From NCBI GenBank assembly GCA_016839265.1, contig JAEOUO010000003.1, forward strand, positions 1-32,000: a stretch of DNA of 32,000 nt, in the 5' to 3' direction. The position numbers and the translations under genes are program-made. The notes beneath the pieces were generated by a model. The model worked only from the letters and a program-made list of their open reading frames with translations. It did no database searches and had not been told where the DNA came from. Source of the stretch: Candidatus Odinarchaeota archaeon. GTDB taxonomy: Archaea > Asgardarchaeota > Odinarchaeia > Odinarchaeales > Odinarchaeaceae. Shown here piece after piece: positions 1-32,000 of the stretch; within the stretch, counting starts at the first letter, position 1; each line of letters starts with the position of its first letter.

Positions 1-127
1 TGTTTCCGGTTGTTATCATGACTTTGAACATTAAATAGAGTTCTTTTGTGAATTTTTCGGCGATTTGGAGGCATTCTAGGGCTTGTTCTCTGCTTAAATA
101 TTTTGGTATTGTTTTATGCCGGCGCAC
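1..127 (-). CDS. 5' end of a probable tyrosine recombinase/integrase (runs off the window; not in ORF track)
   Basis: Reverse strand from GTG at 127 (GGTGGT RBS just upstream) reads MRRHKTIPKYLSREQALECLQIAEKFTKELYLMFKVMITTGN plus one base A (compatible with an AGR Arg codon). This matches the P-x-Y-L-[ST]...helix...TG-x-R start of the tyrosine recombinase catalytic domain. Confidence 0.65.
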   Translation of the reverse strand, partial: MRRHKTIPKYLSREQALECLQIAEKFTKELYLMFKVMITTGN

Positions 128-161
128 CTATACCACCAACAAAATATCACATTTTGTTTGA

Positions 162-188
162 AAAATAAGGTTTAAGTCGCCTTATTTT
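162..188. promoter_or_regulatory. 9-bp inverted repeat between the putative TATA box and the start of the recombinase gene
   Basis: AAAATAAGG-N9-CCTTATTTT; minus-strand TTTATATAT TATA-like box at ~187-197. Confidence 0.4.
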
Positions 189-608
189 ATATATAAATAG
201 TAACTGAAATCTTTAAAAATCTTACGACGAAAGCGAAAACCAACAGTTCAACACCGTTTACCCCTACTCGAACAAGCCGTACATTAAAAAATTTGCCCCA
301 CCGTTAAAATAAATAAAAATGCAATTTTTACGTTTTCTAAAAATAGAAAAATATTTTGATTATTAGAAAAATAAAAATAAAATAAAAATTTTATTGTAAA
401 AATAAATTTTTTAATAAATTTTAACAATATACTATAACCAAAAAATTTATTGTATGATTTAATTTTATTATTAAAAATAAAAATTTAATTATATAACTAT
501 ATAACATTATTACTATTTATAATAAATTTATAGCATAAATAGAAACATATTCAGCGTAAAATTAATAATAAACCTCCATTAATAATAAATAAATAGCCGG
601 GCGATATT

Positions 609-1526
609 ATGCAGGAAACCCCGCTTATCATATTCACTACCAGTTTAGCTAATGCAACACTATGGTTGACGGCAGCCAGTTATATATATTATAAAAACCA
701 TAAAAGAATAAACCCGTTGGCTGAAAGCTTCCTCATATTATGCTTAACATTAACAGTTTCTCTACCGTTAGCAACCATAGAAGTATATTATCCGAAAGGC
801 ATAGTTTTCGCCACCGCCAACCTAATTTACACAATACTAATCGCAGCAGGCATCCTAGTTTTAATAAACGGTTTAATCAAAATATATTATTCTAATATTA
901 ATGTGAAACATGTAATAATAACAGCAGCGGCTATAGTAGTCTTATTAAAATTCTATAATTACCTTGACTGGGTAATATTAGATTTACCGGTCGCTGATCA
1001 GGTTAGCTTAACAGTAGATATATTAGTCTTATCTATAATAATCGCCGTTATCCCAGTCAGCTTAAAAGCTCATAGAAAAGTGCGCTCCAATATCCTTAAA
1101 GCGAAGCTTGAACTGCTGATAGCCGCGATCATATTCATGTTAACAGCTGTGGTAATAATAGTGACACCCGGTAATCCGCTTTACAACTACCGGTTCATAA
1201 TCGGCATAAGCCTCCTCATCCCGTTTACTATCCTAGGAGTAGCCTCAGTAACATACCGACATAAAGAAACACTCCAATTAACCATAGTAACACAGAAAAA
1301 CACTGAAGAGAATAAATTCGAGCAAAAAGTAGCGGCGCTGCTATTAAAACACACCTCTAAAGAAGGATCTTGCGAGTATTATGATCCTAATTTGAAATCT
1401 AAGTGTAAACTAGACCCGTCCAGTTACAGGCTTGAAGACTGTAAAGGATTAAAATATAGAAACGGATTCATATGCCCGAAAATACTAAGACAGGAACAAG
1501 AACAAGATAGTTTTTTTAAAAAATAA
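609..1526 (+). CDS. uncharacterised 7-TM membrane protein with C-terminal Cys4 domain (paralog 1)
   Basis: About seven hydrophobic segments, then a soluble tail with C-x10-C-x11-C-x10-C. Confidence 0.85.
   Translation: MQETPLIIFTTSLANATLWLTAASYIYYKNHKRINPLAESFLILCLTLTVSLPLATIEVYYPKGIVFATANLIYTILIAAGILVLINGLIKIYYSNINVKHVIITAAAIVVLLKFYNYLDWVILDLPVADQVSLTVDILVLSIIIAVIPVSLKAHRKVRSNILKAKLELLIAAIIFMLTAVVIIVTPGNPLYNYRFIIGISLLIPFTILGVASVTYRHKETLQLTIVTQKNTEENKFEQKVAALLLKHTSKEGSCEYYDPNLKSKCKLDPSSYRLEDCKGLKYRNGFICPKILRQEQEQDSFFKK
1346..1497 (+). repeat. 152-bp perfect direct repeat, copy 1
   Basis: Base-by-base identical to 2337-2488 (offset 991 bp); encodes the 50 aa KHTSKEGSC...CPKILRQE. Confidence 0.97.
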
Positions 1527-1570
1527 ATTTACGCTAAAAAATTTTTATATATTAAAAACTCTGATTAGAC

Positions 1571-1588
1571 GATTAAAAAATTTTAATC
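1571..1588. promoter_or_regulatory. probable own promoter/operator of paralog 2
   Basis: TTTATATA at ~1544-1551, inverted repeat GATTAAAA-aa-TTTTAATC, then GGTGG RBS before ATG 1603. Confidence 0.35.
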
Positions 1589-1602
1589 ATAGGTGGCATT
1601 AT

Positions 1603-2508
1603 ATGCTACAATCTGAGCCTCTAATATTATTGTTAGGTATTATAGCAGCAACACCCTGGATCGCCACCATTATACTATTACGTAAAAGAAGCTGCAAAAA
1701 AATAGATCCGTTCACTAACGGCTACATCATCGCAGCGTTCCTTTTCACAACGACCATAATTTTAAGCTCACTTCAAAGCTTACCGGTAACAAGCTTTATA
1801 GAAGCGTATATAAGCTTATCTTATACAGTTTCATATCTTGGAGGAGTCACATCAATACTATATGTTTTATTAAAAGTATACTATCCTAGAAAACTTAACC
1901 AGCAAATTCTTTTAACAGTTTCAACACTCGCCTTACTAACTAAAATATACGATCACATAGATTGGGCGGTTACCCCGGTCCCGTATCCTGAAGAGGTTTT
2001 AACAATATCACATACTCTAATAGTGTTATTAACGGTCAGCTGGATTATTTTAACAGTTAAAGCTTACAGAATAGTGAAAATAGAAATATTAAAAACCAGG
2101 CTTAAACTTCTAGCATTCGCGGCAATTCTCATATTAATAGAAGTATTGATAATAGTGGTGCCTGGAACCCCCTTATACGATTACTGGTGGCTTACAGGTG
2201 CTATATTAGTAACACCGTTCTCAATTCTAGGCGCTTTAGCGGTAACATATAAACATGAATATTTAGATAAGCTTATAGGCTTAGAAACCGGCGGCATAAA
2301 AGGAACAAGAGAAGAGAAAACGATCGCTATTTTAACAAAACACACCTCTAAAGAAGGATCTTGCGAGTATTATGATCCTAATTTGAAATCTAAGTGTAAA
2401 CTAGACCCGTCCAGTTACAGGCTTGAAGACTGTAAAGGATTAAAATATAGAAACGGATTCATATGCCCGAAAATACTAAGACAGGAACGGAAGCAGCAGG
2501 ACGCTTAA
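1603..2508 (+). CDS. uncharacterised 7-TM membrane protein with C-terminal Cys4 domain (paralog 2)
   Basis: Same hydrophobic pattern as paralog 1, with shared motifs LxKxYY, KxYxxxDW, IIVxPGxPLYxY, PFxILG and VTYxH. Confidence 0.85.
   Translation: MLQSEPLILLLGIIAATPWIATIILLRKRSCKKIDPFTNGYIIAAFLFTTTIILSSLQSLPVTSFIEAYISLSYTVSYLGGVTSILYVLLKVYYPRKLNQQILLTVSTLALLTKIYDHIDWAVTPVPYPEEVLTISHTLIVLLTVSWIILTVKAYRIVKIEILKTRLKLLAFAAILILIEVLIIVVPGTPLYDYWWLTGAILVTPFSILGALAVTYKHEYLDKLIGLETGGIKGTREEKTIAILTKHTSKEGSCEYYDPNLKSKCKLDPSSYRLEDCKGLKYRNGFICPKILRQERKQQDA
2337..2488 (+). repeat. 152-bp perfect direct repeat, copy 2
   Basis: Identical to 1346-1497. Confidence 0.97.
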
Positions 2509-2643
2509 TAAGATTTTAAACCGCGTAGTAAACGTTAAAGTTAACGAAAAACATATTATTCTCTACGGTACATAAATCATAAGAGTATTCACTTTAACCG
2601 ATAAACATAATCGAAAAATAAAAGAAAATAATAAGTAAAGTTT

Positions 2644-2993
2644 TTATTCTATTCCAAGTCTGGAAGTTAATTTAACCATCAGAAAGATTACAGACGCCAC
2701 TATAATGAATGTTATTAAAGTACTTAAGAAGAGTCTAATGTGAAGGGTGCGATACTTCAGGACTCCCAGCCAATTCCAGACGGTAGAATAAAGTTTACAA
2801 GAGGGAGAATAAACGAATTTACAAGCGCCTGAATAAGGTTACCTAAATAAATAGTCAGGATGAAGGCGACAGCTAACCCTATAATCTTATATTTAGCTAT
2901 GAACATTTTGAATTCTTCTAAAAAATTCTTCGGTTTAGGTTCAAGAATAGCTCTTATCTTTTTCAACTCTTCTAAAATTTCATTATTCGACAT
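2644..2993 (-). pseudogene. mscL: large-conductance mechanosensitive channel MscL, interrupted
   Basis: N-part FLEEFKMFIAKYKIIGLAVAFIL...LVNSFILP is the MscL S1/TM1 signature. After TGA at 2757-2759 the frame continues SIAPFTL; a frameshift at ~2734 gives TM2-like LFLSTLITFIIVASVIFLMVKLTSRLGIE* ending at 2644. Confidence 0.8.
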
Positions 2994-3101
2994 TTTTAAC
3001 TCTTAATTAAATTTAATTGTTTATAGATAGATTAAATAACGTTTAATGCGTTTACTTGTATAAAAACATATAAATTTTAGAATTTTAAAATAAAAAACTC
3101 G

Positions 3102-5699
3102 GTGATAGTTTTGACAGCGATAGCTAATAGGCTCAGATTCAGAAATAAACAGTTCAGCGGAGACGTTAACCCCCAGCAGTTAATAGAGTTAGATAAACTG
3201 TTATCGGAGCCGATTGAAAAAGTATACTATTATTTGAATACATCTGAAGAAGGGTTCAGCTCAGAGAACGCGGAGGCTTTAATCGACATCTACGGTTACA
3301 ATGAGTTAACAGGTAAAAAAAGAAAGATAAGCTTACTACAGTTTCTGGAACATTTCAAAAACCCGATTCTACTAATATTATTGGTTGCCGGGTTAATCTC
3401 CATCTTCTTTAATGAGTTAATTAACGCGATAATAATATTCACAATTATCGGGGTAAGCGTGGTTTTAGACTATTACCAGGAGGCTAAAGCTGATAAAGCC
3501 GCAGCTCTCCTGAAACAGAAAGTCACAACCACAGCCACTTTGTTGCGGGATGGTGTTAAAAAAGAGGTTAAAATATCAGAAATCATACCAGGAGACATAA
3601 TATATCTATCCGCAGGTGATATGATACCGGCTGATAGCCGAATTATATTCGCTAAAGACTTCTTTGTAAACCAGTCTGCTTTAACCGGGGAATCAGCCCC
3701 CGTAGAGAAGAAACCCATCATAGAAAAATCTTATATAAATATTACCGAGTACAGTAACGCTGTTTTTCTAGGCACATCCGTGGTAAGCGGTGCAGCTATC
3801 GCGGTCGCTCTTAAAACAGGGCCTTTCACAGTTTACGGTAGAATAGCAAGCAGACTAGCCAGTAAACCCCCTGAAACAGAATATCAGAAAGGTTTAAGAC
3901 GATTCGGATACTTGTTATTACAAGTCACATTCACTTTAATCATCTTCGTGTTTTTCGTAAACGCGCTTATCCGCGGCGAAATATTAGATTCTCTCATATT
4001 CGCTGTAGCGTTAGCGGTTGGTTTAACCCCTGATCTTCTACCTATGATTCTCTCAGTTAATCTCTCCAGCGGAGCTATTCAAATGGCTAAAAAAGGTGTA
4101 ATAGTGAAGAGGCTGTCTGCAATACAAAACTTTGGAAGCATGAATGTTTTATGTTCTGATAAAACCGGTACACTAACCGAGAATAAAATAGTTTTAGTTA
4201 AACACATCGATGTAAACGGTCAAGATGATGAAAAAGTCTTATTATACTCTTATCTTAACAGTTACTATCAAACCGGTCTAAAAAGCCCTCTAGATGAAGC
4301 TATTTTAAAACACCGTGAATTGAAAATAAAAGACTATAAGAAGATAGATGAAATACCATTCGACTTCAATAGAAAACGTATCACGATAGTAATTGAACAG
4401 GCGGGTGAACGTATACTCATATCGAAAGGAGCCCCTGAAGAAATACATAAAATATGTTCAAGTATAGAAGAGCACGGGGAAGTAAAATCTCTAAATGAAG
4501 AATTAGAAAAGAGAATTACAGAAAGATTCATAGAGTTAAGTGAAGAAGGGTTTAGAGTTTTAAGCGTATGTTATAGAAAAGACTACTCTAATAAAACAGT
4601 GTACGATATTACAGATGAAAAAGAAATGGTTTTCTTAGGATTCGTCGCCTTTATAGATCCGCCTAAAGAGAGTGTGAAAGAATCAATAAAACTGTTAAAA
4701 GAAGCGGGAATCGAACTTAAAATATTAACCGGTGACAATGAGCTTGTTACACGGAAAATATGCGAGTATATTGGATTAGAGATTAAAGGAGTAGTTTTAG
4801 GTGAACGCGTCAGTGAAGCTGACGGAGCCGCCTTAGCTAGAATAGTAGAGGAAAACAATATTTTCTGCAGAGTGACCCCCGCGGATAAAGAGAGAATAAT
4901 CGATACACTTAAAGAAAACGGTCATGTAGTAGGATTTCTAGGAGATGGAATAAATGATGCGCCTTCACTTCGAACAGCGGATGTAGGTATCTCAGTGGAT
5001 AATGCTGTAGATATCGCTAAAGAATCCGCTGACATAATATTATTAGAGAAAAAACTACGCGTATTACATGACGGTGTGATTGAAGGCCGGAAAACTTTCA
5101 CAAACACGTTAAAATATATTGCAATCGGCGTCAGCTCTAACTTCGGTAACATGTTCAGCGTAGCCGGCGCCTCATTCTTTCTACCCTTTCTCCCCATGCA
5201 ACCAGGTCAAATATTATTAAATAATTTATTATATGATGCTGCTCAAATACCTTTACCTACTGATAGCGTTGATAAAGAGTTCATTGAACAACCTAGAAGA
5301 TGGGATATGACTCAGATTCGTAACGCAATGTTCTATTTCGGACCGATCAGCTCCATATTCGATTACATAACATTCTTTGTAATGTTATACTTCTTCCACG
5401 CTACACCGGCACTCTTTCAAACAGCCTGGTTCACAGAATCCTTGATAACACAACTGTTAGTTGTTTATTTTATTAGAACAAGCCGACCATTCTATAAAAG
5501 CCGGCCTAGTAAATCTCTACTAATCTCCGGGTTAATTACATTAACGGTTGCCTTAATATTACCGTACACGATCATAGGAGAAATATTCGGTTTCACTGTT
5601 CCCCCCCCAATATTCTATTTAGCTTTAACGTTAATAGTGGCAGCTTATCTTATACTCGTGGAAATAGCTAAGAGAAAATTCTATAAAATATACAGGTAA
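3102..5699 (+). CDS. mgtA: magnesium-translocating P-type ATPase (P3B)
   Basis: TGES, PDLLP, DKTGT, KGAPEE, GDGIND motifs and the MgtA-typical SSNFGN...QILLNNLLYD; the true start may be TTG 3111. Confidence 0.9.
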   Translation: MIVLTAIANRLRFRNKQFSGDVNPQQLIELDKLLSEPIEKVYYYLNTSEEGFSSENAEALIDIYGYNELTGKKRKISLLQFLEHFKNPILLILLVAGLISIFFNELINAIIIFTIIGVSVVLDYYQEAKADKAAALLKQKVTTTATLLRDGVKKEVKISEIIPGDIIYLSAGDMIPADSRIIFAKDFFVNQSALTGESAPVEKKPIIEKSYINITEYSNAVFLGTSVVSGAAIAVALKTGPFTVYGRIASRLASKPPETEYQKGLRRFGYLLLQVTFTLIIFVFFVNALIRGEILDSLIFAVALAVGLTPDLLPMILSVNLSSGAIQMAKKGVIVKRLSAIQNFGSMNVLCSDKTGTLTENKIVLVKHIDVNGQDDEKVLLYSYLNSYYQTGLKSPLDEAILKHRELKIKDYKKIDEIPFDFNRKRITIVIEQAGERILISKGAPEEIHKICSSIEEHGEVKSLNEELEKRITERFIELSEEGFRVLSVCYRKDYSNKTVYDITDEKEMVFLGFVAFIDPPKESVKESIKLLKEAGIELKILTGDNELVTRKICEYIGLEIKGVVLGERVSEADGAALARIVEENNIFCRVTPADKERIIDTLKENGHVVGFLGDGINDAPSLRTADVGISVDNAVDIAKESADIILLEKKLRVLHDGVIEGRKTFTNTLKYIAIGVSSNFGNMFSVAGASFFLPFLPMQPGQILLNNLLYDAAQIPLPTDSVDKEFIEQPRRWDMTQIRNAMFYFGPISSIFDYITFFVMLYFFHATPALFQTAWFTESLITQLLVVYFIRTSRPFYKSRPSKSLLISGLITLTVALILPYTIIGEIFGFTVPPPIFYLALTLIVAAYLILVEIAKRKFYKIYR

Positions 5700-5801
5700 A
5701 TTCTTGTCTAAAACAGTTTTTAATTTATGCTAGGCTGTTAAGTGAAATTTTAGCTTCATAGATACGTTCATAAATTGTTAATAATTAGAGAATAGCTACA
5801 A

Positions 5802-6497
5802 TTAACTTGAAGATAACTCTTTTAATAATTGAAGCATTCGACGCCCGTTCTCTAGCATACTATCATTATTAAAGAAAACATAGATTTTAAACGGTTTTAA
5901 GTCAAGGATTTTACCTGCAACTTCTTCAAGCTCACGGTCACTATAACGGTGCGTATACCATGCACTGCGACCGTGCATACGTAAATAAACTATTCCATTC
6001 ACTTTATAAACGTTTAAAGGAAGTTTAGGTGAGTCCACGCTTACAAAAACTACACCGTGTTCTTCAGCCCAATTCACATACTCTTCACTAAACCATTCAA
6101 TGTTTCTAGCCTCCAAAGCGATTCTGCCTGGTAAATTAATATTAGCGATGAAATCCTCTATAACATTAACAGAGTCAGTGTGAATTGAAGGAGGCAGCTG
6201 AAACAGGTAGAAGTCGATTAAATCATTTAACGGCTTAAATAAATCTATAAAACTATTAAAAAAATTTAAAGAATCACCGGTAAACTTGAATACATGTGTA
6301 ATCATCCGGTTAACTTTAATAACCCAACGGAGAGCTGCGGCTTTATCAACCCAGTTTCTAATCATTTTATCCTGCGGTATACGATAAAAACTCATGTTTA
6401 ACTCTACAGCGTTAAACCCGGATTCTCTCACATACCAGTCTAAACCCCCTTTATTCCAACGGTAAGCCCATCCGCAGGTGCCTACAAATATATCCAT
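5802..6497 (-). CDS. DUF72 (YecE-like) family protein
   Basis: GTCGWAY, AVELNMSFYRIP, LFQLPPS, YLRMHGR, YVFFNND motifs. Confidence 0.85.
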   Translation of the reverse strand: MDIFVGTCGWAYRWNKGGLDWYVRESGFNAVELNMSFYRIPQDKMIRNWVDKAAALRWVIKVNRMITHVFKFTGDSLNFFNSFIDLFKPLNDLIDFYLFQLPPSIHTDSVNVIEDFIANINLPGRIALEARNIEWFSEEYVNWAEEHGVVFVSVDSPKLPLNVYKVNGIVYLRMHGRSAWYTHRYSDRELEEVAGKILDLKPFKIYVFFNNDSMLENGRRMLQLLKELSSS

Positions 6498-6693
6498 AGA
6501 ATTGTTTAAGATTTACGTTAAAATTAATTTTTCTATTGTGAACATAGATTAATATTCTAATTTAGAATAATATCTTATAGTCAGGTTAAATACAGGGCTT
6601 TAAATCAGTTTATCACTATAATGAAACATAAAGGTTTCCGCTTAATCTAATAAAATCATATACGTTAATGAAGCGGAAATAAAAAATAGTAAA

Positions 6694-7140
6694 TTATTGA
6701 ATCTCGACTTTGAAACTTTTCTTCTCTTCTTTCTTAGGCAGTTTAATCTCTAAAACACCGTTTTTATAAGAGGCTTTAGCCTGTTCAGCGTCTACAGGTG
6801 TCGGTAAAGACAGCTTCCTGTAAAATTTCCTGTAAACTCTTTCACGGCGAATATACCCTTTATCCTCCTCTTTCTCCTCTCTCTTAACCTCGGAGGATAT
6901 TTCAAGACTGTCCTCTGAAACTTTTATCTGAATATCATCTTTGCTTACACCGGGTATGTCAGAGGTGACTATAAGTTCGCTTTCAGTTTCCATAATATCT
7001 ACATCCGGTGTTTTAACCTCTATTTCACCGGTTTTTTCACCTGGAAGAGCAGGGTACGGCTCCTCCCATATACGAGACATTAACTCATCCATTCTCTCCC
7101 ACATACGCCGAATCTCATCGAAGAAAGATCTCCGCGGCAT
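6694..7140 (-). CDS. hsp20: small heat-shock protein (Hsp20/alpha-crystallin family)
   Basis: PDVDIME...DIPGVSKDDI...A-x-YKNGVLEIKLPK alpha-crystallin domain. Confidence 0.95.
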   Translation of the reverse strand: MPRRSFFDEIRRMWERMDELMSRIWEEPYPALPGEKTGEIEVKTPDVDIMETESELIVTSDIPGVSKDDIQIKVSEDSLEISSEVKREEKEEDKGYIRRERVYRKFYRKLSLPTPVDAEQAKASYKNGVLEIKLPKKEEKKSFKVEIQ

Positions 7141-7152
7141 AACATCCCTCCC

Positions 7153-7194
7153 TAGTTTAAACTATAATAAAAATATAGTTTCAAATAATATAAA
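7153..7194 (-). promoter_or_regulatory. hsp20 promoter with candidate repressor operator
   Basis: Minus-strand TTTATATT at 7187-7194, AAACTATA-N7-TATAGTTT at 7159-7181, and overlapping palindrome TAGTTTAAACTA at 7153-7164. Confidence 0.5.
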
Positions 7195-7214
7195 GATACC
7201 GAAAGAATTAGAAG

Positions 7215-8615
7215 CTATTCTAAGATTACGCGAACCCCTGAAGGGGTATCAACTAAAATAACACCTTCAGATTTTAGAAGCTCCCTGATTTGATCAGCTT
7301 CAGCCCAGTTTTTAACCAGCCTAGCCTGCTCACGCTTAAATATAAGCTCTCTTATTTTAGCAGGTAAAATAGGTGTTTTATCGGAGAATTTTAGCCCTAA
7401 AACATTAGATAACTCTATGAAAATGTTTAAAACAGCTTCAACCAGTTGTAAATTACGCTCGGAGACTCTGTTATTAATATATTTAGCTAGTTTATGTAAA
7501 ACTTGAAGAGCTAGAGGAGTGTTTAAATCATCATTCATAGCTGTTTTGAAAGAGTTCTGGAATTCGATTAACTTCCTGTTTATCGTTTGCAAGGATTTTT
7601 CTGTTAAACTTTTTGAAAAGTGAACTGCACGCTGGTATGTTTCTTTCAACTTACTGTAATTGTTTACAGCGTTCCGGATAGTGTCAGAGGTTAAATCTAG
7701 TTTACGCTTGTAGTGAGCGGATATGAGAAAATACCGTAAAGCTCCCGGTTCATATTCTTTAAGTAAATCTTCTAACGTATAATAATTTCCCTCTGATTTA
7801 CTCATTTTTCTACCGTTCACTGTTAGATGCTCTGAGTGAACCCAGTATCGGACAACCCTCCCACCCGTATAAGCTTCAGATTGAGCTATCTCGTTTTCAT
7901 GATGTGGAAATATTAAGTCAACTCCACCTGTATGAATATCTATCCGTTCACCAAGATATTTCATCGACATCACAGAGCATTCAATATGCCAGCCGGGTCT
8001 AACAGGCCCCCACTCACTATAATAATAGACTCCATGCTCGATTTCCTCACGGCTAGCAGCTTTCAGTAAAGCGAAGTCTCTAGGATCATCTTTACCGTAT
8101 TCATCAGAGTCAACTGTTGAATACTCTTTTATATTTTCAAGGTTTATCTTAGAAAGCTTACCGTAGTCTCTAAACTTAGAGATATCATAGTAAACGCTGC
8201 CGGCTTTAACGTAAGCGTAACCTTTCTCTAATAAGTGTTTAGTTAACCGTAACATGTCTTCAATGTTTTCAGTTGCACGCGGATAAATATCAGCCGGCTT
8301 AATATTAAGTGTTTTTAAACCTTGAAAAAACACTTGAATATATTTGTCTGTGAATTCTTTTAAAGAAAACCCTAATCTTCTAGACTCTCTTATAGTTTTA
8401 TCATCAATATCTGTAATATTCATTACATGTTTAACATTATAACCGGTATACTCTAAGAATCTTTTAAGAACATCAGCCACGGTGAAACTCCGGTAGTTAC
8501 CGATATGAGGTGGAGCGTAAACTGTTGGGCCGCAAGAGTACATTTTAACATTTTTATTTTCAGCGGTGAAAACCTCTTTTACACCGGTTAAAGTATTATA
8601 AAGTTTTAAACTCAT
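7215..8615 (-). CDS. cysS: cysteinyl-tRNA synthetase
   Basis: CGPTVY, HIGN, GWHIECS, DIHTGGVDLIFPHHENE, KMSKS. Confidence 0.97.
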   Translation of the reverse strand: MSLKLYNTLTGVKEVFTAENKNVKMYSCGPTVYAPPHIGNYRSFTVADVLKRFLEYTGYNVKHVMNITDIDDKTIRESRRLGFSLKEFTDKYIQVFFQGLKTLNIKPADIYPRATENIEDMLRLTKHLLEKGYAYVKAGSVYYDISKFRDYGKLSKINLENIKEYSTVDSDEYGKDDPRDFALLKAASREEIEHGVYYYSEWGPVRPGWHIECSVMSMKYLGERIDIHTGGVDLIFPHHENEIAQSEAYTGGRVVRYWVHSEHLTVNGRKMSKSEGNYYTLEDLLKEYEPGALRYFLISAHYKRKLDLTSDTIRNAVNNYSKLKETYQRAVHFSKSLTEKSLQTINRKLIEFQNSFKTAMNDDLNTPLALQVLHKLAKYINNRVSERNLQLVEAVLNIFIELSNVLGLKFSDKTPILPAKIRELIFKREQARLVKNWAEADQIRELLKSEGVILVDTPSGVRVILE

Positions 8616-8629
8616 ATATTACACCTGGA

Positions 8630-8701
8630 AGCCGAGGAAGGGAATTGAACCCTTATTAATCCGCTTTGCAGGCGGACGCATAACCGTTCTGCCACCTCGG
8701 C
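8630..8701 (-). tRNA. tRNA-Cys (GCA), intronless, 72 nt
   Basis: Cloverleaf GCCGAGG/CCTCGGC acceptor, TCCGC-CTGCAAA-GCGGA anticodon arm, AAGGG-TTCAATT-CCCTT T-arm, U73 discriminator; CCA not directly encoded. Confidence 0.95.
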
Positions 8702-8710
8702 GTTTAAATA

Positions 8711-9640
8711 TTAAATTTTAAAATCATATAACTCAGTGGAGAGGTATCTTTCACCTGTATCCGGTAAAACCACTACAATATTATCTTTAGGAGAGTACTC
8801 TCTAGAAACTTGTATCGCAGCCCATAAAGCAGCCCCAGAAGAGATACCTGCGAAAATTCCTTCAAGCCTAGCTAAACTTCGAGCTGTTTCCATAGCATCC
8901 ACATATTTAACGGTTACCACACGGTCGATTATTTTTAAATTAAGTATTTCAGGTATGAAGCCGGCTCCAATTCCTTGAATCTTATGAGATCCGGGTTTAC
9001 CGCCTGATAAAACAGGGGAGTCACTGGGTTCTACAGCTATAATCGATATACGCGAACCTAAACGCTTTTTTAAAACTTCTCCCACACCTGTAATTGTTCC
9101 TCCTGTTCCGACACCTGCAACAAACGCTTGAATATCTCCACCGGTATCCTCTAATATTTCCAAAGCTGTGGTTCTCCGGTGGATTTCAGGGTTAGCCGCG
9201 TTTTTAAACTGTTGGGGTATAAACACGTTTTTATCAGCGGAGGCTAATCGCTCAGCTTCCTCGACAGCTCCACGCATACCTCTCTCAGCCGGAGTTAAAA
9301 TTATCTCAGCACCGTAAGCTTTTAGAATCTTTCTCCTTTCAACAGACATGCTCTCCGGCATTGTAAGTATCAGCTTATATCCTTTAGCTGCAGCTACCAT
9401 AGCTAAAGCAATACCAGTGTTACCGGATGTAGGTTCAACGATAGTATCACCGGGTTTAAGTATACCCGCTTTTTCAGCTGCTTCAATCATAGATAACCCT
9501 ATTCGATCTTTCACGCTTCCCCCCGGATTAAACGATTCTAGTTTAGCTAGTATATTCGCTTGACGGGGGTGGCCTATTTTATGAAGTTTAACGAGCGGAG
9601 TTCGACCGATAGTTTCAAGTATACTATTATATATGTGCAC
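8711..9640 (-). CDS. cysK: cysteine synthase A (O-acetylserine sulfhydrylase)
   Basis: [10 protein letters not shown] (PLP Lys), [25 protein letters not shown]. Confidence 0.95.
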
Positions 9641-10415
9641 TTCGATGCACCTCTTCGAGTTCTAACTCCAATTTTTTAATTCTGCGATCCATATCCGATA
9701 TAAGCTGGCTAACAGGGTCAGGGATTTTACGGTGATCTAAATCTGTTTTTAAATCAACCTCATCTTTTTTAACAACTCTACCCGGAACACCGACCACTAC
9801 ACTGTTAGATGGAACATCGCTGATTACAACAGAGTTAGCCCCGATCTTCACATTATCTCCTATTAGAACAGGGCCTAGAATTTTAGCTCCCGCACCGATA
9901 ACTACATTACTACCTATCGTCGGGTGGCGTTTACCTTTCTCAAGGCTCACGCCGCCTAGTGTAACACCTTGATATATTGTAACGTTATCTCCTATTTCAC
10001 TGGTTTCACCGATTACTACACCTGAACCGTGATCGATGAAGAAACCGCTACCGATTTTAGCACCCGGGTGAATATCGATACCAGTGATTTGATAAGCTAT
10101 ATATGATAAGTACCTGGGTATGAAAGGAATATCTAACACCCATAGAAAATGCGCTATTCTATAGAGTAAAACTGCTTGAATCCCCGGGTAAGCTGTTAAA
10201 ACCTCGACTATGCTGCTGGCAGCGGGATCCTTATTGAATGCAGCTGAGATGTCTGTGGGAAAATTAACTAGGATATTATTGAGTTCCTCTACGACTTTAG
10301 CTACTTTATCCGCTTCGATTTTTAAATTTAACCCTAATAGGCATTTCTCGCATAGACGTGTATCATATTTCGAAGTGAGGGTTTTACCGCAGCTTATGCA
10401 GATTAAGTTATTCAC
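9627..10415 (-). CDS. cysE: serine O-acetyltransferase with N-terminal CxxC-x12-CxxC extension
   Basis: [21 protein letters not shown]-x-GVVIGET, KRHPTIG hexapeptide repeats. Confidence 0.93.
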
Positions 10416-10426
10416 TAAATCACCTA

Positions 10427-10456
10427 TAATATAACACTGTTATATTACAATATAAA
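10427..10456 (-). promoter_or_regulatory. cys operon promoter with candidate operator
   Basis: Inverted repeat TAATATAAC-act-GTTATATTA (10427-10447) directly downstream of minus-strand TTTATATT (10449-10456). Confidence 0.4.
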
Positions 10457-10491
10457 TTTTATGTAAGTTAGAATTAACAACTTAAATCGAA

Positions 10492-11307
10492 TTATAGACG
10501 GGTCTTCAAAAATTCGATAGCTTCTTTCAATCGAACCGGTAGATTCTTACAGTCTGGTAGATTCGCGAAAAGTTGAGTGACAGTGGGTGGCTTCAACCGG
10601 TGCTCTCTCAGTAGAGGAATATTTGTTAACACTGTCTCCACGCCGCCTTCACATATAATTCTACCTTCATCAAGCAAATAGCATCGGTCGAACATTTCAG
10701 CGGCGAAATCCATGTCATGGGTTGCGATAATAATGGTTTTACCTCTCTCATGTAAATGTTTAATAATGTTAACTAGTTCCTCGACTCCAGCAGGGTCTAG
10801 GTTAGATGTAGGTTCATCTAAGACAAGTATCTCCGGGTCTGTTACGAGAATAGAGGCGATTGAGAGCTTCTTTTTCTCTCCGTAGCTTAACTGAAATGTA
10901 ACTCTTTCATTATAGTCTTTTAAACCGACTGCGTTAAGCGCTTCACTGATTTTCTTCAAGATTTCCTCTTCGCTTAACCCTGTGTGCAGTAAACCGTAAG
11001 CTACTTCCTCTTCCACCGTATTCTTTAAGATTTGGTCATTAGGGTCTTGGAAGACTAAGCCGACTATGCGGCGTATTTTAAAAACATCTTTCTCGTTTAA
11101 AGTGTTAAACCCGTCTACTATTACTGAGCCTTTAAGAGGTTTAAGTAAACCGTTTAAGTGGAGTAGAAGAGTTGATTTACCGGCGCCGTTAGGGCCGATA
11201 ACCCCTACGCATTCTCCTTTATAAACCGTCATGTTTACGTCGAATAAGCCTTTATCTGTTTTAGGATACTTGAAAAAAAGATTATTTACAGTTAATAATG
11301 GTTTCAT
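10492..11307 (-). CDS. cbiO: ECF Co/Ni transporter ATPase CbiO
   Basis: GPNGAGKST, VFQDPNDQ, LSYGEKK, LDEPT; operon context. Confidence 0.9.
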   Translation of the reverse strand: MKPLLTVNNLFFKYPKTDKGLFDVNMTVYKGECVGVIGPNGAGKSTLLLHLNGLLKPLKGSVIVDGFNTLNEKDVFKIRRIVGLVFQDPNDQILKNTVEEEVAYGLLHTGLSEEEILKKISEALNAVGLKDYNERVTFQLSYGEKKKLSIASILVTDPEILVLDEPTSNLDPAGVEELVNIIKHLHERGKTIIIATHDMDFAAEMFDRCYLLDEGRIICEGGVETVLTNIPLLREHRLKPPTVTQLFANLPDCKNLPVRLKEAIEFLKTRL

Positions 11308-11331
11308 AAATTCACCTTTCGAGAAAACTTT

Positions 11332-12168
11332 TTAAAAACTTGTTAAAAAAGTTAAGCCCGGTAGCACTCCTTTATCTATTAAAACTATTAGAGTGAAAAA
11401 ACCGATTGAGCATAGAAGATAAGCTATGTCGCCTATATTAATTTTAAGAGAGCGAAGAGAGCGGTAAGATCCGTCGAAGCCTCTGGCTAGCATAGCGTTA
11501 TAAATATTACTAGCTTTAACATTGCTGCGTAGGAGAATATTAGACGCGACAGGTATAACGGATTTAACGCGCTCTAAGAAACTCGGCTTCCAAAATCTTC
11601 GGGCTTCTTGAGCTCGACTAACCCGCATCGCTTCGTGAACGAATACGAAAATATATTTCAGCGTTAAATCGAATGTAACCGTGAATAAGCGTGGAGCTCG
11701 AAGCGATGATAAAGCCACGGTGATCTTATCAAAAGAAGTTGACATAACTAATAGATTTAATAGTGTTAAAGCAGTCCAGACGCGTAACACTAAGCTCAGC
11801 GCTGCGTAAACCCCTTCGCGTGTAATCGTGATCTTTAAGCCTATAATATTGGTTTGAGCTATGATTTCCCCTGGCGTGGTGAAAGGTAAAGGTAATGCGA
11901 TAAGCGCTGTGAAGAAGACTATGAACGTTAAACTTCTTAAAATGAAATCTTTCACGTTTATTCTACTAGCTGTCGCTAAAAAAACTGTAGCTGAGAGGAT
12001 AATAAGATATAGTAGAATGCTTTGAATTAATGTAACGCAGATTATACCTGTGAACGCGGCTAGGATTTTTATGCGTGGATCCAGTTTCTGGAGAAAAAAG
12101 TTTCTGCGAGCGCTCTCCTCTAAGATGAAAACGTCTTCGAAGAATTCGTATAATTTAGAGAAGGGCAC
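11332..12168 (-). CDS. cbiQ: ECF Co/Ni transporter T component CbiQ
   Basis: LDPRIK, AQEAR and AMLARGF motifs; membrane protein. Confidence 0.9.
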   Translation of the reverse strand: MPFSKLYEFFEDVFILEESARRNFFLQKLDPRIKILAAFTGIICVTLIQSILLYLIILSATVFLATASRINVKDFILRSLTFIVFFTALIALPLPFTTPGEIIAQTNIIGLKITITREGVYAALSLVLRVWTALTLLNLLVMSTSFDKITVALSSLRAPRLFTVTFDLTLKYIFVFVHEAMRVSRAQEARRFWKPSFLERVKSVIPVASNILLRSNVKASNIYNAMLARGFDGSYRSLRSLKINIGDIAYLLCSIGFFTLIVLIDKGVLPGLTFLTSF

Positions 12169-12180
12169 TCTTCACGCCTC

Positions 12181-12480
12181 TTAAGAGTGTTTTTTAACCT
12201 TCACGTATATCAGTGATATGCATATAATAGTAGCAGCTGTGACGGCTACGCCGATTAACCCGGGTATCAGTGTGCCAAGCCATTCACCGCCGATGTTAAG
12301 GAAATAGTCTGGGATAGGCGCATGCCAGACAGGTTCACTCTCCACTACACCTAGTGTTTCAGCTACTCTTTCAAGCCCATCCGGGAAAGCTGAAGCTAAC
12401 GGGATAAACACTGCTAATAATACGATGATTACAGCTAAACTGATCTTAGCCCAACGTGGAAAGCTGAGTTTTAAACTCAT
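12181..12480 (-). CDS. PDGLE-domain CbiN/NikN-like component
   Basis: Two TM helices flanking FPDGLERVAE...PIPDY. Confidence 0.85.
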   Translation of the reverse strand: MSLKLSFPRWAKISLAVIIVLLAVFIPLASAFPDGLERVAETLGVVESEPVWHAPIPDYFLNIGGEWLGTLIPGLIGVAVTAATIICISLIYVKVKKHS

Positions 12481-12497
12481 TTTTCAACTCCTCCCAT

Positions 12498-13172
12498 TTA
12501 TTTTATAATAGGCGGCTCAACCGCTACGTTTAATCCTTTAACAGCGGGTATCAGTTCATTGTTTGTTTTCAACACTACGGCGACGACGGCTGAAGAGATA
12601 ATAGCTTCACCGAATGCGATGATGGTATGCCAGAAAAGCATCGCTGGTACAGTGACCTCTATTCCGTAAGGGAATATGCTTGATAAACCTATCTCTAAAC
12701 CGCAAGCTAAAGCCGCTGTGATAACTGAAAGCCAGGATCCGATGAAGACGCCGGTTAGAATCCCTCTCTCTCCTGGGATATATCTTCGAATCAGCGCGTA
12801 GACGGTGAACCCTGTGAAAACTGCGATCATCGCCATGTTGAAGCTGTTCGCTCCGAGCGCTGTTAAACCACCGTCACCGAAGATTAATCCTTGAATTAAT
12901 AGTATGATTGTCATGCTTACTACTGCTGGAAACGGGCCTAGGAGAACTGCGATGAGTGTAGCGCCGATTAGGTGACCGCTGGTTCCGCCGATGATCGGGA
13001 AGTTGAGCATTTGAGCGGCGAATACGCCTGCTGTTAGAACCGCCATTAGCGGTATGTTTCTTTCACTAATATTTTTATTAGCTTTATAAAAGGATGGGAT
13101 CCATATTAAAGCGGCTATGATGAACATAGCTATAGTTAAAGTTAAGTCTAGGAATCCGTCTGGTATATGCAT
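12498..13172 (-). CDS. cbiM: ECF Co/Ni substrate-binding component CbiM/NikM
   Basis: N-terminal MHIPDGFL metal-binding motif, QMLNFP...GTSGH, GDGGLTALGAN. Confidence 0.93.
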   Translation of the reverse strand: MHIPDGFLDLTLTIAMFIIAALIWIPSFYKANKNISERNIPLMAVLTAGVFAAQMLNFPIIGGTSGHLIGATLIAVLLGPFPAVVSMTIILLIQGLIFGDGGLTALGANSFNMAMIAVFTGFTVYALIRRYIPGERGILTGVFIGSWLSVITAALACGLEIGLSSIFPYGIEVTVPAMLFWHTIIAFGEAIISSAVVAVVLKTNNELIPAVKGLNVAVEPPIIK

Positions 13173-13193
13173 AAAACCACCGTTTACCGCTTC

Positions 13194-13229
13194 ATATTAC
13201 AGTAATATAAATTTTTCTAAAAGTATTAT
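13194..13229. promoter_or_regulatory. candidate metal-regulator (NikR-like) operator over the cbiM TATA box
   Basis: GTAATA-N16-TATTAT (13202-13229, 5/6 palindromic) flanking minus-strand TTTATATT; also ATATTAC-a-GTAATAT. Confidence 0.35.
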
Positions 13230-13260
13230 TTTGAGCATATTTTAACTATTGAAAATAATA

Positions 13261-14184
13261 CTATAGTAGAGATAACAGCGCGGCCGCGCTTATTAAAAAC
13301 CCGCCGATAAAAATGTAAATAGAAACCGGTTCAAATAGAAAAACATATGATATTAAAACCGCGAATAGGATTTCTGAAAGCAAAATCACAGCTACACTAG
13401 TCGCGGAGATACACTGTAACCCTTTAAAATATGTTAGAAAAGCTAAAACAGTGCAGACGATGCTTAAATATAATATGCTGAAAACGCTTTCACATGTCAG
13501 TAAACCGGTGAAAACCGATTGATCTAGAAACGTGTAAGTTAACGCTACAGGTGTGAAAACCAGAGTGGTAAATAATAGATTAATCCATGTTAAATTAAAT
13601 AAGTCAATCGAGTTATCTGATCCATCGAAGTCGACTACTCTCTTAGAGTAAACGATGTAAAACGCCCACACTAAGCCCGCTGTTAAAACCAGTATGTCAC
13701 CGATGAAACCTCCGGAGAATATTATCGAGAGATCACCGTTCAAGATCAACGTTAACGCTCCTATTAAACCAAGAATTAGCGCAACCGCTCTCCGCTTAGT
13801 TAAACGCTCTTTTAGAATGAAAGCCGCGAATAAGGCGACGAAAACCACGTTTAAATTCACTAAAAGAGAGGCTTTCGAAGCCGTAGTGTAAGCTAAACCT
13901 GTAAACTCTAAAAGATATCCTGCAGCGTTTAACAAACCTATTAAAATAACATTTTTATTCACAAGGAGGCTTTTAACGGTTTTCATTCTTTCAATGATAA
14001 ACGGTGTGAAAAATACGCTGGCGGTTAGAAAGCGAAAAAATAAAAACACCACGGGGTTTATGAACCCGACACCCCATCGAATAACAGGGAAGGAGCTACC
14101 CCAAGCTACCGCCGAGATTAAAGTGAATGTGAAACCTTTCACAGTTTTATTCTTAGATGAAAACATTGAATCAATGTTTTTCAA
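13261..14184 (-). CDS. DMT/EamA family transporter
   Basis: Ten TM segments, WGSSF...RF and duplicated EamA pattern. Confidence 0.88.
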   Translation of the reverse strand: MKNIDSMFSSKNKTVKGFTFTLISAVAWGSSFPVIRWGVGFINPVVFLFFRFLTASVFFTPFIIERMKTVKSLLVNKNVILIGLLNAAGYLLEFTGLAYTTASKASLLVNLNVVFVALFAAFILKERLTKRRAVALILGLIGALTLILNGDLSIIFSGGFIGDILVLTAGLVWAFYIVYSKRVVDFDGSDNSIDLFNLTWINLLFTTLVFTPVALTYTFLDQSVFTGLLTCESVFSILYLSIVCTVLAFLTYFKGLQCISATSVAVILLSEILFAVLISYVFLFEPVSIYIFIGGFLISAAALLSLL

Positions 14185-14196
14185 AAAAACTCTCTC

Positions 14197-14718
14197 CTAG
14201 CTTTTTTTCTCTCGTAGCCGTAAGCGGATAGCTTGCAAAAAGATTTCTACAGCTGTATGCATTTTTGAAAGCAGAGCAGTTCGCTCCTCTCTTGGAAGCT
14301 GATCTACACCGCGCAGCCATTTTTCGATCTGCTCGCCTGCGGATGGTAGAGTTAAATCGAAGCCTAAGCTAGCTGTATCGAATACGCTTATAATCGCTAC
14401 GCTTAACTTATATAATTCCTCTCTTCCTAGACTGGTTAACTTGTATTTTTTAAGTTTCAAGTCTCCGTGCTCTTGAATTAGACTGGTTACAAGCTGACTG
14501 CGCTCCAGGTGCTTTAACTCATTATAGATTAAATAATTTGAAGGCTTCCATGTTTGAGAAGTGTTTTCTAGAATCGTCTTCCTGATATTGTAACCGTGGT
14601 CTTCGCCGTCTATAAGTTTCGCTAAAATATATAGTCTTAGAAGAATTTTCTTAGGTTTCTTGAAGAACTCGTTTAGAATTGTTTTCTTCTCTTCTAAGCT
14701 TAACTTAAAGCTTTGCAT
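14197..14718 (-). CDS. PadR-family transcriptional regulator
   Basis: L-x-GEDHGYNI...W-x-PS...IY-x-EL-x-x-LE...K-x-Y-x-LT-x-x-G winged-helix pattern. Confidence 0.85.
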   Translation of the reverse strand: MQSFKLSLEEKKTILNEFFKKPKKILLRLYILAKLIDGEDHGYNIRKTILENTSQTWKPSNYLIYNELKHLERSQLVTSLIQEHGDLKLKKYKLTSLGREELYKLSVAIISVFDTASLGFDLTLPSAGEQIEKWLRGVDQLPREERTALLSKMHTAVEIFLQAIRLRLREKKS

Positions 14719-14767
14719 AGAGTCCGCCTTAAACTTTTATTTTTTACAGTATTGTTATGATTAATAT

Positions 14768-14808
14768 TTATATATGTTTTTAAACAACATGTTTTTTAAA
14801 AACATGTT
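14768..14808 (+). promoter_or_regulatory. SDR gene promoter with tandem PadR-type operator
   Basis: TTTATATA at 14768-14775; perfect 11-bp IR AACATGTTTTT-t-AAAAACATGTT (14786-14808); two overlapping ATGT-N9-ACAT sites (14774-14790, 14789-14805). Confidence 0.6.
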
Positions 14809-14819
14809 AGTGATGTAGA

Positions 14820-15824
14820 ATGAAAAACATTCTTTTAACAGGAGCAGCCGGCAACGTGGGCACTCCAACTCTACTAAAACTAATAGATGAAGAATATAAT
14901 ATCCGCGTATTCGAGAAACCCGCATCGAAAGAGAGAGTCTATCAAAGAAAACTCAAACGCTTCTATAAAATACTCGAAGAATACAGGGATAGAATTGAAG
15001 TTCACTGGGGGGATATCTCCAATCACCTGGATGTAGAGAAAGCGATGGAAGGCGTGGATGCTGTGATACATTTAGCCGCTGTGATACCGCCTCTATCAGA
15101 GATGAAACCTGATTTAGCGGTAACAGTAAACATTGAGGGAACACGAAACATTGTTAAAGCTATGGAGAAATTCAACGTCCGCCGGCTAATATACTCGTCT
15201 TCTGTCGCGGTCTACGGGGATCGGCGGAGTAACCCGTGGATTAAAAGAACCGATCCTGTTACATTGAATCCACCTGACACTTATACTAGAACAAAAATTG
15301 AATGTGAGAGAATCATAGAAGACTCCGACTTGGATTGGACGATCTTTAGACTTGGAGCAGTCTTCATTAAAAGCTTTAACATTGATTTAACCACGGTTAA
15401 AACAGCGCTAATAATGCCTTTAGACACCAGTCTAGAATGGATTAGCGCGGAGGACTGCGCTCAAGCACTAGTAGAGTCTTTAAAACACCCTGAGTTAATT
15501 AAACAAAAATATAATTTAGGTGGCGGATCCACGTGCAGGGTAGTATTCAAAGATTTCTTAAACCGTATTCTCCCCTTGCTAGGGTATCCGACTGATCTTC
15601 TACCTGTTGAAGCCTTCAATGCAGGTAACTCGCATGGAGGTTTTTTCGACGACGAGGAGTCGAAGAGATTAGCGGAAATACTTAAACATCAAAACACAAC
15701 TTTAGAAGAATACTATCAAAGTATTAAAGAATCAGTTAACCCTTTTAGAAGACATGTTCGCCGCTTATACACTACGTTGATGAAGCCTATTTTACAGAGA
15801 TACTTGAAAACTAAGTTAACTTGA
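14820..15824 (+). CDS. NAD-dependent epimerase/dehydratase (extended SDR)
   Basis: TGAAGNVG, DAVIHLAA, SSVAVYG, YTRTK (YxxxK). Confidence 0.88.
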   Translation: MKNILLTGAAGNVGTPTLLKLIDEEYNIRVFEKPASKERVYQRKLKRFYKILEEYRDRIEVHWGDISNHLDVEKAMEGVDAVIHLAAVIPPLSEMKPDLAVTVNIEGTRNIVKAMEKFNVRRLIYSSSVAVYGDRRSNPWIKRTDPVTLNPPDTYTRTKIECERIIEDSDLDWTIFRLGAVFIKSFNIDLTTVKTALIMPLDTSLEWISAEDCAQALVESLKHPELIKQKYNLGGGSTCRVVFKDFLNRILPLLGYPTDLLPVEAFNAGNSHGGFFDDEESKRLAEILKHQNTTLEEYYQSIKESVNPFRRHVRRLYTTLMKPILQRYLKTKLT

Positions 15825-15902
15825 AAGCCTTTTTAAGATTTAAATAATATACTAGCTTAGTTAAAAACGAGTTTAATAGTAGATAAATTAAGCTTTATTA
15901 AA

Positions 15903-16778
15903 GTGGTTTCAATGCAGTTTTTAACTGATTTACTGCCTTTAATAATTAATATAACTATTCTAATAGGTTTAATAATAGTTTACAAGATTTTATCCCGTTT
16001 TCTAAACATTCAGAAACTTAAAATAGGGGTCTCCCCTAGCTCGATTAACGCTGTGATTCTCTTAATCAGAATTATTTTCATCGCTGTAGGCGTCTCTATC
16101 ACTCTATCTATTTTAACCTCATCTTATCTTAACGTATTCATCGATCCAGCTTGGTTTATAAGCGCTTCCGCTTTAATAGGAACCGCTGTAGGGTTAGCAA
16201 CAGCCCAATCTCTGTCAAATATTATCGCAGGATTCTACATTCTCTTCACTCGTCCATTTCACGTCAACGACTATGTGAAAATCGGTAATGTTGAAGGACT
16301 TGTCGAAGAAGTGTCAATGAATAGAACGAGGCTGAGAGCCCCAGACGGCACAGTGTTACTTATACCGAATAATCAGATCTTAAATTCAACGCTCATCAAC
16401 TACCGGTTAAACAGGTTGGAAGCGGAGAAAATACTAGCTGAGAGCGAAGAGGAATCGTCTAGTAGAAAATTAACAGATCAATTAGTTGAACTTATTAAAT
16501 CACATAAACCAATATACAAGTATAGTTTCGAGCTTCCTATTCGAGTTGACTGGAATCTAAGCAATGTGAAAAAAGCAATCAGTAAAATCTGCGGTGAATG
16601 GGAGAGTATATTCCACTATAAGCCTGTATACGAGTTCACAGCCACGGATTTCTCTAAAAACGTTTTCACAATCTCGCTGATAACGGATAACGCTGAACTC
16701 ATTTTAGAGAAGAAGAATAGTTTTCTAGAAGCGCTTACAAGTGAAATCCAGAGAAGCGTCGGCGTTCAATCTCTTTAA
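15903..16778 (+). CDS. mscS: small-conductance mechanosensitive channel (MscS family)
   Basis: Three TM helices, G-LA-x-x-QSLSNIIAGFYIL...PF-x-V-x-DYVKIG-x-x-EG-x-VEE...IPN. Confidence 0.88.
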   Translation: MVSMQFLTDLLPLIINITILIGLIIVYKILSRFLNIQKLKIGVSPSSINAVILLIRIIFIAVGVSITLSILTSSYLNVFIDPAWFISASALIGTAVGLATAQSLSNIIAGFYILFTRPFHVNDYVKIGNVEGLVEEVSMNRTRLRAPDGTVLLIPNNQILNSTLINYRLNRLEAEKILAESEEESSSRKLTDQLVELIKSHKPIYKYSFELPIRVDWNLSNVKKAISKICGEWESIFHYKPVYEFTATDFSKNVFTISLITDNAELILEKKNSFLEALTSEIQRSVGVQSL

Positions 16779-16812
16779 TAAAATATATATCTTGGAGGGA
16801 CACCAGAAGATT

Positions 16813-17361
16813 TTAGCTTTCACACCTGTTTTTATTCAGTTTCTTACTGAGTTTTTCAAGTTTTTTCTCGAAGATGTTGATTGTTTCTTGAAGACGGTTC
16901 ACCATCTTTCTATGATTATCTTGAATCCAGTATATTAGAAGATTTGAGGCTTTCTCCCCTTCGCTGTCGGTGGCTTTATCAACGGTTGCCTTGAGCTTAC
17001 CGCATATCTCTAATAAATTTACTAGACGCTCAATCAACGAGTTTAAAAAGAAACTATGCATTTTCTCATCTAAATCGCCTTTACATAATGCTTTAGCGCT
17101 ATCCGAGTAGTCTGATAATTCTTTTAACAATTTTTGTCTTAAATCTAATATTTCCAGGTAGGTTTCAAACTGTCTTCTAAGAATATTATCATGTTCAAGA
17201 TATCTTTTTAAAAATTCATCTAAGAGGCGCTTCTTCTCTTCTAAGTTGGAGGGCGTAGGATCACTCGGTGAACCGAAATGAGAGCGTAAATACTCGTATA
17301 ATAAATCTAGGTACTCGCACTCCTCTCCTTTCATAAACCCCTCTCTCCGCTTCAAAACCAC
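16813..17361 (-). CDS. hypothetical all-helical/coiled-coil protein
   Basis: 182-aa open frame filling the gap between mscS and dinB; L/E/K-rich; no motif recognised. Confidence 0.65.
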   Translation of the reverse strand: MVLKRREGFMKGEECEYLDLLYEYLRSHFGSPSDPTPSNLEEKKRLLDEFLKRYLEHDNILRRQFETYLEILDLRQKLLKELSDYSDSAKALCKGDLDEKMHSFFLNSLIERLVNLLEICGKLKATVDKATDSEGEKASNLLIYWIQDNHRKMVNRLQETINIFEKKLEKLSKKLNKNRCES

Positions 17362-17437
17362 ACTGTTACATAATAAAATGTTTAACTATTATTTAAACTA
17401 TAATCAAGGTGTACGCGTCTACTATTTTTAAACAGGT

Positions 17438-18544
17438 TTGAATTCTATTATAAATATGCGTATTATTTTACACGTTGACTTAGATTATTTTTACGCTCAA
17501 ATAGAGGAGAGAGATAACCCTTCTTTGAAGGGTAAGCCTGTAGTGGTGTGCGTTTACTCGGATAGAGGCGGGGGGAGTGGGGTTGTAGCTGCAGCTAACT
17601 ATATTAGTAGGCGTTATAATGTTAAAGCGGGTATGCCTGTTAAAACAGCTGAGAAGCTTTTAAAAGATTTTAACCCTGTGTTTCTCCCTGTGCGCGGGGA
17701 ATACTATGAGAAAGTTTCAAGTGAAGTAATGGATATTATTAGAAGCTACGGGGATGTCTTTGAACAGGCTAGTATAGATGAAGCTTACTTGGATGCTACG
17801 CGCATGCTGAACGGGGATTTCAGTCAAGCCCCCGGTCACGCTGTGCGACTTCAAGCGGACGTGTACTTGAAAACAGGGCTCACCTGTTCGGTGGGCGTCA
17901 GCTATAATAAGCTTTTAGCGAAGATCGCGGCTGGTTACCGGAAGCCGAACGGTGTGACGATTGTAGCTCCAGGGGAGGCTGAAAATTTTCTTAAAACTTT
18001 AAAAATCTCTAAGATTCCCGGCATCGGCGTGAAAACAACACGGATTTTAGAGGATATGGGTTATCGAACAGTCGGCGAGTTGCAGGCGATCTCTGTTGAG
18101 AGGTTAATGGATGTATTCGGTCGTAAAACCGGTTTATACATTTATAACGCAGCCAGAGGCGTAGACGATGAGCCTGTGAAGCCTAGGGGGCCAGCTGCGC
18201 AGCATGGTCGTATTAAAACTCTTAGAGAGGATAGTCGAAACCCAGCTTATATTTTAAGTGAACTTGAAACAGTCATCAAAGAATTAGATCAAGATCTAGC
18301 TTTCGAAGCTTTAAGCTTTAAAACTTTAACTGTGGTTTTCGTAACTGTTGATCTTAAAACGCATTCGAAGAGTATTAGCTTTGACCGCCGTTTTAACTCA
18401 GTCAGCTCGCTGCGGAAAGAGATCTTAAATTTGATTAATAGTTTTCTAGGCGAGAACCCTTATAGTATTCGTAGAATAGGTTTACGTGTATCTAACTTGT
18501 TAAAAGAGAGCGGTGTAAGACAGTTAAAGCTTACACTGTTTTAG
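17438..18544 (+). CDS. dinB: Y-family DNA polymerase IV (Dpo4/DinB)
   Basis: ILHVDLDYFYAQIEE, AANY-x-x-R, SIDEAYLD, KLLAKIA, KPNG; likely start ATG 17456. Confidence 0.95.
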   Translation: MNSIINMRIILHVDLDYFYAQIEERDNPSLKGKPVVVCVYSDRGGGSGVVAAANYISRRYNVKAGMPVKTAEKLLKDFNPVFLPVRGEYYEKVSSEVMDIIRSYGDVFEQASIDEAYLDATRMLNGDFSQAPGHAVRLQADVYLKTGLTCSVGVSYNKLLAKIAAGYRKPNGVTIVAPGEAENFLKTLKISKIPGIGVKTTRILEDMGYRTVGELQAISVERLMDVFGRKTGLYIYNAARGVDDEPVKPRGPAAQHGRIKTLREDSRNPAYILSELETVIKELDQDLAFEALSFKTLTVVFVTVDLKTHSKSISFDRRFNSVSSLRKEILNLINSFLGENPYSIRRIGLRVSNLLKESGVRQLKLTLF

Positions 18545-18545
18545 T

Positions 18546-21017
18546 TCACCGATTGGAGGCTTGCCCGTATACTTTTAACTCTTCTAAAGCCATTTTAATA
18601 GTGTCCGCTTCCAAGTCGCCGGGTGAACGATAGCTGTTAAAGAATGATTCTACTTCACTTATATTTTTTAAACCGCTGTAAGGTGTGACTCTGGCTATGA
18701 CTCTTCCTAAATGCGTTAAAGGCAGCTTCTCTAATTCGTTAATGTTATCTGTGAACCAGCTCCAAAGCCAGTTTAAAGCAGCAGGGTTACGGGAGGCGGA
18801 GTTAACGACTATGAATATATTGTTTTTCGCGACTTTTCTCAGCGCGTAATCTAAGACTTCTTTTAATAGTTGACTGTCTGATACCGCTCCTAGAGCGTTT
18901 AACAAGTATACTCGCTCCGTCTCCGGTGTGGTCGCTGATTCTAATCTTTTCTTAATATAGTTTAAGCCAGCCGGATCCGCGTAGACTCCTGCTTTCAAAG
19001 CCACAGCTTGCAGGTCAGGGTGAACTTCCCCGCCTCTTATTATTTTTTCGAAGAGTTGACTGCAATATTCTCGAATTTTTTTACTTTCTAATACGGTGGC
19101 CGTCCAGAGCGCTGCGCTGCGAAGCCCTGCTCGCTGCGGGGTTTCCTCTACGGTAGGCTGTAATCCTATCTCATCTAAGATTCTCTCAGCTAGCTTTAAC
19201 CCATAGCTTGCTATCTTCGACTTATAGTGTGGTGCGATTAGATTAAGCTCTAAAAGATTCGCAGTGATGTCAACCGCGGGTAGGTAACGGGTCTCCTTAC
19301 TGTAGTATTTTTCTAGAAGATAAAGGTATTCGCCGATCGAGTAATCTCCTCTCAGCGTTAACGCGTAGAAGTCGTTTTCTAAGTTGAAGCTATCCGCGCC
19401 TGGTAGAGTTTGCGCTTCTACTAGTTCGCTTAACCGCTGCAGGTTTTCTACATTATATTTTACTCTGTAAAAACCCCAGCCGCCGTGATTTAATTTAATA
19501 ATTGAATCCGCTGGTAAACCGTTTAATCGACTTTCTCTATTATTCAACGTATATTTTACTACTCTACTATTTTCACTCGTATAAACTATCAGCTCTACTG
19601 GTATAATCCATTTCTCTTCGTATTCTTCCGGTTGATATGCGAAACGGCTTTGTTTTAGTTGAAGGCTTCGCTCTTCTAAATTAGCTTCGATTAAAGGGTA
19701 TCCTTTCTGTGTAAGCCAGTTTTCAGCGAATTCTCTGACAGGTATCTGAGAGACTTGCTCGAATACACTCCAATAGTCTCCGGTTTCAGCGTTTTTATAA
19801 GCGTATTTCTCCATGAAAACGCTGACCGCTCTCTGAAAAACTTCTCCCCCTAAGTATTCGACGAGCATCCGTAGAACAGCCGCTCCTTTATTATATATTA
19901 TAGGCGCTGTGGATGTGTTAATGTTCACCGGTAGACCGCCTGGTAGTTGAATAGGATGCGTGTGCTTCAAAGAATCTCTTTTAAAAGCTTCCAGCGTGTT
20001 CTCTAAGAGAAAGCGATCCCAAGCCTCCCACTCCGGGTGTAAGCTATCAGTAACCTTGTATGAGAAATAAGTTGCGAAGGATTCGTTTAACCAGAGATCC
20101 CGCCAATCTAACGGTGTAACAATGTCACCGAACCATAGATGAGCTGTTTCATGCGCGATAATCGAAGTGATGCGAACAAGTCCGCTGCGGTTAGTCAGCT
20201 TCGGGTAAACTAGTAGAAGATTCTCTCTAAATGTGATCGCCCCGTAATTCTCCATCGCCCCGAATAAGAAATCCTGCACGCTTATATAATCGCATTTACC
20301 AGTCGGATACTCTAACCCAGTGTATTTCTCCATAAAGCTTAAAGCCGCTCTAGCGTTTTGCAGCGCGTAACCTGCGTAAACGCTTTTACCAGGCGCTGTT
20401 AACACTCGAATAACCGGTTTACTGGAATCGTCTTTAATCGCTTCAAATTCTCCGACGGCGAAGAAAACCAGGTAAGAGCTCAGCAACGGAGTAGTTGTGA
20501 AGCGAACAAGCTTCCGACCATCTCCTAGGCTACGCTCCTCTAAAATCTCAGTGTTAGAGATCGCTGTTAACTTCTCATCCACGATTAACTCGATGTTGAA
20601 GACGGCTTTCATCGAAGGATGGTCGAAGCATGGAAACGCTCGTCTAGCCTCCTGTTCCTCGAACTGGGTGACTGCGATATATTTCTCCTCACCGTCTACT
20701 GTAACGTAACGACTTCTGTAAAAACCGATCATTAAATCGTTAATAACTCCTTCGTAGCTGATTTTTAAAACAGCTCGCCCTTTAATAATTCTAGGAAGCT
20801 TAACATGCAACTCCTCTCTATCCTCTAAAATATTATACTCACACTCATCTTCCTCACATCTATAGAGGACACTACACTCTTTAATAACCAAGTCTTTAAC
20901 GTTTAAAACAACTTCACTTACAGGTTCATCCAGCTTTAAATCTATCGCGACGAATCCTTTAAACTTGAAAACCTTTAGATCCGGCTCTAATCTAATCCAA
21001 TAGCTTAAAGGCTTCAC
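18546..21017 (-). CDS. M1-family zinc aminopeptidase (tricorn-interacting factor/PepN-like)
   Basis: TQFE...AR-x-AFPCFD, GAMEN, HETAH-x18-E, YNKGA; ERAP1-like C-terminus. Confidence 0.93.
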   Translation of the reverse strand: MKPLSYWIRLEPDLKVFKFKGFVAIDLKLDEPVSEVVLNVKDLVIKECSVLYRCEEDECEYNILEDREELHVKLPRIIKGRAVLKISYEGVINDLMIGFYRSRYVTVDGEEKYIAVTQFEEQEARRAFPCFDHPSMKAVFNIELIVDEKLTAISNTEILEERSLGDGRKLVRFTTTPLLSSYLVFFAVGEFEAIKDDSSKPVIRVLTAPGKSVYAGYALQNARAALSFMEKYTGLEYPTGKCDYISVQDFLFGAMENYGAITFRENLLLVYPKLTNRSGLVRITSIIAHETAHLWFGDIVTPLDWRDLWLNESFATYFSYKVTDSLHPEWEAWDRFLLENTLEAFKRDSLKHTHPIQLPGGLPVNINTSTAPIIYNKGAAVLRMLVEYLGGEVFQRAVSVFMEKYAYKNAETGDYWSVFEQVSQIPVREFAENWLTQKGYPLIEANLEERSLQLKQSRFAYQPEEYEEKWIIPVELIVYTSENSRVVKYTLNNRESRLNGLPADSIIKLNHGGWGFYRVKYNVENLQRLSELVEAQTLPGADSFNLENDFYALTLRGDYSIGEYLYLLEKYYSKETRYLPAVDITANLLELNLIAPHYKSKIASYGLKLAERILDEIGLQPTVEETPQRAGLRSAALWTATVLESKKIREYCSQLFEKIIRGGEVHPDLQAVALKAGVYADPAGLNYIKKRLESATTPETERVYLLNALGAVSDSQLLKEVLDYALRKVAKNNIFIVVNSASRNPAALNWLWSWFTDNINELEKLPLTHLGRVIARVTPYSGLKNISEVESFFNSYRSPGDLEADTIKMALEELKVYGQASNR

Positions 21018-21032
21018 TTAAACCACCCTCTT

Positions 21033-22382
21033 TCAACCGCAGCTTACTCGACTTATACTTTCACCTAACCCTAAAAATAACAGTAAACCTGCAACCACTA
21101 TAGTAAACTGTATTAAAATAATTAACGGATCGAAAGAGAACAGTAAAAGCAAGCATACAACAGCTCCTAAAACCGCGGTGACAGGCATCCACTTAATATT
21201 TAAACCTATTTTAAACGGTCTATCAGCGTCAGGAACCCTTCTGCGAAGCAAGATCACGCTTAAATTAACAAATAAGAAAACGATTAAAATCCCGTAAACC
21301 GTCGCATTCGCCACTAAACTAATATCCCCTAACAATAACATTAAAAGACTCATAATCATAGCGAATAAAACCGCTAAAGTAGGAGTACCAGTCCGCTTAG
21401 AAACCCTGCATAAAGGCGCCGGTAACGCTCTATCCCTAGCCATCCCGTAAACCAGTCTAGAAGAAGTAACTAAAACAATTAAAACAGTGTTCGCCGTCGC
21501 GAATAAAGCGATAAAAGACATTAAAACACCTCCAACAGGCCCAAGCACAGTTAAAACCACAGTTTTCAAAGGTGCAGGTGAAGCCGCTATAACATTATAA
21601 GGGAGAATACTCACAACGCTAACCGCCACCAAGCAGTAAATCACAGCCGTAATCAAAATCGAGAAAATAATCGCTTTCGGCACACTCCTCGTCGCATCAA
21701 CCCCCTCCTCTGCAAGATTAGCCACAGCTTCAAAACCTAAATACGCGAAGAAAACCAGGTTAACCGTAGATAAAATATTCATTAAACCGCCACCAGCAGG
21801 CAGCTCAAAGTAATTCACAGAGCCCAGAAAAGGCACACCAATAAAAATAATCAAAAACAAGCCCCCGGCTTCAATCAACGTGAAAACAACATTCATCCAA
21901 GTAGACTCCCTAATCCCAATATAATTCACAACACTCACAACTATAATGAGAGCGGCCGCGAAAAACACAGAAACCCCCCACTCGGATAACCCTAATAAAA
22001 CAGAAAGATAACCCCCGAAACCTAAAGCCACCGTAGCCGCTGAAAACAAACCGGAGAAAACCACAATCCAACCAAGTATAAAAGATAAAGCCCTTATTTT
22101 AAAAGCTCTATCCACGTAAACAAAAGAAGCCGCGCTCTGAGGATACATAGATGAAAGCTCAGCGTAAGATAAACCCGTCAACAACCCGATGAAAGCAGTC
22201 AACAGAAAAGGAAGCCAAGCCATATTACCCGCTAAACCAACCACAGACCCAATAAGAGCGTAAACACCAGCCCCGAGAATATTACCAACACCGTAAAAAA
22301 TCAAACCAACCAGTGAAACACGCCGCTTCAAACCCCCACCGCTAACCGACATAAAACCAGCCTCAAACACCAGCGGACTCAA
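21033..22382 (-). CDS. APC-family amino acid permease
   Basis: GNILGAGVY, YAELSS, FFAYLGFE-x-x-ANLAEE, SRL-x-YGMARD. Confidence 0.92.
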   Translation of the reverse strand: MSPLVFEAGFMSVSGGGLKRRVSLVGLIFYGVGNILGAGVYALIGSVVGLAGNMAWLPFLLTAFIGLLTGLSYAELSSMYPQSAASFVYVDRAFKIRALSFILGWIVVFSGLFSAATVALGFGGYLSVLLGLSEWGVSVFFAAALIIVVSVVNYIGIRESTWMNVVFTLIEAGGLFLIIFIGVPFLGSVNYFELPAGGGLMNILSTVNLVFFAYLGFEAVANLAEEGVDATRSVPKAIIFSILITAVIYCLVAVSVVSILPYNVIAASPAPLKTVVLTVLGPVGGVLMSFIALFATANTVLIVLVTSSRLVYGMARDRALPAPLCRVSKRTGTPTLAVLFAMIMSLLMLLLGDISLVANATVYGILIVFLFVNLSVILLRRRVPDADRPFKIGLNIKWMPVTAVLGAVVCLLLLFSFDPLIILIQFTIVVAGLLLFLGLGESISRVSCG

Positions 22383-22767
22383 CCATCACACAAACACCCC
22401 AAACAACATCAATATTATTCCGCCTACAAAACTCTAAAATCTCCTCAGACTCAGCCCCAGGCTGAAGCCACACCCTCCGCACACCAGCCCGAACACAATC
22501 CTCAACCACCCTCAAACCAACAACCGGAGGAACAACCAACACCGCAACATCCACCATAACAGGTAAATCAAAAACCGAAGAATAAACCCGATCCCCATCA
22601 ACACAATCAATATTAGGATTCACCGCATAAACCTCAAAACCCTTCCTCTTCAAATCAAAATAAACCCGGTAACCATACTTACCAGGATCACGAGAAACAC
22701 CAAACACCGCAAACCGCCGCCCCCTCTTCAAAAAATCATAAACCAACCTCTCCATAATAACCACCAA
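22363..22767 (-). CDS. CoA-binding protein (YccU-like)
   Basis: AVFGVSRDPGKYG, YAVNP, VWLQPGAES, CVMV. Confidence 0.9.
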   Translation of the reverse strand: MVVIMERLVYDFLKRGRRFAVFGVSRDPGKYGYRVYFDLKRKGFEVYAVNPNIDCVDGDRVYSSVFDLPVMVDVAVLVVPPVVGLRVVEDCVRAGVRRVWLQPGAESEEILEFCRRNNIDVVWGVCVMVESAGV

Positions 22768-22831
22768 TTAAACACGAAACACTCAATAAAAACTAAAATA
22801 CAATAATAAAAATAAAATTAAAAAAAGAAAA

Positions 22832-23251
22832 CTAAAGCTCCTCTAACAAACTAGTAAACGTATCGTGATGATCCTCCTCATCCGCTAAAATATCCCTGAA
22901 CAAATGAGCAGTAGTCTCATCACCCTCCTTCAAAGCAACACTCATCACAGTCTTATAAAGCTTAATAGCACCCTCTTCATCCTTAGCATCCTGCTCCAAC
23001 ATCTCCCTCAAACTCGCACCGACAAAAATCGGCTCAGGCTTAGTAGTCGGAACACCACCCAAATAAACAAGCCGCTCAGCAATAGCCTCAGCATGCTTCA
23101 TCTCCTGCACACCAATACTCTTCAAAACATCCTTCACCGCAAAACCCTTAACACCACGCCACTGAACATGCTGCCACATATACTGAATAGAAACCTGCAA
23201 CTCACGAGCAATAGACTTATTCAACAAATCCAACAACTCTTTACTAGCCAT
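22832..23251 (-). CDS. bacterioferritin/ferritin-like protein
   Basis: EL...QY..QH, EMKHAE, E...Y, EEDH di-iron ligands; start ATG 23251 with GGTGGTG RBS preferred over the ORF-track start 23293. Confidence 0.88.
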   Translation of the reverse strand: MASKELLDLLNKSIARELQVSIQYMWQHVQWRGVKGFAVKDVLKSIGVQEMKHAEAIAERLVYLGGVPTTKPEPIFVGASLREMLEQDAKDEEGAIKLYKTVMSVALKEGDETTAHLFRDILADEEDHHDTFTSLLEEL

Positions 23252-23547
23252 ACAACACCACCAAAACAATAATTTAAACAAAACTATAAACAAAACCCCT
23301 TTTATACCTTTCCATAAAAACAGCGTCGCAAACTTTTTGGTTTATTAGGCGGGAAAATTAGAACAAATGAAACAATATAAAAGTAAATAATAAATTACCA
23401 AAAATACTAATAAGGTGTGCGATAATGCGAAGCTTTCGAATTGAAAGTTTATTTGAAATATTTGACGCTGTATATAAACTAGCGAAGCAAAAGTGTTTTG
23501 TTCACATATTACTGTAATATTAAATAAACTAAAATTTCATAATAGTT

Positions 23548-23982
23548 TTATGTATTCGCTTTAGCGAATAAATCAAGTTCACGGTTCAGTAATGAGTCAG
23601 CTCGGGTGATCATAGGGTGAGTTCTATTAACAAAAGTATAACTCACCTTATGATAATATTTCTCTAATTCTTTAACTCTAGTATATAGGCTTTTAAGCCT
23701 AGCGTTTTTAACCTGGTATAGCCCGTTTAACTGGTTAACGACGAGTAGACTGTCAGAGTAAACTTCAACTCTATTCCGAGTATAATTTTTAGCGACAGTT
23801 AAACCTTCAATAACCGCGTTATACTCCGCCCAATTATTAGAGCCTAAACCTAGAAAAACACTTTTCTCGAATAAAACCTGCCCTTTAAAATCGCATATAA
23901 TCACAGCTATCGCACACTGACCGAGCGCTGCTCTATTCCCGCGTGACCCGCCGTCCACGTAAACTTTTACAAGAGTATACAG
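23548..23982 (-). CDS. rnhA: ribonuclease HI (archaeal/bacterial-like)
   Basis: VYVDGGSRGN, NNWAEY, SDS, RADSL catalytic D/E/D/D; the frame extends upstream of the ORF-track start (LYTLVKVYVD), so the true start is uncertain. Confidence 0.88.
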   Translation of the reverse strand: MYTLVKVYVDGGSRGNRAALGQCAIAVIICDFKGQVLFEKSVFLGLGSNNWAEYNAVIEGLTVAKNYTRNRVEVYSDSLLVVNQLNGLYQVKNARLKSLYTRVKELEKYYHKVSYTFVNRTHPMITRADSLLNRELDLFAKANT

Positions 23983-24001
23983 TAAAACACGCCCCTTACA
24001 A

Positions 24002-24307
24002 CTAACCTAGATTTCTCATAACGGATTCAATCTTAGATTTAATAGTAATCTTTTTATCACGTCGATCATCAATTTTGACCTGCGTTAACACTCTGCTAAC
24101 ACCCATCTTGAAAACCGCCTCATGAGCCTGTTTAACAGCTTCGAAAACCGTGTTTAAGTCTTCAGCTTCTATAATAGTAGCCATAGAAGTCACTTCTACA
24201 CGAATATTTTTAAAGGATTGTAAAACACTAATCGCTTTAGCTACATATTTACTTAAACTAGCAGTAGCTGTTCCTAAAGGAACAATACTAACCTCCGCGA
24301 CAACCAT
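24002..24307 (-). CDS. MTH1187/YkoF-like thiamine-binding family protein
   Basis: AEVSIVPLGT...SLSKYVA...M-x-T-x-IE...KIDDRRDK. Confidence 0.9.
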   Translation of the reverse strand: MVVAEVSIVPLGTATASLSKYVAKAISVLQSFKNIRVEVTSMATIIEAEDLNTVFEAVKQAHEAVFKMGVSRVLTQVKIDDRRDKKITIKSKIESVMRNLG

Positions 24308-24403
24308 TTAAACCACCCTCAATAATATAAATTAAAAGAGTTTAATAAAAATATAACATTACTCATTAAAACAGTTAGCTAGTTAATTTATGAGTGGATA
24401 AAA

Positions 24404-25093
24404 TTGTCTTTACTGAAGAGAGTAGTAGACAGTTATATGAGCAGGGTTGAAGGTTTAAAAGATTATTGTGAGCGTTGTCTTAGAACAGAACGCTGGGGTG
24501 GCAGCGTAGTTTTAATGATAGTTGACGCGGCTTTCACGTCAATAGGATTAAATTATTTTACAGCCGTGGTTCCTAAAGTAGAGTTGTTCAGGAAAAAATT
24601 TCTCGAAACCGGTTTAATAAACAATTTAAAAAAACTGGCGGCAGCCGATTTAAATCAACTCAAAACCGTTTGGAGAAACACGAGATCATGGGATATCACT
24701 AAAAAAATAGCCTCTTATCTTTCCAATTTAGAGATTAATGATAGAAACGCGTTTAGAAGATGGGCGGGTTCCTCTAAACTTGAGAGTTGGAGAAATGATC
24801 CGATAGGCGGAATCAAAGGCGTCGGTTTAGTGACATACCAGTATCTTCGAATGATGGGCGGCGTTGACACGGTGATGCCGGATAAAATAGTTAAAAAAGT
24901 TATAAATAAAATACGATCGGAAGCTGGGTTAACTCCTGTAATAGAGGATATAGAATTTATTATAAAAACCGAGGAACTTGCATATCAAACAGGTTACCGG
25001 CCGATTGAATTATGCTGGATGACATGGCTTATACAATCTGAAGGTGAAATAATGCGATTGGATAAATACGCTAAGCTTCTACCGAAGATATGA
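24404..25093 (+). CDS. uncharacterised protein with helix-hairpin-helix motif (HhH-GPD glycosylase-like)
   Basis: IKGVGLVT HhH hairpin followed by YLRMMGGVDTVMPD with an Asp at the usual position. Confidence 0.55.
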   Translation: MSLLKRVVDSYMSRVEGLKDYCERCLRTERWGGSVVLMIVDAAFTSIGLNYFTAVVPKVELFRKKFLETGLINNLKKLAAADLNQLKTVWRNTRSWDITKKIASYLSNLEINDRNAFRRWAGSSKLESWRNDPIGGIKGVGLVTYQYLRMMGGVDTVMPDKIVKKVINKIRSEAGLTPVIEDIEFIIKTEELAYQTGYRPIELCWMTWLIQSEGEIMRLDKYAKLLPKI

Positions 25094-25129
25094 GAAATAA
25101 TTTTTAAAAAAAATAAAAGAGAAATAAGT

Positions 25130-26819
25130 TTAGTCTGGTGGAATCTCTTTAAACCGTAAGTCCATAGGCACGCCTTTACTCTTGTTAATGAAGTACGCTG
25201 CGTAGTAGAGTATGAACGGTATGATTACGAAGAATGCTACTGTTCCGACGATCTGCTCCATACCTCCGCCGCCGCCTATTAAAGCGGCTATAGGCGGGGC
25301 TAAAGCAGAGTAAGCACCCCAAGCTGCCACACCGAGGGTTACAACGCCTAGAATTGAAATCGCGGGTATACCTGCTATTCGTTTCTTAACAACTTCAGGA
25401 GATTTCTCGAAGATGTCTTTTCGTCTCCACGGGAATATGATGCCTGCGATACCGAATACACACCAGCCGATCATCCAGATCGCGATCGTGTGAATAATAT
25501 AAGCCAACCATGTAGTCCAAGTGTTAATTGTAAAGATTATCCAAGCTATAGCGCCGCCTAAAATCACTGAGTTCACAGGTGAACCGCGTCTGTTAACACG
25601 GTTAACCCATTTCGGTAGAATACCGTCGAAAGACCAGGCGAACAGGTTTCTCACAGGACCGAAAGCAAGTGTTAGCATACCACCGAAGTCGATAACCGCG
25701 AAGTGGATTGTACTTATCCCTGTTAGAATCGGGTTAGCCGTAGTAAATATAACATTGTAAGTAGCTAACGGCAGTTTATAAGCGATGTCGAAACCGAAAT
25801 AGTATGCAAGCCAGTCGCCGGTAACACCCGGGCCGACTATACCTGAAGCATTAGCCTGATCCATCATAGCGATAGCTTGGTACCATACTGAACCGAATCC
25901 AGCGTATTGGAAGAATGTGAAGATCTCCCAGTACACTACGAAAAGCGCTAGTGAGCCGAGCTGAGCTAGTGTTTGAGCTGCTTTCACCTCTTTTATTTCT
26001 CCGGCTATGTTAGCGGCGAAAGTTGAGCCGAGTGTGCTAAGATTCAAGTATGTAGCGCCGGCCATAAGAGTCGGCAGAAGATATGTAGCGCCGTTCGGGA
26101 AGGTTTGCCCTAACGCGGTTGCAGCGCTTACAGCACCGTTTATAATATCAGTGTAAGAGTGCCCTGTATATAATAGAATATTATTCTGAACTGTTGCAGA
26201 CATCGGTCCGCCGGCCATTAACGCAGCGATACCGTAGACAGCTAAACCTATAAAGTTCCACACGAAGATAATCCATGTAAACTTTACAACCGTTCTTGTA
26301 CCCCTAGCCATAATAAAGTAGCATACCACTAACGCTAAGGTGCCGATAATCCAAGCTTCAATTGTACTAGGCTGGTTAAGATATAAGCCTAAGTCTCTTA
26401 GCGCAGTGTTGCCTGAAAGAACACCTTGAGCTAGCAGAGTGTCACCGAACCCCCCAGTTAATCAACCATGTGGTAAGAACACCTGACCAGTTTAACCCTA
26501 CAATGGTCAGCGTCCAACAGGCGAATAAACCCCAGGCAGGTGATATAACCCTGCTCACATAAATGTATTCACCGCCGGATCTAGGCATACTGATTGAAAA
26601 CATTACGTATAAGCCAGCGATAGGCATCAGTGAAAGAATCCATAGAGAAGCGATGTAGACATCAGCACCTGGGTTAAATGTTTGACACCATATAATGTAG
26701 TGCGCGGCGTAAGCTATGGTTGGAGCTACGAAAGAATAAGCCAGTGCATCCCATTTGCTTATAACTCTGGTAAGACCTGAGGCTTTCCTAACGAATACAG
26801 TTTTAGTTTCCTCACTCAT
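25130..26819 (-). pseudogene. APC-family amino acid permease split by a +1 frameshift in a G6 run (ORFs 26442-26819 and 25130-26329)
   Basis: N-part has VFVRKASGL and MPRSGGEYIY. Removing one G from the run at 26450-26455 gives NWGFGDTLLAQG...LVVCY, continuous with the downstream ORF (562 aa in total). Confidence 0.88.
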
Positions 26820-26936
26820 AACTTATCCCCTTTTTATAAAATACACCTGTTACAGCGTATTTTAAACGTAAAATATTCAGTCAAGTAGTATATAAGATTT
26901 AACTTACTAAAAATATATTAGGTATATGAAATTATA

Positions 26937-27536
26937 TTAGCTTGTTTTATAAGCCGAGAGAAAAGTTTTCAAACCTAGAACGGTTATGAAGAAAGCTGCG
27001 GGAAAAGCGGTAATAGCCTCAGGGATAGCTACACCATCCCAGACAGGTAAAGCCCAAGCTATAATACCGATAACACCGAAAACAATACAGTACACTCCAA
27101 GCCATCTCCATTTTATTTCAAACAGGCACCCCGCGCCGTAGCTTAGAAAAGCGAATAATACGAATACGAAAAATAGAACTGAAAAAATAAAATGGTGAGG
27201 GCTATAATCCTCTGTGAAAACACCTATACCTATAAGAGAAACAGAGGCTAAAACCAGAAAACCGGTTCCAACCCTTCCGCCTATACTTTTTTCAACAGTT
27301 TTAAAATGAGATAATGCGAAGATAAAGGCGAAAACACCGCTTAAAATTAAACCTTGATTAAAAATTAAAGCAGCAGGCGATACACCCAGATCACTTAAAG
27401 CATTAGAAACCCAGCTGAACCACGGGGAGACGGTGATAGCGATTAAAATAGATGAAACACTCCATACCCCAGCTAAAACACCGAGAAAAGATGCTATCTT
27501 CAGAGTAATATTCCCTTTATCAGTCAAATCACTCAC
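26937..27536 (-). CDS. DUF998-like membrane protein
   Basis: PWFSW-x-x-NALSDLG, FN-x-GLI-x-x-G, GVF-x-E...H, AIPE motifs. Confidence 0.75.
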   Translation of the reverse strand: MSDLTDKGNITLKIASFLGVLAGVWSVSSILIAITVSPWFSWVSNALSDLGVSPAALIFNQGLILSGVFAFIFALSHFKTVEKSIGGRVGTGFLVLASVSLIGIGVFTEDYSPHHFIFSVLFFVFVLFAFLSYGAGCLFEIKWRWLGVYCIVFGVIGIIAWALPVWDGVAIPEAITAFPAAFFITVLGLKTFLSAYKTS

Positions 27537-28041
27537 CTCTGATCTAAAAAAAGAATATGTTGAAAAGAGTATTATAAATATTACGAGAAAACCAAGGTTA
27601 TAGAATAAGGTTAAAAAAAGTTATAACAAGTTTATGAAAAATATTTAAAGCACCTATATTATTAAGATAAGAAATAATATAGTTAAAGTGGTTTCTTAGG
27701 TAAGAAAACGGCTATCACAGTTTTAATAATAATAGTAGCGGTCATAAATGGTTGACTATCTTTATCCTACTTTAGATAGTTAACTAGAATCAGCTTAAAT
27801 ATTGAAACAACTTGAAGTCTTTAATTATTCCAAACACAAGTATAGTTGAATATAATAGCGACAGCCTGTTCAATTCTCTAAATGCTCAGATTATATAATT
27901 CAACAGGCCTTAATCGTTAACAGTCCCTGAATAACAATAAGATAAAAATACACGAAATAAATAGCGGCTTTAGGATCATTAACCAGAGCTGATCGTTAGA
28001 CCGTAGACGCCACTAGACTAAGATTTAAAATTTAGTGTAAA

Positions 28042-29055
28042 TTAAATTATTTTTAAAACAGCCGCTCCGACATGCTTCCCATGCTTCAGTGATAGAAGCG
28101 CCTTATTCGCTTCAGATAGCTTAAACTCTTTAACGTTTATTTTTAAAGGTGTTCGAACTATTACAGATAGAAACTCTTGAACATCTTTTCTAGTAATATT
28201 CGCTACACTTTTAATCTCTCTTTCACCCCATAAGTATTCACTATACTCTATTTCAGGGATCATTGATTCTTTTCGAATCACGTTTACAACAAGGCGGCCT
28301 CCTTTCTCAAGATTTCTTAAAGCCTCTTTTATAACGATCCCACTCGGAGTTGTATCAATAGCTCTGTGAAGTTTACTAGGAGGGGTTTCACCCGTCACTC
28401 CAATCCAGTCAGCGCCTAGTTTAGCAGCGAGTTGACTTGGAGCATCGTTTTCCCGCCTAGTGAAAACATATACTTTAGAATCAGGGTAAAGAATTTTAAT
28501 TACTTGGTGAATGATGTGAGCGGAAGCCCCGTATCCGTAAAATCCAATTATATCACCGTCATTCATCCCTGTAAGTTTTAAAGCTCTATAGCCGATAGCT
28601 CCAGCGCATAATAAGGGAGCGGTGTGAATGTCATCCAGTACATCAGGAATAGGGTAAGCGAAGTTTTCGGAGACAGTCATATACTCAGCGTAGCCGCCGT
28701 CCGCGTCACAACCGGTTCCCTTAAAATTGTCACAGAGGTTTTCTTCACCGTTCAAACAGTAATAGCAATGTCCGCATGCATGATATATCCAGGCGACGCC
28801 TACACGGTCTCCTATATTAAACCGGCTGGCTTCCTCATCTAGCTCAGTTACTCTACCTATAACCTGATGGCCTAGTATTACAGGCAGCTTACATTTTAAT
28901 CTGCCTTCAACTTCGTCAAGCTCAGTATGACAGACACCGCATGCAGATATTTTAATAAGAATCTCCCCGCTTCCAGGTTTAGGAGTCGGTAACTCTACAA
29001 GTTCTAAAGGATTATCCTCGATTCTTGAGGTTTTTCTAAGGATTTGAGCTAACAT
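28042..29055 (-). CDS. zinc-dependent alcohol dehydrogenase family protein
   Basis: CGVCHT, GHQ, structural-Zn C-x2-C-x2-C-x7-C, PLLCAG, GYGASAH. Confidence 0.92.
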   Translation of the reverse strand: MLAQILRKTSRIEDNPLELVELPTPKPGSGEILIKISACGVCHTELDEVEGRLKCKLPVILGHQVIGRVTELDEEASRFNIGDRVGVAWIYHACGHCYYCLNGEENLCDNFKGTGCDADGGYAEYMTVSENFAYPIPDVLDDIHTAPLLCAGAIGYRALKLTGMNDGDIIGFYGYGASAHIIHQVIKILYPDSKVYVFTRRENDAPSQLAAKLGADWIGVTGETPPSKLHRAIDTTPSGIVIKEALRNLEKGGRLVVNVIRKESMIPEIEYSEYLWGEREIKSVANITRKDVQEFLSVIVRTPLKINVKEFKLSEANKALLSLKHGKHVGAAVLKII

Positions 29056-29155
29056 TATTTTAACCTCTAAACAGTTTACAACTAGAAGATTAATTTCAAC
29101 ATATTATAAGAATATTTCAAAATATAAAGTGAAATATATTATTAGATTAGGAGGT

Positions 29156-30149
29156 TTATTCTTTACTGAAAGCGAAAGCGAAGCTTTTTGAACCAGGATA
29201 TACTGAAGATGAATCAGAGTATCCGAGTAGAATACCGTTTTTAGGGGATTTAACTGTCTCTTTAAGATTCCCTAGAACATCATATATTCTAGCTATAATC
29301 TGGTCTTTAATTAAAATATCCCCCGGTTTAACATTAAATCTAATTATACCAAGCGTTTGACTAACAGGTTCATCATCATAATATAATATTTTATCAGTGA
29401 ACTGGTTAGGAAGAGAATACTTGAAGAATTCACTAGAAGAGTTAACCATCCCAAGATATGTTAGAATATTCCAAACAGCTTTAACACTGTACTCAACATT
29501 AACCTCGTTTACAACATATGATTCCCCTAACTCAACGGATAACGCTGGAATATTATTTAAAATAAGATTACCGGTTAATGTTTTAAAAAGACTATGCTCA
29601 TATTTTTCTTCAACAATTACGAAGCCGAGTTTCTCAGCGAATTCAATAAGTTTCATTTTAAGTTTTTTTATTTTTTATTAAAGGTGTGTCTATTAAAGTG
29701 TAGGGTATAGATTTACGCCAGTCATTATGTAAATCTAATACAAGCGCAGGGTTTGAGTGAATAATCGCGTTGAATACTTTAAAAGCTAGGCGTTCAGCTA
29801 AAGAACCGTTAGCGCTTCCAGGGTAACTTCTATTAATATCCTCCCCGGTTAAGTCAAACTCTCGTTTCCCTGACTCGAAACCTGAGGGGTTAACTACGGG
29901 AATCACAAATAAAGCTCCTTTTATTAAAGGGTTTTTTCTAAGTTTTTTAATAACTTCTTGAACAACCACAACGGAGCCTATTTCATCTCCGTGACTGCCC
30001 GCTATAAGCCAGATTACAGGTCCAGGAGTATTAGATTTCACTTCAACTGTTATAATATTCCGTTGAATAAGAAGAGAAGACGCTTTAGGAAGATTGATAA
30101 TGCTTATTTTAATCTTGTTAACCGGATTAGTAGTTGACATAGAAATCAT
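29156..30149 (-). pseudogene. succinylglutamate desuccinylase/aspartoacylase (M14-like) gene split into two ORFs at an A-tract
   Basis: N-part has GSHGDE, DINRSYPG, LDLHND; C-part has VELG and a lipoyl-like VKPGD...SP-x-x-G tail. Removing one A from the tracts at 29663-29676 fuses them (…KNKKLKMKLIEFAEKLG…). Confidence 0.8.
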
Positions 30150-30172
30150 TAAACATAGTAATAATAAATAAG

Positions 30173-30700
30173 TTAATAGTCTAAACCTTCAATAGTTTCC
30201 CTGTCATGTTTATAGTGATGATGAATCTCCTTCATCTCAGTTATAATATCTGAAATATTTTTCACTTCATCAGTTATTTTACCACCTGTTAAAATCACGT
30301 GCATATCACCGCGTCTACTGAGAATTTCTAAAAGCTTTCTGGTAGAGACCATATTATATTCTATAGCGTATAGGATTTCATCTAAAATAAGCATATCACA
30401 TTTATTATTTTTAATAATTTCCTCTATCTGGCTCATGCAATTTTCTATATCCTCGATGTAAGGTTTAGGATCGCTTCCAGGTATGAAAAATTCAGGTCTC
30501 CCGCATAAGTGAACTTCAATATTATCACAGTTTCGTTGAAAATAAATGTACTCGCCTACATTTTTACGTCCTTTAAGAAAATGAAAGATGATAACTTTCC
30601 GGTCCTGACCGGCTGCTCTCACAGCATGCCCTAAAGCAGCGGTGGTTTTACCATCCCCCTCCCCATAATAGGTTATTACTCTGCCCCCGCCGTTTCTCAT
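30173..30700 (-). CDS. cobO: cob(I)alamin adenosyltransferase, CobO/BtuR type
   Basis: YYGEGDGKTTAALG-x-A-x-RA-x-G, FLKG, LILDEI, H-x-ILTG, DIITEM. Confidence 0.88.
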   Translation of the reverse strand: MRNGGGRVITYYGEGDGKTTAALGHAVRAAGQDRKVIIFHFLKGRKNVGEYIYFQRNCDNIEVHLCGRPEFFIPGSDPKPYIEDIENCMSQIEEIIKNNKCDMLILDEILYAIEYNMVSTRKLLEILSRRGDMHVILTGGKITDEVKNISDIITEMKEIHHHYKHDRETIEGLDY

Positions 30701-32000
30701 TCAACCGCACCTTCCGTAACCGCAACTAGGGCATATAATACACCCCTCCTGGTTAACAAGTTCACTTCCACAGGTAGGGCATCTCTCCGGTTTCACCTGA
30801 GGCTGTGAAGAAGTCTCCTCTGGTAAAGGCTCTATGTTAAGAACCTGAGCTTCCCTGCTTCTATCCCGGTAAACGGTTATACCTTTACATCCTAATTCGT
30901 AAGCTTTAAAGTATATCAGCTCCACATCGTGAGGTGTCGCGTTAAACGGTAAATTAACTGTTTTAGAAACAGCGTTATCCGTGTATTTCTGAAAAGCCGC
31001 CTGCATACGCACATGCCATATAGGGTCAATATCGTGAGCGGTAACAAATATACGTCGAACATCTTCAGGTATATTCTGAAACCTGCTTATCGAACCGTGT
31101 TTAGCGATTGTTTTCATAAGCTCATCGGAGTAAAATCCGCGTTGCCTTGCAACTCTCTCGAAAATCGGGTTTATTTCAATAAGTTCAGTGCCCTCCATAA
31201 CACGGCGAATATAGCTTATAGCGAATATAGGTTCAATACCGCTACTGCAACCTGCGATAATGCTTATACTACCTGTAGGAGCGATCGTGGTTACAGTAGC
31301 GTTTCGAATAGGAGGTTCACCTCTCTGATCGTATATGCTGCCTTTAAAGTTCGGGAAAGACCCGCGTTTCTCAGCTAAAGCTCTAGAGGCTTTATGACCC
31401 TCCTCGTTAATAAATTTCATAACCTGCTCCGCTACTTGTAAAGCTTCTTCACTATTATAAGGTATTCCAAGCTCGATTAACATGTCAGCGAATCCCATTA
31501 CCCCTAAGCCGATTTTCCGATTCGCTTTAGTCATTTTCTCTATTTCCGGAAGCGGGTATTTATTAATATCAATTACATTATCTAGAAAGTGGACGGCTTC
31601 CCAAACCGTTTCCTTTAAAGATTCGAAGTCTATTTTACCATCTTTAACAAATTTGGATAAGTTAATACTCCCTAAATTACAGCTTTCAAAAGGTAGTAGA
31701 GGCTGCTCACCGCAGTTATGAACGTAAAAACCATTTGCGTCAAAAGCGTTTATTCCAGGAATATTAACATCGTAAACTTCTTCTATACCGCTCGGCGTTA
31801 TCTCTTCTACTGTAACGATAAAACGTTCCCTATTCATTTTTCTCTTATAGGAGTTTATAGCTTTCTCAAGTTTCATCATTTTATCAAGGTTTCCAAATTT
31901 AATTCGCTCATAGTAATAGAGAATATTATCTTTAGAGATAATCAATTCATGTTTAGGTTTATGTAAACGTTCCTCTGATTTATTTTCTCCATTAAACGCT
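30701..32000 (-). CDS. nrdJ: class II (AdoCbl-dependent) ribonucleotide reductase, 3' part, intein-containing
   Basis: CGEQPL, SCNLGSINL, RKIGLGVMG, TTIAPTGSIS, DNAVSKTVN, KGITVYRD; C-terminal C-x2-C...C-x2-C ribbon; frame open to the window edge. Confidence 0.95.
   Translation of the reverse strand, partial: AFNGENKSEERLHKPKHELIISKDNILYYYERIKFGNLDKMMKLEKAINSYKRKMNRERFIVTVEEITPSGIEEVYDVNIPGINAFDANGFYVHNCGEQPLLPFESCNLGSINLSKFVKDGKIDFESLKETVWEAVHFLDNVIDINKYPLPEIEKMTKANRKIGLGVMGFADMLIELGIPYNSEEALQVAEQVMKFINEEGHKASRALAEKRGSFPNFKGSIYDQRGEPPIRNATVTTIAPTGSISIIAGCSSGIEPIFAISYIRRVMEGTELIEINPIFERVARQRGFYSDELMKTIAKHGSISRFQNIPEDVRRIFVTAHDIDPIWHVRMQAAFQKYTDNAVSKTVNLPFNATPHDVELIYFKAYELGCKGITVYRDRSREAQVLNIEPLPEETSSQPQVKPERCPTCGSELVNQEGCIICPSCGYGRCG
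31715..32000 (-). mobile_element. 3' part of an intein in nrdJ, probably with a LAGLIDADG homing endonuclease
   Basis: Block F/G VYDVNIPGINAFDANGFYVHN followed by extein Cys (31712-31714); upstream ELIISKDNI...IKF...K..KL resembles the end of a DOD endonuclease domain. Confidence 0.9.

Follow-up and report, generated by a model that had tools for sequence, protein, structure and literature searches.

How do two membrane proteins, whose bodies have diverged to near synonymous saturation, come to share a stretch of coding DNA without a single difference? The question is raised by a tandem gene pair at the start of the 32,000-nt window analyzed here, which covers positions 1 to 32,000 of contig JAEOUO010000003.1 from a Candidatus Odinarchaeota archaeon (GCA_016839265.1). 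This genome, designated G000, is related at the genus level to Candidatus Odinarchaeum yellowstonii, whose closed LCB_4 genome is designated G001. The locus lies 600 nt from a contig end.

The tandem genes and their neighbors

Gene A (positions 609–1526, forward strand) encodes the 305-residue protein P0001. The open reading frame, its homologs, an AF2 model, and topology analysis divide the protein into a predicted seven-helix membrane module (residues 5–215), a linker, and a putatively cytoplasmic four-cysteine tail. Gene B (1603–2508, forward strand) encodes the 301-residue P0002 and is a tandem paralog of the same architecture, as judged from its reading frame and homologs. The two proteins are 42% identical overall. 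The divergence of the membrane parts noted in a preliminary description of this DNA is borne out by an identity of 29% over this region and a proportion of synonymous differences (pS) of 0.65 in the body, which is near saturation. The intergenic spacer (1527–1602, forward strand) reads as an AT-rich, TATA-like stretch at ~1543–1553 followed by a GGTGG 5 nt before the gene B ATG, which suggests that start signals of its own probably precede gene B.

The pair is flanked upstream by a short tyrosine-recombinase-family gene (2–127, reverse strand), of which the N-terminal 42 codons remain before the contig start cuts it. The gene is syntenic in G001 and G002, its G001 ortholog matches Phage_integrase (PF00589), and in all three genomes it is divergent to gene A and located ~450–480 nt upstream. 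Downstream lies an MscL-like gene (2650–2993, reverse strand) that a three-frame reading shows to be broken first by a premature stop and, further along, by a frameshift; its identity is given by a 77-residue N-terminal reading frame that matches PF01741 and by an intact 125-residue ortholog in G003. The next gene (3102–5699, forward strand) encodes MgtA, the magnesium-translocating P-type ATPase, identified by Pfam and by the TIGR01524 equivalog model (924 bits against a cut-off of 611). Synteny places MgtA beside the 7-TM locus in all four genomes of the genus (G000–G003). Two other Odinarchaeia tandem pairs adjoin MgtE (PF01769), a transporter unrelated to MgtA. The link to Mg2+ transporters fails for the 7-TM-Cys4 genes of Asgard families f2 and f15.

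A 152-nt tract is identical in the two genes

A repeat search and pairwise DNA alignment of the metagenome-assembled (MAG) sequence match positions 1346–1497 to 2337–2488 at 152 of 152 nt, and identity falls to ~50% on both sides. The first copy covers codons 247–296 of gene A and the second codons 246–295 of gene B, both on the forward strand and both encoding the cysteine core of the tail. The 50 codons specify identical protein sequence, and their synonymous sites are identical as well (dS = 0). None of the ~29 synonymous sites differs, giving a pS of 0.00 in the tract against 0.65 in the body; in sliding windows, pS runs between 0.35 and 0.95 along the body and drops to 0.00 in the tract. 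This reproduces the 152-bp identity of the preliminary description, synonymous sites included, and the sequence also matches its C-x10-C-x11-C-x10-C motif and the differing last 9 and 6 residues. The contrast in dS inside and outside the repeat and the genome-wide count of the repeat, both of which it had proposed as checks, gave zero in the tract, a body pS of 0.65, and two copies only.

The tail pair of the closed relative G001 (nucleotide identity 0.787, pS 0.59) served as the null for estimating how often such a tract would arise by chance. The probability is ~1e-16 over all sites and ~5e-12 over synonymous sites. The genome contains no copy of the tract beyond these two. Apart from 77-nt overlaps at contig ends, no other 100% repeat in the 1.35-Mb genome is as long as the tract, and the genome is otherwise almost free of repeats. 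Its length is twice 76 nt and the contig-end overlaps are 77 nt long, which may be a coincidence or an effect of the assembly graph.

The tails of relatives have diverged

A tree of the bodies places gene A, the ortholog of OdinLCB4_007110, in a clade with sequences from G002, G001, and G003. Gene B, the ortholog of OdinLCB4_007115, falls in a separate clade (G000 and G001; support 100/100). Each clade spans more than one genome, so the duplication predates the genus. The tails of the orthologous pair in G001 are 79% identical in DNA and 74% in protein, with a pS of 0.59 and a dN of 0.14 compared to ~0.7 in the body. The tail is thus by far the most constrained part of these proteins, and the divergence of the G001 tails is, on the sequence evidence, that of ordinary purifying selection with no homogenization. 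The G000 tract is 73–74% identical in DNA to either G001 tail. The body tree and these tract identities together show that the flanks group by ortholog and the tract groups by genome. At the protein level, the G000 tail is 80% identical to G001-A and 74% to G001-B, and in this comparison the 50 tract residues are too few to decide whether conversion ran from A to B or from B to A.

A homogenized tract occurs in two of six tandem pairs surveyed. The second is the pair in G049, from another Asgard family, where 107 of 108 nt are identical over the same cysteine core and pS is 0.07 in the tract compared to 0.35–0.90 elsewhere. The tails of the other four pairs are 67–79% identical in DNA and ~74% in protein (67–71% in DNA for L039, L040, and G007), which indicates that conversion is sporadic. 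The preliminary description took normally diverged tails in related genomes as an outcome that would count against its reading; such tails are present in G001 and in two further Odinarchaeia pairs (~70% DNA identity). Full-length relatives number only six in a whole-protein homolog search, all from Odinarchaeia, and the search returned no Logan-derived fragments. G003 has a single gene with an A-type body in the B position, adjoining MscL and mgtA; the G002 assembly lacks a B body, and its contigs are interrupted around the tail. These states are those expected from recombination between tails, and they may equally be assembly effects.

Recent gene conversion as the probable source of the identity

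The identity of the two tracts is probably the result of a recent, lineage-specific ectopic gene conversion between tandem paralogs. The preliminary description had suggested recent conversion or recombination, and a dS of zero enclosed by saturated flanks agrees with it. The normally diverged tails of G001 mark the identity in G000 as recent and confined to this lineage rather than a conserved homogenized state. In the scheme we propose, an old tandem duplication that predates the genus would have left two 7-TM proteins sharing only one well-conserved part, the ~70-residue four-cysteine tail. A recent non-reciprocal homologous recombination would then have overwritten 152 nt of one tail with the other. 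Only in the cysteine core has purifying selection preserved sufficient similarity between the DNA sequences (~75–80% in relatives), which accounts for the confinement of the tract to it; this similarity would let recombination start and resolve, and the diverged flanks would halt it. Conversion of this kind may be a mechanistic side effect of having paralogs in tandem, and selection need not be involved.

Assembly or polishing could also have produced the identity if two similar tails were made identical in the MAG by bubble collapse or consensus polishing. The genome consists of six contigs with 77-nt end overlaps, as graph assemblers with k=77 typically leave, and the repeat, at 152 nt, is longer than k and about the length of one short read and lies close to the contig start. 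Collapse requires shared k-mers, however, and there would be none at the 70–79% identity seen in relatives. An artefact could therefore only have turned an identity of ~97–99% into 100%, and tails as alike as that would themselves call for recent conversion. Unique junctions fix the tandem order in agreement with the synteny of the closed G001 genome, and a second repeat in the same assembly, 129 nt long, retains a mismatch. An artefact is thus an unlikely source of the identity. In six sequencing runs from three studies, 95–98% of sampled 31-mers from positions 300–2800 were found, a result that speaks to the presence of the sequence only. An exact-pattern scan of JGI metagenome contigs found neither the tract core nor the junction between the B body and the tract.

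The preliminary description attributed the homogenization to selection, with the tails kept identical to fit one common cytoplasmic partner; mutual pairing of the tails would have the same effect. Two independent lineages (G000 and G049) carry conversion tracts at the cysteine core and the tail is strongly constrained (dN 0.14 against ~0.7), both of which are compatible with this view. The tails of four of the six tandem pairs are nevertheless only 67–79% identical in DNA and ~74% in protein; one of these pairs is that of the closed G001 genome, a member of this genus, whose tails differ at 26% of residues by the figures above and have a pS of 0.59. Identity is therefore not required, and the need for a common partner is not supported as an explanation. 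Conversion is already expected to stay within the most similar segment when selection is absent, and selected homogenization is marginally less probable than the artefact.

Site-specific cassette exchange by the neighboring tyrosine recombinase, acting on the 152-nt repeats, is very improbable. The Phage_integrase-family gene does lie upstream of gene A in G000, G001, and G002, and direct repeats could allow excision, with G003 resembling the excised state. G001 has the recombinase just as G000 does but lacks the repeats, and the G000 genome holds no further copy of the tract. Known shufflons use short inverted sites, which 152-nt direct coding repeats do not resemble, and homologous recombination is enough to explain the pair. 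An embedded RNA or regulatory element that conserves the 152 nt in both genes would fit perfect conservation that includes synonymous sites, but it is hardly credible because the same stretch is saturated between orthologs and between the G001 paralogs (pS 0.59–0.76), which leaves no nucleotide-level constraint there within the genus.

The membrane module resembles seven-helix sensors

The AF2 model of the gene A protein has seven helices (pLDDT 81). Lysine and arginine number 3, 2, 4, and 4 on loops 1, 3, and 5 and the tail, compared to 0, 1, 0, and 0 on the other segments, a distribution that places the tail in the cytoplasm by the positive-inside rule. The proteins are thus predicted to be N-out/C-in seven-helix bundles with a cytoplasmic tail, in line with the 7-TM assignment of the preliminary description. 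The structure searches that it recommended returned 7-TM sensor modules and GPCRs. VIA-align superimposes ~210 residues on class-C GPCR transmembrane domains and designed GPCR-like folds (Z 15–19, rmsd 3.3–4.0 Å), and Atlas gives TM scores of 0.58–0.62 to the N-terminal 7-TM modules of histidine kinases, GGDEF/EAL proteins, and HD-GYP proteins. Foldseek E-values for the 7-TM part are only ~0.02. The membrane parts of ten family members have no Pfam match even at E ≤ 10. MASE3 gives a weak full-length match (E 0.036), with 12.8 bits against a cut-off of 560 in NCBIfam.

The proteins share the arrangement of a seven-helix bundle followed by a cytoplasmic module with HisKA_7TM (PF16927), GGDEF-EAL, HD-GYP, and MASE3 proteins. 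They differ from these in matching no Pfam 7-TM model by sequence and in carrying a 70-residue four-cysteine domain as the output instead of a kinase, cyclase, or phosphodiesterase. The 7-TM fold and N-out/C-in topology are also those of GPCRs and microbial rhodopsins, a likeness of predicted fold alone at a sequence identity of 5–10%. Assignment as a microbial rhodopsin was rejected since helix 7 (residues 190–215) contains no lysine and could not form the retinal Schiff base.

The tail is a domain nearly confined to Asgard archaea

Family alignments show that the tail domain spans ~65–75 residues with four cysteines and begins 12–20 residues upstream of the tract, in a portion marked by the helix R-I-x-A-L-L-x-x-Y/H-T-S. 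Profile matches place it at positions 1293–1508 in gene A, where it extends 5' of the tract and has an AF2 domain model with a pLDDT of 85, and at 2305–2502 in gene B, both on the forward strand. The tract therefore covers the cysteine core and not, as first described, exactly the domain.

The tail matches no named family, as had been suspected. Searches of Pfam, NCBIfam, and PDB sequences with the proteins, the tail profile, and 50 family members found nothing above noise for the tail, and none of the 50 members has a Pfam match. Searches with the tail fold gave nothing at E < 9 in Foldseek, a best Z of 2.8 in VIA-align, and TM ≤ 0.45 in Atlas. The domain forms 47 representative clusters among 1.84 billion proteins and occurs in 44 of 400 Asgard genomes by profile search. 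By these searches, the domain is nearly confined to Asgard archaea and not previously described. It is also found in stand-alone proteins of 78–96 residues and in soluble proteins that lack a signal peptide, as would be expected of a cytoplasmic domain. The neighborhoods of the stand-alone proteins P0013, P0020, and P0011 contain no recurring partner.

The four cysteines probably bind metal. Distant family members lack the third cysteine, and one G049 copy has tyrosine in place of the first. A complex prediction for two tail copies with Zn returned a score of 0.01, read as 'no answer', which is uninformative either way.

Discussion

Concerted evolution occurs in prokaryotes (PMC6053082), and mtrA-1/mtrA-2 of Methanococcales and Methanomicrobiales are a case of domain-restricted gene conversion between archaeal paralogs (PMC4632066). 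The odinarchaeal pair resembles mtrA-1/mtrA-2 in that paralogs at the same locus have different membrane parts and one homogenized soluble domain, with identity that ends at the domain border. It differs in that the tract is only 152 nt, shorter than the domain, and the conversion appears single and recent with diverged tails in relatives, as opposed to long-lasting concerted evolution. Nucleotide identity of this kind is a classic mark of recent gene conversion, and the event itself is ordinary. It warns that domain trees of the 7-TM-Cys4 family can mislead.

The A and B proteins are most likely receptor-like, with a modeled fold of the GPCR and 7-TM-sensor type joined to an output or interaction domain in the cytoplasm. 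A functional tie of the Odinarchaeia pairs to Mg2+ uptake is a tentative possibility raised by their position beside MgtA or MgtE. MgtC of the Salmonella mgtCBR operon is likewise a small polytopic protein with a cytoplasmic C-terminal domain, encoded beside a Mg2+ P-type ATPase; helix number and tail differ, the neighbor here can be MgtE, and Pfam scans gave no match to MgtC/SapB. A more ambitious view, which we hold at low probability, is that these proteins would constitute a new Asgard receptor class in which a GPCR-like sensor is coupled to a new metal- or Fe-S-binding output. The pair would sense Mg2+, metal, or a redox cue and control the adjacent MgtA or MgtE, and the recurrent conversion of the cysteine core in G000 and G049 would reflect tails that work together.

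Asgard archaea are the closest prokaryotic relatives of eukaryotes. The more useful outcome of this analysis is the family itself, an unstudied, Asgard-restricted, and confidently foldable ~70-residue four-cysteine domain without sequence or fold relatives. At this size, the tail lends itself to direct metal analysis and to determination of its structure. Its attachment to a GPCR-like bundle, beside two unrelated kinds of Mg2+ transporter in Odinarchaeia, provides a testable hypothesis for an orphan family.

Identity of the tract in two diverged paralogs

Repeat search and pairwise DNA alignment were used to compare gene A (609-1526, 305 aa) with gene B (1603-2508, 301 aa), two co-oriented ORFs for seven-helix membrane proteins with a four-cysteine (Cys4) tail. 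The window covers the initial 32 kb of contig C3 in a 1.35-Mb, 97% complete genome of 6 contigs. Positions 1346-1497 and 2337-2488 are identical over all 152 nt, and DNA identity drops to about 50% on either flank. The proteins are 42% identical overall. Codon-wise comparison gives 29% amino acid identity, pS 0.65 and dN 0.71 over the 232 codons of the membrane part, versus 100% identity, pS 0.00 and dN 0.00 over the 50 codons (about 29 synonymous sites) of the tract. The C-terminal ends diverge anew past the tract, over the last 9 residues in A and the last 6 in B. The preliminary description was correct about the identity at the assembly level and probably right about recombination as the mechanism. 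Self-BLAST shows a nearly repeat-free genome in which the tract has two copies only, both in the A/B pair, and is the longest 100% repeat, 77-nt contig-end overlaps excepted.

Probable recent, lineage-specific origin of the tract

Full-length relatives among 5.8 billion proteins come from Odinarchaeia only, the closest being OdinLCB4_007110 and OdinLCB4_007115 of Candidatus Odinarchaeum yellowstonii. A genome search placed its closed LCB_4 genome (G001) and the drafts G002 and G003 in the same genus as the present genome. The maximum-likelihood tree of membrane parts contains an A clade (the present genome with G002, G001 and G003) and a B clade (the present genome and G001) with 100/100 support. 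Each clade spans genomes, and therefore the duplication is older than the genus.

The A and B tails of G001 have 76–79% DNA identity, 74% protein identity, pS 0.59 and dN 0.14; they are under strong purifying selection with ordinary synonymous divergence. Orthologous tails (A and B of the present genome against G001, and A against G003) have pS 0.69–0.76. With the G001 tails as the null, our own arithmetic puts the chance of 152 identical bases at about 1e-16 and of 29 identical synonymous sites at about 5e-12. The identity in the present genome is therefore recent and lineage-specific. The proposal that the tails are homogenised to stay compatible with a common partner is unsupported, because the orthologous G001 pair has normally diverged tails (79% in DNA, pS 0.59), which speaks against maintained homogenisation; such divergence in a relative was among the refuting conditions listed in the preliminary description.

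An assembly artefact could at most have rounded near-identity up to identity. Contig-end overlaps of 77 nt point to a graph assembler run at k=77, and the tract length of 152 equals 2 x 76. Copies only as alike as those of the relatives (70–79%), however, have no k-mers in common, so an assembler could not merge them. Near-identity turned into identity would leave the conclusion unchanged. Unique sequence at the junctions, together with the gene order of closed G001, establishes that A and B are in tandem. Exact-pattern scans of JGI metagenome contigs found neither the junction nor the tract. Sampled 31-mers of 300-2800 were present at 95–98% in six oil-field/hydrocarbon metagenome runs from three studies, a measure of presence only; the assembly itself may derive from some of these runs. 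The contig overlaps are exactly 77 nt for C3/C6 and C5/C6 and 119 nt for C1/C4. Outside the window, contig C2 carries at its end (152025-154571) a long array, CRISPR-like in appearance, that repeats about every 66 nt.

Recurrence of probable recombination in the Cys core

The tail profile was scanned against 400 Asgard genomes and further Odinarchaeia contigs were traced, yielding six tandem pairs. Besides the 152/152 match described here, the pair of G049, from another Asgard family (contig C266, L032 1-2029), matches at 107/108 over the same Cys core, with pS 0.07 versus 0.35–0.90 elsewhere. Tail DNA identity is 76–79% in G001, 70% and 71% in the Odinarchaeia contigs L039 and L040, and 67% in G007 from another Asgard family. 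Conversion of the Cys core is repeated but sporadic across tandem pairs. Repeated sporadic conversion would be expected there if the most conserved segment were the sole one similar enough for homologous recombination. G003 has one A-body gene only, occupying the B position, and G002 contigs end just before and inside the tail, with the B body not assembled. Both states fit recombination between tails or a tail repeat but could also be assembly effects.

Predicted fold and topology of the membrane part and tail

AlphaFold2 with 16 homologs predicts seven long helices (aa 5–215, mean pLDDT 81), and loop Lys/Arg counts put loops 1, 3 and 5 and the tail inside, giving a predicted N-out/C-in topology. 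Over about 210 residues the bundle aligns, at Z 15–19, with designed GPCR-like folds and with the TM domains of class-C GPCRs, although Foldseek E-values are only about 0.02. In the ESM Atlas it matches, at TM 0.58–0.62, an unnamed Promethearchaeota cluster and the 7-TM modules found at the N-termini of histidine kinases (HisKA_7TM), GGDEF/EAL and HD-GYP proteins, a likeness of predicted fold; no Pfam 7-TM family matches the membrane part in sequence. Rhodopsin is ruled out because helix 7 has no lysine.

The tail domain is about 65–75 aa. Alignments and the model (pLDDT 85, 47 sequences) show an N-terminal helix, D-P-x5-R-I-x-A-L-L-x-x-Y-T-S, an irregular core with C-P-F-Y, S-K-C-x-L-D-P, D-C-x-G and G-x-x-C, and a C-terminal helix. 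As first supposed, it matches no named family: there are no sequence relatives in Pfam or PDB, and the model has no fold relative (Foldseek E >= 9, best VIA Z 2.8, Atlas TM <= 0.45). Exhaustive HMM search of 1.84 billion proteins found only 47 representative clusters, whose named members are Asgard (Odin, Hel, Atabeya, 'Asgard group') plus one labelled 'Euryarchaeota archaeon'. Of the 400 Asgard genomes scanned with the profile, 44 have the tail; they represent 16 of the 85 genera. It occurs as stand-alone 78–96-aa proteins, N-terminally in soluble 170–190-aa proteins, and C-terminally on different membrane modules. Soluble members without a signal peptide, together with the topology, argue, by inference, for a cytoplasmic and probably metal-binding module, although Cys3 is missing in a distant subgroup, and Tyr replaces Cys1 in the second G049 copy (P0051), just upstream of the tract.

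Gene neighborhoods

Synteny across the genus comprises a short tyrosine-recombinase gene, A, B, an MscL-like gene in some genomes, and mgtA. The 7-TM/Cys4 genes lie directly upstream of mgtA in 4/4 genomes, and the ATPase is MgtA at equivalog level (TIGR01524, 924 bits, cut-off 611). Two other Odinarchaeia tandem pairs (L039/L041 225-3702; L040 216-2947), which fall in the same well-supported clade of the body tree, instead adjoin MgtE (PF01769), a Mg2+ transporter family unrelated to MgtA. A DUF134 gene also adjoins the L039 pair. More distant 7-TM-Cys4 genes (families f2 and f15) have other neighbors.

The recombinase-family gene (about 181 aa) is truncated by the contig start to its N-terminal 42 codons (2-127, minus strand). 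It is also divergent and upstream of A in G001 and G002, and is therefore a stable neighbor rather than a sign of recent insertion. The MscL-like gene between B and mgtA (2650-2993, minus strand) is broken by an in-frame stop (Trp in the G003 ortholog) and then a frameshift, and its C-terminal helix runs on in another frame; it is intact in G003 (125 aa) and absent at this position in G001 and G002. Extreme GC/AT skew at 21–23 kb, probably compositional, coincides with a very hydrophobic, amino-acid-permease-like polytopic membrane protein (21033-22382, minus strand).

Discussion

The phenomenon proposed for the A/B tract, gene conversion confined to one domain of archaeal paralogs, is already known, for example from mtrA-1/mtrA-2 (PMC4632066). 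The protein family of A and B is undescribed. The analysis newly dates the tract, identifies an independent second tract from another Asgard family, assigns a GPCR-like fold and a topology to the membrane part, and adds that the tail lacks any fold relative and that some Odinarchaeia pairs have MgtE neighborhoods. The best functional lead is that the genes repeatedly neighbor Mg2+ transporters of two non-homologous families. From these neighborhoods it is possible, rather than probable, that the 7-TM/Cys4 proteins sense or regulate Mg2+ or a linked cue.
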